Below are positions 1 to 57,037 of a DNA stretch of 57,037 nucleotides, one piece after another. The DNA is from a virus. Taxonomy: Duplodnaviria; Caudoviricetes. How positions within the stretch are numbered: position 1 is the stretch's first letter; each line of letters opens with the position of its first letter. The notes under the pieces were generated by a model, which was not told the DNA's origin, made no database searches, and saw only the letters and a program-made list of their open reading frames with translations. The stretch lies in IMG/VR virus record IMGVR_UViG_3300021062_000017, positions 1-57,037 of that record; one strand, written 5' to 3'. Both the position numbers and the translations under genes were made by a program.

Positions 1-12
1 CCGCAACAGAGG
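1..12. repeat. cosN cohesive-end 12-mer, left copy (CCGCAACAGAGG)
   Basis: Identical to 57026-57037. Lies next to terS and is flanked by CG on both sides like lambda cosN. Confidence 0.85.
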
Positions 13-33
13 CGCACTCAATTCGACTCCGGA

Positions 34-40
34 AGGACCC
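34..40 (-). other. cosQ-like packaging termination site
   Basis: Minus strand reads GGGTCCT-TCCGG, 21 nt before the 12-mer. Lambda cosQ is GGGTCCT-TTCCGG at a similar distance. Confidence 0.7.
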
Positions 41-134
41 AAAATTTTTTCAGAGCCATTGCCGTGCTTTTCGAAATTGGAGTAATACCAATATGTATGG
101 ACGACGCCCATACAGGATTCATTGCGCCGCAGCA

Positions 135-875
135 TTACCGCGACCCCCAATGCTCGGCCCACGACTTCTCGAACCCGCGGGCGAAGGACGCCGCGGCATG
201 GCGCTTGGCATACCCGAGCAGTTCGGTGCGCGGCCGATACGACACCGAGCGCACGAAGTAGAAGACCGCCACGGGCTTCTTCTGCCTGCGCTCGTAGATG
301 CCGCCAGGAAGGCCTTTGACGCTGGGCGGCATGGCGAAGTAGGCGCGCCCGAGCGAGGCTGCACGTGCTGCACGCTTCGCCGCACTGGGCGAGATCACGC
401 GCTGGTAGCCCGGGCTGAACTTGGCCCCGAGCTGCGCGATGACTTGGACGATCTGTGCGCGAGACACGTTGCCGAAGGCGTCCAGCTTGGCGGCCGGCCC
501 TGGCACCACGTAGTGGCCAGGCGGCAATGCGCCCTGGTTCTGCAGGGCCTGCTCGAACTTCTTCAGCCGGCGCGCACCACCGAACTCCTCGGGAGCCAGC
601 CACACGGCAGGCGGTGTGCCGCCGCCCTGGTCGCGGATGTAGACCTCGGCGGTCAGGTCGTTGACCTGGGCACGCTTGAAGCGCGGTGCATTGCGTGTCG
701 CCGAGGTCGGGCGATCGAGTCGCGTCTTCAGCTGCTCGCCCCAGCCCTTGGCCAGGTCGGCGACGGTCCGGTTCAGCGTGGCTGCGGCAACGGACGCGAC
801 CGCGCGCACGCTGAACTTGCCGCGCATCTTCGCCTGTGCTTCCTTCAAGCCGGTAACGGAGACGGTCATGCGCAT
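135..875 (-). CDS. Conserved phage protein adjacent to cos (possible tail-completion/morphogenesis-like)
   Basis: 246 aa ORF with good codon usage, typical 'LDRPT...T...LDAFGNV' motif, last gene before cos. Confidence 0.6.
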   Translation of the reverse strand: MRMTVSVTGLKEAQAKMRGKFSVRAVASVAAATLNRTVADLAKGWGEQLKTRLDRPTSATRNAPRFKRAQVNDLTAEVYIRDQGGGTPPAVWLAPEEFGGARRLKKFEQALQNQGALPPGHYVVPGPAAKLDAFGNVSRAQIVQVIAQLGAKFSPGYQRVISPSAAKRAARAASLGRAYFAMPPSVKGLPGGIYERRQKKPVAVFYFVRSVSYRPRTELLGYAKRHAAASFARGFEKSWAEHWGSR

Positions 876-1393
876 GCAGCCTCCCCCATCAGATCCCGCT
901 GCGACTGCTCATCCCGCTCGATCCCGAGCACCGTGACCGCAACACCCAGCGCCGGCCATGCGTGGCTGCTTACGCCGTACAGCGGCCCCGGCTTGGCCTT
1001 CGTGCCCACCTGCGGTGTCGCGCCTCCGCCGGTGGCTGGGAACAGGTCCAGCAGCCCGCGGCGGATCTCGCTGTCGTTGGCCTTGGCCGACTTGCACACG
1101 TGCAGCTTCACGGTGCGGCGGTAGACCAGGCGCACGGCCTCGGGTGTGTTCCAGGCCTGCTGGAAGCGGCCGATCCACACGCAGGTCTCGAACACCTCGC
1201 GGCCGACGGCCATGCCGTAGCTGGCGATCATCTCGATGGCGAGCACCTGAGCTTCGAGGCGTCCGACTGCGCATTGCACCTTGCGCAGCATGTCGTCGTT
1301 CGGTAGCACGCCGGATTCGAGGACGCGCGCGCCGTCGAATCGCACGAAGCCGGACTGCGTGGTGCCGGGGTCGATCGCGAGGATGGCGCTCAC
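866..1393 (-). CDS. RuvC-like Holliday junction resolvase
   Basis: N-terminal ILAIDPG, VLAIEM and RNase H-fold motifs. GTG start overlaps the upstream stop. Confidence 0.75.
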   Translation of the reverse strand: MSAILAIDPGTTQSGFVRFDGARVLESGVLPNDDMLRKVQCAVGRLEAQVLAIEMIASYGMAVGREVFETCVWIGRFQQAWNTPEAVRLVYRRTVKLHVCKSAKANDSEIRRGLLDLFPATGGGATPQVGTKAKPGPLYGVSSHAWPALGVAVTVLGIERDEQSQRDLMGEAACA

Positions 1394-1518
1394 GCCAGCC
1401 ACCCCAGCGCCTTAGCCAGCACCACCAGCAGGCCGACCATGACGACCGCGGACAGCGGCAGCGCGACGAAGAGGTAGACGGCGCAGGCTGGGTCGATGTG
1501 GGTGTTGCGGTCGTTCAT
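1390..1518 (-). CDS. Small membrane protein (42 aa)
   Basis: Translated by hand: MNDRNTHIDPACAVYLFVALPLSAVVMVGLLVVLAKALGWLA. Start and stop overlap both neighbours. Confidence 0.6.
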   Translation of the reverse strand: MNDRNTHIDPACAVYLFVALPLSAVVMVGLLVVLAKALGWLA

Positions 1519-1691
1519 GCGACTCTCCGCAGCGTGTCGCCGGTGCGCGTGAACTTCGCGTGCACCAGCTTCGAGGCGATGCTGGCCAGCGACTTGCCAC
1601 GGCCGGCGATGGTGATGGACTCGCCGATCTGCAGCAGGCGGATGGCGTGGGTGGTGTTGCGCGGGGCGGGTGCGGTGGTAGGCGTCGTCAT
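1515..1691 (-). CDS. Small hypothetical protein (58 aa)
   Basis: Translated by hand: MTTPTTAPAPRNTTHAIRLLQIGESITIAGRG...LRRVA. ATGA overlaps. Confidence 0.6.
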   Translation of the reverse strand: MTTPTTAPAPRNTTHAIRLLQIGESITIAGRGKSLASIASKLVHAKFTRTGDTLRRVA

Positions 1692-2032
1692 TCCGGGTCT
1701 CCGTGCTGGCGCAGTTCCGGGTAGGTCCTGCGGCCGGCGATGGTGATGAAGTCGAGTTGCGCCTTGCTCATTGCCTCGCCGCTCGTCTGGCGATCGAGCA
1801 GGCGCTGTACGACCTCGCGCGCCACCGGTTGCTTGCCGCCCTGGGCGTACCGGCGTGAGGGTTGGGGCTCGCGCTTGTAGGCCTCGTAGCAGCGCCGGCA
1901 GCGAGCCCCGAACGTGCTCAGCTCGCTGTGCGAGGCCGGGCCCTGGCAGCGCATGCAGGCATGCTCCTTCGGGTCGTCGCCGGCATCACCCATGGCCTCG
2001 GCGGTGCGGCGGCGGATGTCGGCGACGGTCAC
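1688..2032 (-). CDS. Hypothetical protein with CxxC...CxxC zinc ribbon
   Basis: GTG start overlaps the rep stop. CMRC and CRRC motifs. Confidence 0.6.
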   Translation of the reverse strand: MTVADIRRRTAEAMGDAGDDPKEHACMRCQGPASHSELSTFGARCRRCYEAYKREPQPSRRYAQGGKQPVAREVVQRLLDRQTSGEAMSKAQLDFITIAGRRTYPELRQHGDPE

Positions 2033-2952
2033 GATGCAGCTCCCTTGCGGGCAAGGCGTGCGGCGCGCTGCTGCTCGAACTCGCGGGCTCGCTCGGCCTG
2101 CTCGGCGAGCCATGCGGCAGCCGGGTTGTGCGGTGCTGGCGCAGGCTGGGATCCGGGCATTGCGCCGCGGTGGATGCTGCCGGCCAGTTCCTTCGCCCGC
2201 TCCCGCTCCGACGCGACCGTTTTCACGAGGTAGGCGAAGGGCTTGTCCATGCCGCGGGCCTTGTCGGCGTAGGCCAGGAACTCCTCGGCCGTCGCCCCGG
2301 CCTCGACCAGCGTTCGGAACCCGAGGTGCCCGGGGTTGGCCTCGATTCCGGCTCGGCGGATGGCCTGCGCGACCCGGCCGAAGGCGGTCGCAACGGGATT
2401 CGGGATCCGGACAGGGGGCTCCGGATTCAGGGCTCCGGATTCAGTAATACCGGTTACCGCACGGCTGACCCCCCCTTCCACCGGGGGGCTGGCCCCCCTT
2501 GCCAAGTCGCTTCTTGGGGGGTCAAGCCCAGGGCTTGCCTCGGGCTCGCCTGGGGCGTCACCCACTTGGGAACCCCCCCCAGCCCTGGGCTCTGGTGGGT
2601 TGCCATGGGGTGAAAGCCCAGGGCTTTGGGGTGGTGGCAAGTCGCTCGGCGGCTCGCGGTGGTGTGGATTCTGGTGGTCCAGGAACTTCAGCACCTGGAT
2701 CAGCGCACGCCCATCGGCGGCCGTGTAGCGCAGGATGAAGCGGTGCTGCGCGAGCTCGGCCAGCAGCGGCTCAACGTCCAGCGAGTCGAAGGCGAACAGC
2801 TCGCCCTTGATGCGCTTGGGCCGGTCTTCCAGGCGCCCCTCGCGGTCGGCGAGGGTCCAGAGGCCGGCGAAGCACAGCCGCGCCTCGAAGCAGCATTCGG
2901 CCAGGTCCTCGTTCTTGAAGAACCCGGGTTTGAGGTTGCGGGCTCGTGCCAT
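2029..2952 (-). CDS. Phage replication initiation protein (replisome organizer)
   Basis: MARARNLKPGFFKNEDL...LWTLADREGRLEDRPKRIK is the typical N-terminus. Low-complexity linker carries DNA repeats. Confidence 0.85.
   Translation of the reverse strand: MARARNLKPGFFKNEDLAECCFEARLCFAGLWTLADREGRLEDRPKRIKGELFAFDSLDVEPLLAELAQHRFILRYTAADGRALIQVLKFLDHQNPHHREPPSDLPPPQSPGLSPHGNPPEPRAGGGSQVGDAPGEPEASPGLDPPRSDLARGASPPVEGGVSRAVTGITESGALNPEPPVRIPNPVATAFGRVAQAIRRAGIEANPGHLGFRTLVEAGATAEEFLAYADKARGMDKPFAYLVKTVASERERAKELAGSIHRGAMPGSQPAPAPHNPAAAWLAEQAERAREFEQQRAARLARKGAAS
2416..2627. repeat. Putative replication origin iterons within rep
   Basis: Palindrome AGCCC(A/T)GGGCT within 2523-2537, 2581-2591 and 2613-2627. 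Tandem GGGCTCCGGATTCA at 2416-2429 and 2430-2443. Confidence 0.55.
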
Positions 2953-5495
2953 CAGGCGGCCTCCGCTTCCAGTGCATCGAACAGCGACGGCATCGACACC
3001 TCGCGCTCGGCCGCCTGCAGGTAGTGCACCTGGTCGGCGAAGTAGGCCCCGGAAAGCTCGCTGCCGCCGCCGCGCCGGCCCTTCAGGATCGCGCGGTAGG
3101 GCACCGTGCCGAGGCCGCAGAACGGGTCATAGACCAGCTCGCCGCGGTTGCTGAAGCGCTCGATCAGGCGGTCCACGATGTCGAACTGCAGGGGGCAGAC
3201 GTGCTGCTCGACGTTGCGCTTCGACTGCTCGCCGTTCAGCGTGATCATGCGGTTCACGTCGTGCCACACCAGCGGGTGATGCGAGCCGGGCGCGAGGCTC
3301 ATGAACGTGGAAGGCAGTGCGCCCCTCTCCTGCAGCGCCGCTCCGATGCGGACGTGGGCCTCGAAGTCATAGACGCCGCGCAGGCTCCATTCGGTGAACA
3401 GCTTGGCCAGCTTGTCGGGCCCGTAGCTGGCCAGCTCGTCGGGGGTCAGCTGTCGGTTGCCGCTGCTGCGCCAGAAGGCATGCGCATCGACCTGCCAGCG
3501 CGCCAGGCTGTACTCCTCGACCGTCTTCTGGATCCTGCTGTCGGCGTAGCCCTTCGAGCGATCGGTCTGCGGCTTGTGGAACAGCAGGACGTACTCAGGC
3601 GAGCCGACGCCCATCTTCGAGCCGTCCTTGCGCATCTCCGTGTACCCGAGGCGATAGGTCTGGTTGTTCTCCCGCACCACGTCGGTGACGACGGTGATCA
3701 TCCCGAGGTAGTCGAAGCCATGGCCGTGCAGGCCCAGCGCCGGCAGGCCGCTGTAGTGCGCAATGGCCTCGGCGTGGAATGGGCTGCTGGTGGGCAGGCC
3801 CTTGCCGGTGACGTTGCCGAAGTCGATTCGGTCCTTGACGTGGATCGCAGCGATGCGGCCGGGCTTCAGGATCCGCAGCAGCTCCGGGGTCAGGAAGTCC
3901 ATCTGCCGCCAGAAGTGGCGGTTGTCCTCGGTGTGGCCGAAGTCGTTGTAGCTCGGCGTGTACTCGTAGTGGTTGGCGAATGGGATCGAGGTCACCACCA
4001 GGTCGACCGAGGCCTCCGGCCGCCGGCGCGCTTCCAGCACGGCATCGTTGTGCGCGACCTGGAAATGCTGGCCTGCCACTTCGCGCCGTTCCACGCCGAT
4101 GGTCCGTTCCAGCGCCGTCTCCATCGACAGCCGATCGAGCCCGTATTCGCGCACGAGCGCCGCCATGCGGATCTGCTGCTCGTCGTGGCGCCGCCACTTC
4201 GCCTGCAGGCTGGCCACGATCTCGCGCTCGGCCTCGGTGTGCACGATGTCGATGCGTACCCGCTCGGCCTGGCCGAAGCGGTAGGTGCGGTGCACGGCCT
4301 GGATGAAGTCGTTGAACTTGTGGCCGATGCCCGAGAAGATCTCGCGATGGCAGTGCCGCTGAAAGTTGCAGCCGCTGCCGGCGATGATCGGCTTCGTGCT
4401 CAGCACGCGGTGTTGGCCGTCGCTGAAGCCGACGATGCGAGCCTCGCGCTCGTCGAGATCCTGGGCGCCCCATACGCTGACGGCCTCCGGAATTGCAGCC
4501 TGGATGGCGTGCCGCTCGTCCTCAAGGTCGTGCCACACGATGAAGTGCTCAGTCGGCGCCTCGTCGATCAGCGCCTTCACCTTGGCGACGCGGGCCGGCA
4601 GGCTGTCGCGCTTCTCGCGCGCCGCGGCCGGCAGGCTCATTGCGACGTCCTGGATAAGCAGGCCCTGACCATCGCGATCGGCGCCGGCGGCGCTGTAGTC
4701 GGACTCGATCTCGTGCCAGCGCACGTCCAGCGCGGGCAGCACGTAGCCGGCGTCATCGTGGCCGAGGTCACTGGGCTTCGTTATGAAGACGGCCCAGCTC
4801 GCCACCCACAGCCAGAACTCGCGTTCCTTGTGCGGGTACAGCGTCAGGTTGCCGGCCTGCGTGCTGTCGCGCTGGAAGAAGCGCGTCAGCGCCTGGCCGG
4901 TGTCCATCACGCCGAGGTAGCCGGCGTAGTGGATCAGCTCCTTGTACCGGTTCGGGTCCGGCGTGGCGGTGTAGACCGACTTGAACTCGACCGACGCGAA
5001 GGCGGGCAGGAATTCCTGGTAGGTCTTTGAGCCGAAGCTGCGCAGGATGCTGGCCTCGTCAAGCCCGGCGGCGCGAAAGCGTGACGGCGTCACGTTGCCC
5101 TCGCGCACGGCCTCGTAGTTCGTGAGGTAGATCGTCGACGGTGCGTCGATCTCACTGTCGCGGCGGATGAACCGCAGGTCGATGGCGCAGTCGCCGGTGA
5201 AGCGCTGCTCGACCTCGCGGAAGAACTCCTGCCGCACGCCGAGCGGAATCACGCCGAGGCGATACGCATCGGGGAAGCGGCGGCCGATCTGGCGCAGGAC
5301 CTCGAGGTGCGTGGCGGTCTTGTGCAGGCCGAAGCTGGCAAAGCAGGCCCGGCTGCCGCCCTTGAGGATCCAGCGCGCGATGTCGCGGGTGTGCGGCTTC
5401 AGCGCGGGGTTGATCTCGTCGGCCGGCACCTCGAAGCCGGTGTGCCGCGCGAGCTGAATCTTGTCGCGCAGGAACTGCAGGTAGGGGTCGCTCAT
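2952..5495 (-). CDS. SF2/SNF2-like helicase fused to N4/N6 DNA methyltransferase
   Basis: FGLHKT, DEAS, TATP and GSGCNFQ helicase motifs. C-terminal TSIPF, HVCPLQ and VYDPFCGLGT MTase motifs. Confidence 0.85.
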   Translation of the reverse strand: MSDPYLQFLRDKIQLARHTGFEVPADEINPALKPHTRDIARWILKGGSRACFASFGLHKTATHLEVLRQIGRRFPDAYRLGVIPLGVRQEFFREVEQRFTGDCAIDLRFIRRDSEIDAPSTIYLTNYEAVREGNVTPSRFRAAGLDEASILRSFGSKTYQEFLPAFASVEFKSVYTATPDPNRYKELIHYAGYLGVMDTGQALTRFFQRDSTQAGNLTLYPHKEREFWLWVASWAVFITKPSDLGHDDAGYVLPALDVRWHEIESDYSAAGADRDGQGLLIQDVAMSLPAAAREKRDSLPARVAKVKALIDEAPTEHFIVWHDLEDERHAIQAAIPEAVSVWGAQDLDEREARIVGFSDGQHRVLSTKPIIAGSGCNFQRHCHREIFSGIGHKFNDFIQAVHRTYRFGQAERVRIDIVHTEAEREIVASLQAKWRRHDEQQIRMAALVREYGLDRLSMETALERTIGVERREVAGQHFQVAHNDAVLEARRRPEASVDLVVTSIPFANHYEYTPSYNDFGHTEDNRHFWRQMDFLTPELLRILKPGRIAAIHVKDRIDFGNVTGKGLPTSSPFHAEAIAHYSGLPALGLHGHGFDYLGMITVVTDVVRENNQTYRLGYTEMRKDGSKMGVGSPEYVLLFHKPQTDRSKGYADSRIQKTVEEYSLARWQVDAHAFWRSSGNRQLTPDELASYGPDKLAKLFTEWSLRGVYDFEAHVRIGAALQERGALPSTFMSLAPGSHHPLVWHDVNRMITLNGEQSKRNVEQHVCPLQFDIVDRLIERFSNRGELVYDPFCGLGTVPYRAILKGRRGGGSELSGAYFADQVHYLQAAEREVSMPSLFDALEAEAA

Positions 5496-6271
5496 GCCTC
5501 AGCGCCCTCCCCGCGCAGCCTCTGCCACTGCGCGCTGAAGCTCTCCGGGTCCTGCCCCAGCGTCTTCGGGTCGACATGGAACCGGGTGTCCACAGGCGTC
5601 GGCGCCCGGGTGATCTTCACGTCAGGCGGCACGATCACTTCTCCTGTTGCCTTCACCACAGGCGCAGGCGCGGCCACGGTGATCAGCTTGGTGTTCTCCT
5701 GCCAGCCGGTGAGCTTGCGCGGCGGCTTGGCGGGCTTGCGTTCTGCCGGTGGCGGCGGTGGCGCGATGACGGCCAGGGCTGCGGCGACGGCGGGTGCGTC
5801 GGCTTCGACCATGGCGGCGAGCGCCGGCAGTGCGACAGGATCCGCAGCGTCCGCCGCCGGTCCTTGTTCTGCGGCCCAGCTTTCGGCCCGCTCAGCCGTC
5901 GCGAAGTACCGCAGCGAGCCGTACTTGCTGTACTGCGAGCGCACCGCGACGAGCTTGCCGGTCTGCGCCAGGCGGTTGAGCCGGGCGGCAGCGGTCGAGG
6001 TGTTGGCCTTGAGTCCGTGGGATGCGGCCACGGCCACGACATCGGCGGCGGTGATGCCGCCTGATCGGCTGGCCAGCTGGAGCACCTCCAGGGTCACGAC
6101 GCCCGCTTCACGTCCTCGCCCGCGCGGCAGGGATGGCCTGGGCGTGCTGGGCGGTTCGGGCGCCGCAGCAGCCTCGTGCGCCGCTTGCTCGAACGCGACG
6201 ATGAACCGGTCGGCCGCCTCTCGCAGGCGCAGCGCAGCGGTGTGGAGCACATGAAGGGCTGCAGTCGCCAT
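5492..6271 (-). CDS. Hypothetical protein, possible winged-helix domain
   Basis: ATG at 6271 follows a purine-rich RBS. The upstream extension to 6763 overlaps other genes. Confidence 0.55.
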   Translation of the reverse strand: MATAALHVLHTAALRLREAADRFIVAFEQAAHEAAAAPEPPSTPRPSLPRGRGREAGVVTLEVLQLASRSGGITAADVVAVAASHGLKANTSTAAARLNRLAQTGKLVAVRSQYSKYGSLRYFATAERAESWAAEQGPAADAADPVALPALAAMVEADAPAVAAALAVIAPPPPPAERKPAKPPRKLTGWQENTKLITVAAPAPVVKATGEVIVPPDVKITRAPTPVDTRFHVDPKTLGQDPESFSAQWQRLRGEGAEA

Positions 6272-6273
6272 GG

Positions 6274-6567
6274 TCAGATCTCCCCACCCTCGCTGTCGGC
6301 ATCCAAAGCGCGTGGCAAGGGCCGCGCGACGTCCTCGAACAGCGGGAATGCGCCCTCGGGCGTGCGGCATGTCAGGACGAACCGGTCGGCCCCTGGCAGT
6401 TCGACGCCGCGATACACCACACACCGGCCGCGCTTCGGGCAACACTCGCCGTAGCAAGCCGCAACCTGTTGGGTGCGCGATTTGCTGGCCGAGTTCGGCT
6501 CGGGCACAAGCCGGGCTGCCGCATGGGCGTTTGCAGCAAGCATTGCCGGTGATGGGGGTGTGGGCAT
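6274..6567 (-). CDS. Hypothetical Cys-containing protein
   Basis: ORF fills the gap in the operon. ACYGECCPKRGRC motif. Confidence 0.5.
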   Translation of the reverse strand: MPTPPSPAMLAANAHAAARLVPEPNSASKSRTQQVAACYGECCPKRGRCVVYRGVELPGADRFVLTCRTPEGAFPLFEDVARPLPRALDADSEGGEI

Positions 6568-6584
6568 GGTTTGTCGGCGTCTCG

Positions 6585-8546
6585 TCAGGCCGCGCGCTGC
6601 AGCTGCTGCTCGGCGTAGTTCGCGCGAACGAGCGCAGCCGCCACCGGCGGGCACACGCTGTTGCCGCACATGCGTACCTGCGCCGACTTCGAAAGCGCGC
6701 AGCCATCCGCGCCGCGGTCGATGGCGTAGGTGTCGGGGAAGCCCTGCGCTCGGTACAGCTCACGCGGCTGCAGCATCCGCATGCCGATGTCGGCGATGAG
6801 GTAGTCCTCGCCTGCGACCGTGACCAGCCCGAAGCGGTCCTTCGTGGTCACGGTGTGCAGCGGCTCACGCAGGTCCGGGTCCTGGTCGGTGCCGTAGTAC
6901 TTCAGCAGCAGCGCGCGGACCTCGGCGTGATGGCCGCCGGTGGTGATCGTGTGCAGCGGTGCTTCGGTGGCGCCGCCGGCATGGCCGGTGGTGTTCGTCA
7001 TCAGGTGCGACGACACGAGCGCGTGATGCTCGCCCTGGGCGCTGACGGTGTGCAGCGGCTGGTCCGGGTCGGCGCTGCTGCTGGTGCCGCGCAGCTTGGC
7101 CAGGCTCGCGGCGACGATTGCGGTGTCGCCCTTCGCGGTCACCGTGCGCGTGGGTCGATCGGCGCCGTAGGCAGGCGACTGGCCTTGTCCTTGCCGGCCG
7201 CCGACGCCGACCAGATGCGCCGCCACCACGCCGTGCTTCGCGCCGTCTGCCATCGCGGTCGGCATCGGGTGGCGCAGGTCCTGCGCGGTCCGTCCGGCCT
7301 GGGGCTCGCCGCCGTAGTGCTTGACCACGTGGGCAGCGACAAGATGGTGATGGTCCTGGGTCGTGATCGTGCTGACCGGACCGCTCAGCGGCACGCCGGG
7401 GCCTTCGTTGCCGCCGTAGTGCTTCGCCAGGAACGCGGCGACCAGCCCGTGCTTCTGTCCGTCGACCGCGGTGCCCAACGGCTTGTCCAGGCCCGGCACG
7501 CGCGGCGCCTGGCCGGGCCGCTCGCCGTAGCCGGTCTGCACCAGCGTGGGCGACACCAGCAGGTGCTCGGCCTTGCTGGTGATGGTCGACACCGGCTCTT
7601 CGACGCTGTTCGAGTACTTGCCGTTGCCACCGGTCTGGCCGATGCGGGCGATCGTGGGCGTGATGAGCGCCTTCTCGCCGCGGTTGGCGCCCGTGATGGT
7701 CCGCATCGGCTCGTCGATGTCGTTGATGCGAATGTCGCCGGGATGGGTGACGGGCGCGATGAAAGGCTTCGGCGCGTCGATGACATAGCGCTTGATGCCG
7801 TGCGCGATCCGCCGCAGCGTGGCCTCGGCCAGCGGCCGCTCGCGCTCGAAGATGGACGGGCACGGCAGCGACCAGTCGATGCAGTCGGCCGCGGTGCGCC
7901 AGGGCAGCAGGCCGCTACCCTTCGCGGGCTTCGCGGCGTGGGTCGGCTTCGGCCACACGATCGGCATGCCGTCGCGGCGCGCGACCAGGAACAGGCGCTT
8001 GCGGATCGTCGGTGCGCCGTAGTCGCACGCGCGCAGCTCGCGCCACTCGACGTGATAGCCGAGGGTGCGAAGCTGGGCCACCCAGCGCTGGAAGGTCTGA
8101 CCCTTGCGGCGCTGGCACGGCATGTTGTTCTCGTCGAGCGGGCCCCACGTCTGGAACTCTTCGACGTTCTCCAGGCAGATGACGCGCGGCCGCGCCAGCT
8201 TCGCCCACTTGATGACGACCCAGGCCAGGCCCCGGATCTTCTTCGACACCGGCTTGCCGCCCTTGGCCTTGCTGAAGTGCTTGCAGTCCGGCGAGGCCCA
8301 CAGCAATCCGACCGGCTGACCATCGGTCACCGCCAGGGGATCGACCTCGAACACGTCGGACACGAAGTGCCGGGTCTGCGGGTGGTTGGCCTGGTGCAGC
8401 GACACCGCTTCGGGGTCGTGGTTGACCGCGATGTCGACGTGCCGGCCTAGCGCCTGCTCGATGCCGGTACTCGCGCCGCCGCCGCCGGCGAAGAGGTCGA
8501 TCACGAGCTCGTGCGCGAGCGGCAGGATGAATTGGCGGGCCGTCAC
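6585..8546 (-). CDS. C5 DNA cytosine methyltransferase
   Basis: DLFAGGGG, ASPDC, LENV, RKRLF and CGNSV motifs, plus repeated P-x-x-T-I/V-T units. Confidence 0.92.
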   Translation of the reverse strand: MTARQFILPLAHELVIDLFAGGGGASTGIEQALGRHVDIAVNHDPEAVSLHQANHPQTRHFVSDVFEVDPLAVTDGQPVGLLWASPDCKHFSKAKGGKPVSKKIRGLAWVVIKWAKLARPRVICLENVEEFQTWGPLDENNMPCQRRKGQTFQRWVAQLRTLGYHVEWRELRACDYGAPTIRKRLFLVARRDGMPIVWPKPTHAAKPAKGSGLLPWRTAADCIDWSLPCPSIFERERPLAEATLRRIAHGIKRYVIDAPKPFIAPVTHPGDIRINDIDEPMRTITGANRGEKALITPTIARIGQTGGNGKYSNSVEEPVSTITSKAEHLLVSPTLVQTGYGERPGQAPRVPGLDKPLGTAVDGQKHGLVAAFLAKHYGGNEGPGVPLSGPVSTITTQDHHHLVAAHVVKHYGGEPQAGRTAQDLRHPMPTAMADGAKHGVVAAHLVGVGGRQGQGQSPAYGADRPTRTVTAKGDTAIVAASLAKLRGTSSSADPDQPLHTVSAQGEHHALVSSHLMTNTTGHAGGATEAPLHTITTGGHHAEVRALLLKYYGTDQDPDLREPLHTVTTKDRFGLVTVAGEDYLIADIGMRMLQPRELYRAQGFPDTYAIDRGADGCALSKSAQVRMCGNSVCPPVAAALVRANYAEQQLQRAA

Positions 8547-8848
8547 GCTGCCGCCCTTCCCTCGCGCTGCAACTCAGCCAGCCGGGCCTGCAGCTGCGCC
8601 GGCTCGGCCGCGGGCATTCGAGCCACCAAGTCGTAGCCGAGCCGGTGGGCCATCCACCGCAAGGGCTCTACGCTCTTGGTTGCCATCATGAGCAGCACCA
8701 TGCGGATGGCCCACTGCTCGCCCAGGCGGCGCATGAGGCGCGAGAAGTAGCCCTGCGAGACCTGGACGAATTCGGCGATCTCACGATCGTCCAATCCGCT
8801 GTCGCGCGCGGCCTCGGAGAGGACCTGCGAAAGCGTCTTCTGCTTCAT
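8543..8848 (-). CDS. HTH transcriptional regulator (CII-like)
   Basis: HTH-like segment DREIAEFVQVSQGYFSRLM. Located upstream of the replication genes. Confidence 0.6.
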   Translation of the reverse strand: MKQKTLSQVLSEAARDSGLDDREIAEFVQVSQGYFSRLMRRLGEQWAIRMVLLMMATKSVEPLRWMAHRLGYDLVARMPAAEPAQLQARLAELQREGRAAA

Positions 8849-9225
8849 GCCGCAGCCCTCCGCTGCTCCAGCGTCGCATCCGCCTGCATCTGCTCAATCA
8901 CGGTGAGCTTCGCGGCGCGCGCGCGGAACTGCGAAATCGCCGTGTTGCCGTAAGCCTGCTCGACAGCATCGATGCTCTCGAATGGCAGATTGCGGCGGCG
9001 CGGCGCGTCGTCCGGGTGGAAGTAGTCGGTGCAGTGCTGGCTCACCAGGCCGGCCTCGTCGGCCAGCATCGTGAGCTTCAGCGCACGCCGAGGCGATAAC
9101 TGCCGGCAGACGCGGCACGCCTCACGGTAGGTCCTGATCGTGCGCATGATGGCGGTCGGCACTGTGGCCGGCGCGTCGATGCGCTGCATGAGCGGGAATT
9201 CCCGCTGCAGTGGGTGTTCTTCCAA
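8845..9225 (-). CDS. CII-like/XRE phage regulator
   Basis: TTG start after GAGGAGG. HTH-like LADEAGLVSQHCTDYF and a GNTAISQF motif. Only the C-terminal part of the 454-aa track ORF is credible. Confidence 0.65.
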   Translation of the reverse strand: MEEHPLQREFPLMQRIDAPATVPTAIMRTIRTYREACRVCRQLSPRRALKLTMLADEAGLVSQHCTDYFHPDDAPRRRNLPFESIDAVEQAYGNTAISQFRARAAKLTVIEQMQADATLEQRRAAA

Positions 9226-9253
9226 GGCTGCCTCCTCGAAGAAATTCAATCGG

Positions 9254-9276
9254 CCAACCAGTTGCCCAACCAGTTG
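9254..9276 (+). promoter_or_regulatory. Direct repeat CCAACCAGTTG x2, putative CII-binding site of a P_RE-like promoter
   Basis: Exact 11-mer repeat with a 12-bp period just upstream of the cII-like start, where lambda P_RE sits. Confidence 0.45.
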
Positions 9277-9542
9277 GAACGGGGCGAAGCTGAAGGCATG
9301 AACTGCCAGACCACGCTCGCCTTTCTGCTGCGCCCGGAGACCGGCGCCCTGGCGAGCCATGGAGGCAGCCAGGACAACGCCAACGCGTCGGGCGGACGCA
9401 GCAGAAAGGGGATCGATGGAACTCAGGAATCGCGACCTGGCCTGGAGCCAGTCGAAGGTGCGCGCGCTGCTGCGCGACGCAGTTGCGGCGCTGCTGCTGG
9501 CGCAACTGGCCAGGCTGGGCGTGAGGCCACGGAAGTGAAGGG

Positions 9543-9665
9543 GGTGGAACCGGCCGGACTCGACACCGGCTGTGCGGCCCGAATGGGCCTTGCCGCGCTC
9601 TGCTGCCTGCGCATACACGGCTTGCTCTCGGCTGGCGCCGGCACGTCCTTCCGTGCTGCGGTTCC
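9543..9665 (-). ncRNA. Non-canonical tRNA-like RNA with expanded central domain
   Basis: Acceptor GGAACCG/CGGTTCC+ACC. D-like arm GCAC-GGAAGGAC-GTGC. T-like arm GCCGG-TGTCGAGT-CCGGC. About 70 nt structured insert replaces the anticodon arm. Confidence 0.65.
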
Positions 9666-9674
9666 GTTGATCGT

Positions 9675-9749
9675 TGGCACACCGTGCGGGATTCGAACCC
9701 GCGTTACCCGGGCGAAAACCGGGGTTCCTGACCACTGGAAGAACGGTGC
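9675..9749 (-). tRNA. tRNA-Glu(UUC)
   Basis: Full cloverleaf: GCACCGT/ACGGTGT, D TTCC/GGAA, anticodon arm CCCGG-TTTTCGC-CCGGG, T GCGGG-TTCGAAT-CCCGC, 3' GCCA. Confidence 0.92.
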
Positions 9750-9775
9750 ATTTGCGCGTTACTGGCGCGCCCCAG

Positions 9776-9909
9776 CTGATCGACAAGGAATTGCGAAGAC
9801 AGACCTGTCGCTCTACCGACTGAGCTACCCCTGCCATCGAATTGGGCAGGGGGGTGGACTCGAACCACCGACCAGCAGTCCGAATGTAGTCCTCGCGGCA
9901 TTCGACCCG
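9776..9909 (-). ncRNA. YrlA-like Y RNA (circularly permuted tRNA mimic)
   Basis: GTCGAATG fits the GNCGAAN0-1G Ro-binding motif. Stem GCGAGGAC/GTCTTCGC. Order is T arm GGTGG-TTCGAGT-CCACC, closed acceptor hairpin CCCCTGCC/GGCAGGGG, then D arm TA-GCTC-AGTCGGTA-GAGC. Confidence 0.82.
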
Positions 9910-9964
9910 TATACCGCTCCCGAAAGCGGCATTTCGGCAGGACGCAACTGCCTCATCAGCGGGT
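9905..9964 (-). ncRNA. Hammerhead ribozyme, type I
   Basis: ACCCG CUGAUGA GGCAG-uugcguc-CUGCC GAAA UGCCGCU-uucggg-AGCGGUA UA^CGGGU. Core is intact and all three stems pair. Cleavage is predicted between 9910 and 9909. Confidence 0.9.
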
Positions 9965-9976
9965 GTGGAGTAGAAG

Positions 9977-10004
9977 ACCCGGCCGAGCCGAAGCCCGGCC
10001 GGGT
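9977..10004 (-). other. Stable UUCG hairpin upstream of the ribozyme (possible terminator/insulator)
   Basis: ACCCGGCCGGGC-TTCG-GCTCGGCCGGGT followed by CTTCT. Confidence 0.55.
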
Positions 10005-10150
10005 TGAAAGCCTCGCGCGCGCCAAGGGAGGAATGGCGCGCCGGGTGGGTTTCCGTCACCCGCGGGGCGAGGCTGGAGACAAGGGGCGGGCGCCCTGCCC
10101 GCGGATGCACACTGGTGATTCCCCAACCACCAGCCCGCGAGAGGGCGCCC

Positions 10151-10486
10151 ATGACCATGGAAAACATCGAGAGCAGGGACGGCGAGGTGACGTTGGCCAT
10201 CTCAGGCACCTACGCGCCGCAGGAACTGCGCGAGCTGTTCCGCCGCTTGAGCCAGGCGCATGCACAGGCGTCGGGCGAGGCGATGAACGGCGAGCCGCTG
10301 TACTCGGTGGGCGGCAGTCCGCTGCTGCAGGTCGGCCACGGCGACTCGATCGTCGGCATCGGCGTGCACCTGCCGTTCTTCGGCTGGGCTCAGGCCGCCA
10401 TCGACATCCCTCGCGCGCAGAAGCTGGTCGCCGACCTGCAGGCCGCGATCATGGCCGCGGCCAGCTCCCGAGGCACGAGGCACTGA
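10151..10486 (+). CDS. Hypothetical protein, antisense to the cro operon
   Basis: MTMENIESRDGEVTLAISG...VHLPFFGW. Globular composition and good codon bias. Confidence 0.6.
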   Translation: MTMENIESRDGEVTLAISGTYAPQELRELFRRLSQAHAQASGEAMNGEPLYSVGGSPLLQVGHGDSIVGIGVHLPFFGWAQAAIDIPRAQKLVADLQAAIMAAASSRGTRH

Positions 10487-10604
10487 GCCGGCACCCTCGG
10501 CGCCGATCACGGTCCAGCTCATGGCCGGCGCCGTGGAGCGCTCGACGTAGTGCGCTGGCTCCGCGCCGGGCTCGATGGGCACCTCGGTCCAGTGCACGAT
10601 GCGG

Positions 10605-10847
10605 TCACCCATGGCCGGGCTCCTGTGCCGCAGCGGAATTAGCCCACCGGACTACCGGCTGCTCAGCCCCGATCCCGATCGACACGCTGCGCAGCAGTTG
10701 CCTCCGCCGATCACCGATCGAGGTGATGTCCCGGTCGTACAGACAGAGGGCGGACACCTCGGTGCCCAGTTCGGTCTCCAGCGCCTGCAGCCGCGCCTGG
10801 ATGTCGGCCTCGGCGCGTGCGATGGCGGCACCCACGTCATGCGACAT
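10605..10847 (-). CDS. Hypothetical protein
   Basis: 80 aa with strong RBS GAGGAGGTGA, directly downstream of cro. Confidence 0.6.
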   Translation of the reverse strand: MSHDVGAAIARAEADIQARLQALETELGTEVSALCLYDRDITSIGDRRRQLLRSVSIGIGAEQPVVRWANSAAAQEPGHG

Positions 10848-10904
10848 GGCTCACCTCCTCGCGCGCCGATTCGGCGGCCACGCCGGGCCCGATGCGGCCG
10901 GCCA

Positions 10905-11129
10905 TCACGCGGCCCTCGCGGGGGCGGGTTCGGCGACGACTCCGGTCGGCGCAGGGGGCGGCGCCAGAAAGAGGTCTGGGCGCTCCAGCTTCACCTTGGC
11001 CGGGATGCCTCGAGTGGTCCAGTTGTGGACCCGCTGCGTGCCGCCGTCCTTCTCGTACCCGAGCAAATCAGCAACTTTCGCGGGGCCGCCCAAGCGCTCG
11101 ATCAGCGCCCTGTCGTCGTTGATGTCCAT
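10905..11129 (-). CDS. cro: Cro-like repressor
   Basis: LIERLGGPAKVADLLG...RVHNWTTRGIP. Divergent from cI. Confidence 0.85.
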   Translation of the reverse strand: MDINDDRALIERLGGPAKVADLLGYEKDGGTQRVHNWTTRGIPAKVKLERPDLFLAPPPAPTGVVAEPAPARAA

Positions 11130-11137
11130 GGCTTCGC

Positions 11138-11201
11138 ATACTAAACGACGCGTTTAGGAATTGCAAACATGGCGTTTGGGCCCTACTCCACATTTCGTTT
11201 A
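11138..11201. promoter_or_regulatory. O_R operators and P_R promoter
   Basis: CTAAAC-N5-GTTTAG (11141-57), CAAAC-N5-GTTTG (11164-78) and a degenerate third site (11188-201). Minus-strand TTGCAA-N17-TAGTAT lies just before the cro ATG. Confidence 0.8.
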
Positions 11202-11666
11202 ATGGAGGATCCGGTGTGGCATAGGCTTGACCAGGAGCTCGCGTCGCGTCGCGAGCGCCACCTCGTGCCCGGTTCTTGGGCTGAACTGGCTCGTGCGCTC
11301 GACACCAGCGAGCAACGGATCAACAACTGGAAGCGCCGCGGCGTGCCGCCCAAACAGCACGCGGCCGTCGCCGCAGCACTGGGGTGGTCAGTGGATCGCC
11401 TGATCGGCCTCGACGAACCCCAGCGGGCGCTCGCCACACCAAATGGCAATATTCCACTCACGGAAGTGGAAAAAGTCGCAGCGGCTTATGCGAACCTCAG
11501 TCCTGCTGAGCGGCGTCGCTTTCTCCATCTCCTTGCGGCAGCAAGAGACGACGCGCCAATGCTCGGCATCGACTGGGAGACGCTTTGGACTACACGGAGC
11601 AAGGAGCAGTTGATCGACGAGACGGCGCCGAGACGGGTGGGCAACAAGAAGCGGAGACTCGGGTGA
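11202..11666 (+). CDS. cI: CI-like immunity repressor (HTH, no S24 peptidase seen)
   Basis: HTH SWAELARALDTSEQRINNWKRRGVP. Divergent from cro between the operators. Confidence 0.8.
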   Translation: MEDPVWHRLDQELASRRERHLVPGSWAELARALDTSEQRINNWKRRGVPPKQHAAVAAALGWSVDRLIGLDEPQRALATPNGNIPLTEVEKVAAAYANLSPAERRRFLHLLAAARDDAPMLGIDWETLWTTRSKEQLIDETAPRRVGNKKRRLG

Positions 11667-11908
11667 GGCCGCCGTTCCGCCTGGTCGCCCTTGATGGCGT
11701 ATCGCGCGACACGGTGTCGTGCTTGCGCGAGTTGCTGGCCCGGGCCGAGCGCGGCGAGGTGATCGGCGTGGCCTACGCGGCGATGCACCGGCGACGGAAG
11801 TACACCGTGCACGCGTGCGGCGAGGCCGATCGCAACCCGACGTTTGCGCGCGGCATGGTGGATGCGCTGAGCGACGAGCTCGCGAAGCGCGTGTGGGGCG
11901 ACAGCTGA
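11663..11908 (+). CDS. Hypothetical protein co-transcribed with cI
   Basis: GTG overlaps the cI stop. LRELLARAERGEVIGVAYAAM. Confidence 0.65.
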   Translation: MRPPFRLVALDGVSRDTVSCLRELLARAERGEVIGVAYAAMHRRRKYTVHACGEADRNPTFARGMVDALSDELAKRVWGDS

Positions 11909-11923
11909 GGAAGGAGGCGGTTG

Positions 11924-12346
11924 ATGCGAACTCTCTTGGGGGCACTGTGGCTGCTCGCCGCGACAGCGGCCATTGCGCAGGCCCCAGTCGACCATCTGGG
12001 GCGATACCGTTCCCACACGGCGACAGCCATTTACCTCTGCCGTTTGGCGCTCGATACGGCCCTGCTGGAGGCTGAGGCCCAAGTGGCGGCAAGCGAGCGC
12101 CGCGACTGGAGGGGGTGTTTGCTGGAGCAGCGCACCGAGGGCAAGCGGCTGCTCGACGCGTCTCTGAAGGTGACGAAGAAGCCAGCGGTGCAGGCGGCAC
12201 TGAAGTCCTACCACGTGTCGTTCATCGCGGCCCTTGACGGCATCGAGCCAGCACCCGACGAGCGGCGCATCAGTTACCGCGCACGGCAGGCCGGCCTCAC
12301 GGACAAGGTCAATGAAGCATGGGCGCGCGTCGAAGTAGAACAGTGA
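11924..12346 (+). CDS. Exported protein in the immunity operon (superinfection-exclusion candidate)
   Basis: Sec signal peptide MRTLLGALWLLAATAAIAQA and strong RBS. Confidence 0.65.
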   Translation: MRTLLGALWLLAATAAIAQAPVDHLGRYRSHTATAIYLCRLALDTALLEAEAQVAASERRDWRGCLLEQRTEGKRLLDASLKVTKKPAVQAALKSYHVSFIAALDGIEPAPDERRISYRARQAGLTDKVNEAWARVEVEQ

Positions 12347-12377
12347 CCCGCTGACGCCGACGCCGGCGCCTGAGATC

Positions 12378-12402
12378 AGCCCGCAGCTCGCGGGCTTTTC
12401 TT
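12378..12402 (+). terminator. Rho-independent terminator of the immunity operon
   Basis: AGCCCGC-agctc-GCGGGCT followed by TTTCTT. Confidence 0.75.
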
Positions 12403-12411
12403 CGTCCGCCA

Positions 12412-12453
12412 CTAAACATTCCGTTTGACAACACCAAACATGATGTTTAGGAT
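12412..12453 (+). promoter_or_regulatory. O_L operators and P_L promoter
   Basis: CTAAAC-N5-GTTTG and CAAAC-N5-GTTTAG, the same consensus as O_R, overlapping TTGACA-N17-TAGGAT. Confidence 0.85.
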
Positions 12454-12482
12454 TCCCTCCAACACGACGCACGGAGGGACAC

Positions 12483-12698
12483 ATGCACCCAGCCACCGCC
12501 ACCCCAGCAGCCGCGCCGCCCGACCACCCCTCCGGCTCGCTCGCCGCTCAGGGCTTCCGCTTCCTGCGCCGCAATGGCGTCTTCGCCTGGGCCATCCCCG
12601 AGGTGGTCGGCACCGACGCGCCCGACTTCCTCGACTGCACCGACATGGCTGAAGACGAGTTCGAGGCCGTGGTGCGCGCAACCCCGGGAGCCGCGTGA
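12483..12698 (+). CDS. Hypothetical protein, first gene of the P_L operon
   Basis: RBS GGAGG, 71 aa. Confidence 0.65.
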   Translation: MHPATATPAAAPPDHPSGSLAAQGFRFLRRNGVFAWAIPEVVGTDAPDFLDCTDMAEDEFEAVVRATPGAA

Positions 12699-13129
12699 TG
12701 AGCCTCGCCCTCGCCCCGCGTTTCGACCGCGACCTCGGCCCCTACCTCGCCCACCCCCTCGACCCCCGCACCGACGACTTCGACGAGGTCTACACCCGCG
12801 ACCGCGCCCTCGACCAGGCCACCGACGAATGCGACGCCACGCCGGCGCAGTTCGCCGACTGGCTGGCCAAGGTCACCGACGTGCCGCCGAAGCGCGCCGG
12901 CTACGAGCCGCAGAACATCCGGCACCTCGAACGCCGGTTCGCCACCGGTGACGACCTGCAGCCCTGGGAGCTGGCCGCGCTGATGATCGCCGGCCGCGCG
13001 CAGCACGTTATGCGCGCGCGTCAGCTGCTGCTGGAGCTGTACCGCGAGGCGCACGGTGAGCAGATCCTGCAGCGCGCCCGGCAGCTGGTCGAGCAGTCCG
13101 GCGGCGATCCGGAAGCGGTGGTGCTGTGA
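12695..13129 (+). CDS. Hypothetical protein
   Basis: Coupled ORF with strong GC3 bias. Confidence 0.65.
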   Translation: MMSLALAPRFDRDLGPYLAHPLDPRTDDFDEVYTRDRALDQATDECDATPAQFADWLAKVTDVPPKRAGYEPQNIRHLERRFATGDDLQPWELAALMIAGRAQHVMRARQLLLELYREAHGEQILQRARQLVEQSGGDPEAVVL

Positions 13130-13350
13130 TGGCTGGCCAGCGCACACCCACACCCGGCCGCGTCGTCGGCGCACCCAGCTGCGCGCGCTTCGCTGTCGTC
13201 GTCGACCCCGGGACGCTGATGGAGCGGGTCGACGTCTACGCCAGCACCGCGAAGAGTGCCTACGAATGGGCTGCCGATCTCCGCGACGACGGCCTGCAGG
13301 TCGACGTCATGCGCATCACGCCCAGCGGCGAACTGACCACGGAGTTCTGA
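13129..13350 (+). CDS. Hypothetical protein
   Basis: TGATG coupling. Confidence 0.55.
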   Translation: MAGQRTPTPGRVVGAPSCARFAVVVDPGTLMERVDVYASTAKSAYEWAADLRDDGLQVDVMRITPSGELTTEF

Positions 13351-13352
13351 CG

Positions 13353-13682
13353 ATGTTCGGCACCACCGAAAGCGCCGTCGCCCTGGCCGCGACGATCCAC
13401 CAGGCGACAGCGCCGCGGTTCCTGCTGTACCCGGCCATCGTCAGCATCCGCCGCCGGCTCGAGCGATGCGAGTTGGACCATCTTCGCGAGCACGTCGCCG
13501 AGCAGGCCGAGCGCATCGGGCAGCTGGAGCGCGAACTGCGCTGGGCCGAGCAGAGCGCGGAGATGTGGCAGCACACAGCCGAGGCGGCGCAGGAGTATCT
13601 CGACGACGGCGTGCGCATCGGTATCACGGTCGACGGCGCGGTCGGCATCGTGGTCGACGACGCGGTTTGGAGCCCGTCGTGA
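13353..13682 (+). CDS. Hypothetical coiled-coil protein
   Basis: ATG 2 nt after the upstream stop. Confidence 0.6.
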   Translation: MFGTTESAVALAATIHQATAPRFLLYPAIVSIRRRLERCELDHLREHVAEQAERIGQLERELRWAEQSAEMWQHTAEAAQEYLDDGVRIGITVDGAVGIVVDDAVWSPS

Positions 13683-13945
13683 GCACGTGGCCCGCTCCGC
13701 AGCCCATCGAGTCGGCCGCCGGCCGCTCCGATTTCGCGCCATTGGTCGAGCACAGCCGCTTCCCGGTCTCGGTGCTCGACGACAGCTGCGCCACCGAGGG
13801 CGCCGCGCACGAGCCGATCAGCTACGAGGACGGCATCGCCGAGATGGAGGCCGACCCGCTGGTGCTGGTCGCGACCATCGTCGGCGCGGTGCTGGGCTAC
13901 CTGCTGTCGACGCTCTTTCCCAACGGATTCCAGGCGCTGCCCTGA
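13679..13945 (+). CDS. Hypothetical membrane protein
   Basis: GTGA overlap and a C-terminal TM segment. Confidence 0.55.
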   Translation: MSTWPAPQPIESAAGRSDFAPLVEHSRFPVSVLDDSCATEGAAHEPISYEDGIAEMEADPLVLVATIVGAVLGYLLSTLFPNGFQALP

Positions 13946-13965
13946 CGTTCAACCAAGGAACCCAC

Positions 13966-14508
13966 ATGCTGAGCTTCAACGAAGAAGACCTGAAGGCCGC
14001 CGTCGTCCAGAAGGCTGCGGACGAATTCATCCAAGGCGCCGACGACCTCGACGGCTTGGTGGCCAAGGAAGTGAAGCGTCGCCTCGACGCGATCTTCGTC
14101 GAGCGCGCCGAGAAGCAGATCGCCGACGCCATCGACGAGGCGGTGCGTGACGGCTTCAACCGCGAGTACCAGCGCGTCACGGCGTGGGGCGAGCCCAGCG
14201 GACCGAAGACGTCTATCCGCGCCGAGCTCGAAAAGACCGTCGGCGCCTACTGGAGCCAGAGCGTCGACAAGCGGACCGGCGCGGCCTCCACATCCGACTA
14301 CAACTCGGTGACCCGTGCCGAGTACCTGATGACGCAGATCTGCGCCAAGGACTTCACCGAGGGCATGAAGCAGTCCGTCGCCAACGTGCCTGGCGCCCTC
14401 AAGGATGGCCTGCGAGTGCAGCTCGCCGCGCAGATGGAGTCGATGCTGTCGAACCTCTTCCACGTCAAGAGCCTGGCGGACCAGGGCAAGGTCGAGAAGC
14501 CGTGGTGA
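13966..14508 (+). CDS. Hypothetical phage protein
   Basis: RBS AAGGA, 180 aa, strong codon bias. Confidence 0.7.
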   Translation: MLSFNEEDLKAAVVQKAADEFIQGADDLDGLVAKEVKRRLDAIFVERAEKQIADAIDEAVRDGFNREYQRVTAWGEPSGPKTSIRAELEKTVGAYWSQSVDKRTGAASTSDYNSVTRAEYLMTQICAKDFTEGMKQSVANVPGALKDGLRVQLAAQMESMLSNLFHVKSLADQGKVEKPW

Positions 14509-14702
14509 ACCGCCGCAATCCCAGCCCCGCCGCGCGCCGCATCGTCATCGGCGCCCTGCACGGCATGCCGCGGATCCACGCCTCAATGGCGGACGCGTTC
14601 CCGGACGAGCGCTTTCGCGCCGTCGAGCACCACCACGCGCCGGGCCTGCTGGCCATCCTCACCCGCGCACTTCGCGCGGTACTCACGAAGGGATCGAAGT
14701 GA
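14505..14702 (+). CDS. Hypothetical protein
   Basis: GTGA overlaps on both sides. Confidence 0.5.
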   Translation: MNRRNPSPAARRIVIGALHGMPRIHASMADAFPDERFRAVEHHHAPGLLAILTRALRAVLTKGSK

Positions 14703-15985
14703 CCACCGAAACGAAAGAGCGGCCCACCGAGGTCGCGTCCGAAGTCGTCGACCGCGCTGAAGTCCGCGACGGGAAGGCGATCGTCCGTTACGACCGCACG
14801 GCGGCGGCGCTGGCCGAGCTGAAGGCCCGCTACGCCGGCGCGAAGTTCGACTGCACCACCACGGCAGGCGATAAGGCCGCTCGCGCCGCGCGGCAGGAGC
14901 TGGTGCAATTGCGCACATCCCTGGACCGCAAGCGCCAGGAATTCAAGGCCCCTGCCCTGGCGTTCGGCAAGGCGATCGACTCCGAGGCCAAGCGGCTGAC
15001 GGCCGAGATCGAGGCGCTGGAACTGCCGATCGACGCGCAGATCAAGGCCGACGAGGCACGCCGCGAGCGCGAGCGCCAGGCGAAGGCCGAGGCCGAGGCG
15101 GTCCGCCTTGCCGCCATCCAGGACCGCCTGGAGGGCATCCGCGAGGGCCTGCAGGACGCCATGATGGCGAAGACCGCCGCCGACGTGCAGCGTGAGATCG
15201 ACCACCGCATCCAGAACTTCGGCCAGCCGAAGCGCGAACAGTTCGAGGAGTTCTACGACCAGGCTGTCGCCTTGTGGGAGCAGACCCTGGCCGGTATGCG
15301 CCGCGTGCTCGTGCAGCGCCAGGAGCAGGAGGTCGAAGCGGCCCGCGTCGCGGCCGAGCGCGCGGAACTGGAGCGCCTGCGCGCCGAGGCCGCCGCCCGC
15401 GAGCAGGCCGAGCGCGAGCGCATCGCCGCCGAGCAGCGCGCCGAAGCCGAGAAGCTGGCCAAGGCCCGGGCTGAGATCGAGGCCCGGGAGCGCGCCGTCC
15501 GCGAGGAGCAGGCCCGACTCGATGCCCTCGCCGCCGCCGAGCGCAAGCGTCTCGACGAAGAGGCGGCCGCCCGCCGGGCCGAGGCCGACCGCCAGGCCCG
15601 CGAAGCGCGCGAGGCCGAGGAGCGCCGGCTGGCCGCGGAGCGCGCCGAGCTGCAGCGCCAGCAGGCCGAGGAAGCAGCCCGGATCGCCGCCCAGCGCGCC
15701 GAAGCGGAGCGGGCCGAGGCTGAGGCCGCCGCGGCCCGACGGCGCGAGCAGGAGGCCGCGGAGGCGGCCGAGCGTCAGGTGCGCGACGCGGCGCCGCTGC
15801 TGCTGAAGTCGATGCAGGCCATCGTCGCCACGTTCGACGCGCTGCCCGAGGCGACGCGCGACGCGCTGGACAGGCTGCTGGCGCTGGCCATCGTCAATGG
15901 CCGCATGGCCATCGCTGTCGCGACCGAGAAGGACGGCGCGCCGCTCGAAGGCGGCCCGTTCGCCGACGAAGACATCCCCTACTGA
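14699..15985 (+). CDS. Long coiled-coil protein of the recombination module
   Basis: A/E/R-rich heptads upstream of recT. Confidence 0.7.
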   Translation: MTTETKERPTEVASEVVDRAEVRDGKAIVRYDRTAAALAELKARYAGAKFDCTTTAGDKAARAARQELVQLRTSLDRKRQEFKAPALAFGKAIDSEAKRLTAEIEALELPIDAQIKADEARRERERQAKAEAEAVRLAAIQDRLEGIREGLQDAMMAKTAADVQREIDHRIQNFGQPKREQFEEFYDQAVALWEQTLAGMRRVLVQRQEQEVEAARVAAERAELERLRAEAAAREQAERERIAAEQRAEAEKLAKARAEIEARERAVREEQARLDALAAAERKRLDEEAAARRAEADRQAREAREAEERRLAAERAELQRQQAEEAARIAAQRAEAERAEAEAAAARRREQEAAEAAERQVRDAAPLLLKSMQAIVATFDALPEATRDALDRLLALAIVNGRMAIAVATEKDGAPLEGGPFADEDIPY

Positions 15986-16032
15986 TTCCCCACCCACGCC
16001 GACAGAGTCCCGGCACGCAGGAGAACGACCCC

Positions 16033-16980
16033 ATGACCACCGAAACTGTTGACCGCGCCACGGGCGAGATCACGACCGCCACGGCGCACGCCGAGGCGCA
16101 GGCGCTGCCCAACGGCCAGGCTGAGCTGCAGCGCCTGCTGGAACGCCAGCCCTTCAGCGTGCGCGACATGCTGACCCACGACACGCTCGACAAGGTGATG
16201 CGGCTTGCCGAGGTGATGGCCTCCAGCCGCATCACCGTCCCGAAGCACCTGCAGGGCAACGTCGGCGACTGCGCAGCCATCATCGGCCAGGCGATGCGCT
16301 GGGGCATGGACCACAACGCGGTGGCGCAGAAGACGCACCTGGTGAACGGCGCGCTCGGCTACGAGGCGCAACTCATCATCGCGGCACTGAACAACTCGCC
16401 GCTGCTGGCGACCCGGCTGAACTTCGAGTGGTTCGGCGACTGGACCAGCGTCAACGGGAAGGAAGACCGCAGCGCCGATCGCGGCGTGCGCGTGTTCGCC
16501 ACCCTTCGCGGCGAGCGCGAACCGCGCGTGCTGGAGGTCAGCATGGCCCAGGTCGGGCCGGTGCGCAATTCGCCGAACTGGGTAGCCGACCCGCGCCAGC
16601 AGATTGCCTACCTGGCCGCGAAGCGCTGGGGCCGCCTGCACGCGCCAGACGTGATCCTCGGCGTCTACACGCCCGACGAGATCGAGGAGATGGTGCCGGC
16701 CAACGCAGCTGGCCCGCACGCGCTGCCGCGCAATGCGCCGCCTGCCACCGTGGCCAAGGCCGCCGCGGAACAGACCCGCCCGGAGCGCACGCCCGCGCAC
16801 GTCAAGATCATCGAGACGCTGGAGCACACCGCCTTCAAGGAAGGCACCGAGGGCTTCCGCGTGGCCTGGGAGGCGCTGTCGAAGGGCGACCGGGCCGCCA
16901 TCGGCATCGAAGAGCGCGACCGCATCAAGGCCATCGGCGCCGAGACGGACGAGCGAGTCGCCAAGGGTGTCGCGCCGTGA
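16033..16980 (+). CDS. recT: RecT-family single-strand annealing protein
   Basis: VPKHLQGNVGDC...QAMRWGMD...VAQKTHLVNGALGYEAQL...PDVILGVYTPDE. Confidence 0.85.
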   Translation: MTTETVDRATGEITTATAHAEAQALPNGQAELQRLLERQPFSVRDMLTHDTLDKVMRLAEVMASSRITVPKHLQGNVGDCAAIIGQAMRWGMDHNAVAQKTHLVNGALGYEAQLIIAALNNSPLLATRLNFEWFGDWTSVNGKEDRSADRGVRVFATLRGEREPRVLEVSMAQVGPVRNSPNWVADPRQQIAYLAAKRWGRLHAPDVILGVYTPDEIEEMVPANAAGPHALPRNAPPATVAKAAAEQTRPERTPAHVKIIETLEHTAFKEGTEGFRVAWEALSKGDRAAIGIEERDRIKAIGAETDERVAKGVAP

Positions 16981-17597
16981 CCATCGAGCAGCGGACCGCC
17001 GAGTGGTTCGCCGCCAGGGCCGGCCGGATCACGGCCAGCCGGTTCGGCGACGTGATCTCGCGCACGCGCACCGGCCAGCCGACGTCGGAGCGCAAGCGCT
17101 ATCTCGCCGAGCTGGTCTTCGAGCGCACGGCGCAGGCTGCCCGGCACGAGATCAGCAGCCGGTCGCTGACGTGGGGCCAGGAGGTCGAGCCGTTCCAGAA
17201 GGAGGCCTTCGAGCTGGAGACCGGCCTGGTCGTGATGCCCGGCGGCTTCCACGTGCACCCGCGGTACCCGTTCATCGCGGCGAGCCCGGACGGCCTGATC
17301 GGCGCCGATGGCGGCCTGGAAATGAAATCGCCGCACTCGGAGGCGGTGCACGTGCAGACGCTGCTCGAAGGCATGCCGCCGGAGCACATGCCCCAGGTCC
17401 AAGGCGGCATGGCCTGCACCGGCCGGAGCTACTGGTACTTCAGCAGCTACGACCCCCGCCAGGCGCCGCACCTGCGCCTCTACGTCCAGCGCATCCCCCG
17501 GGATGACGCGTACATCGCGCGCTTGATCGCCGAGCTGCAGGCCTTCGAGGCCGAGGTGGCCGATGCCGTCGCGCGCCTGGAAAGGAAAGCAGCATGA
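16977..17597 (+). CDS. YqaJ/lambda-exonuclease family protein
   Basis: EQRTAEWFAARAGRITAS, ASPDGLIG, LEMKSP and QVQGGM motifs. Confidence 0.92.
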   Translation: MTIEQRTAEWFAARAGRITASRFGDVISRTRTGQPTSERKRYLAELVFERTAQAARHEISSRSLTWGQEVEPFQKEAFELETGLVVMPGGFHVHPRYPFIAASPDGLIGADGGLEMKSPHSEAVHVQTLLEGMPPEHMPQVQGGMACTGRSYWYFSSYDPRQAPHLRLYVQRIPRDDAYIARLIAELQAFEAEVADAVARLERKAA

Positions 17598-17809
17598 CCG
17601 CCGCCCTCCGCGACGCCCTGCAGCTGCGCCGCCTCAACGTGATGCGCCAGCGCCGCGCCGAGGCACTGGCCAGGCGCCCGGCCGGCCAGGAGTGCCAGTG
17701 CGCTGCCTGCACGTTCAAGCGCGGCGTTCTCGCGGCCGTCATGGACAGCGTCCGCGCCGACGCCGACCCGGCGGACCTCGCCAACACCGCGCCCGTCCGG
17801 GCGCACTGA
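17594..17809 (+). CDS. Hypothetical protein
   Basis: ATGA overlap and a CQCAAC motif. Confidence 0.5.
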   Translation: MTAALRDALQLRRLNVMRQRRAEALARRPAGQECQCAACTFKRGVLAAVMDSVRADADPADLANTAPVRAH

Positions 17810-17944
17810 TCAACACGGGGCGGCCGCGCGCGCGGTGAAGGCGGCTCTCTACCTCCTGAGCACAACGGACGCCCATAGCCCGGATTGCTTCCGGGCCGCC
17901 CCACCCTCATCCACCGCGGCCCGGCCGCACCACCTGGAGATCCA

Positions 17945-18712
17945 ATGATCCGCTTCGACCTCCCGCCCGGCACCCGGGCCAAGCTCACGAAGGTCACGCC
18001 GCGCAAGGAACAGCACGGCCCTGACCTGAAGCAGGCCGTGTCGCTGCGCCTGCGCCTCGAAGGCCCGGGCGAACTGCTCGACATGCTGGCGCCAGGCCTG
18101 CGCGACGCCTCGCTGCGCGTGCCGCCGCGCGACGACACGCAGGAGATGATCGAAGGCGTGCCGCAGATCCCGACGATGCTGCGCGTGCAGGGTGTTGACC
18201 AGGTGCGCAAGCTGCCGGAGCTGAAGCTAACCGGCTACACGCTGACCATCGACCACGGCATCGACGAATCGTCGGCCCTGGAGCTCTACACCTGCCACAT
18301 CGACAAGGTGACGGCCGAGGCCAAGCAGGGCGGCGGCAGCGTCATCGAGTGGTCGGTCGGCTCGAACCGTGAGATCACGAAGGAACTGGTCGGCGAGCTG
18401 TGCGACCTTGAAGGCACCGAGATCGAGTTCAGCCAGGTCGGGCCGGTGCCGGGTGAAGTCATCGACGGCACCACCGAAGCCTTCGAGCGCGATCACCCGC
18501 TGTTCGACCAGGCTGGCGAAGGCGACGACGGCCCAGGCGATGGCGACGACACCGGCGACGGCTTCGACCAGGACGCGGACAGCGAGTCCGCGGTGGCCGA
18601 AGACGACACGCCACCGGTCACGCGTGGGCGGCGCGGGCGCAAGGCGAAGACCGCCGACGCCACGGACGAGTGGGTGAAGCGCAACCAGGCCGCGGCAGCC
18701 GGGGCGCACTGA
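17945..18712 (+). CDS. Hypothetical protein with acidic C-terminus
   Basis: RBS GGAGA, 255 aa. Confidence 0.7.
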   Translation: MIRFDLPPGTRAKLTKVTPRKEQHGPDLKQAVSLRLRLEGPGELLDMLAPGLRDASLRVPPRDDTQEMIEGVPQIPTMLRVQGVDQVRKLPELKLTGYTLTIDHGIDESSALELYTCHIDKVTAEAKQGGGSVIEWSVGSNREITKELVGELCDLEGTEIEFSQVGPVPGEVIDGTTEAFERDHPLFDQAGEGDDGPGDGDDTGDGFDQDADSESAVAEDDTPPVTRGRRGRKAKTADATDEWVKRNQAAAAGAH

Positions 18713-18713
18713 C

Positions 18714-18944
18714 ATGGGCGCCGCACCTGCTCGCTGCATCAAGCCGCAGTGCCCGCCGGACTGCTCTGGCTGCAACCACGCCATTCCGTCCGATGACGAA
18801 GCGCTGGTGCTGATCGCCGACATGCTCGACCACTTCGCGGTGGACGGGCACGGCGGGACGTTCGAGGACGGCGAGAGCGCGATGACCGATCGGGCGCGGG
18901 CGTTCCTGTGCCGCGCAGCCGGCGCGAAAAGGGCGCAGCGATGA
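18714..18944 (+). CDS. Hypothetical protein
   Basis: Coupled ORF with a Cys-rich N-terminus. Confidence 0.5.
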   Translation: MGAAPARCIKPQCPPDCSGCNHAIPSDDEALVLIADMLDHFAVDGHGGTFEDGESAMTDRARAFLCRAAGAKRAQR

Positions 18945-19141
18945 CCGCCGCCGACCGCGCCATGTGGCGCAATGCCGCTCACTTCTGGCGGCAGCAGGAG
19001 AAGGCGCGGCGCCGCGAGGGCCGGTGGCGTGCGGCAGCGGCTGCGGCCCGTGAGGCTGAGGCGGCCGAGGCGAAGGCGGCCGAGTGCGATCGGCAGATTG
19101 CGGCCGCACTCGATGCGGCAGCCCACTCGACGGCCGACTGA
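18941..19141 (+). CDS. Hypothetical protein
   Basis: ATGA overlap. Confidence 0.5.
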   Translation: MTAADRAMWRNAAHFWRQQEKARRREGRWRAAAAAAREAEAAEAKAAECDRQIAAALDAAAHSTAD

Positions 19142-19162
19142 CGCTCACATCGGGAGCAAGCA

Positions 19163-19798
19163 ATGACCACCGACAAAGCACAGCCAGCACCAGCAGTGCC
19201 GAGCCTCCGTGAAGCGCTGGAGGCGGCCGTGGAGTACATGGCGGCAAATCCACCAGCCAACGGCTACGGAATGCTCGATCGAACCACTGACCGCGAACGG
19301 CTGGAAGTGCTTGAAATGGCCCGCGCCGCCCTCTCCGCATCTCCTCCAGCAGCAGTGCCGGTAGAGCCGGTGGCGTGGCTTCGGCAGTATCCGTGCGCGA
19401 TTCTTGGACGCGACATGACGGACAGCTATTGGTCCAAGAAATCAGCCCGTGCTGATGCCGCAAAGTTCGGTGGTGATGTGTTCCCGGTCTACGCCACCCC
19501 ATCCGCACCACCAGAGGTGGATGCGCTCGATGCTGCGCGCTGGCACCCCCTCACCCCCGAGCTGCTGGCGCAGATCGAGCGCGGCGACTTCCCGCGCCGC
19601 GTCTGGCTGTACTCACCTGGCTTTGACAGCGCCCACCCGTTCACAGGCCAGTACGAATGGCGCCAAGGCCGGCATCCGCACGGCTTCAACATCGACACCG
19701 GAGGCCGCATCGGCGCATCCGACATCACCCACGTCATGCCCTTCAACCCGCCAGCGCAGCCCAGCGCCATCGCCGCATCCAAGAAGGACCAAGCATGA
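19163..19798 (+). CDS. Hypothetical mosaic phage protein
   Basis: EPVAW...PVYATP modules typical of phage accessory early genes. Confidence 0.6.
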   Translation: MTTDKAQPAPAVPSLREALEAAVEYMAANPPANGYGMLDRTTDRERLEVLEMARAALSASPPAAVPVEPVAWLRQYPCAILGRDMTDSYWSKKSARADAAKFGGDVFPVYATPSAPPEVDALDAARWHPLTPELLAQIERGDFPRRVWLYSPGFDSAHPFTGQYEWRQGRHPHGFNIDTGGRIGASDITHVMPFNPPAQPSAIAASKKDQA

Positions 19799-19983
19799 CC
19801 GACAGCATCCCCACAGGAGTGGCAGCCGGCACGTACTGCTGCGGCGATCGACTTCTCCCCTGCAAGAGTTGCGGCGCTGACGCATGGCAGTCGCTCGGCG
19901 ATACCGATTGCGGCGACTGGGAAGAAGAGTCTTTCAAGTGCACGAACTGCGGAAAGGTGATCCATGTCGAACTCCCGGACTGA
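19795..19983 (+). CDS. Small zinc-ribbon protein
   Basis: CKSCG...CTNCG and an ATGA overlap. Confidence 0.55.
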   Translation: MTDSIPTGVAAGTYCCGDRLLPCKSCGADAWQSLGDTDCGDWEEESFKCTNCGKVIHVELPD

Positions 19984-20686
19984 ACCCACAGGAGCGGCAG
20001 TAGAGCCGACCGACCAAGACACGCGGCCGAAGGTGCCGGCGCATATCGTCGGGGCGATCCAGTTCTACGGTGACGCCCGCGCTGATGAGGGCGACAGCGG
20101 CGCCGCGCTGCGAACCGTGCTCGGCGATCTTCGCAATTGGGCCGCCGCTCTCGCCCCTCCTGCTGCTACAGCAGTGCCGGCACCGCTGACCGACGAGCAG
20201 ATCGGCGAGATTCAGCAGCGGCTTTCGCGGACCCGGTACGGCTGCACCTACAGGTCGCTCGCCCGCGCAATCGAAGCTGCACACGGCATTGGCGCATCCC
20301 CCGCAGCATCAACCGCAGCCCAAGACCTGGGCGAGGTGCTACGCGATCCGCTCCTCGATCCAGTGCGTCCCGGCCCCGAAAGTCTCGTTGCCAGCGTCCA
20401 TGACGATGGCAAGGATGCGGCGGTTCTCGGTGGTGTCAGGATGCCAAAGGCCAGCACCGGCGGTGCCGCCGGGAACCCCGCAGGACCAGTCGGATATGCG
20501 CCAGCGGCAGAGCCGCCGACAACACCCTACCCGGCACCACCTACGCCGCCGGCCGACTGGGACACTTGGGCACTCAATGCCGCCAAGGGCGTCGCGCTGG
20601 GCGACTTGGGGCTGCCGCTCTCTCAGCGGGTTGCGCGCATCCAAGTGGCGCTGATCGATGCCATGCGGTACGCAGCCGGCAAATGA
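19964..20686 (+). CDS. Hypothetical mosaic protein
   Basis: PLTDEQI...ARAIEAAHGI module. Confidence 0.55.
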   Translation: MSNSRTEPTGAAVEPTDQDTRPKVPAHIVGAIQFYGDARADEGDSGAALRTVLGDLRNWAAALAPPAATAVPAPLTDEQIGEIQQRLSRTRYGCTYRSLARAIEAAHGIGASPAASTAAQDLGEVLRDPLLDPVRPGPESLVASVHDDGKDAAVLGGVRMPKASTGGAAGNPAGPVGYAPAAEPPTTPYPAPPTPPADWDTWALNAAKGVALGDLGLPLSQRVARIQVALIDAMRYAAGK

Positions 20687-20889
20687 GAGCCAGATACACC
20701 CAGCGCCACGACGGCGAAGGCTTCACCGTCCCGAGCGGCGAGCTGTACCGCATCGCCTGCTGTGACTGCGGCCTCGTTCATGACTTCGTGTTCGTGAGCG
20801 AGGACGGCAAGCCGATTGGGGTTGCGGCAAGGCGGAACAACAGGGCGACTGCGCAACGGCGCCGGTCGAAACGGAAGGAAACAGCATGA
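20683..20889 (+). CDS. Small protein with CCDCGLVH motif
   Basis: ATGA overlap. The motif is common in phage small proteins. Confidence 0.6.
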   Translation: MRARYTQRHDGEGFTVPSGELYRIACCDCGLVHDFVFVSEDGKPIGVAARRNNRATAQRRRSKRKETA

Positions 20890-22595
20890 ACACCGAAGGA
20901 CGCGCGAGGGATGGAAGCCGACAGGCCGAGACGCTTGCGGCTCGGGGCGAAGCCCGACAGCCCGGTGGCGAAGCCACGCGCCCAGAATCACCCGCCGGGG
21001 CACAGGAGGGGGTGCCGGCTGAGGTGCTGGATGCGCTTCGGGCCGCGCAGCCGGTGCTGGACGCCGTCTATCTCGCATTGAAGTCGGCGGACGGCATCCC
21101 GGCGTGGAGTTCCGGCACCCCAGTGTGGAGCCTCATCAACGCACGAAGCCTCGTGAATGCCGTCCTCGCCACCCACCCCACATCAGCACAGGAGGCGCCC
21201 GGCGCGGCGCGGCGGATCGCTGGCGCGGAGCCCGTCACCATGCCGGCCTACTGGCAGGTGCAGGTGATTGCGGACGGCGAGACGCTGCTTTCCATCGGCC
21301 ACGACTGGGTTTCGGGCGAGCGACCGCTTGAGCAGGCCGACGAGCGCACGATTCTCGGCGCAGCGCAGCACCTGCTGGCATTCATTGGGCACGGCCTGCC
21401 GGCGGGCAACTTCGATCCCGACGATGAAGCCGCGCCAGCACCCCAGGAGGCACCACAGGCCGAGACGCCGGCAGCGTGGCAGAGCCGGGTGAACCTGGGC
21501 GGCCGATGGACCGAATGGAAGGAGTGCGCACCGCTGGCCGACGATGAACCGCGCGAGCTTGTCAGCGACGGTCGCGTGGCCTATCAATTCCGCCCGCTGT
21601 ACGCCACCCCACAGGCTCCACAGGAGAGCGCAGGCCGGCACCTCCTTCCGGTCCAGCTTCCAGACGGCCGCATCGTCAAGATGCGCAAGTGCGATCTGAT
21701 CGGCACTGACCAGATGGCGTTCTGTGACTTCGATGCCCTGCCGCCGCAGAGGCCACAGGAGAGCGCAGGGGTAGTGCCGCTGACCGATGAGCAGCGACAG
21801 ACGCTGTTCAGGGTTCTGCGCGAGGCAGTGGAAATCGGCTGGATTCCTGCTGCCGAATACAGCGAATTGCGCGCCGCCCTCGCCGCTACTCGCGCAGAGC
21901 CGGCCGGATGGGATGTCCCGCACCTCCCTGGGACCACGGGTGATTCGCTGGAAGACGGCATGGCCGCACTGGCTCGCGCAGAGCCCGAGTTCACCGATAC
22001 CGCCCGGGCAGCGCTTCTGTGGGTTCTGTGGCACCACCAGGGCGGCAGCAGCAAGGTCGGCCAGCCGATCCGCTTCGCCCTGGGCATGGGTGCACACGAT
22101 CACCTGACCGAAGACCAGGTGGCCGAGGCAAAGCGGTGGGGCGAGCTTCAGGCTCGCGCAGAGCCCGCAGGCGGGCGAGATGAGCGCCGAGACTTCGAGG
22201 CGTGGGCCAGCGCTCGCCACCTCATTGGGCGCACCGGCTATTCGCCGTCAGGGAAGCTCGCGTGGGAAGTCTGGCAAGCCGCTCGCGCCACCCCTCCAGC
22301 ACCTGCACCTGAGCCGGCGCGGCTCCCGGAGCTTGGCGACGTGGTGGTCTTCGCCATCGACACCAGCAAGATCAATCACCTGATGCTGGCCGGGATGAAG
22401 GAATGTCTCGCCGCCGCGAAACGAGCCCGGTGGACCAACGTTGTGACCAGGAGGGATGGCGTCGAGCGGACCTGGGAGGCCGACTGGCTCAAGCACCTGC
22501 AGCGCGTGTCTCTCGAAGCGCTTCGGGAAGCGGCTGAGGCCGAAGTTCGACGCCTCGCCGCTGCCGCCCATCCCGCACCTGGTGGAGGACTATGA
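20886..22595 (+). CDS. Large mosaic hypothetical protein
   Basis: 569 aa with repeated linkers (PQESAG, RAEPAG). Confidence 0.6.
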   Translation: MNTEGRARDGSRQAETLAARGEARQPGGEATRPESPAGAQEGVPAEVLDALRAAQPVLDAVYLALKSADGIPAWSSGTPVWSLINARSLVNAVLATHPTSAQEAPGAARRIAGAEPVTMPAYWQVQVIADGETLLSIGHDWVSGERPLEQADERTILGAAQHLLAFIGHGLPAGNFDPDDEAAPAPQEAPQAETPAAWQSRVNLGGRWTEWKECAPLADDEPRELVSDGRVAYQFRPLYATPQAPQESAGRHLLPVQLPDGRIVKMRKCDLIGTDQMAFCDFDALPPQRPQESAGVVPLTDEQRQTLFRVLREAVEIGWIPAAEYSELRAALAATRAEPAGWDVPHLPGTTGDSLEDGMAALARAEPEFTDTARAALLWVLWHHQGGSSKVGQPIRFALGMGAHDHLTEDQVAEAKRWGELQARAEPAGGRDERRDFEAWASARHLIGRTGYSPSGKLAWEVWQAARATPPAPAPEPARLPELGDVVVFAIDTSKINHLMLAGMKECLAAAKRARWTNVVTRRDGVERTWEADWLKHLQRVSLEALREAAEAEVRRLAAAAHPAPGGGL

Positions 22596-22687
22596 CGCGA
22601 GCCGATTTTCTGAGACAGCAGGCCATGGCGCGGCAGGAAATACAGGCCATCGCCAAGCCACGCGTCCGCGCGCGTGCAGCAGGCCTG

Positions 22688-22900
22688 CTATTCCTCTGGC
22701 ATGCCCCGCAGCTGCTCAATGTCGGCCAACACGTGCACCGTCTCGGCCTCATCACACGTCACATTGCCGCCGACGAAGATGGGCAGCGTTTCATCCTTCA
22801 ACACCTTCCCGTTCAGAGCAATCGTGTAGTGGTTTCCCTCGATCGTGATGTCGTACGTGCGGCGCTTCCCGGCCGACCGGGTGTGCTGGAACTGCTTCAT
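22688..22900 (-). CDS. Small hypothetical protein inserted antisense (moron-like)
   Basis: 70 aa, globular composition, locally lower GC. Confidence 0.5.
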   Translation of the reverse strand: MKQFQHTRSAGKRRTYDITIEGNHYTIALNGKVLKDETLPIFVGGNVTCDEAETVHVLADIEQLRGMPEE

Positions 22901-23058
22901 CGGGCACCTTCGAAGTGGCCCTCCAGTATGCGGGTGGAGCGTGATGACGGCGACGTAAAGGCGGCGATGTTGGTTGCCGGCTTGGGCGGGCTCACTCTCG
23001 GCATCAACATGGCGATCGGAGCGTGGCCCCCACTGGCCACTCGGCGCAGGGGGTCGCG

Positions 23059-23640
23059 ATGATGGCCGAACCCCTGTTCCTCGACGACGACGCTCTGCGA
23101 AAGCTCACCGGCTTCGCCCACAAGGGCAAGCAGGTCGCGCAGCTGCGCAAGATGGGCATCCCGTTCTGGGTCAACGGCCGCGGCCAGGCCGTGGTGGCCT
23201 CGAGCGCTGTCGTGCAGTGGCAGGCCAAGAAGGATGCGCACCGGGGAGCCGTCGAGGCGGAGGCATCAAGACTCATCGCAGCGCACGAGCGGTTCGCGGC
23301 GCACGAGGCCGCCAAGCGTGAGCGCGCCGCCCAGCGGCAGACTGAGCGCGCGCAACGGCGCGCCGAGACTCGGCCCGCGCTGGTTCGGCACCACACGGCG
23401 AAGCGCCGAGCCGCGAAGCTGCGCCGCACCCCGCCTTGGGCCGACATGGCCGCGATCGAGGCCTTCTATGCCGAGGCGCGCCGCCTCACCGTCGAGACCG
23501 GCGTCCCGCATCACGTCGACCATGACATCCCGCTGCAGAGCGAGCTCGTTTCCGGCTTGCACGTCCACAACAACCTGCAGATCCTGACCGGCAGCCAGAA
23601 CAGTCGGAAGAAGAACCGATTCGAGGTGTGCGATGGCTGA
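23059..23640 (+). CDS. DUF4224-like N-terminus fused to HNH endonuclease
   Basis: FLDDDALRKLTG...QLRKMGIPFWVNGRG, then TPPWAD...HVDHDIPL...SGLHVHNNLQILTGSQNSRKKN. Confidence 0.75.
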   Translation: MMAEPLFLDDDALRKLTGFAHKGKQVAQLRKMGIPFWVNGRGQAVVASSAVVQWQAKKDAHRGAVEAEASRLIAAHERFAAHEAAKRERAAQRQTERAQRRAETRPALVRHHTAKRRAAKLRRTPPWADMAAIEAFYAEARRLTVETGVPHHVDHDIPLQSELVSGLHVHNNLQILTGSQNSRKKNRFEVCDG

Positions 23641-24061
23641 GCGTCCACAACCGCGCCTCATCCGACACCGCGACGCGCCGGGCTACCTCGGCATGGACCG
23701 CAACCGTTTCGACGCCGAGGTGCGCCCCGGCTTGACCGAGATCCCGCTGGGCGAACGCGCTCTGGCCTTCGACCGCCTGGAACTGGACGCCTGGGCCGAG
23801 GCGTACATTGCCGCCCGTGGGCGCCCTGGTCGCACGAAGAAAGGAGGCATGGAAACATGCGAACCAGGACGAAAGGAATCCAGCTCACCGACGACGGCGA
23901 GCGGATCGTCGACAAGCTCTACCGCGGACAGCGGCTCTTTGAACGCCTCGGGCGAGTCTCCCAAGACGAGGCCGAAGCGTGGGTCCGCAAGCAGCAAGCC
24001 ATCATCGACACCCAGCGGCAGCAAGGCCTTCAACAAGGCGATGACCAGCTGTTTCGGGTAG
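23633..24061 (+). CDS. Excisionase-like protein
   Basis: PRLIRHRDAPGYLGMDRNRFDAEVRP...FDRLELDAWA. The C-terminus overlaps int out of frame. Confidence 0.7.
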   Translation: MAERPQPRLIRHRDAPGYLGMDRNRFDAEVRPGLTEIPLGERALAFDRLELDAWAEAYIAARGRPGRTKKGGMETCEPGRKESSSPTTASGSSTSSTADSGSLNASGESPKTRPKRGSASSKPSSTPSGSKAFNKAMTSCFG

Positions 24062-25011
24062 CGGCCGGGAAGTACCTGCTGGAACTGCAGCAGGCGACCG
24101 ACGTGCGCACCCTGGACACCATCAGCGGCCACGTGGCGCTGTTGAACGGCTGGGTCGGGCATCTGCCGCTGCGGCAGGTCTGCAACGACAGCTTCGCCAA
24201 GTTCAGGGCCGACCGGCTCGCGGGGCGCGATGCCAGCGGCAAGCCCGCGCGCAAGGTGAAGCCGGCGACGGTGAACCGGGCGCTCGAGGTGGCCCGCACG
24301 GTGATGAACCGGGCGGCGCGGGTCTGGCGGACCGATGACGGCAAGCCCTGGCTGGGCGCGCCGCCGCTGATCGAGATGCTGGATGAGCAGGCGACGAAAC
24401 GACCGCCGCGGCCGCTGAGCTGGGCCGAGCAGGCCGCGCTATTGAAGGCGCTGCCGGACCACCTTGGGAGCATGGTGCTGTTCGCCGTGAACACCGGTGC
24501 GCGCGACGAGAACGTGTGCGGGCTGCGGTGGGACTGGGAAGTGCCGGTGCCGGAGGTGGGCCGCAGTGTCTTCGTGGTGCCGGCGAAGGCGTTCAAGAGC
24601 AAGCGGGACCATGTGCTGATCCTGAACGATGTCGCCTGGCGCATCGTCGAGGCTCAGCGCGGCAGGCACGCCGAACACGTCTTCGTGTACCGACGCGAGC
24701 GGGTGAAGCACATCGAGAAGGAACCGGCGATGAAGTACCGCCGCATCGTCACGATGAACAACACCGGCTTCCAGGCGGCGCGCGAGGCGGCGGGCCTGCA
24801 GGTGCGTGTGCACGACCTCAGGCACACGTTCGCACAACGGCTCAGGGACGCAGGTGTTTCGGCAGAGGATCGTTCGCTGCTGATGGGGCATGCCGTCGAA
24901 GGCATGGCCCAGCACTACGCCTCGGCCACCGTCGCGCGGCTGATCGAGGTGGCGAACAAGGTGCAGGAGACGCGCGACCGGACCACGCTGCTGCGGGTGG
25001 TCAACGGATGA
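23857..25011 (+). CDS. int: Tyrosine recombinase (integrase)
   Basis: TGAR, HDLRHTF, LMGH and HY catalytic motifs. Confidence 0.93.
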   Translation: MRTRTKGIQLTDDGERIVDKLYRGQRLFERLGRVSQDEAEAWVRKQQAIIDTQRQQGLQQGDDQLFRVAAGKYLLELQQATDVRTLDTISGHVALLNGWVGHLPLRQVCNDSFAKFRADRLAGRDASGKPARKVKPATVNRALEVARTVMNRAARVWRTDDGKPWLGAPPLIEMLDEQATKRPPRPLSWAEQAALLKALPDHLGSMVLFAVNTGARDENVCGLRWDWEVPVPEVGRSVFVVPAKAFKSKRDHVLILNDVAWRIVEAQRGRHAEHVFVYRRERVKHIEKEPAMKYRRIVTMNNTGFQAAREAAGLQVRVHDLRHTFAQRLRDAGVSAEDRSLLMGHAVEGMAQHYASATVARLIEVANKVQETRDRTTLLRVVNG

Positions 25012-25025
25012 AGCCCGGCGGGAAA

Positions 25026-25253
25026 GTCACGCTGCGGGTCACGCAGAAAGAGAAACGGGCTACGTGCTCTGAACACGTAACCCGTTGATCCGTTTCTTGT
25101 TTTTCTGGCGCGGCTGGCAGGATTCGAACCCACGACCCCTTGGTTCGTAGGCTGACGATCCTCCAGCAAATCAACAACTTAGGTCCGGGGCGCCCACCGT
25201 TTCGGCCATCGTAGCGCCTGGGAGCGTGAGCAGGACTCACGCAGAAGTCACGC
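25026..25253. repeat. Putative integrase arm-binding sites (TCACGC repeats) flanking the attP core
   Basis: Two TCACGC copies at about 25026-25042 and two at about 25236-25253. Confidence 0.55.
25106..25150 (-). mobile_element. attP core = 3' half of tRNA-Arg(ACG)
   Basis: CTACGAACCAAGGGGTCGTGGGTTCGAATCCTGCCAGCCGCGCCA runs from the anticodon loop to CCA with no 5' half. Directly downstream of int. Confidence 0.88.
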
Positions 25254-25592
25254 ACCCGGTTCCGGTAGAGAGATGGGTACGACGAACTTCAAGCGGCTTA
25301 CCGACTGATCGGTGTCCTTGATGCCGCCGCCACCGCCGATCTTCACCACCTTCAGGAACTCGATGCTCCCTTCGGCGTGGCCAGTCCCCTCCGAGGTGAC
25401 AGTAACGGCGACGTCGAACTGCACGTCCCGGATCAGCTGTCCGTTCACCGAGGTCATCAGCTTGTGCTCGCGCGCGGAGTGCGCGCCGCCGCTCTGCGAA
25501 GGGTTGACGAGATCCCCGTGCTTCCCCTGTGCGTCCTTGACGCCCTCGATGATGGAGATAAGGCTGTTGGAAATGAAGGTCTTGAGATCCAT
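25248..25592 (-). CDS. Trypco2-like domain protein
   Basis: MDLKTFISNSLISIIEGVKDAQ...VQFDVAVTV...SRLKFVVPI. Confidence 0.65.
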   Translation of the reverse strand: MDLKTFISNSLISIIEGVKDAQGKHGDLVNPSQSGGAHSAREHKLMTSVNGQLIRDVQFDVAVTVTSEGTGHAEGSIEFLKVVKIGGGGGIKDTDQSVSRLKFVVPISLPEPGA

Positions 25593-25720
25593 GGCCGGCG
25601 ATCCTACCCGCCGGAACCGCCCGGCCGGCCCTCCCGGCCGCTTGGCCTCCGCTCCCCACCCGGCCCACGTGGGCGGCCCAGGCGGGATCGGGCGGCGGCC
25701 TCGCGGCGTATCCTCGGCCA

Positions 25721-25921
25721 ATGGACCGCACCGAGTGGATCCTCCGATTCGTCGAAGAGTTGCAGCGCCTTCGGTCCCATCTGAAGCCCAAGTACGGAAG
25801 CTCGCGCATCGCGCATGCCCACGCAACCCAGGCCTATGCGACCGGGGAGCCAGACCCCGAGAAGGCCGCGCGAGCGGTGCACGCGCGCATGGGCACACCA
25901 CCTGCCAAGCGGGAGCCATGA
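25721..25921 (+). CDS. Hypothetical protein
   Basis: 66 aa, coupled to the next ORF. Confidence 0.45.
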   Translation: MDRTEWILRFVEELQRLRSHLKPKYGSSRIAHAHATQAYATGEPDPEKAARAVHARMGTPPAKREP

Positions 25922-26163
25922 CGTGCCCCCTCTGCCGCCGATCGAAGGAGCCCGGCTGGCTCTGCGCGGATCACCCTGGCCTGCCCTGGGAGCACGACGG
26001 CTGCGGCGCCGAGGGCGCGCCCTGCGCATGCAACCCCAGCGGCCTGGTGCGCTGGCGCGAGGTCTACGCCGACGCCGGCACTGGCGCGCGTGAGACGACC
26101 GAGGCGATCCACCGCATGCTGGCCTCCGCACCACGGCGGCCGATGCGCCGGCTCAGCCGGTGA
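25918..26163 (+). CDS. Small Cys-rich protein
   Basis: CPLC...GWLCADHP...CGAEGAPCACNP. Confidence 0.5.
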   Translation: MTCPLCRRSKEPGWLCADHPGLPWEHDGCGAEGAPCACNPSGLVRWREVYADAGTGARETTEAIHRMLASAPRRPMRRLSR

Positions 26164-26189
26164 GCGACTTGGCCTGATACCGTGGTGCG

Positions 26190-26726
26190 ATGGACTGGTA
26201 CCGGATCACCTGCTGGCGCTGCCGTTGCGACTTCCTGGACACCGACCCCAGCGGCCGCTGCTGCTCAGGCTGCGGCGCACCTCGCATCGGCATGCGGGGT
26301 GATGGTCAGTACGTGCGTCATGCCTCGGTGCTGGTCGGGCCGTTGCCTGAGCCTGTGCCGCCACCCCGGCTCGGCGCCCCCTCGGCTCAGCAGCCTCCAG
26401 CGCGGGACGAAGACGGGCTGTTGCGCATCTACCAGTGGCGCCTGCGCAGCGCGACCACAGGCAAGCTCTACACCACGAGGCACAAGCTCACGGAGGCGAC
26501 TGCACGGGCGATAGACCCTGATGCGGTGCCGGTTGGCGAGCCCGAAATCATCCGTGGCGCAGGCGGGACACGCAGTACCGGGGACCTGATTCGACCGATG
26601 CCAGAAGCCGACGCACCACCGCGCACGCACGTCGAAGACTCGCCGGGAGGGCCGCTGGCTGGCTGGCGCGACGGGTCGCGGCACCAGTGGAGCCGGGATC
26701 CGGGGCGCGGCCGGCGTTACCGGTGA
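26190..26726 (+). CDS. Hypothetical zinc-ribbon protein
   Basis: CWRC...CSGCG at the N-terminus. Confidence 0.45.
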   Translation: MDWYRITCWRCRCDFLDTDPSGRCCSGCGAPRIGMRGDGQYVRHASVLVGPLPEPVPPPRLGAPSAQQPPARDEDGLLRIYQWRLRSATTGKLYTTRHKLTEATARAIDPDAVPVGEPEIIRGAGGTRSTGDLIRPMPEADAPPRTHVEDSPGGPLAGWRDGSRHQWSRDPGRGRRYR

Positions 26727-26853
26727 CTCCCCCTTCGGAGGGATAGCGCCCGCCGCCGCCTGCCGGCACAGTGCACCCCGGCCGGCGCAGTCGCAGCTAC
26801 GGCGCGCGGGATGGGCTACGGGCCCGATCGCGCCGGCTCACCCGTCCCTACGA

Positions 26854-27051
26854 CTAGTCATATTTGCCCGGGGCGGCAACCTCATGAGGCTCGACCGCGG
26901 ACCGCGAATCCTTGCCCGTGACGAAATCGATGGCCGACACGAGCACGGCCGCCAGGCACGTCAAGGCGGAGGCGGCGACCGCGAAGACCAGCACAACCAG
27001 GAGCAAGACCCCGCCAATGCACTGGCCGCTCAACTCCACTGCACGCTTCAT
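26854..27051 (-). CDS. Small membrane protein
   Basis: Long hydrophobic stretch. Last ORF of the late operon. Confidence 0.4.
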   Translation of the reverse strand: MKRAVELSGQCIGGVLLLVVLVFAVAASALTCLAAVLVSAIDFVTGKDSRSAVEPHEVAAPGKYD

Positions 27052-27113
27052 GGCGGTAACTGTAGGTTGCGAACTGTGACAGTGTACGGCCGATGCGGGC
27101 AGAACGTTGCGCA

Positions 27114-30100
27114 CTATGCAGTGCGGATGAACCGGACGGGCCCATCCTGGTGGGCCCAAATCAACCCCCCCAGGCGCGCGGAGTGTGCAAACCGACCGTA
27201 CGCCCCTGGGCGGGCATCCGTGCCGCCGGTCATCGCGCCCGTGATGGGCTGGGGCTGAACGGTCATCGTCCCCGCATCCACCCGGTAGAGGCTGGGCGTG
27301 GCCGTGCGGAGCAGGCACCAGAAGCAGTCCAGGGTCGAGTCGTACACCACCTCCTTGCGCATCCTGATTGCAGCGACGTGGGCTGGCTCGCCCTGCAGGA
27401 TCAGGGGCGAGGCCTTCGCGCTGTCGTTGAGGTCGAACGTCCACGACCTTCCAACGCCATTGTCGATGCACACCAGGCGGTTGCGACGGGTGTCCACCAC
27501 GTAGGCCGTCTCGTAGATGGCCTGCTGCCCGCGGTAGCCGAAGTCCGTGATAACGCCCGGCGCACCGTCAGGCGTGGGACTCGGCGACCACCGGCGGATC
27601 GTGCCGCTTGTGGTGTGCTGCCAGACGTTGCCGCGCCCGTCCTTGGCCGTGGGAATCGCGAACGAACCGCTCATGCCGCTCGCGTAGGTGCCGGCGGGAA
27701 GGTAGAGGCCGGCCGCCGGGTCGAAGGCATCCACCGTGCCGAAACCGGAGTTGCCATTGCCGTAGACTGCTGCTGCCCCCATGAACATCAGCCGCCCAAT
27801 CTGGTCGATGTACTGGATGTGCCAATAGGTGTGGCGGCTTGCCGGGCGGCCGTCAAGGTAATGCGAACGACCAACTTCGCTCGGACCCCAGCCAATCCGA
27901 TCGAACGGAGTGCGATCGGCGATGCGCTCCCACGCCGGCGTGTCGGCCCACAAGCGGAGACGGTAGATGTCGTTGCCCCAGCCGTCGTTATGGCCCCCAC
28001 CGGCCGCGTAGAGATCGTCATCCTCGCTCTTGGCGCCGCCGCTGTAGGCGTAGAAGCCCAGGCCGACCGACCCGGCCCCGCCCTGGAAAATGGGCAAGGT
28101 GCGCAGCTTCGTGCCTGGCAGTTCCAGCACATCGAAAGGACGTGCAGGGACGCGCCACGCAGGCAGGAGCCCGCTGGGGGGTGGTGGGGCGGGCACGGAC
28201 GTTGGCGCTGGTGCCGGCACGGGTGCGGGTGGAGCGGGCACTGGCACGGGTGTCGGCGCAGGCGCAGGGGTGGGCGTTGGCGCCGTGGCTGGGCTGGTCA
28301 CGGCCCACACTGGGTAAGCGCTGAAGGCGGCGGCCAGTGACGCAAAGTTCGCCGCGCCGCGGAAGCGCCGCACAGCCGCTTCGGCGCCCGGCATGCCGGC
28401 CTGGTGGGCCATGGCCAGCGCGCACGAAGCGATGCCCCAGTAGCCTGTGGCCTCCGTAGGCGCAGCAGCGCTCGTGCCACGCAGTCCGCTGTCCGTGCGG
28501 GTCCAGCGGCCGCGCGAAGCAGCCGCCCACAGGTCGCCCCAGGTGGAGTACCAGGGGCCGGCCCCGGTCACGAAATTCGGCGAATCGCTGGGCGCCACCG
28601 TCATCTCGTACTGCGCGGCGTCCATGTACGGGAAGGCCGTCGGGTCTGCCGGGTCGCCGAAGCGGCCGACGATGGACCGGGACTTCCACACGGCCAGCGC
28701 GCGCAGCTTTGGGTCGCCCGGCGCATTGGCAGCCATCCAGCACATGGCTGCAGTCACGAAGTCCTGCATCCAGATCGCTTCGTGGTACTCGCCGTCGCCG
28801 CTGGCGGTGTAGTCGCTGTAGGGTCGGACGAAGCCCTGCGGGTTGTTCGGCTGGGCCACGTACTGTGTGTGATAGGCATCCACGTTCTCACGCAGTGCCT
28901 GGGTGTACTGACTATCAGGGCCGCTCACGAGTGCGGCCTGCATCAGTGTGCGCAGCGCCCAGCCGGCGCCACGGGTGGTGTTCGCGCCAACGTGCGTCCA
29001 CAGCAGGCCACGCGCGAAGCCGCGCACGTGATCGACCTGTGCGAAGTGGTTGTAGGTCGCCGCGGCCAGCACATGGTCAGCGAAGAACTCCCAGCCTGTG
29101 AGAAGGTGCGCTAGGTATCCGACCGAGGGGTGGTGGCTGATGCGCCACCCCGCCCCGCCACCGCGGATCAGCTGGTTCTTGCTGCTGGCCTCGCTGGAGA
29201 GATGCGGATAGGTTGCGAAGGCTGGCTGCTCGCCGGTCGTCTCGTCGCGGTAGTGGATGCCGTACCGGCCCGCGGCCAATGCATGCAGCACGACTGCGCG
29301 CAGAGCACGTGGGTCGCGCGACGCGAGGTATGCCATGTCCCACTCGGGCAGCAGACCGATGGACGAGTGGTAGCCGGCGGTGCCCATCGCGCTGGGGTAG
29401 CCGGCTTGCATCAGCGGCACGTACTGCTGAGGCAGGCGCGCGAGCACCGCCTCGCTCACTGTCACGTTGACCGGCGGCACCAGCGGCCACGCGACATCGC
29501 GCACCGTTAGCGGAGCCTCCCCGCCGCTGATCCGCTGCGGCCACAGTGCCGCGCGGCAGTGCGGTTGCAGCGTGATGTCGTGAGCCGTGCGCTCGCCGCC
29601 GCCGATGACCAGTGCTAGCCGGCCCGTGGCGGCGGCCTTGCCAGGTTTCAGGAGGTAGCCGTTCTCGACCCAGGCGAGCACATCCTCGCCGTGGACCTCG
29701 AACCAGGCGACAAGCTGGTCCGTCAGCGGCTTGCGGTAGGTGGCGTGACCAGGTGCATGCTGCCGGTGCAGCGTGGCATCTGCCAGCGATGCCGCGCCGT
29801 GCGGCGCGAAGGACAGCACCACGCTATCGGGCGCAGGCGGCGGCGGTGGAGCGGGGCTCGGCTTAGGTGTTGGCGGCGGCGGGCTCGGTTCAGGGGTTGG
29901 GGCCGGCGGGGCCGGTACAGGATCAGGAACTGGCGCCGGCGCGGGCGCATTGGCCGCTCGGATCGCCTCCTCGGCCGCTGCGATCTCAGCCTGGGCCGCG
30001 TCGATGATGGCGATCTCGTCCTGCTCCGCCGCGTCGACCTCCTTCACGGCTTGGTCGGCAGCCGCGGCGGCGCGCGCCGCTTCCTCCGCTCGGGCGGCTG

Positions 30101-30203
30101 CCGCGGCGCGCGCCGCCTGTGTGGTGGCCTGGGCGGCATCGATCGCCGCGCGGGCCCGGGCCATGCGCTCCAGCTGCGCGGCGATGATGTCAGCGGCGGC
30201 CAT
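27114..30203 (-). CDS. Large multidomain protein (coiled coil, Pro linker, putative lyase-like domain, Pro linker, beta-propeller-like domain)
   Basis: About 1029 aa from MAAADIIAAQ. Two PA/PT linkers, HHPSVGYLAHLLTG and RGAGWALRTL motifs, and GGGHNDGWGND / PASRHTY propeller-like motifs. Confidence 0.7.
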   Translation of the reverse strand: MAAADIIAAQLERMARARAAIDAAQATTQAARAAAAARAEEAARAAAAADQAVKEVDAAEQDEIAIIDAAQAEIAAAEEAIRAANAPAPAPVPDPVPAPPAPTPEPSPPPPTPKPSPAPPPPPAPDSVVLSFAPHGAASLADATLHRQHAPGHATYRKPLTDQLVAWFEVHGEDVLAWVENGYLLKPGKAAATGRLALVIGGGERTAHDITLQPHCRAALWPQRISGGEAPLTVRDVAWPLVPPVNVTVSEAVLARLPQQYVPLMQAGYPSAMGTAGYHSSIGLLPEWDMAYLASRDPRALRAVVLHALAAGRYGIHYRDETTGEQPAFATYPHLSSEASSKNQLIRGGGAGWRISHHPSVGYLAHLLTGWEFFADHVLAAATYNHFAQVDHVRGFARGLLWTHVGANTTRGAGWALRTLMQAALVSGPDSQYTQALRENVDAYHTQYVAQPNNPQGFVRPYSDYTASGDGEYHEAIWMQDFVTAAMCWMAANAPGDPKLRALAVWKSRSIVGRFGDPADPTAFPYMDAAQYEMTVAPSDSPNFVTGAGPWYSTWGDLWAAASRGRWTRTDSGLRGTSAAAPTEATGYWGIASCALAMAHQAGMPGAEAAVRRFRGAANFASLAAAFSAYPVWAVTSPATAPTPTPAPAPTPVPVPAPPAPVPAPAPTSVPAPPPPSGLLPAWRVPARPFDVLELPGTKLRTLPIFQGGAGSVGLGFYAYSGGAKSEDDDLYAAGGGHNDGWGNDIYRLRLWADTPAWERIADRTPFDRIGWGPSEVGRSHYLDGRPASRHTYWHIQYIDQIGRLMFMGAAAVYGNGNSGFGTVDAFDPAAGLYLPAGTYASGMSGSFAIPTAKDGRGNVWQHTTSGTIRRWSPSPTPDGAPGVITDFGYRGQQAIYETAYVVDTRRNRLVCIDNGVGRSWTFDLNDSAKASPLILQGEPAHVAAIRMRKEVVYDSTLDCFWCLLRTATPSLYRVDAGTMTVQPQPITGAMTGGTDARPGAYGRFAHSARLGGLIWAHQDGPVRFIRTA

Positions 30204-30207
30204 GGCG

Positions 30208-30801
30208 TTAGCTCCCCGGCCGCGGCGCGGTGGCGCCGACCTTCGCGTCGCCGGCCCGCGTCTTCGGCTTGGGTGTCGGCGCGGGCGCCGGATCGGTGGC
30301 ATTGACGACCCCGCAGGTCTGCGCAGCCAACACCCAGCGGCCCTGCTCGCACCGCCAGTCTTGCACGCCCAGGCTGTTGCCGAAGAGGTCGTAGATCGGC
30401 CGGCGCGCGCCGTGGGGCGCCGCAGGCAGGATGTGCAGGTCAGGCGCCGACGACACGCCGGGCGGCTGGCTGCTGCAGAGGTCGCCCTGCGCACCGCCCC
30501 AGCGCTCGTAGGTGCTGCGCGCACTGCATGGCACGGCCGGCGGCGGCTCCGGCATGTAGGGGTCGCCACCATCGGCCACCCAGTCGCGGCACACGGCCCA
30601 GACGCCCTCGCGGCTCACGAAGCGCCGGTGGCACGAGTTGAACTGCGTGCGGTCGGCCACGCACGTCACCGCCTCGCCCTGCCACATGCCGATCGTGCCG
30701 GCGGGCGGGCTGCAGACGGATGGCGGCGGGGCGGCGCTCGCGACGGCCGCGGACAGAACGGCCGCGAGGACCGCAAAGGTCTTGCGCAGGAAGGCGCTCA
30801 T
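30208..30801 (-). CDS. Exported Cys-rich protein
   Basis: Signal peptide MSAFLRKTFAVLAAVLSAAVASA and 8 Cys. Confidence 0.6.
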   Translation of the reverse strand: MSAFLRKTFAVLAAVLSAAVASAAPPPSVCSPPAGTIGMWQGEAVTCVADRTQFNSCHRRFVSREGVWAVCRDWVADGGDPYMPEPPPAVPCSARSTYERWGGAQGDLCSSQPPGVSSAPDLHILPAAPHGARRPIYDLFGNSLGVQDWRCEQGRWVLAAQTCGVVNATDPAPAPTPKPKTRAGDAKVGATAPRPGS

Positions 30802-30850
30802 GGTGATGGTCCTTTCAGGGTTGCGGCCGTCGCGGGCGGCCGGGTGGCGA

Positions 30851-31117
30851 TCAAGGCTTGACCCGCTCCAGGCCGACCGGCGTGCGAGCCGTCGCACTCA
30901 GCACCTGCTCGGCGAACCGCGCTTTCTCGCGCATCGCCATCAGCTCGCGCACGTCCTCAGTCCGCAGCTCGGCGGTGACGCCGATGGGTCCGTACAGGCT
31001 GGTGACGAATGCGCGGTCGCCGCTCAGGCTGAGCGTCAGCAGGTTGCCGAATTGGCCTGGGCTGGTACCGCAGGCGGTGAGCGCCGCGCAGGCGGCCAGG
31101 GCAAAAATGGTCTTCAT
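30851..31117 (-). CDS. Lipoprotein (o-spanin candidate)
   Basis: Lipobox LTAC in MKTIFALAACAALTACG. Within the lysis region. Confidence 0.6.
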   Translation of the reverse strand: MKTIFALAACAALTACGTSPGQFGNLLTLSLSGDRAFVTSLYGPIGVTAELRTEDVRELMAMREKARFAEQVLSATARTPVGLERVKP

Positions 31118-31560
31118 GGCGCGATCCATTCAGCGGTGGAGGGATAGGTGACCGGCGCCGGCGCAACGAGCACCGGCCGTGCGTGGATGGGGTTGACGAA
31201 CCTCTCGCCGAACGCCCGGACAGCGCCGTGCGCGATGCCGGCCATGAGCGGGTGCATGCCGTCCTCGACGAACATCACACGCAGGAGGTCATCGGCCGCC
31301 TCCCGCCAGGTCGTCGACAGCCCGCACTCGCGCATCAGCTGGTAGAGCGCGTCGTGCACCAAGCTGCCGCGGACGATCTCGGGGCCTTGCGCGATCGGGC
31401 CCGACGCGCCGTCCCAGGCGTAGCCGGCGGCGATGGTCAGCGTGCCGTCGGCGGCCAGGCCCACGAACTTGCTGCCGGCGCAGGCCTCGGTGATCGGCGT
31501 CGCGCACTGAAAGGGCTCGGCGAGCTGGAAGCGGTAGCCGGCGCGGTAGTGGACCGTCAT
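31114..31560 (-). CDS. DUF1353-like protein
   Basis: GYAWDGAS...SLVHDALY...AD...AVRAFG. Confidence 0.75.
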   Translation of the reverse strand: MTVHYRAGYRFQLAEPFQCATPITEACAGSKFVGLAADGTLTIAAGYAWDGASGPIAQGPEIVRGSLVHDALYQLMRECGLSTTWREAADDLLRVMFVEDGMHPLMAGIAHGAVRAFGERFVNPIHARPVLVAPAPVTYPSTAEWIAP

Positions 31561-32174
31561 GGCAGCACCTGCAGCAGCTCGTCGGTGATGCTGCGCCGCT
31601 CGGCTCGCTTCAGCATCCCAGGGCCGTTCACCGCCTTGGTGATGGCGTCCCATTGCGCCGAGTCCGCCAGCGCGTTGCAGCGGTTCGTGTGCCAGTACCA
31701 CGCCGCGGTAAGGCAGGCATCAGGCGGCAGCGCGACCAGCTCCGGCGACTTGACGTAGGGCCGTCGCAACGCCACCGCAGCGTCGGCGTAGTTGCCGCGG
31801 CCGGTCAGCATCTTCAGCCCGCGCCCGCGGTATCGCCAGCCGTCGCCGCTGGCCTCGTCGCCGTTGCCGTTCACGTGCGCATAGGCCGCGTTGGCCAGCG
31901 CCCGCGGGTTGCGCGCCAGCTTCGCCACCTCGTTCATGCCGCGTTGGCGCAGGCGGTGGAAGACCTCCCAGATGCGTTCGGCCCTCCGGTAGTAGAGGCG
32001 CTCTTCCAGGCTCACGAAGTGCTCCGACTCCACGATGCATTGCGCCAGGAACCCGGCCACGCGGGCCCGCGTGGTGATGTCGAAGCGCTCGCACGCGATC
32101 GACAGCGGGACGGCGAAGGTGCGCGCCTGCGAGGGCGCCACCTCCGCGGCGATCAGGGCGGCGACGGTGATCAC
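31557..32174 (-). CDS. Endolysin, GH19 family
   Basis: FLAQCIVES, GNGDEASGDGWRYRGRGL..LTGRGNY, ITKAVNG. Confidence 0.9.
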   Translation of the reverse strand: MITVAALIAAEVAPSQARTFAVPLSIACERFDITTRARVAGFLAQCIVESEHFVSLEERLYYRRAERIWEVFHRLRQRGMNEVAKLARNPRALANAAYAHVNGNGDEASGDGWRYRGRGLKMLTGRGNYADAAVALRRPYVKSPELVALPPDACLTAAWYWHTNRCNALADSAQWDAITKAVNGPGMLKRAERRSITDELLQVLP

Positions 32175-32584
32175 GGCTTTTCCCCATCCAGCGGCGCCGG
32201 CCCGGTGGGGCCGAACTTGCGCAGGATCCGCGCCTGCAGCAGCCGCTCGGCCAGGTCGACCGCTCGGCCGCCCATGTAGCCGGCCATGCCGGTGATCGCC
32301 GCCGTGACCCCCAGCGGGACCTGCACGTGGTCGCACAGGAAGAACGCGCCCAGCCCAGCCAGCGCGCTGGTGGCCATTTCGCCGATCAGCGAGAACAGGC
32401 TTGCCGATGACAGCTCGCCGCGGCGGACCTTCGCGTACCAGCCGGCGAAGCCGCCCAGCAGCGACATGCCGAGCACCAGCGCGTACTGCTTCAGCGGCAG
32501 GCTGAGCACGTCGCGCGCTGCCTCGGCGGCATGCACGACGTGGGGGACGATGGAGAGGATCAGTGTGGTGAGGCGGCGGCGCAT
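32171..32584 (-). CDS. Holin (LydA-like)
   Basis: Three to four TM segments and GMAGYMGGRAVD, directly upstream of the endolysin. Confidence 0.8.
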   Translation of the reverse strand: MRRRLTTLILSIVPHVVHAAEAARDVLSLPLKQYALVLGMSLLGGFAGWYAKVRRGELSSASLFSLIGEMATSALAGLGAFFLCDHVQVPLGVTAAITGMAGYMGGRAVDLAERLLQARILRKFGPTGPAPLDGEKP

Positions 32585-32607
32585 CTTGGCTCCTTTGTTT
32601 CGATGGT

Positions 32608-33033
32608 TCACAGCGCCGCCGCCTGTACGAACATGGCGTCGCGTTCTTCGTCGGTTATCCCGGCTGCCTGCTGCAGCAGGACGGTCAGCGGCGACAGGCG
32701 CCGCACCGTCGGCCGGAACTCGAACTGCGCGGCCGTGATTGCGCGCTGCACAGGGTCTGGAATGGCAGCAATAGCGTCGAGCACCGCTTGATGCTTGCCG
32801 GCGGCGATCAGCACGCACCTGGCGCGCCACATCTCGACCTCGTCCGGCACGACCGGCGGCGGCTGAGCAGTCCACGGCTCCAGCACCCACGCGGTGCGCT
32901 GCCAGCGTGGCCACGGCTCGCCGTCGACGCGCTCCTCGGCGTGCGCCGGCGGCGCGATCGGCGTCGAGCGCGGCGTGTCGTCCTCGACTTCGCCGTCGTA
33001 CCAGCGCTGCGCGTCGTAAGCGAAAGCCGTCAC
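32608..33033 (-). CDS. Tail-associated protein (tail fibre assembly-like)
   Basis: GTGA overlap. C-terminus ...GITDEERDAMFVQAAAL is typical of this position. Confidence 0.6.
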   Translation of the reverse strand: MTAFAYDAQRWYDGEVEDDTPRSTPIAPPAHAEERVDGEPWPRWQRTAWVLEPWTAQPPPVVPDEVEMWRARCVLIAAGKHQAVLDAIAAIPDPVQRAITAAQFEFRPTVRRLSPLTVLLQQAAGITDEERDAMFVQAAAL

Positions 33034-34940
33034 AGCAGCTGCTCCGCGGTGAATGCCTTGGTCCAGTAGCCCTTGGCCATGGCGCGCAGCTTCTCCATGT
33101 CGGCCACCGTGGCAAGGAACGTGTGCCGCGGCAGGTTGCGCGCGTCGTCGGGGTCGAGCGACACGAGAACTTCGCCGGTCGCCCCCTGCGTGCGCATTAG
33201 CTCGTAGATGGTGTCCCAGGCCTCGGCATCGGCGAGGTAGTGGAAGGTGAAGTCGAGACACTTCGGCGCCGGCAACTCGTCGAAGTAGCGCGCGCCGCTG
33301 GCCGTCGTGACGGTCGTCGATCGCGGCTTGAAGTAGATGCCCAGGCCGCAGGCTACGTCACGCTCACTTTGGAAGGCATTCCAGGCCATCATCGGGCGGC
33401 CGTACTCGATCCAGCCATCCGCGTTCGATGTGTCGTTGATATCGACACGCCAATACGGGTAGCTTTGCGCCGCGCCTGGGCGGTACAACGCCGGAGTCTG
33501 CTCCCCGCGACGCATTCGCTCGGTAGTCGCCGCCACGTACGCAGCAGGCCATGCATCAAACGTTCCGCTATCGAAGTCAGCAGGAGTCTCCAGTTCGCTG
33601 CCTGAAAGACCCTGAAGCTGCGCATTGGTCATCGCAGCGGCATAGACGCGCACCCTCTCGATGTATCCAACGTGGTTAACCGAGCCATCGCGAGAGCCGA
33701 GATTCAGGTGGAAAGAACTGCCGGTAGGCACCGCGGCCGTTGTGTCCTGTGCGGCGGCGCTGCCATTGGACGAGTAGCGCACGTTGTTCGTCGCCCACGC
33801 CATTGCGAAGGTGCCAACATCGCCAGCCACCAAGGTGGGCCCGTTCGCCCCTACCTGCTCCGACAGCCTCACTACGCTGAAGAAGATTCGCGTTCCGTCA
33901 TGGCTGATTCCGGCTTGATCGGCTGCCGCTCCGTATAGCGTGCAGATTCCGGTCACACTCGCGGGAATTGACATGAGCTTCGCCTTGACAACAACCGTAC
34001 CTGTCGCAAAGGACAGCCCGGCGGACTCGGCGTTCAGATACCGAGGCGAGTCCTGTTGCCGCGTGACTGTTGCCGTTGTCGTTGGTATCGGCGTGGTCGG
34101 CACCGAGCCACCCTCCAGCTGCACAAAGTCGACAGCGACGGCATCGCCGCTAGTGGCGAGGCGAATCCCGATCACCGGGTTCGTGCCGCTGACGGCGATA
34201 TCGAATCTCTTGTACTTGGTCGAAGGCGGAACGATGGCCGTACTCGTGGCGAAGTTGTCGCCGCTAATGGTGACGGTCCCCGAGCCGACGACGCGCCTGA
34301 CGTACATCGACAGTCGGCGCGCGGCAGAGGCCGCGGTGATCGACTGCGTCATTTGACCGTTGGAGCTCGTAGCAGTCAGCGTCGTCGCCGCGTTAGCCAC
34401 GCCGTCCAGCCCAGTCGAAGTCAGTGCGGCCGTCGCACTCGACTTGGTCCAGGTGGCATTGCTGCCGTCGCGCGAGCGGAGGGCGAGGTTCGTCGCGCTG
34501 GGTTCATATATCAGGCCCAGCGGCAGGCCGGTATCCAGATCCCAGCCGACGCGGGCGACGCCAGATCCGGCGCTGGCGAGCACGCCTTGTCGGTTGATGT
34601 AGTAGGCGGTGTCGGTGCGCGCTGTGGTGATGCCGGAAGGTGGCGAATCGCCAGTGCATACGAGGTCGATGGCAGCGATTGGGCTGCTCGTCCAGGCGCG
34701 TAGACGCAGTTGTGCGGATGTGCTGAAGTTGCCGCCCAGCGCCGCAAAGGCGGCCATCGTGATCGCCGATGGCGCGGAGATGTAATGCCACGTGTTGCGC
34801 GTATCGGTTCCGGCGGTGCGCGCTCTTTGGTCAAGTTGGCGGGTCTGAAGGTACGGCAGCGGGAGAGTGGCAGTCCATGCGCCGCCGCTGAGCGTGCACT
34901 CGTCGATGGTGTTGTCGTAGCAGAGGAGGAGCTTGCCCAT
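33030..34940 (-). CDS. Tail tip protein with inserted carbohydrate-binding/LamG-like modules
   Basis: GLIYEPSATNLAL...QLEGGSVPTTPIPTT...TRQQD module inside a tail-protein scaffold. Confidence 0.65.
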   Translation of the reverse strand: MGKLLLCYDNTIDECTLSGGAWTATLPLPYLQTRQLDQRARTAGTDTRNTWHYISAPSAITMAAFAALGGNFSTSAQLRLRAWTSSPIAAIDLVCTGDSPPSGITTARTDTAYYINRQGVLASAGSGVARVGWDLDTGLPLGLIYEPSATNLALRSRDGSNATWTKSSATAALTSTGLDGVANAATTLTATSSNGQMTQSITAASAARRLSMYVRRVVGSGTVTISGDNFATSTAIVPPSTKYKRFDIAVSGTNPVIGIRLATSGDAVAVDFVQLEGGSVPTTPIPTTTATVTRQQDSPRYLNAESAGLSFATGTVVVKAKLMSIPASVTGICTLYGAAADQAGISHDGTRIFFSVVRLSEQVGANGPTLVAGDVGTFAMAWATNNVRYSSNGSAAAQDTTAAVPTGSSFHLNLGSRDGSVNHVGYIERVRVYAAAMTNAQLQGLSGSELETPADFDSGTFDAWPAAYVAATTERMRRGEQTPALYRPGAAQSYPYWRVDINDTSNADGWIEYGRPMMAWNAFQSERDVACGLGIYFKPRSTTVTTASGARYFDELPAPKCLDFTFHYLADAEAWDTIYELMRTQGATGEVLVSLDPDDARNLPRHTFLATVADMEKLRAMAKGYWTKAFTAEQLL

Positions 34941-34943
34941 GTG

Positions 34944-36515
34944 TCACTGCCCCCAGAGCAGAAGGTCCGCCGTGCCGGCGGCCAAGTTCTTCGTGTAGGC
35001 GAACACGCGGCGCAGCGTGCCGGCCTCGCGGCTGAATCCGTAGCGGTCCCAGCGCAGTTCGACCACGCTGCCGATGTCGACGTCCAGGAGGGTGGCGTCA
35101 TCGAGTTGCACGCCGCGGGCCCAGTGCATGCGGTGCGGCACGCCCAACAGCGCGGCGCGGCGCGCAGCCTCGGCGTCGGCGTCGGCCTTGAAGGCGAACA
35201 GCGTGTCGAGCTCCAGCGTGGTGGTGCGCTTGTACGGATTCGGGCTCGGCGTGGTCGTGCCCTCGGACACGCGCCATTCCTCGCCTAGGTCGGCGCGGTC
35301 GGCGGCCGAGACGGTGATGTCCACCTCAGGGCCGGCCAGCGGCCGGTAGTACCGCGCATGTCGGATCAGCACCTTCGTGGCCGGCACATCCTCGCTGCTG
35401 GTGTCGCCTTCGAGCGTGGCCTCGTTCCAGGGCGCGATCACTGCCGCCGCGGTGCCGCTGGGCTCCTCGACCCGCTGCATGGTGAGCACGCCGAGGCGAT
35501 TGAACCCGTATGCGGCGCCCACGGTGCGCGCGACGGCGTCCATGATGTCGAGCGTGCTGCGTCCGTCGGCGACCCAAATGCCGAGCACAGCGCCGTTGGC
35601 GGTGTCGAGCGCGGTGACGTGGCTGCTGCTGATGTCCGCTGCGTCGATGCCTCGCGCAAGCGCCAGGCGTTTCAGCAACGTCCCGGCCTTGCTGTTGGCC
35701 GTGGTGTCGGCCGTCGCATCGCAGGTGAAGAGCGTAGGCAGCGCGCCGCCCACGCGCAGCATGCCGCCCGCCGGCCAGACGCGGTACTGGCCGCTGCTGG
35801 GCGCGTTCGTCTCCATGTCGGACTGCGACGTGTAGTCGGCGCCCTGGGTGTACGGAGCGCCCTTGTCGTAGGCAGCGTCCACGGACTGGATTGCGCCGTC
35901 GCTGACTTGGTAGATGCCTCGCGTGGTGTTGACGCACGGGGCCGGAATCTGGAACGCCTTGCCGTAGAGGCGCGGGATGATCTTGCCGGCCAGTTCCGGG
36001 CCGCCGTCCACGCCGGCCGGCAGCACGTTGGTGCCGCCGTAGGTCGCGGTGAGGTGCGGGGTGTTCAGCTCGTAGAGGCGGTCCTTGCCGTGCAGGACCA
36101 CGCTGCCCTGCTTCGGCTCCGGCTGGCTGATCGTCGCCTTGATGACGGTCACCGCCGTCGAGAGCGCCGCCCCGGGCTGCACCTGCAGCAGACGCATAGG
36201 GCGCTCGCGGAAGTTGATGGTGTCCGGGTTCTCGAACACGGCATCAAGCGCGCCGTCGATGTTGGCGAGCTCCGCGACGATGACGCCGACGTCAGCGCGA
36301 GGGTTCGGCGCGGTGATGGCCACGCCATCCCTGAACATGCTGCGGCTGATCGTGCCCGCGCTGATCAAGCGATCCAGATAGACGGTGTTCGCCGGGGAGT
36401 CCGCGCTCTTCGTGCGGTAGCCCTCGCGCCCCTTCATGCTGTAGCGGTGCGTGACGTAGGTGGAGACGTCGGTGTAGCCGTCGATCTCCAGCAGGATCAG
36501 CGCGCTACTGGACAT
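34944..36515 (-). CDS. Tail tip/baseplate hub protein
   Basis: Follows the TMP. GKIIPRLYGKAFQIP motif. Confidence 0.65.
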   Translation of the reverse strand: MSSSALILLEIDGYTDVSTYVTHRYSMKGREGYRTKSADSPANTVYLDRLISAGTISRSMFRDGVAITAPNPRADVGVIVAELANIDGALDAVFENPDTINFRERPMRLLQVQPGAALSTAVTVIKATISQPEPKQGSVVLHGKDRLYELNTPHLTATYGGTNVLPAGVDGGPELAGKIIPRLYGKAFQIPAPCVNTTRGIYQVSDGAIQSVDAAYDKGAPYTQGADYTSQSDMETNAPSSGQYRVWPAGGMLRVGGALPTLFTCDATADTTANSKAGTLLKRLALARGIDAADISSSHVTALDTANGAVLGIWVADGRSTLDIMDAVARTVGAAYGFNRLGVLTMQRVEEPSGTAAAVIAPWNEATLEGDTSSEDVPATKVLIRHARYYRPLAGPEVDITVSAADRADLGEEWRVSEGTTTPSPNPYKRTTTLELDTLFAFKADADAEAARRAALLGVPHRMHWARGVQLDDATLLDVDIGSVVELRWDRYGFSREAGTLRRVFAYTKNLAAGTADLLLWGQ

Positions 36516-39500
36516 CGCGCGACCTCGCCACGGCGGCGTACGCCAGCTGCTGGGCCGTCATCTTGTTGCCGGTGTCCAGCGCGTCGCTGAGTGCCACGCC
36601 GGACGCGGCGGTGACTTCGGCCGCCGTCCTGGTGTTCCCCTTGATGGCCGAGAGCTCGGCCTGCACGCGCTTCAGCTCGGCCAGCACCTCATCGAACACG
36701 GGCGCGTAGGTCGCGGCCCCGGTCAGTTCCTTCTGGAGGTTCAGGAAGGTGGCCGCGGCATCGTCGATGCGCTCCATGGCGCCGAGGTCGCCGCCCAGCG
36801 CCAGGTCGCGCGTCTCCTCGAACTGCGATCGCGCTTCGGCGAGTCGATCCTCGGGCGACAGTGCCGACAGGGCGCCGGTCAGGAGCGAGTCCATGAAGCT
36901 GTTGAAGCTGCCGTCGAGCCGCGCGATGGTCGCGTTCAGCTCTTCGAGCGCGCGCAGCTCGTCGCGAGCCATGTCCTCTTGGCGTCGGCGCGCCTCTTCC
37001 GCCGCCTGGTCCATCGCGCTGCCACTGCCGGCGGCGGCCGCCTCGGCTTGCTCGCGCCGGAGCCGGTCGGGCGAGACGACGTCGCTGTTCTGCGGGCCTT
37101 CCATTTGCATGGCGTACTGGTTGAAGAGCCCCGCGCGTGTCGGCCCGGGCACGTTGCCCTTGCCGCCCCAGAAGTTGTCGACGTAGTCCTGCAGGTTTTT
37201 CGGCAGCGTGCCGCCTTCGAAATCGGCGTTGAACTGCTCGCTGCGCACGGACATGCCTAGCCAGTCGCGATAGGCAGCATCGCCGGCGGACACGCCGGCT
37301 CGGGTCAGCGGACCCATCATCGGGATGCGCGCGTTTCCGGCTGCCTTGGCCGCCTCCTCGCTGCTTTCGGCCAGGTCGCCGAGCGCGCCCGCGGCGGTGA
37401 GCACGGCCAGCTCGAGCTCACTAACACCGTCGGCGAGGTTGACGAAGGACTGCACGAACTTCAGCACCTCCTCCTTCGTCGCATCGGCCAGCTGCTTCGC
37501 GCTCACGGAGAGACCCGCGGCCTGTAGGTCCTCCGCGATGCGACCGTATTGGTAGCCACGCAGTTGCGCCGGGCTCACGAACTTTCCGATGTTCTGGTCG
37601 ATCAGCTGCGTGGCCCGGTTGGCCCGCGCGGCCGCCTCCTCAGCACGCGCTGCAGCCTCCTCTTCAAGCTGCTGCGTCGCCTCATCGGAGGCATCGATCA
37701 GTGCATCGAAGGCGCCGGCGACGCGCATCAGTGCCGCGAACGCCTCCCGATCGGCCTTGCTGCCGAGGTCATCGAGGGAGTCCACCAGCGCCCGGAACTC
37801 GCCCTTCGTTTTCGGGATCGCGGTGATACCGACGTCGTTGAGGGTCTTTGTGATGCCCGCCCAGGCGTCTTCGGTGCGCTCGGCCTCGTCGTAGAACTCT
37901 TGGTAGTAGGTGCCGATGCTTTGGCCCAGGGCGTCGAAGCCACCGGCGGCTGTGGCCAGCTTTTCGAAGGTGTCGACGCTGAGGGCGCTGAACTGGGTGA
38001 AGACGCCGCCCAGGGGCTCGAAAGCGTCGGTGAGCTGCGCGACGGCCGTGGCGGTCTGCAGCATCGCCTCGGCGGCATCGCTGTCGAGCTTGGCTGCGCT
38101 GACGGAATCGAAATACTCCTCGAAGCGTGCGTCCAGGTCGGACTGCTGCAGGCCCTGGATGATGAGGACCGGCATCTGCTCGCTGATCCAGCCCTCCAGC
38201 TCGTCGGCGGCGATCTTGCTGGCTGCTCGGCCTGGCCCGCCGGCGCCGAACGCACCGGAGCCCGTCTGCGTGCCGGCGATCAGCTTGTTGTCAGCGCCGA
38301 AGAAGCCCAACAGCGCGGCGACCTCGTTCTCGCGATCGCGGTCGGTGAGCGCCCCGACGCGCAGGCCCTGCGTGAGGCCGCCACCGAAGAGGCTGGCCGA
38401 GAGGGTCACGCTGCCGGCGAGCCGGCTGGCCAGGTCCTGCAGGCCCTCGTCCGCGCCGCCGCCCATGATGTTGCGACCGAACTCGAAAGGCGCCTGGGTG
38501 CCCTGCACGAAGTCGCCGTCGACGACGGAGCCGATGCCGAACCCGCTGACCGATGGCTTGTGCCCCAGAAGGCGAGCGACCAGTGGCCGCGCCGAGAGGA
38601 TGTTGGCCCACTTGTCGCTCATGCCGAGCGCCTGGAAGGCCTTCATGTGCGTGAGCGAGATCGTGCCGCCTGGCGTCGCGTGGTTCGCCTTGTCGTCGAT
38701 CAGCGTGTCGTTGTACCCGGCCTTGTAGGCCGAGCTCGACGCCATGTAGGCGGCGATGATCCAGCCGATGATGGGGATCGCCGCGGAGATGCTGCTTCCG
38801 CCGCCAGCGGTGGCGGCGGCCGCGCCTTCGGACGCCACGATGCCCTGCTGCGCGGCGACCGCGTTGTAGTACGCCGGCCCCGTCATGCCGGCTGCGCCGG
38901 CTGCGCTTCCGCCCATCGCAACGGTCCCGGCGCCGCCCCCGAGCCCCACCCACCCGCCGATGGTGTTCGCGATGTTGCCCCAGCCGCCGCCCATCTGGCC
39001 GGCCGTGCCGAGCATGCTGAGCCAGTTGTTCCCGCCGCCAGCCACTGCGCCAGCGCCGCCTGCCGCCTGGGCCATGCCGAGCCACTGACCGACGCCGCTG
39101 ACCCCGTACTGCACCAGGGCCTGGATCGCGTTGGACTTGATGTAGTCCTGCACGTAGTCCCAGCCCTCTTCGCCGCCCATCTGGATGGCGTTGGTGATCA
39201 AGCCGGTGATGGTGTCGGCGGTGCGCTCCCACTGCTGGATCGATTCCTTGCCGGCCTCGATGGCTGCGGCGCGTCCGGCCTGGGCTGCGGATTCGCGGAG
39301 GGCGGCGGCCTGCTTCCGGTACTCGGCGGCTATCTGCGGGTCGATGTTGTCGAAGAGGACCGCGCGGCGCTCCTTCGCGGCGGCGGCGGCCTGCAGCTCG
39401 GCGCGCTCGACCTCCCGCAAGGCTGACGCAGACAGCAGCGTCTGGTCGTTGTCGCGCTTCGCCGCGGTAGCGCGACCCTCCAGCGCAGCGGTCGCATCCT

Positions 39501-41205
39501 GCAGGCGGGCCAGCGACTGCGCGTTCTCGTCGGCACCCTCGCGCTGCCAGCGCACTTCCTCGCGCAGCGCCTCGCCTCGCTTCACGCTGGCGCGCGACGC
39601 GGCCTCGATGGCCGGAGTCATCACCAACAGGCCCTTGGCGAGCTTCTCGTCCAGTTCCAGCAGTTGGCGCTCCGACTCGGTGAGCGGCCGCCGCAACTCG
39701 AGCTCCTTCTCCAGTGCGGCGTTCGTCAGGTCGATGGAGCGCGCCCACTCGCGCCCGGCCTTGGACAAGTCGTTGAACGCCTTCACGGCGTCGTCCATGG
39801 CCTCGGCGTCCTTCTTGGTCGCCGCGGTCTTCTTGAACGTGGCCGCCGTGAGCTGCTGGACGGTCTCGACGTACTGCTTCTCGGTGATGTGGCCCTTCTG
39901 CCGCGCCGCGTTCAGCTCGTTGATCTGCTTCAGGTAGTTCGCATCGATGCCAAGCGCCTTGTTGCGGATGTCGGCCAGCAGCTTCGTCGCCGCGGCCTGC
40001 TCCTCCAAGCCCTTCTTGGCCAGGGCGTCGATGGCGGAACTGGCCTGGCCGAATTGCTGCGACTGGCTGGTGCCGCGCTCCGCCTTCAGGTCGTCCTGCG
40101 CCTGCTTCGCCTCACGCAGCCGCTTGGTCAACTCCTCAGCCTTGGCCACTTCCATTGCGAGATAGGCGCCGCCGCGTTCGGAGAACCGCTGCTGCAGAAC
40201 CGCGAGCTCCTTCTCAGCCTCCGCCAGGCGCCGGGCGATGTTGGCTGCGCCGGTGTCGACCTGACCCAGCGCCTCCGCGATGCCCATCACCTGCGCGGCG
40301 GCGATCGAGCTGAAGAAGCCGAGCCCGGCCTCGCGCGCACGAGAGAAGCGGTCGGACACGTCGTCGATGACGCCGGACAGCGACTGCAGGCCGCTCGCGA
40401 TGGATGAGGTGGCGCCGGCCGCCTTGTCGAGCTCGCCGATGGCCTTGGTGGTCGCGTTCGACAGCTGCGTCATCGCCTGGCCGACGGTGACGACGCTGTT
40501 GCCGACTTCCTTGGCCAGCACCGCGGACTGCGACTCCAGGGCCTGCAGGATGGCTTCGGCGGTGAGCTGACCTTCCTTGCCGAGCTCGCGCAGCTTGCCC
40601 ACCGTGACACCCATGCCGTCGGCAATGGCGCGGGCGAGGCGCGGGGTCTGCTCGAGCACGCTGTTCAACTCGTCCCCGCGCAGCGTGCCGCTCGCGAGGC
40701 CTTGGCCAAGCTGGTTCAGCGCGGCCTGCATGCCCTCGGCGCTGCCGCCGCTGATCGCCATCGCGTTGCCGATGGCCTCGGTGACCTTCAGCAGCCGCTG
40801 CTGACTGACGCCGAGCCCGTCCGTCGCGCGTGCGATTGAGGCGTACGTGGCGCCCAGGTCGGTGAAGTTGGTCCGCGAGCGTTGGGCGATGCCGTACAGG
40901 GCCTCGTAGGCTGTGGAGGCGGCTGACGCGCTGCCGGTGGCCAGCGCGAGCTTGTTGTTGAGGACGGTGACCGCATCGGCCGTGCGCACGGCGGCAGTCG
41001 CGGCCTGGGCCAGCTCCTGCGCGATGGCAAGACCGGCCACCGCCTTGGCGGCGCCGGCGATGCTGGAGAACGTCCCGGACGCGCGCTGCTCGGCCGCCGT
41101 GCTGGACTGCCCGATGCGGTCCATGCTCGACGCGACCTGCGCCGCGCCCTGCTGGACCTGCTGGACGCCGTCGATGCCGACGCGGAAGCGGATGTCTTCG
41201 GTCAT
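36505..41205 (-). CDS. Tape measure protein
   Basis: 1566 aa, Ala-rich. Tape_meas N domain QLGQGLASGTLRGDELNSVLEQTPRL. Confidence 0.93.
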   Translation of the reverse strand: MTEDIRFRVGIDGVQQVQQGAAQVASSMDRIGQSSTAAEQRASGTFSSIAGAAKAVAGLAIAQELAQAATAAVRTADAVTVLNNKLALATGSASAASTAYEALYGIAQRSRTNFTDLGATYASIARATDGLGVSQQRLLKVTEAIGNAMAISGGSAEGMQAALNQLGQGLASGTLRGDELNSVLEQTPRLARAIADGMGVTVGKLRELGKEGQLTAEAILQALESQSAVLAKEVGNSVVTVGQAMTQLSNATTKAIGELDKAAGATSSIASGLQSLSGVIDDVSDRFSRAREAGLGFFSSIAAAQVMGIAEALGQVDTGAANIARRLAEAEKELAVLQQRFSERGGAYLAMEVAKAEELTKRLREAKQAQDDLKAERGTSQSQQFGQASSAIDALAKKGLEEQAAATKLLADIRNKALGIDANYLKQINELNAARQKGHITEKQYVETVQQLTAATFKKTAATKKDAEAMDDAVKAFNDLSKAGREWARSIDLTNAALEKELELRRPLTESERQLLELDEKLAKGLLVMTPAIEAASRASVKRGEALREEVRWQREGADENAQSLARLQDATAALEGRATAAKRDNDQTLLSASALREVERAELQAAAAAKERRAVLFDNIDPQIAAEYRKQAAALRESAAQAGRAAAIEAGKESIQQWERTADTITGLITNAIQMGGEEGWDYVQDYIKSNAIQALVQYGVSGVGQWLGMAQAAGGAGAVAGGGNNWLSMLGTAGQMGGGWGNIANTIGGWVGLGGGAGTVAMGGSAAGAAGMTGPAYYNAVAAQQGIVASEGAAAATAGGGSSISAAIPIIGWIIAAYMASSSAYKAGYNDTLIDDKANHATPGGTISLTHMKAFQALGMSDKWANILSARPLVARLLGHKPSVSGFGIGSVVDGDFVQGTQAPFEFGRNIMGGGADEGLQDLASRLAGSVTLSASLFGGGLTQGLRVGALTDRDRENEVAALLGFFGADNKLIAGTQTGSGAFGAGGPGRAASKIAADELEGWISEQMPVLIIQGLQQSDLDARFEEYFDSVSAAKLDSDAAEAMLQTATAVAQLTDAFEPLGGVFTQFSALSVDTFEKLATAAGGFDALGQSIGTYYQEFYDEAERTEDAWAGITKTLNDVGITAIPKTKGEFRALVDSLDDLGSKADREAFAALMRVAGAFDALIDASDEATQQLEEEAAARAEEAAARANRATQLIDQNIGKFVSPAQLRGYQYGRIAEDLQAAGLSVSAKQLADATKEEVLKFVQSFVNLADGVSELELAVLTAAGALGDLAESSEEAAKAAGNARIPMMGPLTRAGVSAGDAAYRDWLGMSVRSEQFNADFEGGTLPKNLQDYVDNFWGGKGNVPGPTRAGLFNQYAMQMEGPQNSDVVSPDRLRREQAEAAAAGSGSAMDQAAEEARRRQEDMARDELRALEELNATIARLDGSFNSFMDSLLTGALSALSPEDRLAEARSQFEETRDLALGGDLGAMERIDDAAATFLNLQKELTGAATYAPVFDEVLAELKRVQAELSAIKGNTRTAAEVTAASGVALSDALDTGNKMTAQQLAYAAVARSRDVQ

Positions 41206-41208
41206 GCG

Positions 41209-41660
41209 TCAGTGCCGCCGGCGCGCAGCTGCGGCCTCGGCTTCCTCTCGTCGCTTCTTGAGCTTGGCCGCGCGGTCGGCCAGGATGACGTGCCGCGCCG
41301 ACTTCGCGCAGGCGCAGACGCCGTCATAGATGGAGCGGCGCTCAGCTTCGTCGGCGACCACGAACTGCAGATGCGCGAGTACCTCGCTGCGAGGAAGCAC
41401 GCTTTCCTGCCACTGGTCCTGCAACCCCAGGAACGCGTCCCACGCCGGCACGCACTCGGGCCACAGGTAGGCTGGCCAGTCCGGCTGCTCGACCGTCTCG
41501 ACGTTGGCGCCAGAGGCCTCTGCGGCCCGCGCGATGAGCAGCGCCATGGATGTGCCCGACGTGCCAGCAGGCTGGGCCGGCTGGGCATCGGGGTCGACCT
41601 GCGGCTCATCGTCGTCATCGCGCAGTCCTTCGCGCGCCCACCGAGCGGCGAGCGCTACGA
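41209..41660 (-). CDS. Tail assembly chaperone gpT-like (reached by -1 frameshift)
   Basis: The -1 frame after the slippery site is open (LVALAARWAREG...) into the ORF carrying YLWPECVPAWDAFLGLQDQW. Confidence 0.75.
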
Positions 41661-42017
41661 GTTTTTTTCCTTCACCCCGACGGCGGCGATGTAGGCGTGG
41701 AAGGCCAGCGCTGCCATGCCGGGGCGGTTGAGGAGGTCACGGCAGTTGTCCTGCGTGAAGGCGGCCGGCTTGCCGTCCTCGGCCAGCGGGCCGGCCCAGT
41801 CGCGAACCTTCGGGAGCAGCGCCGACACGATCGGCGTTTTGTCACCGGCGATCTCGCGGTCGCGCACGTCCTGGCGCAGCGCGATCACCTCTTCGGAGGT
41901 CGCAAGCCGCTCGGCGGTGAGGAAGAAATCGAACGGCACGTCGCTGCCGTCCTCGGCGGTCTCTTTGCCCTCGACCTTGAAGCGCACGAGGGGGGAGACG
42001 ACGATTCGAATGCTCAT
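41655..42017 (-). CDS. Tail assembly chaperone gpG-like
   Basis: Between the tail tube and TMP genes. Ends in EKNS. Confidence 0.8.
   Translation of the reverse strand: MSIRIVVSPLVRFKVEGKETAEDGSDVPFDFFLTAERLATSEEVIALRQDVRDREIAGDKTPIVSALLPKVRDWAGPLAEDGKPAAFTQDNCRDLLNRPGMAALAFHAYIAAVGVKEKNS
41661..41667 (-). other. -1 programmed frameshift site A AAA AAC
   Basis: X XXY YYZ heptamer in the correct frame at the end of gpG. Confidence 0.8.
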
Positions 42018-42124
42018 GTGGGTGCCCGATCAGATGGCCCGATAGGAGAGGAGCGCGCGGCCGCGTTGGCTCGGGCGAAGACCGCGCGGCGTTTCCGCCG
42101 CCGCGGCCGCGCGCAAACGGCTGG

Positions 42125-42772
42125 TCAGGTCGACCAGAAGCTGGGGAAGTTCTGCACCTCGATGGCCAGGGCGGTCTGTACGACGCCCTGCGCCTGGCCG
42201 CGGGCGGTGCCGGGCGCGGACACGAATCCGTTGAAGCACATCTTTGCGGTGGTGCCGAAGCGCAGCTTGAAGACGCGCTTGCCTTGCGCCTTGTATGCGC
42301 GGTTCGCCTCGATGTAGCCGGCGTCCGACGGATCGAAGATCGCGTTGGAGGTGATCGACATCGGCGAAACAACCGTCGGAGCGCGCTTGCGGATCGAGTC
42401 GTGAATCGTCGTCACGTCGGCATACTCCGGGTCGCCGCCGCTCACATCGAACGTTTGCAGAATGCCGAACGAGGAGCCGAAGGTGACGACCTGGAAAGAG
42501 CCGGACGTGAAGGTGTTGTAGTCGGTCGTGTTCTCGCCTTCCAGCTCGAACGTGTTTGCGGCGGCATTGACGTTGGCGACGCGGAAAGCGCGGTCATTGA
42601 CCTCGGTCATGCCGCTGGCCGTGATCAGCACGTAATCGCCGTTGGTCGGGTCGGTACCGGTGTAGGTGACCACACCAGGGCTCGCCTTCGAGATCGCGCT
42701 GATGGTGATTGCTGATGCGAGCGCCGTCTGGATGTCGACGCCCACGTTCTTCCAGAAAATTGGGTTTGCCAT
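42125..42772 (-). CDS. Major tail tube protein
   Basis: ITISAISKASPGVV...SGGDPEYADVTTI. Synteny. Confidence 0.85.
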   Translation of the reverse strand: MANPIFWKNVGVDIQTALASAITISAISKASPGVVTYTGTDPTNGDYVLITASGMTEVNDRAFRVANVNAAANTFELEGENTTDYNTFTSGSFQVVTFGSSFGILQTFDVSGGDPEYADVTTIHDSIRKRAPTVVSPMSITSNAIFDPSDAGYIEANRAYKAQGKRVFKLRFGTTAKMCFNGFVSAPGTARGQAQGVVQTALAIEVQNFPSFWST

Positions 42773-42793
42773 GTCTGGCTCCTAAGTGGCGCG

Positions 42794-43234
42794 TCAGAGC
42801 GCTGTGGATGGATCGCCCTGCGAGGTGACGTAGATCACCTCGAAGAGCTGGTGCCCGATTCGGATTCGCTGCTGCCCCTCGTCCCGCTGCGCGGGCTGGT
42901 AGGAGAGCGGACGGATGGACTGCACGCCCGGCAGCGAAGTGGCTGCGAGGCAGGCCTCGACGTCGGCCAAGAGCTGGTCCCGGGCGCGCGAAGCGTTGGT
43001 GTTCTGCACGATCTGCGCCGTGACGATGAAGCGGTAGGAGCGCTGCAGCAGCGGGTCGCCGTGCACGGTCAGCGGCTCCTGCGCCTCGCTGTCGTCGTCG
43101 ACCGAGAGGTGCGGGCAGTCGGCGGCCTCGACGAGGTCGTAGGGCTCCTCGTCCACGCGGCTGCCGGCAGACGTGTTCGCCGCGATCAGCGCTGCGACCA
43201 CTGCCTCGCGGATGACGTGGCGCTGATGGTTCAC
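42794..43234 (-). CDS. Tail terminator protein
   Basis: HQRHVIREAVVAAL N-terminus. Synteny. Confidence 0.7.
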   Translation of the reverse strand: MNHQRHVIREAVVAALIAANTSAGSRVDEEPYDLVEAADCPHLSVDDDSEAQEPLTVHGDPLLQRSYRFIVTAQIVQNTNASRARDQLLADVEACLAATSLPGVQSIRPLSYQPAQRDEGQQRIRIGHQLFEVIYVTSQGDPSTAL

Positions 43235-43521
43235 GGCTGCTTCTCCAGCGGCAGCACGACCAGGCCAGTGCCGTCGGGCTCTGGCGTGCGGACGCGCCAG
43301 GTGCCGGCGCCAGGGCCTGCCGCGATCACGAGCACGCTGTTGCGCGCCACGCTGGGCGCCGCGCTGTGCGGCAGCGTGAACTGCGGGTCGCGTGAGGCGA
43401 TGCCGGAGAGGTCGACGAACGGCGCGTCGTAGTTGCCCACGACCGAGACGCCGTCAAGCGTCGCCTCGGTGGCGAACTCGTCCGCGTCGAAGAACGCGGT
43501 GAAGTCCTCGGTCATGGGCAT
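43231..43521 (-). CDS. Head-tail joining protein (gpFII-like)
   Basis: EDFTAFFDADEFA...EPDGTGLVVLPL. Confidence 0.75.
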   Translation of the reverse strand: MPMTEDFTAFFDADEFATEATLDGVSVVGNYDAPFVDLSGIASRDPQFTLPHSAAPSVARNSVLVIAAGPGAGTWRVRTPEPDGTGLVVLPLEKQP

Positions 43522-43545
43522 GGCCGCTCGTCTTTCGCGCCAGCG

Positions 43546-43938
43546 TCAGACGTACTTCTTCTTGCCCGAAGCCACGACGCTCACGGCAGCCGGGCCGGTG
43601 GCGATCGTGCCGACGAAGCCGAGGAAGCCCCCGGTCACCTTCTTCGGATCGACCACGACCGTCTGCGTGCTGAGGTCGGTGGAGGTCGTGACCTGCGTGA
43701 ACGTGTAGCCGCTGATGTCGGCGGCGCCGGTGCCGTTGGCATCGGTGGCCGACTGCAGCTTGCCGGTGATCGTGCCCGCGGTGACGACACCGACGTTCAT
43801 GGTCACCAGGATCTCGCCGTCGTACGGGCGCACGTCGAGCCACATGCCGGTGCCGCTGGTGGCGGCGGCGGTGTTGGCGGCGTCCACCGCATGGAGCAGC
43901 GCGGTCGAGGTCGCTGCGGAGGCTTGGCTGTTCAGCAT
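43546..43938 (-). CDS. Capsid decoration/cement-like protein
   Basis: Beta-rich 130 aa protein downstream of the MCP. Confidence 0.55.
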   Translation of the reverse strand: MLNSQASAATSTALLHAVDAANTAAATSGTGMWLDVRPYDGEILVTMNVGVVTAGTITGKLQSATDANGTGAADISGYTFTQVTTSTDLSTQTVVVDPKKVTGGFLGFVGTIATGPAAVSVVASGKKKYV

Positions 43939-43939
43939 G

Positions 43940-44212
43940 TCACTTCTCCTTCTTGCCGGCCTTCACCGGCGCGTGTGCGGGGTCGGCAGGCGCCGGCGTG
44001 GGGGCGAGCTTTTCGGCCGGCGGCTCCGGTGCAGGCGAAGGGCTGGGCGCGGGGTCGGCGGGCGCCGGCGTGGCCGGTACCTCCTCGACGGCGCCGATGG
44101 ACGTCAGGAAGGTGGCCGTGCCCTTGTCCAGGGCGAACGGCTCGCTGTCCGGCGTCACGTGCCGCTCGGGGCCGATGCAGACCCCGCGCAGGGCGCGGTA
44201 GAGGCTGCTCAT
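43940..44212 (-). CDS. Hypothetical head-associated protein
   Basis: MSSLYRALRGVCIG... with a Pro-rich tail. Follows the MCP. Confidence 0.55.
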   Translation of the reverse strand: MSSLYRALRGVCIGPERHVTPDSEPFALDKGTATFLTSIGAVEEVPATPAPADPAPSPSPAPEPPAEKLAPTPAPADPAHAPVKAGKKEK

Positions 44213-44223
44213 GGCGGCGCGCC

Positions 44224-46341
44224 TTACGACAGGTTCGTCGAGACGACGAAGGCCTGCGGGTAGCGCACCAGCACGTCGACCATCCACATCGCGCGGATGC
44301 CGACCTGCGCCTGGTTGAAGCGCGTGCCGCCGTTGTCCATGGCCAGCTCCAGCACGCCCCACTCGCCGATCACGACCTCGTCCCACGAGCCGAAAATCAG
44401 GTTGCCGGAGGCCAGCTGTTCGGACGACATGGCGTTGAAGCCGCACAGCGTGCCGTCGAGCATGTTCCCTTCCCACACCGGGGTGTCGGTGCCCGAGAAG
44501 CGCTGCACGGTCATCAGCTTCGCCGCGCCGGCCGTGTTGGTCACGAAGCCGGGGTTGCCGCGGATGGCGTTCGATGCGCCGGCCGTCGAGACGAAGGCCA
44601 GCAGCTTCGCGTAGGTCGCGGACGCGGCGTCCTGGCCGGACGTGATGCCGGTCGTGTTCTTGATGCCGAGCGGCTGCGCGCCGCCGGTGCCGTTGATGGC
44701 GACGTAATCGACGCCATCGATCGCGATGTCGGCGGCGAGGTCAGCCATGATGAAGGCCTCGGCGCTCGGGGTGGCTTGGCGCAGCAGCTGCTCCGACGCG
44801 TCCGTGATCGCAATGGCGGTCTTCGGCGTCATCGACAGCTGGCCCAGGGCCTGGTCGGTGGCCGTGACGCTGGTGCCCTCGCCACCCTGCCAGGTCACCG
44901 TGCCCTTGCCGGTCTGGCGGGGAATGGTGACGTTGCCCACCAGGCCCGGCAGGCGACGGGCGCCCATGCGCATCGTCACGCTGCGGTTGCGCAGGATGTC
45001 GATGAAGCCCATGTTCTCGACGTTGACCATGAAGCCGCCCTTGCTGCCGGGCGTGGTCGACATCGCGCGCTGCGCGGCCTCGCCCAGCGGGCGCTGCAGC
45101 ACTTCTCCGGGAATGAAGATGCTGTTGCTGTCTTCGCGCTGCAGCCGCTTAGCCAGCGTGCGGGAGCACTCCAACTCGTAGGCGGCGAGGTTGATGTTCT
45201 CCTGCGTCGGCGTGCGCATCGCGCGGATGGCGCGGAACAGGCTGAAGCGCTGGGTTTCGGCGCGCGTCAAGCCCAGGTCAGAGGCTGCGGTGGGGCGCTC
45301 CTTGCCGCGCTCTTCCATCACCTTCAGGATCTTCTCGGCGACCTCTTCCAGCGTGGCGCCATCGCGCACCCACTGGTCCTCGACGCGCGGGTCGATCTTG
45401 CTGGCGCGGCACATGTTGCCGATCGCCGCCTTGCGGTTCTTCTCGACCTCCAGCGGGTCGTGACGGGTTTCCGCGGCACCCGCGGCGGCTTGGGCTTCTG
45501 CCATGGTGGCTTTCTCCTGATGGGTCGCCGGGACGGCGGGGGTGGTGACCTTGGTGACGCTTGCGGCTGTGGCGGGCGGCGCGCTGGCTGCGCGCTCCTG
45601 CTCGGTCGCCGCCGGCGGCTGTGCGCCGCCTTCGGTGATCTGCACCGTGGAGCCGCCTGGCGTCTGCACGGTGGTTGTGACGGGGGCTGCCGCGTGCGAG
45701 CGGCCGACGCCGACGGTGTTGTCGGCAGGCACGGTCACAAGGGAGTCTTCGAAGGGCTCCCAGTCGACGACCTCGTAGACGGGCACGTCGTCGGCGGCGC
45801 GGTCCAGCGGGCCGGCCGCGGCATCGAGGTCGCGGCGGAAGGCCTGGACGTCGCCGTCGCCTCGATCGCCAACCCGGGTGACGCCACGAGATTCGAGTGC
45901 GCGGCGGAACGTGGCTCCGTCGATGGTTCGCTCGATCGGCCCGCCACTCTTGCTGGTGGTGCGCTCGATGACCTTGTGGATCTCGTAGCCGACGCTTGCC
46001 TTCGTGAGGATGTCGCCCTCGACCAGGCCGATCGCGTCTCGGCCTTCCTGCGTGGCGCTGGTGATGCGCACCTTGCCGCGCAGCACGCCGTCGTCATCGC
46101 AGCGCACGCTGCCGGGCACGTGCGTGCCGCGCAGGTCGCGCCAGTTGTGATTGAAGAGCAGCGGCGCGCCGTCGTTCAGGCGGCCCAGTCGGACGGCCTT
46201 CTCGTTGCAGCGGAGGATCTCGATCCCCCACCAGCGCTCATACGGCACCTCGCTGGCGAATGCCATATCGACCACCAGGTCGCCGCCATCCTTCTCGCGG
46301 CGCGCCTTGGCGCGGTCCAGCTTGAATGAACGTGTCGTCAT
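44224..46341 (-). CDS. Prohead protease-major capsid protein fusion (HK97 fold)
   Basis: Protease motifs APLLFNH, ASVGY and SLVTVPAD. Capsid motifs GGFMV, LSMTPK and FGSWDEVVIGEWG. Confidence 0.9.
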   Translation of the reverse strand: MTTRSFKLDRAKARREKDGGDLVVDMAFASEVPYERWWGIEILRCNEKAVRLGRLNDGAPLLFNHNWRDLRGTHVPGSVRCDDDGVLRGKVRITSATQEGRDAIGLVEGDILTKASVGYEIHKVIERTTSKSGGPIERTIDGATFRRALESRGVTRVGDRGDGDVQAFRRDLDAAAGPLDRAADDVPVYEVVDWEPFEDSLVTVPADNTVGVGRSHAAAPVTTTVQTPGGSTVQITEGGAQPPAATEQERAASAPPATAASVTKVTTPAVPATHQEKATMAEAQAAAGAAETRHDPLEVEKNRKAAIGNMCRASKIDPRVEDQWVRDGATLEEVAEKILKVMEERGKERPTAASDLGLTRAETQRFSLFRAIRAMRTPTQENINLAAYELECSRTLAKRLQREDSNSIFIPGEVLQRPLGEAAQRAMSTTPGSKGGFMVNVENMGFIDILRNRSVTMRMGARRLPGLVGNVTIPRQTGKGTVTWQGGEGTSVTATDQALGQLSMTPKTAIAITDASEQLLRQATPSAEAFIMADLAADIAIDGVDYVAINGTGGAQPLGIKNTTGITSGQDAASATYAKLLAFVSTAGASNAIRGNPGFVTNTAGAAKLMTVQRFSGTDTPVWEGNMLDGTLCGFNAMSSEQLASGNLIFGSWDEVVIGEWGVLELAMDNGGTRFNQAQVGIRAMWMVDVLVRYPQAFVVSTNLS

Positions 46342-47981
46342 TGCATGAGTCCTGTTGCGGGAACCGGGCGAAGCGGCGGCACGCTGCGGCGCGCCGGCTG
46401 CGCAGGGGCGCCCTCGTCGTCATCTGCCTCAAGATCCGCCGCGGCCTTCGGTTGGGCGGCGGCCTGCTCGGCGGCCACGTCGGTGTCGACCGTGATGCCG
46501 GCCTGCGCGAAAAGCTCGCGCTCGCGCTGCAGTGCGCCGATGACGTCTTCGATGTCGCGGCCGTCGGCGGTGGCAGCGATAACGTCCGTTGCCGATGTCA
46601 GGCCAGCGCGGATCGCTTCCTTGTAAGCCTTGACTTCCTTGGTCGGGTCCACCCACGACCAGCCGCGCGGCTTCCACACGACGGCTTCGAACTTCGCCGG
46701 GTTCAGCGCGTACTGCTCGACCGAGATGCTGGTGATGGCCCGCGCGTAGACGGCCTGGCGCAGCCATTCGGCATGCAGCGGATCGCGGAATGCCCGGATC
46801 CACCACTGCTGCAGCGTGCGCCAGAGGTCGCGGTCATCGAGCAGCGCAAGGCGCGAGCTGCTGTAGTTCGACTGGCTGTAGTCGCGCGACAGGCTCTCGT
46901 AGCTGACGCCCACGCCGGCCGCGACTTCGCGCAGCATGTAGCGCATGAATGGGTCGAGCGCGGTGTTCGGCCGGTTCGGCGCGTGCCATTCCAGCTTCTC
47001 GCCGGGATTCAGCTGCTGAATCGTGCCGTCCTCGATGTCGAAGACCGGCGTGCCGTCATCCTCTTCATCGGTTGCGAGCGGAGCATCGCCCTCGGGGGTC
47101 TCGATGGTCCCGAAGACCCGAGCGGATGCGCGAGCGGCCTGGACCTCCGAGCCGCTGTACTGGTCCATGTCGTTGAGCTTGCGGACCGCGGTGTGCAGCC
47201 AGGGCTCGCCGCGGGCCTGCGGCCATCGATCGATGATGCGCAGGTGCAGGATGTATTCCGCCTCGACGCGCTCGTAGAGGTCAGCGGTCGTGCCGGGCGA
47301 GCGCAGATCGCCGGGGTGCTTCTTGCGGATCCAGTAGGCGATGGCGCGGCCGTACTCGTCCTGCTCAATCCCCATGCGGGTCTCGGTCGTCTTGCCGTCT
47401 GCGCTGGGTAGCGCGATGTCGAGCGGAACCCGCTCCGACTCGATCACCTCCAGCGCCAGAGGCACAGCGCTGGCGCCGAAGGCGCGCCGGTGCTTGCGAA
47501 TGAAGACCTCGCCCGCCTCGAACACCTGGCCTAGGGCCATGCGCTCAAGGTCATGGAAGTGCACGGCGCCGCCGGTGTGGCAGGTGTCGGCCTTGCACCA
47601 AGCACCGAACACCGCTTCGATGTCGGCGTTGATGCGGCTGTTTGCACCGGCGCGGTTCGTTCCGACCTGGGCCTGCATGCCGACGCCGGAGCCGATGACG
47701 TTGTTCTTGACGATGACCTTTGCGCGCTTCGCGTACGAGCTGTCGCGCACCATCTGCCGCGAGCCGGCGCGCAGGCGCGACAGACTCATCGACAGTTCGG
47801 CGTCGGCACTGGAGTCGCCCCCGTTGCCGAAGCTGCCGGACATCCGACTGCCGCGGGCGGCGGCGTACATGCGGGCACCGACCCGGCGTGCAGGGTCCGG
47901 TCGACGCACTTCCGCCGGCGCGCGGAACGCGTCGACGATGCGGCCCAGCAGCGAGAGGCGCGGCCCAGCCATCACCGGCAC
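46338..47981 (-). CDS. Portal protein, lambda family
   Basis: QARGEPW, YESLSRDYSQSNYSSSR and WSWVDPTKE motifs. Confidence 0.93.
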   Translation of the reverse strand: MPVMAGPRLSLLGRIVDAFRAPAEVRRPDPARRVGARMYAAARGSRMSGSFGNGGDSSADAELSMSLSRLRAGSRQMVRDSSYAKRAKVIVKNNVIGSGVGMQAQVGTNRAGANSRINADIEAVFGAWCKADTCHTGGAVHFHDLERMALGQVFEAGEVFIRKHRRAFGASAVPLALEVIESERVPLDIALPSADGKTTETRMGIEQDEYGRAIAYWIRKKHPGDLRSPGTTADLYERVEAEYILHLRIIDRWPQARGEPWLHTAVRKLNDMDQYSGSEVQAARASARVFGTIETPEGDAPLATDEEDDGTPVFDIEDGTIQQLNPGEKLEWHAPNRPNTALDPFMRYMLREVAAGVGVSYESLSRDYSQSNYSSSRLALLDDRDLWRTLQQWWIRAFRDPLHAEWLRQAVYARAITSISVEQYALNPAKFEAVVWKPRGWSWVDPTKEVKAYKEAIRAGLTSATDVIAATADGRDIEDVIGALQRERELFAQAGITVDTDVAAEQAAAQPKAAADLEADDDEGAPAQPARRSVPPLRPVPATGLMQ

Positions 47982-48532
47982 CTCACCATGATCTGGCGCC
48001 GGTTCTTCAGCCCCATGGCCATGCCGGCCGCGTTCTCTTCGCGGGCAACGTCGCGCGACAGCTTCTGCTCCAGCGTGATCAGGTCCGGGATGGAGTAGTG
48101 CTCCAGCGACCGGCCGTTGATCTCGTACTTCAGGACGTTCTTGCTCGCGACGCCCTGGATGACTGCTCGCACGTTGGCCAGCGCGATCGCCGCATCGGTG
48201 CGCGTGTCCAGGCCCTGCGCGCTGGTGGCCGGGTCAGGCGCGACCGTGATCTCGCCGCTCTCCAGCGTGATCCGCTCGCCGGTCTTCTCGACCCAGCTGG
48301 ACCAGCCGTAGATGCCGGCCGTCCACAGTGCCGTCGTGCCAGGCGCCACCATGACCTGATAACCGCTGGTCTGGTAGGTCGTGGCGGTTAGCGTGATCGG
48401 CGCCTGCACCGGCGACGTGAAGCGCGGCACGAGCCGGTATTTCAGCGTCCAGCCCTGATCGGCCGGATAGGCTGAGACCGTGGTCTCGAAGCTGAGGGAG
48501 TCGCCTGCAATGAGGCGCGGCACGCTGCGCAT
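47972..48532 (-). CDS. Head-tail adapter (gpW-like C-terminus)
   Basis: YEINGRSLEHYSIPDL, immediately upstream of the portal gene. Confidence 0.75.
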   Translation of the reverse strand: MRSVPRLIAGDSLSFETTVSAYPADQGWTLKYRLVPRFTSPVQAPITLTATTYQTSGYQVMVAPGTTALWTAGIYGWSSWVEKTGERITLESGEITVAPDPATSAQGLDTRTDAAIALANVRAVIQGVASKNVLKYEINGRSLEHYSIPDLITLEQKLSRDVAREENAAGMAMGLKNRRQIMVRCR

Positions 48533-48557
48533 GGCGGCGCACTGTCAGCGCCGCGGC

Positions 48558-48588
48558 GTTCCAAAACTAGAGCCCCGAGTTTTGGAAC
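48558..48588 (-). promoter_or_regulatory. Inverted-repeat site, putative late-promoter activator box 1
   Basis: GTTCCAAAACT-N9-AGTTTTGGAAC about 25 nt before the adapter ATG. Near-identical copy at 52786. Confidence 0.7.
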
Positions 48589-48598
48589 TCGGAGCGCT

Positions 48599-49042
48599 TC
48601 AAACCCCGCTGGTCGGGATGATCTTTCGGCCTATGCGCCACCGCGATCGGGTCAGGTCGCCGACCAGTTCGAACGTCGGTGAGAAGGCTGGCGAGCCGAA
48701 CGCCTCGCTGCTGGCAATGCCTCCTGCGCCGCTGACGCTGCTCGTGAGGTTCGAGCTGACCGCGGCGGTGCCGAATGCCTCTTCGGAGGCGATGCCGCCC
48801 GCACCCGTCACGCTGGCCAGGGTGCTCGACGAGACGGCGGCCGTCCCGAATGCTTCACCGCTCGCGATGCCGCCGGCATCCGTCACCGTGGCCGTGCCAC
48901 CGGCAGCTGCATCTGCCCACCAATGACGCACGCGGCCGCCATGGCGAGACAGCAGTTCCCACAGCGCGGCCGCAACCACCGGGGCCGACGAGGACGCCCG
49001 CTCCCATTCGATGATCGCGCCGCGTGCGCGGTAGATGTGCAT
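48599..49042 (-). CDS. Hypothetical virion protein with 3x AGGIASxEAFG repeats
   Basis: Repeats are visible in the translation. Confidence 0.55.
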   Translation of the reverse strand: MHIYRARGAIIEWERASSSAPVVAAALWELLSRHGGRVRHWWADAAAGGTATVTDAGGIASGEAFGTAAVSSSTLASVTGAGGIASEEAFGTAAVSSNLTSSVSGAGGIASSEAFGSPAFSPTFELVGDLTRSRWRIGRKIIPTSGV

Positions 49043-49054
49043 CGCCGCCGACGA

Positions 49055-49780
49055 TCAGGGCTCAAGCCGCAGCGTGACGCCGTGGGTCTTCGCGCCGGTG
49101 GCACTGAAGACCAGCGTCACCGTGTCGCCGTTCAGGTCGGCCTGCGGAATGTTGAGCTTGTAGTAGCCGCTGCCGATCTCGCTCACCGCGCCCAGCGTGC
49201 CGGCGCCGAAGGCGCCGCCGTCGATCGAGCGCGTGGCGGTGACCGTGAGGCCCGTCGCGGGCACCTCGGTCGTGTTGTCGACCATCAGGAATGTGAAGTT
49301 GTTCCAGGCCTGGTTCTTCTTCAGCCCGGTCTGAATGCCGACGTCGTTGGCGGAGTCGACCGTCGGCAAGCCGCCGCTGGCTGCCGCGGCTGCGTTGGGA
49401 AGCGCGGTAAGGCCCAGGCGCACCGTGTCCTGCGGGTCATAGTCGACCAGCGGCACAAGCGCGCCGAGCACGACCATTCCAGTGACGGTCCCGCCGACGA
49501 GCACGCTGTTGGAGCCGGCGGCCAAAGCAGCGTCTGGCAGGTCCAAGCGGTAGTAGCCGTCGCCGACGTGCAGGAAGCCGCCGTCGCTGTGCGCATCGGT
49601 CAACGCGGAAAGCGTGGCCTCCGTGATACTGACCTTGGCCGCTCCATCCCGGCGATACCAAAGGTCAATCCCCGACGTGTTGAACACCACACCAGTCTCC
49701 GGTGTGCCGTCGGTCGAGTCCACGATGCGCAGATACACACTGCGGTCGGTAGAGCCCTTCTTGATCGCGGGGTGGAGCAT
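49055..49780 (-). CDS. Putative structural protein, two BppU/Ig-like domains
   Basis: Duplicated motif GYYRLDLPDA / GYYKLNIPQADL. Confidence 0.6.
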   Translation of the reverse strand: MLHPAIKKGSTDRSVYLRIVDSTDGTPETGVVFNTSGIDLWYRRDGAAKVSITEATLSALTDAHSDGGFLHVGDGYYRLDLPDAALAAGSNSVLVGGTVTGMVVLGALVPLVDYDPQDTVRLGLTALPNAAAAASGGLPTVDSANDVGIQTGLKKNQAWNNFTFLMVDNTTEVPATGLTVTATRSIDGGAFGAGTLGAVSEIGSGYYKLNIPQADLNGDTVTLVFSATGAKTHGVTLRLEP

Positions 49781-49790
49781 GGTCGGTCCT

Positions 49791-51065
49791 TCAGTTCATG
49801 AGCTGCATGAGCTTCGGCAGCAAGGTGGAGCCACCGCCACCGGCGGCCGTGTTGAAAGCGGTCCCCGTAGACCACGCGGAGTCACCGCCTGCATTCGAGG
49901 CGCGCACCCGCGGCCGGTACTCGGTGCTGCTGGACAGGCCGCCGATGGCAAGGCTCGTCGCGTTGGCCGCTGCGGGGCTGGTGTTGGCGTTCGTCCAGTT
50001 GCCGGCGCCGCTCGGCGTCTCGACCTGGATCTGGAAACCGGTTTCGTCCGAACTGTTGTCCGTCCAGTTGATGGTCGCGCCGCTGCTAGTGATGCCGGTC
50101 GTTGCGCCAATCGTTGGAGCCGTCGGCGCGTTGGGCAGCGTAGTGAATTGGCTGGTGCTGAGCCGGTTGCTGTCGTTGTTCGCGGCATCGCGGTGCACCA
50201 TATGCCCGTAGTACGCGGTCGCCGCCGTCAGACCTGTGGCGTTGAACGTCTTGGCCCCGGTGCTGCTGATGGCCTGGTTGCCGGCGAAGACCGCCGCGCT
50301 TCCGGTGTGGTCCTGGCCGGCCACGATCTGCGCCACGCTCGGCTGGGTTGCGCTGGTCGTGACCACCGCATACATGGTGCCGTTGGCCTCGTCGGTGGTT
50401 GCGCCAAGAGTGGCCGTGGTCTGCCCCGTCACATTGGACGTTGCACTCGTGAGGATTGGCGCCGTGGCATCGAGAAAGGCGCCGTCGGCCGCGACCAGGT
50501 TGTCGAGATGCAGTCCAACCGTGTCACTACCGGCCGCGGAGCCGCTGAACCGCACGCCCGCAACCCCGGCTGCGGTGATGTCGGCGTTGGTGATGCTGAT
50601 GACCTCTGCGCCGGCCGCATAGACCTTGATGGTGGACCCTATCGCCTGTAGCGCCATGCGGAAGCTGCCACCGACCGATAGCGAATACGCGGCGTTCGTC
50701 AAGAGCGTCGGGGTGCCGCTTACTACCTTGTATAGCTCGAACTCCTGCCCTGTCGCCTCGTATCGCACGAAGTAATATGAGGCGGTCGCGTCTGGTCCGC
50801 TGATCCGCACCGCAATGCCGGCCTCCGTCGAGCCAGCGCCTACATAGTGGACATCAGCTGCTACGTGATAGTCCGCTGACGCAGGCGCGCCTGAGTTCTT
50901 GTAGGCAAAAGTCCCAGTGCTGCTGTGCCTCAGTCTGCCCGCATTGCTGATGCGGCCGGCCGCCGCAAACCCGCCGATCGTTGACCATGCGGCGTTGTAA
51001 GCCGACAGCTCCGTTCCGGAGGTGCCGCCGAACTGCTCGTTGACGAATTCCGCCATCTCAGGCAC
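49791..51065 (-). CDS. Lectin-like plus fibronectin type III domain protein
   Basis: WTDNSSDETGFQI...GLSSSTEYRPRVRASNAGGDSAWS is Fn3-like. Confidence 0.75.
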   Translation of the reverse strand: MPEMAEFVNEQFGGTSGTELSAYNAAWSTIGGFAAAGRISNAGRLRHSSTGTFAYKNSGAPASADYHVAADVHYVGAGSTEAGIAVRISGPDATASYYFVRYEATGQEFELYKVVSGTPTLLTNAAYSLSVGGSFRMALQAIGSTIKVYAAGAEVISITNADITAAGVAGVRFSGSAAGSDTVGLHLDNLVAADGAFLDATAPILTSATSNVTGQTTATLGATTDEANGTMYAVVTTSATQPSVAQIVAGQDHTGSAAVFAGNQAISSTGAKTFNATGLTAATAYYGHMVHRDAANNDSNRLSTSQFTTLPNAPTAPTIGATTGITSSGATINWTDNSSDETGFQIQVETPSGAGNWTNANTSPAAANATSLAIGGLSSSTEYRPRVRASNAGGDSAWSTGTAFNTAAGGGGSTLLPKLMQLMN

Positions 51066-52284
51066 CTGCAGCGCGAATAGCCGTGTCGTAATCGAGGTAG
51101 TCCACTTGCGTGCCGGAGTACCAGCTCACCGTAAGATCACCAGCATGCCCCTCGGGACTGCGCGGCGTGAATGCATGAACGCTGCTACCGCTCGTGATGT
51201 CAGCCGTCTTGCTCCAGGTCGCGCCACTGTCGCTGGTCTCCCAAAGCTGAATCTCATTCCATGAGCCAACGCGCTTTGAGAGGTAGGCCTTCGTCGGGTC
51301 GTTGCCGTCGAAGCAGGCCTGGCCATCGCTGTACGTCTGCGTGTCGATGCTGCCGCCAGAGGGTGTGATCTCGGTGTGCACCCACGCTAAACCAGTCCAA
51401 CGGCTGAACATATGCCTATGGTCGGTCCCAGGCGTCACGTACTTGACCCACAGCACCCAAGGATGGCCATCCGGACCGGTCGCAATGTCCCAGGCCCAGC
51501 CGTCCTGCGACGTGCCGTCATAGACGAGCGTGGCATTCGCTGGCGTCAGCGGAGCGGCACCAATCAGCGTGCCGTCTGACTTGTAGTAGGTTTCCGTGCC
51601 GCCCGCGTCTGAAATCATGTACCCGTGGTACAGGGAGTTCGCGACCTGGGCGGGATTTCCAGTCGAGAAAACGAAGTCGACACGTGACACCCCGTCCGAA
51701 TACACCTGTGGGTACGGGCGCTGCGAGCCATTGCTGATCACCACCCTGTCCGTGTCCCAGGTTGAGCCATCCACGGTGGCACGCATGCGCTGCGCCCAGC
51801 TGCCAGCGCGATAGAGCATGTAGGTCTTGCCGGTGACGCTCAACTGGAACGTCAGGTTGTAGGCCATCCCGCCGCCCGAGTTCAAGACATCGACGGTCGT
51901 CTGCGGACTCCATGCACTGATGTCGTAGGCGGAGGTGCTGATCCTCATGCGCATCTCGCCTGTGTCGTTGTGCTTGCAGTACAGGCACATGATTCGGCCA
52001 TCGGGCAGGATGCTGATGGTTGCGTTGTCGTGCCCGTTGACCTCGAAAGCTGCCGCCAGCGTGAAGCTGGTCAGCGCCTGCGTGGCGTGGACGTACTTGG
52101 TGATGCCGACATCGCCGCTGGAATTCACCCAGCCGAAGTACGTGGCACCGTTCCTGTACACCACACTGGGCCCGGAGCCGATCGTTCCATTCCCGTCTGC
52201 GATGACCTGGAAGGGCGCGAGCGGATTGACCACCGCCGGCTTGCTGAAGCCGTATGCCCTGGCGCGCTGCGGGATTGCTCGCAC
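51058..52284 (-). CDS. BNR-4-repeat beta-propeller protein
   Basis: NGHDNATISILPDGRI, QRPY and Asp-box ETSDSGATW. Confidence 0.7.
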   Translation of the reverse strand: MRAIPQRARAYGFSKPAVVNPLAPFQVIADGNGTIGSGPSVVYRNGATYFGWVNSSGDVGITKYVHATQALTSFTLAAAFEVNGHDNATISILPDGRIMCLYCKHNDTGEMRMRISTSAYDISAWSPQTTVDVLNSGGGMAYNLTFQLSVTGKTYMLYRAGSWAQRMRATVDGSTWDTDRVVISNGSQRPYPQVYSDGVSRVDFVFSTGNPAQVANSLYHGYMISDAGGTETYYKSDGTLIGAAPLTPANATLVYDGTSQDGWAWDIATGPDGHPWVLWVKYVTPGTDHRHMFSRWTGLAWVHTEITPSGGSIDTQTYSDGQACFDGNDPTKAYLSKRVGSWNEIQLWETSDSGATWSKTADITSGSSVHAFTPRSPEGHAGDLTVSWYSGTQVDYLDYDTAIRAAGA

Positions 52285-52298
52285 GAGGAACCCCGGCG

Positions 52299-52700
52299 TT
52301 AGAGCTTGAAGATCTTGTTGGCGCCGTTGCTCCAGGCCACGTCAACCTGCGTGGCGCCTGCGCTCACTGGCAAGCCCGTAGCGGTGTCGATGTAGCAGAG
52401 GAAGCGCGAAGTCGCCTCCACGCCGGTGTCAACGCAGATGGCGACTGCCTCGATCGTGGGGGCGGCCACCAGGCCGGTGAAGCTGACATCGTCGGCGTCG
52501 AGAACGCCGTCGGTGGTCGTGACGTTCTGCAGCGTGACCGCGGAGCCGATGCGGGCGCCGCTCGGGATGTCAGCAAGGAAGTCGTGCGCGGAACTGTAGG
52601 TGTAGACCGCGGTGTCGATCAGGTAGGCCTTGGCCGTGCCCGTCGCCAGGATGGCGTCGAGCGCGGCCTTCTTGGTGGCCGGGAGGACTGCATTCGCCAT
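52299..52700 (-). CDS. Putative virion structural protein
   Basis: MANAVLP...GVLDADDVSFT...TGLPV...WSNGANKIFKL, a familiar phage structural family. RBS AAGGAG. Confidence 0.65.
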   Translation of the reverse strand: MANAVLPATKKAALDAILATGTAKAYLIDTAVYTYSSAHDFLADIPSGARIGSAVTLQNVTTTDGVLDADDVSFTGLVAAPTIEAVAICVDTGVEATSRFLCYIDTATGLPVSAGATQVDVAWSNGANKIFKL

Positions 52701-52785
52701 TTCGAGGGCTCCTTCGGGCGCGCAGGACCACGAAGGAGCCCAGCCGCGTCATCGCATGACGGCGGCCACTTTCGGCGCGGGATCA

Positions 52786-52813
52786 TTCCAAAACTAGGGC
52801 CCCGAAATTTGGA
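52786..52813 (-). promoter_or_regulatory. Inverted-repeat site, putative late-promoter activator box 2
   Basis: TTCCAAAACTAGGGCCCCGAAATTTGGA, immediately downstream of the Mor-like gene. Confidence 0.7.
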
Positions 52814-52815
52814 GA

Positions 52816-53187
52816 TCAGACCTCTATTTCTGCCGCCACCGCGACATCTGGCTGGGCTGCCGCGGTCTGGTCACGCGCCCGAATCGAGTAGACGTGCGAC
52901 AGCGAGCACTTCGCCCGGTCGGCCACTTCAGCCGGCGCGACCCCATCGCCCAGCAGCTTGCGCACCAGTTCGTCGCGCTGCCTGCGCTGTCGAACAGGCC
53001 GCTTCCGCGGATAGATCCGGAACCGGTATTCGCCGGCGTCCGCCATGTCCGACAGCACCTCCTCGAGGATGCCGGGCAGCTCTTGGCGGACGACAGACCA
53101 GACCGCGGTCTGCAGCCCTTCGTGGCTGGACGCGCGCTCGGCCAGGCGGCGGATGATCGAATCGCGCTTCAGGGTTGCCATTTGCAC
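52816..53187 (-). CDS. Mor/C-like late transcription activator
   Basis: IYP...RDELVRKLLGDGVAPAEVADRAKCSLSHVYSI C-terminal HTH. Confidence 0.65.
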   Translation of the reverse strand: MQMATLKRDSIIRRLAERASSHEGLQTAVWSVVRQELPGILEEVLSDMADAGEYRFRIYPRKRPVRQRRQRDELVRKLLGDGVAPAEVADRAKCSLSHVYSIRARDQTAAAQPDVAVAAEIEV

Positions 53188-53236
53188 CTCGGGTGGTTTC
53201 CAATCGGGCTCTCCCTTCTCCGATTCACCACCACCC

Positions 53237-53272
53237 AGGCCCCGCGGCGCGTCAACGCTGCGGGGCCTTTTT
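53237..53272 (+). terminator. GC-rich hairpin with T-tract on the + strand
   Basis: AGGCCCCGCGGCG-cgtcaa-CGCTGCGGGGCCT-TTTT. Confidence 0.55.
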
Positions 53273-53473
53273 CATCGCGTCAGGTTCTCGATCAACAGCA
53301 CGTTGAGGTAGAGGCTGAGCATCGGCGGCGACATCGAGCGCACGTCGGCCTGGCCGCCGAGCGCCATCACCATGTTCTGCAGCTGATGCACATGCCAGTC
53401 CTGCAGTTCACCGCGCTCGATGGCGCCAGCGCACGTTGAAGGCGGCGGGGTTGATGTTGGTCGGGATGAGCAT
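53272..53473 (-). pseudogene. Small gene with an apparent frameshift
   Basis: MLIPTNINPAAFNV continues in another frame as AGAIERGELQDWHV...IENLTR*. Confidence 0.5.
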
Positions 53474-53475
53474 GG

Positions 53476-53817
53476 TCAGGCTCCGGCGTTGTTGTCGCGA
53501 GTTGGCTCGGCCGCCGCATTGACGATCCGCCCCACCTCGCGACCGTCCTGCATGAGCAGCACGATGCCGGGCGGCAGCTTCGGGTCCAGTGCCTTGTAGA
53601 CCGGTGACGGCCACAGCGGCGGTTCCGTGTGGAGCAGCACCTGCAGTTCGGTCAGCCTGTCGATGTAGCTCTGCCTGTGGCGCCGACCCATCGCGTCGTC
53701 GCCGAGCGCATCGGGGTCTTCCATCGCCTCCAGCATGCGGGACACCGCGGCTCGCAGGGCAATGGCGTGGCCTTGGCCCATCAGGGTGCCGTTGATGGTG
53801 ATGATGGGTTCGGTCAC
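53476..53817 (-). CDS. Hypothetical protein
   Basis: EPIITINGTLM...ALRAAV, 113 aa. Confidence 0.6.
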   Translation of the reverse strand: MTEPIITINGTLMGQGHAIALRAAVSRMLEAMEDPDALGDDAMGRRHRQSYIDRLTELQVLLHTEPPLWPSPVYKALDPKLPPGIVLLMQDGREVGRIVNAAAEPTRDNNAGA

Positions 53818-53820
53818 TCA

Positions 53821-54252
53821 TCACCCCTTGGCGTCAAGCATTGCGTCCACGCGGGCGGCCGCGCGACGCAGTTCTTCGCCGAACGCGCGCAGTTGCTGCC
53901 TCGAGCCGCTTTCGCTGATCTTGGCGCCCTTGAATTCAGTGAACAGGTCGATGATGCTGTCCAGTTTGACGGCGACCGTGCCGAACTCCAGCCCCTCGGA
54001 AAACGGCGGCAAGTCGGGCGCATCCCCAGGCTGCCCGCCAACGTGCTCCAGGACGCACACGCGCAAGGCGCCGGCATCACCGATCTCGACCACGAGGTCG
54101 AAGCCTTCGATCTGCCCAGCAATGGACCAAGCGCGGTCCAGCGCCGCCGATGCCTTCTCCTGGAGGGCCTCGAACTCGGCCATCGATTCCTGTAGGCGCT
54201 GCTGGGCGCGGTTCGTGGCGACGCGGAGTGTTGATGTGCGTGTGATGCTCAT
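53821..54252 (-). CDS. Hypothetical protein
   Basis: ATGA overlap with the terL stop. Confidence 0.55.
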   Translation of the reverse strand: MSITRTSTLRVATNRAQQRLQESMAEFEALQEKASAALDRAWSIAGQIEGFDLVVEIGDAGALRVCVLEHVGGQPGDAPDLPPFSEGLEFGTVAVKLDSIIDLFTEFKGAKISESGSRQQLRAFGEELRRAAARVDAMLDAKG

Positions 54253-56519
54253 GGGGTCCATCCTCCAAATCGGCCGCGCACTCGGCGGCCCTTCCGTGCG
54301 GCAATAGGCCGCGGGGCCGGCGCATCGAGCGCTGGCTGCGTTTTTTCGGGAGCGGCGGTGTCCGCGGCTGGGCCGGCCGGTTTCGCGGGCTCCTGCACGG
54401 GTTGTGCGGTGGACGGCGCTGCTGGGGCGGCTGGCGGCGCGGCGGTGGCGCGCTTCGGCGCCGACGGGGCGCGTTTCGTCGCCACGATGACGGCTTCCGT
54501 CGCGTCCGAGGCGGCCCGGCGCAGCGCGGCGCGCTGCAGGATCCGGCTCTCGATGGCATCCCACTGCCGGGCGGTGCGCAGGTGCAGCTTCAGCTCGCGG
54601 CTCAGCCACAGGCAGCCGACGGTGCAATCCAACGCCTCGTTCCGCCGGTCGGTGCGCTCCTGCCATTCGCGGACCCGCGGGTTCTTCTTGCTGGGCACCT
54701 TCATCTCGCCGAGCAGTTGCTCGAAGAAGTCGTCGCGGACACCCTCATACCAGTGCATGCGGCCCGGGCCGGTACCGGTCAGCCGCACCCGGCCGCCGTG
54801 CTGCGCCCAGCCGAGGATCAGGTCCTTCGCCTTCGCGGCGCCGATGGTGCGGACGCGGACGCCGTACTTCGCCGCCTTCGTCGGCTTCTTTCCGGGGTCG
54901 ATCGATGTGCGCGCCGGGGTCCAGATCTCGACGCGGCCGACGCCATCGGATGCGCCCTTGGTCGCCCTCACCGGCCGGCCGTCGCGGTTGTGCTTCCGGA
55001 CGAAGGCGTAGACGGCGTCCGAGGTCTGGCCGTCGCCGGAGTCGATGCCGATGGCAGCGATGGAAAGCGGCTCGCCGCTGGCGTGCAGCACGGCGCGCTC
55101 CATCAGTTGCTCCAGCTCGAGCCAGGCGCCGGCATGCTCGACCACGGTCTTGCCGTAGACCTCGCCCCAGTGCGCGAGCCACGCCTCTTCGCCGCGGCCG
55201 ATGACCCACGCCGTGATGGCCAGGCGGTCGTGCTGGACGTCGACGAACATCACCGGCACCAGGGCGGCGGCCGGGCAGGTCCATTCGGCATAGGGCTCGG
55301 CGCGCTCGCGGAGTTCGTCCTCCTGCGGCAGGTCGCCGCGGAACTCCCACGGGAGGCCGCGCGTGCTGTTCCAGAACGCGACCATCAGCGTCGCGTCCCC
55401 CTGCTCCAGCGCGTGGTGGGCCACCAGGAACTTGCGGGCGAGCTCGGGCACGCGGCTGCCGTCGAAGGTGCTCAGGAGCTCCGACAGGAAGAAGCCCGGC
55501 GTGCTGCTCTCGGCCGTCGGCTCCCAGCCGTAGAGCGGCGGCACCCGGGCGGCGCGGCGGATGTTCTCGATGCGATCGTCGTCGCTCCAGATCGAGCCGC
55601 AGTGCGGGCAGGCGTAGTAGGCGTCCTCCCACCTGGCGCGTCCGTAGACCTCGCGCTCGGGCCACTTCGCATCGAGCTCGGCGCGCGGCAGCGCGAGGTC
55701 GTCCTCGCTGAGGCGGAATCCCGGGATGGTGACGTGATCCCAATCCGGCGTGTGCAGGCCGCCGCAGTCCTGGCAGGCCGCCTTGAACACGCGGCGGTCT
55801 GTCGACCGCATCTCCGCGACGATGAGCGACGTCTCCTTCGCCGTCGGCGTGCCGCCGATCAGCTGCAGGTCATCGGGCGCGTAGGTCTTCGTGCGCTCGC
55901 CCAGCAGCGCAATCGCGTTGCCCTGCCCCTTCACGTTGCGGCTGGTGTCGTCGGGTTCCTCGACGATGCCGACGCGGCCCGAGGTCGACTTCACGTCGCT
56001 GGGGCTGTTCGAGGCCACCAGCTTCAGCAGGCCGCCCGGGAACTTCCGCCTCGTCGTGCCGGTGCCGGGCGCCCGGGTCTTAAGGTTCACCCGCTCGGCC
56101 AGCGCCGGCGTGGCGCGGATCATCGGCTCGAGCTTTTCGGCCGCAAAGTCCTTCGCCGATTTCTCGCGAGGGAACATGGCGACGATGGTGCTCGGCCGCC
56201 AGTGGATGTGGTACCCGATGACGTTGCACGCCACGCCGGCGGTGTAGCCGACCTGCGCGCTCTTCTGCACGATGATGCGGCGCACGTCCGGGTCGCTGGC
56301 GGCCATGAGGATGCCGCGCAGGGCCGGGGTCTCCTCGAGGCTGTAGTCGCCTGGGCGCGCGGTCTCCTCCTCCGACATCTTCCGCCGCGTCTCCGCCCAT
56401 TCGACGATCGACAGTTCGCGCCGCGGCGCCAGAGCCGCCAACGCGCGGCCGCGGGCGGCCCGTATCGACGCCTGGGCTTCGGCGGTGCTGAGGACGCCCT
56501 GCGGCACGCGAGCGTTCAC
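54249..56519 (-). CDS. terL: Terminase large subunit, lambda gpA family
   Basis: KSAQVGYT Walker A, GGTPT, VDVQHDRL, IDSG and RRNEALDC motifs. Confidence 0.95.
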   Translation of the reverse strand: MNARVPQGVLSTAEAQASIRAARGRALAALAPRRELSIVEWAETRRKMSEEETARPGDYSLEETPALRGILMAASDPDVRRIIVQKSAQVGYTAGVACNVIGYHIHWRPSTIVAMFPREKSAKDFAAEKLEPMIRATPALAERVNLKTRAPGTGTTRRKFPGGLLKLVASNSPSDVKSTSGRVGIVEEPDDTSRNVKGQGNAIALLGERTKTYAPDDLQLIGGTPTAKETSLIVAEMRSTDRRVFKAACQDCGGLHTPDWDHVTIPGFRLSEDDLALPRAELDAKWPEREVYGRARWEDAYYACPHCGSIWSDDDRIENIRRAARVPPLYGWEPTAESSTPGFFLSELLSTFDGSRVPELARKFLVAHHALEQGDATLMVAFWNSTRGLPWEFRGDLPQEDELRERAEPYAEWTCPAAALVPVMFVDVQHDRLAITAWVIGRGEEAWLAHWGEVYGKTVVEHAGAWLELEQLMERAVLHASGEPLSIAAIGIDSGDGQTSDAVYAFVRKHNRDGRPVRATKGASDGVGRVEIWTPARTSIDPGKKPTKAAKYGVRVRTIGAAKAKDLILGWAQHGGRVRLTGTGPGRMHWYEGVRDDFFEQLLGEMKVPSKKNPRVREWQERTDRRNEALDCTVGCLWLSRELKLHLRTARQWDAIESRILQRAALRRAASDATEAVIVATKRAPSAPKRATAAPPAAPAAPSTAQPVQEPAKPAGPAADTAAPEKTQPALDAPAPRPIAARKGRRVRGRFGGWTP

Positions 56520-56980
56520 GGCGCGGCCTCGTCGGCCTGGGCCCAGTCAGCCATCGTGCGCAGGAACTCGTCGTGCACTTCGCCGATCAGGCGCTCGCGG
56601 GCCTTGACGTCGGTCGCCTTCGCCAGCTTCCGAGCCAGCGCGCGGCGCGAGCGCTGCAGCTGCTCGCGCGCGGCGACGCAGGCCGCCGTCCACATCGGCT
56701 CGACCTCGGCGGCCGGGATCAGAAGCTTCTGCTTCTCGGCCAGGCGCATCGCGATCTCGTCGCCCTGCAGGCGGAACACACGATCGCGCTGGGACTCGCC
56801 CTGGACCTTGCCGACCTCGCGCTTCACGAGCCAGTCGATGCAGGCCGGGAGGTCGTATTCGCTTGGGATGCCGCGGGAGCCGCGCACGGCGATCGGAAAG
56901 CCGGCCTCCTGCCACTCGACGATGGTCTTGGGCGCGACGCCGAAAGCCTCCGCGATGCGTTCCTGGCCGACCACGCGCAT
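56516..56980 (-). CDS. terS: Terminase small subunit, Nu1 family
   Basis: wHTH QERIAEAFGVAPKTIVEWQEAGFP...YDLPACIDW. Adjacent to cos. Confidence 0.92.
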   Translation of the reverse strand: MRVVGQERIAEAFGVAPKTIVEWQEAGFPIAVRGSRGIPSEYDLPACIDWLVKREVGKVQGESQRDRVFRLQGDEIAMRLAEKQKLLIPAAEVEPMWTAACVAAREQLQRSRRALARKLAKATDVKARERLIGEVHDEFLRTMADWAQADEAAP

Positions 56981-57025
56981 CCTTACTTACCCCCGGGGAC
57001 CCGGCGGAACTGGACACAGATCGCG

Positions 57026-57037
57026 CCGCAACAGAGG
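57026..57037. repeat. cosN cohesive-end 12-mer, right copy
   Basis: Identical to positions 1-12. Confidence 0.85.

Follow-up and report, generated by a model that had tools for sequence, protein, structure and literature searches.

The minus strand of the window (the whole 57,037-nucleotide stretch of viral DNA that was analysed) carries four structured RNAs arranged head to tail, as the preliminary description had reported. The reading that we favour, with moderate confidence, is that they form a cluster of small non-coding RNAs in a temperate lambda-like soil phage, and that the core of the cluster is a hammerhead–YrlA–tRNA-Glu module in which the ribozyme makes the 5′ end of the Y RNA. A ribozyme setting the 5′ end of a Y RNA would be the first natural example of such an arrangement.

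A type I hammerhead at the 5′ end of a YrlA-class RNA

Sequence reading, a structural descriptor and folding converge on one complete hammerhead on the minus strand, which is of type I and predicted to cleave itself; the part located 5′ of the cut spans positions 9910-9966. Stem I consists of 5 bp between ACCCG (9964-9960) and CGGGU (9909-9905), and its 3′ strand lies within the Y RNA, consistent with the overlap of the hammerhead and the Y RNA 5′ end noticed at the outset. The core comprises CUGAUGA from position 9959, GAAA after stem II and A9910 at H17. Stem II is formed by 5 bp and closed by a 7-nt loop (UUGCGUC), while stem III is formed by 9 bp, including A15.1-U16.1, and closed by a 4-nt loop. 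The type I architecture is apparent from the invariant core, the capped stems II and III and the open stem I. Cleavage is predicted at 9910|9909, 1 nt ahead of the start of the YrlA model match (9908). The descriptor finds a single match in the window when both strands are scanned and none in 300 dinucleotide shuffles; over 1.87 Mb of other loci it finds one match, which is a real hammerhead. The minimum free energy (MFE) folds of segments 9966-9903, 9972-9898 and 10010-9898 correspond exactly to the hammerhead three-way junction, whereas the full-length uncleaved precursor adopts an alternative MFE fold in which the ribozyme core is paired with the 3′ tail of the Y RNA.

Both the direct reading and the descriptor place this hammerhead in type I and not in type III. 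The Rfam Hammerhead_3 alignment, at 21.4 bits against a gathering threshold of 48.5 (E 0.073), is topologically wrong and does not include the GUC triplet. The Rfam Hammerhead_1 model returns nothing at E≤10 for this hammerhead; applied to clear phage type I hammerheads, it scores four of them at only 24, 24, 12 and 11.7 bits and misses two others. The current Rfam models give phage type I hammerheads too low a score when stem III is long, and similar cases may therefore hide in existing data. Fast hammerhead cleavage requires stems I and II to make a tertiary contact, and A at H17 is cleavable, though not the best nucleotide at that position. Inspection by eye of the surroundings of loop II revealed no loop–loop or pseudoknot pairing between stems I and II, and because stem I is only 5 bp long and no such contact was found, the ribozyme may be slow.

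The YrlA-class Y RNA extends over positions 9774-9909 of the minus strand, with C9909 as the 5′ end predicted from the hammerhead cut. Its match to RF02553 (9774-9908) covers the full model (1-114) with 57.7 bits and an E-value of 2.2e-12, below the gathering threshold of 69. The Infernal/Rfam check proposed earlier therefore returns a full-length but sub-threshold match for the Y RNA, and for the hammerhead models that are sub-threshold or silent. YrlA matches in seven other viral loci also lie below 69 in 11 cases out of 11 (35.5-64.9 bits). The terminal stem motif GUCGAAUG at 9906-9899 fits GNCGAAN0-1G, the Ro60 motif in the form given by Chen et al. (2014, RNA 20:1715, PMC4201824), and the segments GGUGGUUCGAGUCCACC and GUAGCUCAGUCGGUAGAGC align with the T and D arms of the YrlA model, delineating an internal tRNA-like domain. 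An 11-sequence YrlA alignment shows compensatory change in 12 of 20 consensus pairs; the pairs of the terminal stem covary, and the predicted cut is located at the base of this stem.

To our knowledge, the way in which Y RNA ends are formed is largely unknown. Because the ribozyme overlaps the 5′ end of the Y RNA, a 5′-OH made on the Y RNA by the ribozyme is the natural reading of the sequence. No match to TROVE (rsr/Ro60) is present at E≤1 across the whole 57-kb record, and the phage record contains no rtcB. TROVE was likewise found in none of 81 sampled Burkholderiales genomes, a result that counts as weak evidence, since the link of the phage to such hosts is a matter of hints.

A tRNA-Glu and an anticodon-less RNA

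The tRNA-Glu with anticodon UUC (9675-9749, minus strand) is called by ARAGORN and scores 56.7 bits with the Rfam tRNA model against a gathering threshold of 29, in agreement with its first identification. Its CCA is encoded, and the top of its acceptor stem is an unusual G1-U72 wobble. The spacer between the YrlA and the tRNA is present as described, with a measured length of 24 nt in place of the approximately 26 nt first claimed, and the spacer between the tRNA-Glu and the fourth RNA is 9 nt long, as originally given.

The fourth RNA (9543-9665, minus strand) is an unclassified structured RNA with cloverleaf order, delineated by its fold. Its predicted stability is -64.6 kcal/mol (z -3.6), and the MFE structure represents 0.62 of the ensemble. 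An acceptor-like stem of 7 bp, a D-like arm containing GG and a 52-nt insert made of two hairpins are recognized in the 5′ half. The arm at the anticodon position has 5 bp and a 4-nt loop, and the RNA is without an anticodon because this arm carries a tetraloop. In the 3′ part, a variable stretch of 5 nt leads to a T-like arm, which has an 8-nt loop lacking UUC and abuts the acceptor-like stem; A and then a single-stranded CC follow. Searches against Rfam assign the fourth RNA to no family, the tRNA model giving nothing at E≤10 over the 143 nt searched; ARAGORN makes no call with default settings and only dubious calls at lowered thresholds. When a single-sequence model of the fourth RNA is used as the query, the best non-self matches, which include three true tRNAs, reach only 17-18 bits (E 0.11-0.2), and a pattern scan of viral contigs gives no match. 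The cloverleaf order makes the fourth RNA a candidate tRNA-like RNA, which has no anticodon loop and on which the tRNA models are silent.

A module present or absent at the same site

A soil-metagenome contig (run X3, record 9, 22,493 nt) matches the window over 9427-9670 and 9997-10300, with three differences in each part (99% identity over 244 and 304 nt). It skips the intervening 326-nt segment (9671-9996), which encompasses the hammerhead, the YrlA and the tRNA-Glu, all on the minus strand. At this indel the contig carries 29 other letters, which represent a variant form of the top and tail of the hairpin, and its fourth RNA is identical to that of the window. The segment borders closely on the hammerhead at one end and, at the other, reaches 4 nt beyond the CCA of the tRNA. 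Since the contig is without exactly these three RNAs and keeps the fourth, this comparison indicates that the hammerhead, YrlA and tRNA-Glu are one gained-or-lost module of about 300 nt and that the fourth RNA is part of the backbone; the grouping of all four RNAs into one cassette, as initially proposed, has to be abandoned. The GC content of the module (0.62) is below that of the genome (about 0.68), which suggests a foreign origin. In runs X5, X8 and X12, only short stretches of the cassette that are tRNA-like or of low complexity are covered. The two variants of the soil phage, with and without the module and with 99% identical flanks, constitute a natural experiment.

Genomic context

The cluster was first placed in the early lytic operon. 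Its location between cro-like and cII-like genes agrees with this placement, whereas the flanking plus-strand ORFs and a terminator-like hairpin that precedes the cluster do not. The flanking ORFs, at 10151-10486 and 9416-9538, are gene-like and lie on either side of the cluster. Expression from P_R, also proposed earlier, is unsupported, as cro and the cluster have a plus-strand gene between them; the same interval holds an sRNA-like element that includes a terminator hairpin. This element, an anti-hemB-like sRNA candidate (9969-10044, minus strand), is located directly upstream of the hammerhead and was recognized by its fold and by a sub-threshold match to RF02837, which covers the full model (1-81) with 32.7 bits, below the gathering threshold of 49.5 (E 1e-5 over the 751 nt searched). 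In the candidate, a hairpin whose loop is CU-rich (UCCUCCCU) precedes a GC-rich, terminator-like hairpin of 11 bp (10004-9978) that ends in a weak U tail. Its fold has a z-score of -5.6, none of 200 shuffles being as stable, and in the X3 contig the apical pairs of its hairpin carry compensatory differences.

A scan of the cassette for consensus promoters and terminators revealed no promoter and nothing useful. Relatives of the neighbouring 114-aa and 111-aa proteins were not found in viral contigs, and 20 loci related via cro contain no tRNA and no similarity to the cassette. No defence or nuclease context was seen. As to the host, there are only hints: the anti-hemB-like match, which concerns a beta-proteobacterial motif, and the terminase, which is 43% identical to that of a Burkholderia phage.

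Searches for related arrangements

A search for the same gene order, suggested together with the preliminary description, yielded no second hammerhead–YrlA locus in viral or metagenome contigs or among the matches listed for genome contigs, so that the hammerhead is without covariation support. The hammerhead–YrlA, D-arm and fourth-RNA scans were performed with exact patterns. The hammerhead–YrlA pattern gave only two chance matches in viral contigs and none in metagenome contigs, and YrlA hallmarks were present in 0 of 120 among the matches listed for genome contigs. With the cassette as blastn query, 50,697 phage records contained no match, and the 401 Burkholderiales genomes searched contained only tRNA-arm matches of at most 72 nt, in 153 of them. 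The pattern that joins a hammerhead to a tRNA D arm gave, in metagenome contigs, 0 of 118 among the matches listed that passed the descriptor. A degenerate D-arm scan of viral contigs detected four hammerheads in 88 new loci, none of them at a tRNA; these four hammerheads are of type I (two in L315, one in L331 and one in L348) and lie upstream of ORF-like sequence.

Other viral YrlA genes account for seven of ten pattern matches. At four of these seven other YrlA loci tRNA genes are also present, and in one of them (L167) the tRNA ends 1 nt before the start of the YrlA. A TROVE-like ORF is found in five of the seven records, and CTGATGA occurs within 110 nt upstream of YrlA in none of the seven loci. 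A Hammerhead_3 search of four YrlA-bearing jumbo-phage records gave no match. A locus of one other phage (L178) contains a type I hammerhead in which the 3′ strand of stem I is the GGUGG of a tRNA-His and the predicted cut falls exactly before G-1. No described system with this architecture was found in the literature, as had been anticipated, and a search of main texts found no natural pairs of a hammerhead with a Y RNA or with a tRNA; joint mentions of YrlA and hammerhead came from the use of an engineered hammerhead as a tool and, apparently, from work on a fish mitogenome.

Proposed mechanism and alternatives

In the mechanism that we propose, transcription would enter from upstream, either by read-through of the weak terminator of the anti-hemB-like sRNA or from the cro operon. 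Once about 60 nt have emerged, the hammerhead would fold, with nucleotides 1-5 of the Y RNA serving as its stem I 3′ strand. The cut between A9910 and C9909 would leave a 2′,3′-cyclic phosphate on the upstream RNA and a 5′-OH at the exact first nucleotide of the Y RNA, ends that are predicted because this chemistry is established for the hammerhead class. The Ro60-type stem would then arise as the freed 5′ strand pairs with the Y RNA 3′ strand, while RNase P, cutting at the tRNA-Glu and probably also at the fourth RNA, would free the remaining products. The earlier characterization of the cluster as protein-free and self-processing would thus apply to one end only, all other ends needing RNase P or similar host enzymes. 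The ribozyme would take the role of the upstream tRNA in other phage Y RNA arrays and would set the 5′ end behind any insertion site. The phage would most likely use its Y RNA, its tRNA and its tRNA mimic to bind host tRNA- or Ro60-binding proteins.

The hammerhead could instead be an ordinary transcript-processing element of the phage that ends or destabilises the upstream RNA, be it the sRNA or antisense read-through, its own position at the Y RNA start being a by-product of tight packing. Prophage hammerheads flank genes (Perreault 2011, PMC3088659), the four type I hammerheads of L315, L331 and L348 precede ORF-like sequence and not tRNAs, and cleavage necessarily creates a 3′ end on the upstream RNA too. 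However, stem I uses the Y RNA's own first 5 nt with a cut at the base of the terminal stem, the hammerhead moves with the YrlA and the tRNA-Glu as one indel, and L178 displays the same exact-end geometry at G-1 of tRNA-His, all of which makes this explanation unlikely. Transcript processing and formation of the Y RNA 5′ end are compatible and not mutually exclusive. The ends left by hammerhead cleavage, a 5′-OH and a cyclic phosphate, are of the RtcB type, as established by ribozyme chemistry. Together with the Ro60-binding motif of the Y RNA, they fit the scheme of the preliminary description, in which the RNAs are tRNA decoys or replacements that engage host Rsr/RtcB repair through the hammerhead ends, or counter a tRNA-cutting defence. 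Both the tRNA-Glu and the fourth RNA could be mimics, because of the G1-U72 top of the former and the absent anticodon of the latter, and RtcR reportedly responds to tRNA halves with cyclic-phosphate ends. This scheme is nonetheless unlikely, as the phage has neither a TROVE nor an RtcB gene, in contrast to the TROVE-like ORF of five of the seven other YrlA viral records, and is devoid of a visible defence or nuclease context; the absence of TROVE from the 81 Burkholderiales genomes also speaks against it, though weakly.

It is very improbable that the hammerhead is an inactive relic and the cluster a decaying, functionless remnant of a larger tRNA/Y RNA array acquired by recombination. Such decay would be in keeping with the single known instance, with the sub-threshold Rfam scores of the hammerhead, YrlA and sRNA, with the GC content of the module and with a relative that lives without it; yet all invariant core positions and the three stems of the hammerhead are intact, the YrlA is full-length with respect to the model and has kept its covarying stems, and the tRNA-Glu retains both its 56.7-bit score and its encoded CCA. 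Two long ORFs, 8845-10209 on the minus strand and 9214-11157 on the plus strand, are open across the cassette, and translation of the region within one of them had been named as an outcome contrary to the RNA interpretation. It is not borne out: GC by codon position across 9543-10000 is flat in all six frames (0.59-0.67), whereas the flanking genes have a GC3 of 0.80-0.91 and a GC2 of 0.45-0.52. Moreover, GC3 in the long minus frame rises only from about 9220 downward and spurious long ORFs are common at 68% GC, so that translation is hardly credible.

The formation of the Y RNA 5′ end by the ribozyme, the reading retained here, would be the 5′-end counterpart of the trimming of phage tRNA 3′ ends by theta ribozymes. 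The module also indicates that a YrlA gene need not be accompanied by a Ro60 gene when it moves, which raises the matter of a Y RNA role in hosts possibly without Ro60. We tentatively envisage a broader possibility, namely that phages might employ type I hammerheads as portable devices that give tRNA-shaped RNAs an exact 5′ end independently of RNase P, the present block being a self-insulating 'RNA moron' with a deliberate 5′-OH. If so, the block could be placed behind any transcript and would still yield a correct Y RNA, the 5′-OH could shield the RNA from 5′-end-dependent decay or couple it to RtcB- or kinase-type end-healing, and the L178 hammerhead at G-1 of tRNA-His would be a second member of the class.

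Comparison with known systems

The anti-hemB motif of beta-proteobacteria (Weinberg 2007, PMC1950547; RF02837) is described as consisting of two hairpins, the second a terminator, in the order also seen here; the present element differs in its phage location and in its score (32.7 against a gathering threshold of 49.5), which make it a candidate member only. With the YrlA RNAs described by Chen et al. (2014, PMC4201824; RF02553), the Y RNA of the window shares the GNCGAAN0-1G terminal stem, the tRNA-like T and D arms and, as a prediction, neighbouring small RNAs that derive from one precursor. It departs from them in having no rsr nearby or elsewhere in the phage, in a score below gathering and in a 5′ end predicted to be made by a ribozyme.

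The prophage hammerheads reported by Perreault (2011, PMC3088659) have the same core and three-stem junction, occur in a phage context and, as is predicted for the present one, split a transcript into units. Those hammerheads flank protein genes, whereas a structured non-coding RNA, whose own first nucleotides form part of stem I, would be the 3′ product in the present case. The theta (HDV-like) ribozymes (Kienbeck 2024, PMC10879173) are also small self-cleaving ribozymes, and their cleavage falls at a terminus of a phage tRNA, where they replace a host enzyme; they belong to another class, act on 3′ trailers and come from gut phages, and the word 'hammerhead' is absent from the main text of that article. 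An identical design exists in engineered hammerhead–RNA–HDV cassettes (PMC10159003), in which a 5′ arm that pairs with the initial 5-6 nt of the desired RNA yields an exact 5′-OH. In contrast to these laboratory constructs, the arrangement described here is without a 3′ ribozyme and is natural.

A type I hammerhead at the 5′ end of a Y RNA

The minus-strand RNA cluster (9543–10004) begins with a hammerhead whose sequence reads as type I. A permissive Rfam scan of 9400–10150 returned Hammerhead_3 at 9926–9986 (21.4 bits, gathering score 48.5, E 0.073); because this type III alignment deletes the GUC triplet, type III identity was rejected and the sequence was re-read directly. The minus-strand reading gives a stem I in which ACCCG pairs with CGGGU, a core of CUGAUGA and a later GAAA, stem II (GGCAG/CUGCC) and stem III, a 9-bp hairpin closed by A15.1–U16.1, with A at H17 and predicted cleavage between 9910 and 9909. 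With both strands scanned, a descriptor script found this hammerhead as its single site in the window, and matched none of 300 dinucleotide shuffles, looser stem lengths included. With some stem and loop limits loosened, it matched once in 299 other loci (1.87 Mb, mostly fetched by patterns containing CTGATGAG and CGAAA), and that match is a real hammerhead. The RNAfold minimum-free-energy structure of the isolated segment is this same three-way junction, with or without the upstream hairpin.

In the same permissive scan the Y RNA matches the full YrlA model at 9774–9908, below threshold (57.7 bits, gathering score 69, E 2.2e-12). Against the type I assignment, Hammerhead_1 gives no match to the window hammerhead at E ≤ 10. 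Hammerhead_1 is a poor judge of phage type I hammerheads here, scoring 24, 24, 12 and 11.7 bits (gathering score 34) on four clear examples and missing two others.

The 5′ strand of the YrlA RNA contains GUCGAAUG, which fits the Ro60-binding motif GNCGAAN0-1G (Chen et al. 2014, PMC4201824). Aligned with ten YrlA-like RNAs (nine of them from viral contigs, the tenth from a Sphingomonas genome), it retains the terminal stem, T arm, middle helix and D arm; RNAalifold predicts 20 pairs over the 11 sequences, 12 of them with compensatory changes. The predicted cut would leave C9909 as first nucleotide, one base ahead of the model start and right where the terminal stem begins, so that the 3′ strand of ribozyme stem I would be the Y RNA's own 5′ end, in agreement with the overlap originally described. 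Before cleavage, the full-length precursor (9966–9770, minus strand) has a different minimum-free-energy fold, in which the ribozyme core is base-paired to the 3′ tail of the Y RNA (GAUCAGC); this alternative could confine cleavage to a brief interval during transcription.

tRNA-Glu and the fourth RNA

The tRNA-Glu(UUC) at 9675–9749 (minus strand, CCA encoded) is the sole cassette RNA found by ARAGORN and by Rfam at gathering level, confirming its first assignment. The fourth RNA (9543–9665) had been called tRNA-like, and its predicted fold is stable (−64.6 kcal/mol, z −3.6, minimum-free-energy structure 0.62 of the ensemble) and cloverleaf-like in helix order. Outermost is a 7-bp stem, whose 3′ strand is followed by A and CC. 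Within it come a D-like arm of 5 bp that has GG in its loop, two hairpins making up a 52-nt insert, a tetraloop-capped 5-bp arm at the anticodon-arm position, five unpaired bases, and a T-like arm (5 bp, 8-nt loop). Established tools do not recognise it: ARAGORN at default settings made no call, and a 143-nt Rfam search over it returned no family, the top match being permuted tmRNA at 8.4 bits, over its T arm and acceptor end. A true tRNA was rejected, as no model recognises it; three of the six non-self matches to a single-sequence model are true tRNAs, at only 17–18 bits. With moderate confidence, we regard it as an anticodon-less tRNA-like RNA.

Genomic setting

Translation of the region, considered at the outset, has left no signature: GC is flat over the three codon positions in all six frames (0.59–0.67), with GC3 of 0.80–0.91 in neighbouring genes, and the region is not coding. 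As first stated, the cluster lies between genes for a Cro-like protein (10905–11129, minus strand) and a weakly cII-like protein (8543–8848, minus strand); a repressor-like HTH protein is encoded at 11169–11666 (plus strand). Plus-strand ORFs of 40 aa (9416–9538, GC3 0.83) and 111 aa (10151–10486, GC3 0.91, with GAGAGGG ahead, RBS-like by eye) flank the RNAs, gene-like in composition, opposite in orientation to the cluster and without a family match. Since these ORFs intervene, the proposed minus-strand operon running simply from cro through the RNAs to cII does not hold. No consensus promoter for the cluster was found.

Adjoining the hammerhead upstream is a sub-threshold match to Rfam anti-hemB (9969–10044, minus strand; 32.7 bits, gathering score 49.5, E 1e-5), in which a hairpin bearing UCCUCCCU in its loop precedes an 11-bp GC-rich terminator-like hairpin with a weak U tail. 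Anti-hemB is a beta-proteobacterial motif with a terminator at its end (Weinberg et al. 2007, PMC1950547), and the element hints at a beta-proteobacterial host. The window, an entire IMG/VR record (57,037 bases, 100% complete by CheckV estimate, GC about 0.68), encodes a lambda-type large terminase, portal, capsid, integrase and RecT. The top terminase match comes from a Burkholderia phage (43% identical), and no close relative was found among 50,697 phage records.

A relative lacking three of the RNAs

Four DNA sequencing runs were compared over 9300–10300; among the runs listed as containing this DNA, none is of RNA. A 22.5-kb contig from a soil metagenome (X3) matches 9427–9670 and 9997–10300, with three differences each, and skips 9671–9996; its fourth RNA is identical, and hammerhead, YrlA and tRNA-Glu are absent. 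The 29 other letters in their place rebuild the same hairpin top, with compensating changes, and a similar tail, so that in this relative the sRNA-like hairpin is followed almost immediately by the fourth RNA. With the hairpin tails aligned, the extra segment extends from 7 nt ahead of hammerhead stem I to 4 nt past the tRNA's CCA. Hammerhead, YrlA and tRNA-Glu are thus gained or lost as one unit, insertion and deletion fitting alike, and the fourth RNA is backbone, outside this module. The preliminary description had taken all four RNAs as one module, which a contig skipping three and keeping the fourth contradicts; with corrections, its cassette is real.

Two runs labelled as single organisms, X8 and X12, contain short contigs with about 98% identity to window positions 9300–9445, and the X3 relative departs from the window leftward of 9427, which makes this region mosaic.

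YrlA RNAs and hammerheads in other phages

The same gene order was not met again among the matches listed: pattern scans gave no second hammerhead–YrlA pair in the viral scan or among the genome matches listed, and 0 metagenome matches, and searches with neighbouring proteins yielded none. A YrlA-specific pattern matched 10 viral loci, seven of which (L166, L167, L169, L171, L172, L173 and L174) hold real YrlA-like RNAs, in tandem arrays with shorter Y-like RNAs; all 11 of their Rfam YrlA matches are under the gathering score. tRNA genes are mixed into four of these arrays and a tmRNA into one (L174), and in L167 a tRNA 3′ end sits 1 nt ahead of the YrlA start. No hammerhead core occurs within 110 nt upstream in any of the seven. 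Five of the seven records carry a TROVE-like ORF, which exceeds Pfam's cut-off in three. In a Sphingomonas genome (L143/L146/L150, G004:C3:281450-282163), four adjoining YrlA-model matches lie on one strand (70.6, 39.8, 29.8 and 26.5 bits).

A scan for hammerheads followed by a tRNA D arm gave seven viral matches and one true case, in a 167-kb phage (L178:12183-12342, minus strand), where a type I hammerhead adjoins the 5′ side of tRNA-His(GUG). Its stem I 3′ strand is the tRNA-His GGUGG, and the predicted cut falls precisely 5′ of G-1; Rfam reports Hammerhead_3 alone (32.2 bits), the wrong topology. Among the matches listed, wider hammerhead/D-arm scans gave further hammerheads only upstream of ORFs. 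Taking L178 and the window together, the arrangement in which hammerhead cleavage is predicted to give a tRNA-shaped RNA its exact 5′ terminus therefore occurs at least twice, but it is rare among the loci scanned.

Clear type I hammerheads also precede ORF-like sequence in viral contigs (L315:4800-4855, L315:5263-5327, L331 and L348); Hammerhead_1 gives them no more than 11.7–24 bits (gathering score 34) and does not recover the near-identical L331 example.

Proposed mechanism and comparison with known systems

From the observed motifs, their positions and the indel, we infer a plausible mechanism. The hammerhead would fold co-transcriptionally and cut between 9910 and 9909, so that the Y RNA would carry a 5′-OH and the upstream RNA a cyclic phosphate; the Y RNA stem would close once released, and RNase P would cut at tRNA-Glu and the fourth RNA. 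Here the Y RNA precedes the tRNA and the tRNA-like RNA, and the ribozyme would replace the upstream tRNA that can define a Y RNA 5′ end in other phage arrays. The role originally suggested for the cluster, as a tRNA decoy, an Rsr/Rtc-engaging or an anti-defence device, draws no support from the present analysis, and we consider it improbable. Neither TROVE nor RtcB was found in the window phage, and TROVE was found in 0 of 81 sampled Burkholderiales genomes, a sample that bears on the window phage only if its host belongs to that order.

We found no description in the literature of a natural hammerhead at the 5′ end of a Y RNA or tRNA, although supplementary lists may contain cases. A hammerhead-made 5′ end of the same design is described in PMC10159003; that one is a laboratory tool, whereas the one in the window is natural.

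Follow-up and report, generated by a model that had tools for sequence, protein, structure and literature searches.

A minus-strand region in the genome of a temperate, lambda-like phage probably constitutes an RNA processing cassette, in which a type I hammerhead ribozyme, a YrlA-like Y RNA and a tRNA-Glu are placed one after the other. The window, by which we mean the whole stretch of DNA analysed here, comprises 57,037 bp and corresponds to an entire IMG/VR record that is rated ~100% complete and has a G+C content of ~68%. Comparative sequence evidence gives good support to the proposal that the ribozyme cut would define where the Y RNA begins.

The hammerhead (9905..9964, minus strand) was delineated by sequence reading together with a descriptor parse, which assigns 5, 5 and 9 bp to stems I, II and III, respectively. 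Stem I pairs ACCCG (9964-9960) with CGGGU (9909-9905), and is followed by the core CUGAUGA (9959-9953; C3 U4 G5 A6 N7 G8 A9), a stem II formed by GGCAG (9952-9948) and CUGCC (9940-9936) with a 7-nt loop, the GAA of G12-A14 (9935-9933) and stem III (9932-9911), whose nine pairs include A15.1 with U16.1. The G10.1-C11.1 pair corresponds to G9952:C9936 and the A15.1-U16.1 pair to A9932:U9911, while N17 is the A at 9910, within an AUA triplet, and is thus not G, as hammerheads require. All the hammerhead elements named in a preliminary description of this DNA, which had given no strand, are present where it placed them, and lie on the minus strand. Based on hammerhead numbering, self-cleavage is predicted between A9910 (N17) and C9909 (N1.1). 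Hammerhead cleavage generates a 2',3'-cyclic phosphate and a 5'-OH; in this case the predicted cut would leave the former on the upstream fragment and the latter on C9909. Fast natural hammerheads possess a tertiary contact between stems I and II, and by inspection we saw nothing in the stem II loop that is clearly complementary to the sequences flanking stem I.

The motif is not a chance match. A type I descriptor (stem I of at least 4 bp, stems II and III of at least 3 bp each, A15.1-U16.1, N17 not G) has a single match on both strands of the window, and none in any of 200 dinucleotide-preserving shuffles. When the isolated 64-nt segment was folded, the minimum free energy (MFE) structure and the centroid structure both corresponded to the hammerhead three-way junction, with an energy z-score of only -1.6; isolated ribozymes adopted the hammerhead as their MFE structure in six of the seven loci folded, L077 being the exception. 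The MFE structure of the 201-nt full precursor lacks the hammerhead, the 5' part of the ribozyme being paired with the tail that follows the Y RNA, so that cleavage would have to be co-transcriptional. No Rfam hammerhead covariance model reached its gathering score on this sequence. RF00163 scored 13.1 bits (gathering score 34), with no match at E<=10 across the whole window, and RF00008 gave a mis-threaded alignment of 21.4 bits (gathering score 48.5). The best local alignment was to RF03152 (RAGATH-1), which spans exactly 9964..9905 at model positions 26-77 with 23 bits (gathering score 56.3). We rejected membership of the RAGATH-1 family, because inclusion of the family's 5' hairpin lowers the RF03152 score to 19.7 against the same threshold of 56.3.

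Directly downstream on the minus strand lies a YrlA-like Y RNA (9774..9909) with a tRNA-like domain made up of a T arm, an acceptor-like hairpin and a D arm. The Rfam model RF02553 aligns over its full length (model 1-114) to 9908..9774 with 57.7 bits (E 2e-12 to 4e-14), below the Rfam gathering score of 69, and all three hairpins of the tRNA-like module align at high posterior probability. In the terminal helix of bacterial Y RNAs, the sequence GNCGAAN0-1G is the Ro60 binding site, according to the accessible part of PMC4201824; a predicted Ro-binding motif of this form, GUCGAAUG, is found at 9906-9899. The covariance-model alignment places the terminal helix at 9907-9902 / 9783-9778, in which GGUCG (9907-9903) pairs with CGAUC (9782-9778), just as the preliminary description had claimed. 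Folding of the 140-nt predicted product gives an MFE structure that recovers the Rfam YrlA fold incompletely. Beyond the Y RNA, a tRNA-Glu (UUC; 9675..9749, minus strand; Rfam tRNA 56.7 bits, also called by ARAGORN) follows after a spacer of 28 nt from the terminal helix, and is thus not flush with it. A Ro60 gene (TROVE, PF05731) had no match in the 57-kb record, and was likewise absent from five other records searched, two of which are >=90% complete.

The ribozyme and the Y RNA share sequence at their junction. The Rfam YrlA alignment begins 1 nt past the predicted cut, in agreement with the earlier claim that cleavage sets the 5' end of the Y RNA. Of the five nucleotides in the 3' strand of stem I (9909-9905), three also belong to the terminal helix of the Y RNA (9907-9902). 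Stem I and the terminal helix had been proposed to be mutually exclusive, and this is upheld by the 3-nt overlap as well as by the same overlap in at least eight other loci. We suggest that, during transcription, the hammerhead would fold once the 3' strand of stem I, made up of the first five nucleotides of the Y RNA, emerges, and would then cut at 9910/9909, with nearly all of the ribozyme staying on an upstream fragment ending in a 2',3'-cyclic phosphate. The short stem I would melt, and the freed 5'-OH end would pair with 9783-9778 to form the Ro-binding terminal helix, which host Ro60 might then bind. On the other side, RNase P would cut at the 5' end of tRNA-Glu (9750/9749), freeing the 3' side of the Y RNA, from which 3' exonucleases could trim back to the terminal helix. 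To our knowledge, most bacteria have no 5'-to-3' exonuclease, so a flush 5' end of an embedded RNA needs an exact endonucleolytic cut; the ribozyme would provide this exact 5' cut without a host factor.

The same junction is found in other phages. We scanned viral contigs, bacterial genomes and metagenomes with exact motifs in which the hammerhead core and CGAAA precede either a T loop or the 5' motif of the Y RNA, which yielded 3, 8 and 61 stretches in viral contigs, 88 in bacterial genomes and at least 118 in metagenomes. Most of these matches were coincidences in coding sequence without stems, including all three viral-contig stretches found with the strict junction pattern, which are apparent coding sequence, and none of the 88 pattern matches in bacterial genomes passed either the strict or the loose descriptor. 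At least eight further phage or metagenome loci, however, have a descriptor-passing hammerhead directly before a Y-RNA-like 5' end (L052, L060, L239, L070, which is on the same contig as and identical with L269, L259, L312, L077 and L085), and the hammerhead-Y RNA junctions among the matches listed fall into at least four sequence lineages. Across the 1.63 Mb of retrieved loci, strict descriptor matches occur only at the hammerhead sites reported here. In all nine loci, the window included, the terminal helix of the Y RNA takes up the 3' strand of stem I within its own 5' strand, and in six of the nine, again with the window among them, the Ro-binding motif begins at nucleotide 3-4 of the predicted product; the Rfam YrlA model itself begins 2 nt before the motif. 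L052, L060 and L239 have a longer terminal helix, with the predicted cut at its base, and in L052 a 12-bp helix starts from nucleotide 1 of the product. Terminal helices in the window, L060, L077, L085 and L312 were taken from the Rfam alignment or from direct reading, the automatic finder being spurious there.

The RNAs at these junctions differ in their resemblance to YrlA. L060 scores 69.7 bits, reaching the gathering score of 69, and L239 scores 44.1; L052 scores 33.4 in a local search, with no match at E<=0.01 in a search of the whole record, and L259 scores 22.5 (E 0.89). For L070, L077, L085 and L312, the YrlA model gives nothing at E<=1. Together with L259, these four carry RNAs of ~58-63 nt that have GNCGAAN0-1G and a terminal helix without the tRNA-like module, and on the strength of the motif and the helix as read they may represent minimal Y RNAs. 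A tRNA starts downstream in five of the nine loci, at product nucleotide 59 in L077, 60 in L085, 62 in L312, 152 in L060 and 161 in the window, which places the Y RNA between the predicted ribozyme cut and a putative RNase P site. Several of the loci sit in tRNA arrays, and the upstream neighbour in the other loci is a tRNA or unrelated sequence while the Y RNA downstream is constant.

Hammerheads were also found in front of phage tRNAs. In the tRNA arrays of L045, L046 and L049, the predicted hammerhead cut falls exactly before nucleotide 1 of a tRNA-Tyr, and in L048 it falls 1 nt before a tRNA-Gly. Two more hammerheads precede tRNA-like sequences for which ARAGORN makes no call, and the hammerhead of L051, with a predicted cut after 1485, precedes an RNA of no assigned kind. 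L233 passes the loose descriptor and was judged a chance match, having 3-bp stems and its motif inside stem III. In L094, a hammerhead-like sequence with one mismatch in stem III lies before a tRNA-like RNA; it was left out of the count.

Comparison of 13 hammerheads, tabulated by structural position as MAFFT mis-aligned their 3' halves, showed that pairs 1-4 of stems I, II and III are formed in all 13, with two to five pair types at each position apart from the invariant G10.1-C11.1 and A15.1-U16.1; the pairing is partly by construction, as the sequences were chosen with the descriptor. A separate MAFFT alignment of homologous sequences from L070, L259, L312, L077 and L085 was analysed with RNAalifold, which predicts the hammerhead fold, with both-sided changes in 8 of 23 pairs (n=5, two rows of which are nearly identical). 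Within the own lineage of the window's hammerhead there is no covariation, no close relative having been found. The metagenome scan returned no relative of the window's own hammerhead variant among the matches listed, blastn of 9600-10150 against GenBank phages gave no match, and the neighbouring ORF 8845-9399 had no relative in viral contigs. Against the same GenBank phages, blastn of the L060 junction matched only in the tRNA-like domain, and the L070 and L077 junctions had no match.

The gene content of the record points to a temperate, lambda-like phage whose Cro-side early operon lies on the minus strand, as indicated by an integrase (23857-25011, plus strand), a large terminase (54249-56519, minus strand), two minus-strand DNA methyltransferases (8546..6585 and 5495..2952) and the Cro-like and weakly cII-like genes on either side of the cassette; a RecT gene is also present (16033-16980, plus strand). 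The Cro-like DNA-binding protein (10905..11129, minus strand; phrog_8008, E 8e-21) heads the minus-strand early operon, and downstream of the cassette lies a small helix-turn-helix protein that is weakly cII-like (8543..8848, minus strand; phrog_2345, E 4e-5; phrog_101, cII-like, E 3e-4), with an HTH_24 match below its cut-off. Next in line come the two methyltransferases, which are not recognisable replication genes. Between the cassette and the Cro-like gene, the codon model and the GC3 profile support a plus-strand ORF of 111 aa (10151..10486), the codon model giving it 0.56 bits per codon and the minus-strand ORF that overlaps it no more than 0.14. The plus-strand ORF, which has no Pfam or PHROG match, is oriented divergently from the RNA cassette. 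According to the same two measures, coding signal is absent from all frames of 9675-10150.

Immediately upstream of the ribozyme, at a distance of 14 nt, a GC-rich terminator-like hairpin (9978..10003, minus strand) with a UUCG loop is followed by a broken U tract. It matches several sRNA models in their 3' terminators, with scores that all fall short of the cut-offs, and was not called in a simple terminator scan. Together with a hairpin that has a CU-rich loop, it makes up an sRNA-like element (9969..10044, minus strand), to which RF02837 (anti-hemB) aligns with 32.7 bits (cut-off 49.5; E 9e-6 for 651 nt searched). In a scan of 8800-11400, neither a promoter-like site nor, close to the cassette, a terminator was called, and the terminator scan found no terminator-like site between tRNA-Glu and the next ORF. 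The 14-nt gap between the upstream hairpin and stem I is too small for a promoter, and the cassette must therefore be reached by read-through. The tRNA-Glu was considered as an attP site and rejected, the integrase being 14 kb away.

The cassette behaves as a module. A near-identical relative, represented by one contig in each of two soil-metagenome runs (X3, 22.5 kb; X4, 35.9 kb; from studies P3 and P4 of the same year, which possibly belong to one campaign), lacks 9671-9996, with 9670 joined to 9997 through 29 other letters in place of the 326 nt. The flanks differ from those of the window by 3 letters over 9427-9670 and by 13 over 9997-10500. The missing piece (9671..9996) runs from 4 nt past the 3' end of tRNA-Glu to the inside of the hairpin upstream of the hammerhead. 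All three RNAs of the cassette, along with the proximal half of that hairpin, thus lie within it, showing that the tRNA-Glu, Y RNA and hammerhead come or go together. As read, a hairpin of the relative's own is completed by its 29 letters and followed by a U-rich tail, and the sRNA-like element (9969..10044) is conserved in it.

Against this background, other readings of the hammerhead can be weighed. It could be an mRNA or operon processing site that alters the stability or translation of the cII-like and methyltransferase genes, its adjacency to the Y RNA being incidental. Such a role was proposed for prophage hammerheads by Perreault et al. 2011 (PMC3088659, accessible part), and in the window the cassette does lie between the Cro-like and weakly cII-like genes, on the same strand as both, with no terminator-like site separating tRNA-Glu from the next ORF. 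We nevertheless consider this reading unlikely, because the predicted cut falls at the base of the Y RNA terminal helix in 9/9 loci regardless of helix length, several loci sit in tRNA arrays and not in mRNAs, the near-identical relative keeps the flanking genes without the cassette, and a plus-strand ORF intervenes between the cassette and the Cro-like gene. The cut may still have a side effect on the downstream mRNA. The preliminary description had gone further, suggesting that cutting of the P_R mRNA upstream of the cII-like and replication genes could steer the lysis-lysogeny decision. A cII-like gene (8848..8543) is indeed present downstream on the same strand, albeit with a weak family match, but the genes that come next are the two methyltransferases. 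A built-in role in lysis-lysogeny is unlikely in view of the divergent ORF at 10151-10486, the strong terminator-like hairpin 14 nt upstream of the ribozyme, and the near-identical relative, which keeps both flanks and thereby identifies the cassette as an accessory module and not a core switch.

That the hammerhead might be a chance match or an inactive relic, with the 5' end of the Y RNA arising from a promoter or a host RNase, we regard as highly unlikely. Sub-threshold scores with all Rfam hammerhead models, a short stem I, no tertiary contact detected by inspection and the modest folding z-score of -1.6 would fit such a relic, as would other phage YrlA-like RNAs, which from a reading of their sequences seem to have promoter-like sequences of their own and no ribozyme. 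Opposed to this are the lack of any descriptor match in 200 shuffles, the intactness of every invariant core position, the fact that the junction recurs, with compensatory changes, across at least four sequence lineages, and the short gap of 14 nt that separates stem I from the upstream hairpin, which leaves no room for a promoter. Finally, the main product could be the upstream fragment. Type I hammerheads stay on the 5' fragment, and cleavage might set the 3' end of the sRNA-like element (10044..9969), whose strong hairpin is directly upstream, or might make a cyclic-phosphate signal RNA, for example for an RtcR-type sensor of the host, with the Y RNA merely next in line. In the accessible parts of PMC10159003 and PMC7790460, RtcR-type operons with rsr and yrlA are described as responding to cyclic-phosphate RNA ends. 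We find this reading very improbable indeed, given that in the cassette-less relative the sRNA-like element persists, complete with a hairpin and a U-rich tail of its own, and therefore does not need the ribozyme; in the other loci, moreover, it is the upstream neighbour that varies, being a tRNA or unrelated sequence, and the Y RNA downstream that is constant.

The processing cassette, which remains our preferred reading, combines elements that are each known, in a functional arrangement that seems to be new. With type I hammerheads (Rfam clan CL00010), including the prophage examples in the accessible part of PMC3088659, the window's ribozyme shares the core, the three helices, an open stem I, an N17 other than G and a phage setting. 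Those prophage hammerheads flank protein genes, as far as that part of the paper describes them, and operon processing was proposed for them, whereas here the 3' strand of stem I is formed by the first nucleotides of a structured non-coding RNA, so that the predicted cut would make a mature end; the window's ribozyme also differs from known hammerheads in scoring below every Rfam hammerhead model. Similarly, the Y RNA has the GNCGAAN0-1G terminal helix and the tRNA-like module in common with YrlA and bacterial Y RNAs (RF02553; Chen et al. 2014, PMC4201824, accessible part), and differs from YrlA in its score below the cut-off, the lack of an adjacent Ro60 gene and the ribozyme in front. The word 'ribozyme' does not occur in the main text of PMC4201824.

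Two further systems provide close parallels. Theta ribozymes, which are minimal HDV-like ribozymes (Kienbeck et al. 2024, PMC10879173), are likewise small self-cleaving ribozymes fused to a tRNA-type RNA in Caudoviricetes, cleavage being predicted in our case, and the accessible part of that paper proposes that they make the mature tRNA end without host nucleases. The arrangement in the window would be their mirror image, since theta ribozymes are situated 3' of tRNAs and trim the trailer, whereas the hammerhead is situated 5' of its client and would make the 5' end; the class of ribozyme and the client, a Y RNA, also differ. In the engineered hammerhead-RNA-HDV cassette (devised by Gao and Zhao 2014 and used in PMC10159003), stem I is designed to pair with the ~6 nt that open the desired RNA, and the product, according to the accessible text, has nothing foreign left and carries a 5'-OH. 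The logic is the same here, except that the natural counterpart would use RNase P at the downstream tRNA in place of the HDV ribozyme. The accessible parts of PMC4201824, PMC3088659, PMC6765202, PMC10879173, PMC10159003 and PMC8782182 contain no description of a naturally occurring hammerhead that abuts a Y RNA or a phage tRNA on its 5' side. Our literature search did not find the arrangement described; it covered mainly open-access main texts, and the supplements of Chen 2014, Perreault 2011 and RAGATH might list such junctions.

A 2019 review (PMC6765202, accessible part) regards the role of most bacterial and phage hammerheads as still open, and the anatomy reported here suggests a concrete job, namely to give a structured non-coding RNA, and tRNA-Tyr in related loci, its exact 5' end. 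If this is true, these hammerheads would be the 5' counterpart of the theta ribozymes on phage tRNA 3' trailers, and a natural version of an RNA-engineering trick. Tentatively, as something we consider possible rather than probable, we propose that tailed phages have a general, host-independent way of making the 5' ends of tRNA-shaped RNAs, in which a type I hammerhead borrows the first 4-6 nt of its client as stem I and cuts at +1. Its clients would be Y RNAs (nine loci) and tRNAs (tRNA-Tyr, in three arrays), RNase P would be bypassed and 5'-hydroxyl ends would result. Hammerhead-Y RNA-tRNA units would pass between phages as small modules, bringing a Ro60 ligand and a 2',3'-cyclic-phosphate fragment into hosts in which such ends are sensed by a Ro60/RtcB RNA-repair operon. 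Our findings further show that Y RNAs are carried, as small movable modules, by phages that lack a Ro60 gene, which raises the question of what a phage gains from feeding a Y RNA to the Ro60 and RNA-decay machinery of its host.

The hammerhead-Y RNA design appears to be an exception among phage Y RNAs, as indicated by two sets of sequences with no hammerhead upstream. A search for the Y-like/tRNA-like pattern yielded 39 viral stretches, mostly tRNA arrays, none of which has CUGANGA in the 130 nt upstream, and no hammerhead precedes the YrlA-like RNAs of three cultured phages (L316-L318). In one of the cultured phages inspected, Microbacterium phage FuzzBuster, the gene for an annotated Ro-like protein adjoins a YrlA-like RNA.

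Beyond the hammerheads that directly precede Y-RNA-like 5' ends, type I hammerheads were found fused to tRNAs in other phage loci. The predicted cut falls directly before nucleotide 1 of a tRNA-Tyr in the fusions at L045 (8393-8525), L046 (6627-6756) and L049 (3952-3824, minus strand), and one nucleotide before a tRNA-Gly at L048 (10098-9975, minus strand). By such cleavage a tRNA 5' end, carrying a 5'-OH, would be made independently of RNase P. All of these fusions lie within large phage tRNA arrays. An additional hammerhead passing the descriptor is located in the phage tRNA region of L051 (1435-1491); the product downstream of it, which begins with a purine-rich hairpin, is not a tRNA and does not look like a Y RNA.

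Among the hammerhead-Y RNA loci, those that precede putative minimal Y RNAs (short RNAs of about 58-63 nucleotides; L070, L259, L312, L077 and L085) share a conserved extension of the hammerhead stem III loop, consisting of an additional small hairpin built around a GUGAU..ACAGC-like motif. The L077 record, classed as a provirus, contains a Betaproteobacteria-1 RNA (7361-7484) that scores 73.4 bits and exceeds its cut-off. Found 1.6 kb upstream of the hammerhead-Y RNA-tRNA array, it hints at a betaproteobacterial host for this locus. The phage record of the second hammerhead-Y RNA example, L052, also holds a tRNA with a CUA anticodon (2987-3061, minus strand), labelled Pyl by ARAGORN, which is possibly an amber suppressor.

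Within the window, the tail that immediately follows the Y RNA (9770-9783, minus strand) is complementary to 9953-9963, comprising the 5' strand of hammerhead stem I and part of the core, and in the predicted fold of the precursor before cleavage, pairing between these two segments prevails. This complementarity could be due to chance, or it could be a means of silencing the uncut ribozyme. In the tRNA-like module inside the Y RNA (9824-9869, minus strand), the acceptor-like stem is 7-8 bp long; this Y RNA might be nicked into two halves.

Upstream of the hammerhead, at 9969-10044 on the minus strand, lies an sRNA-like element consisting of a hairpin with a CU-rich loop and a strong terminator-like hairpin, and this element is kept in the near-identical soil-metagenome relative that lacks the hammerhead-Y RNA-tRNA cassette. 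The anti-hemB model matched it weakly, at 32.7 of 49.5 bits. Its CU-rich loop is similar to an anti-Shine-Dalgarno seed.
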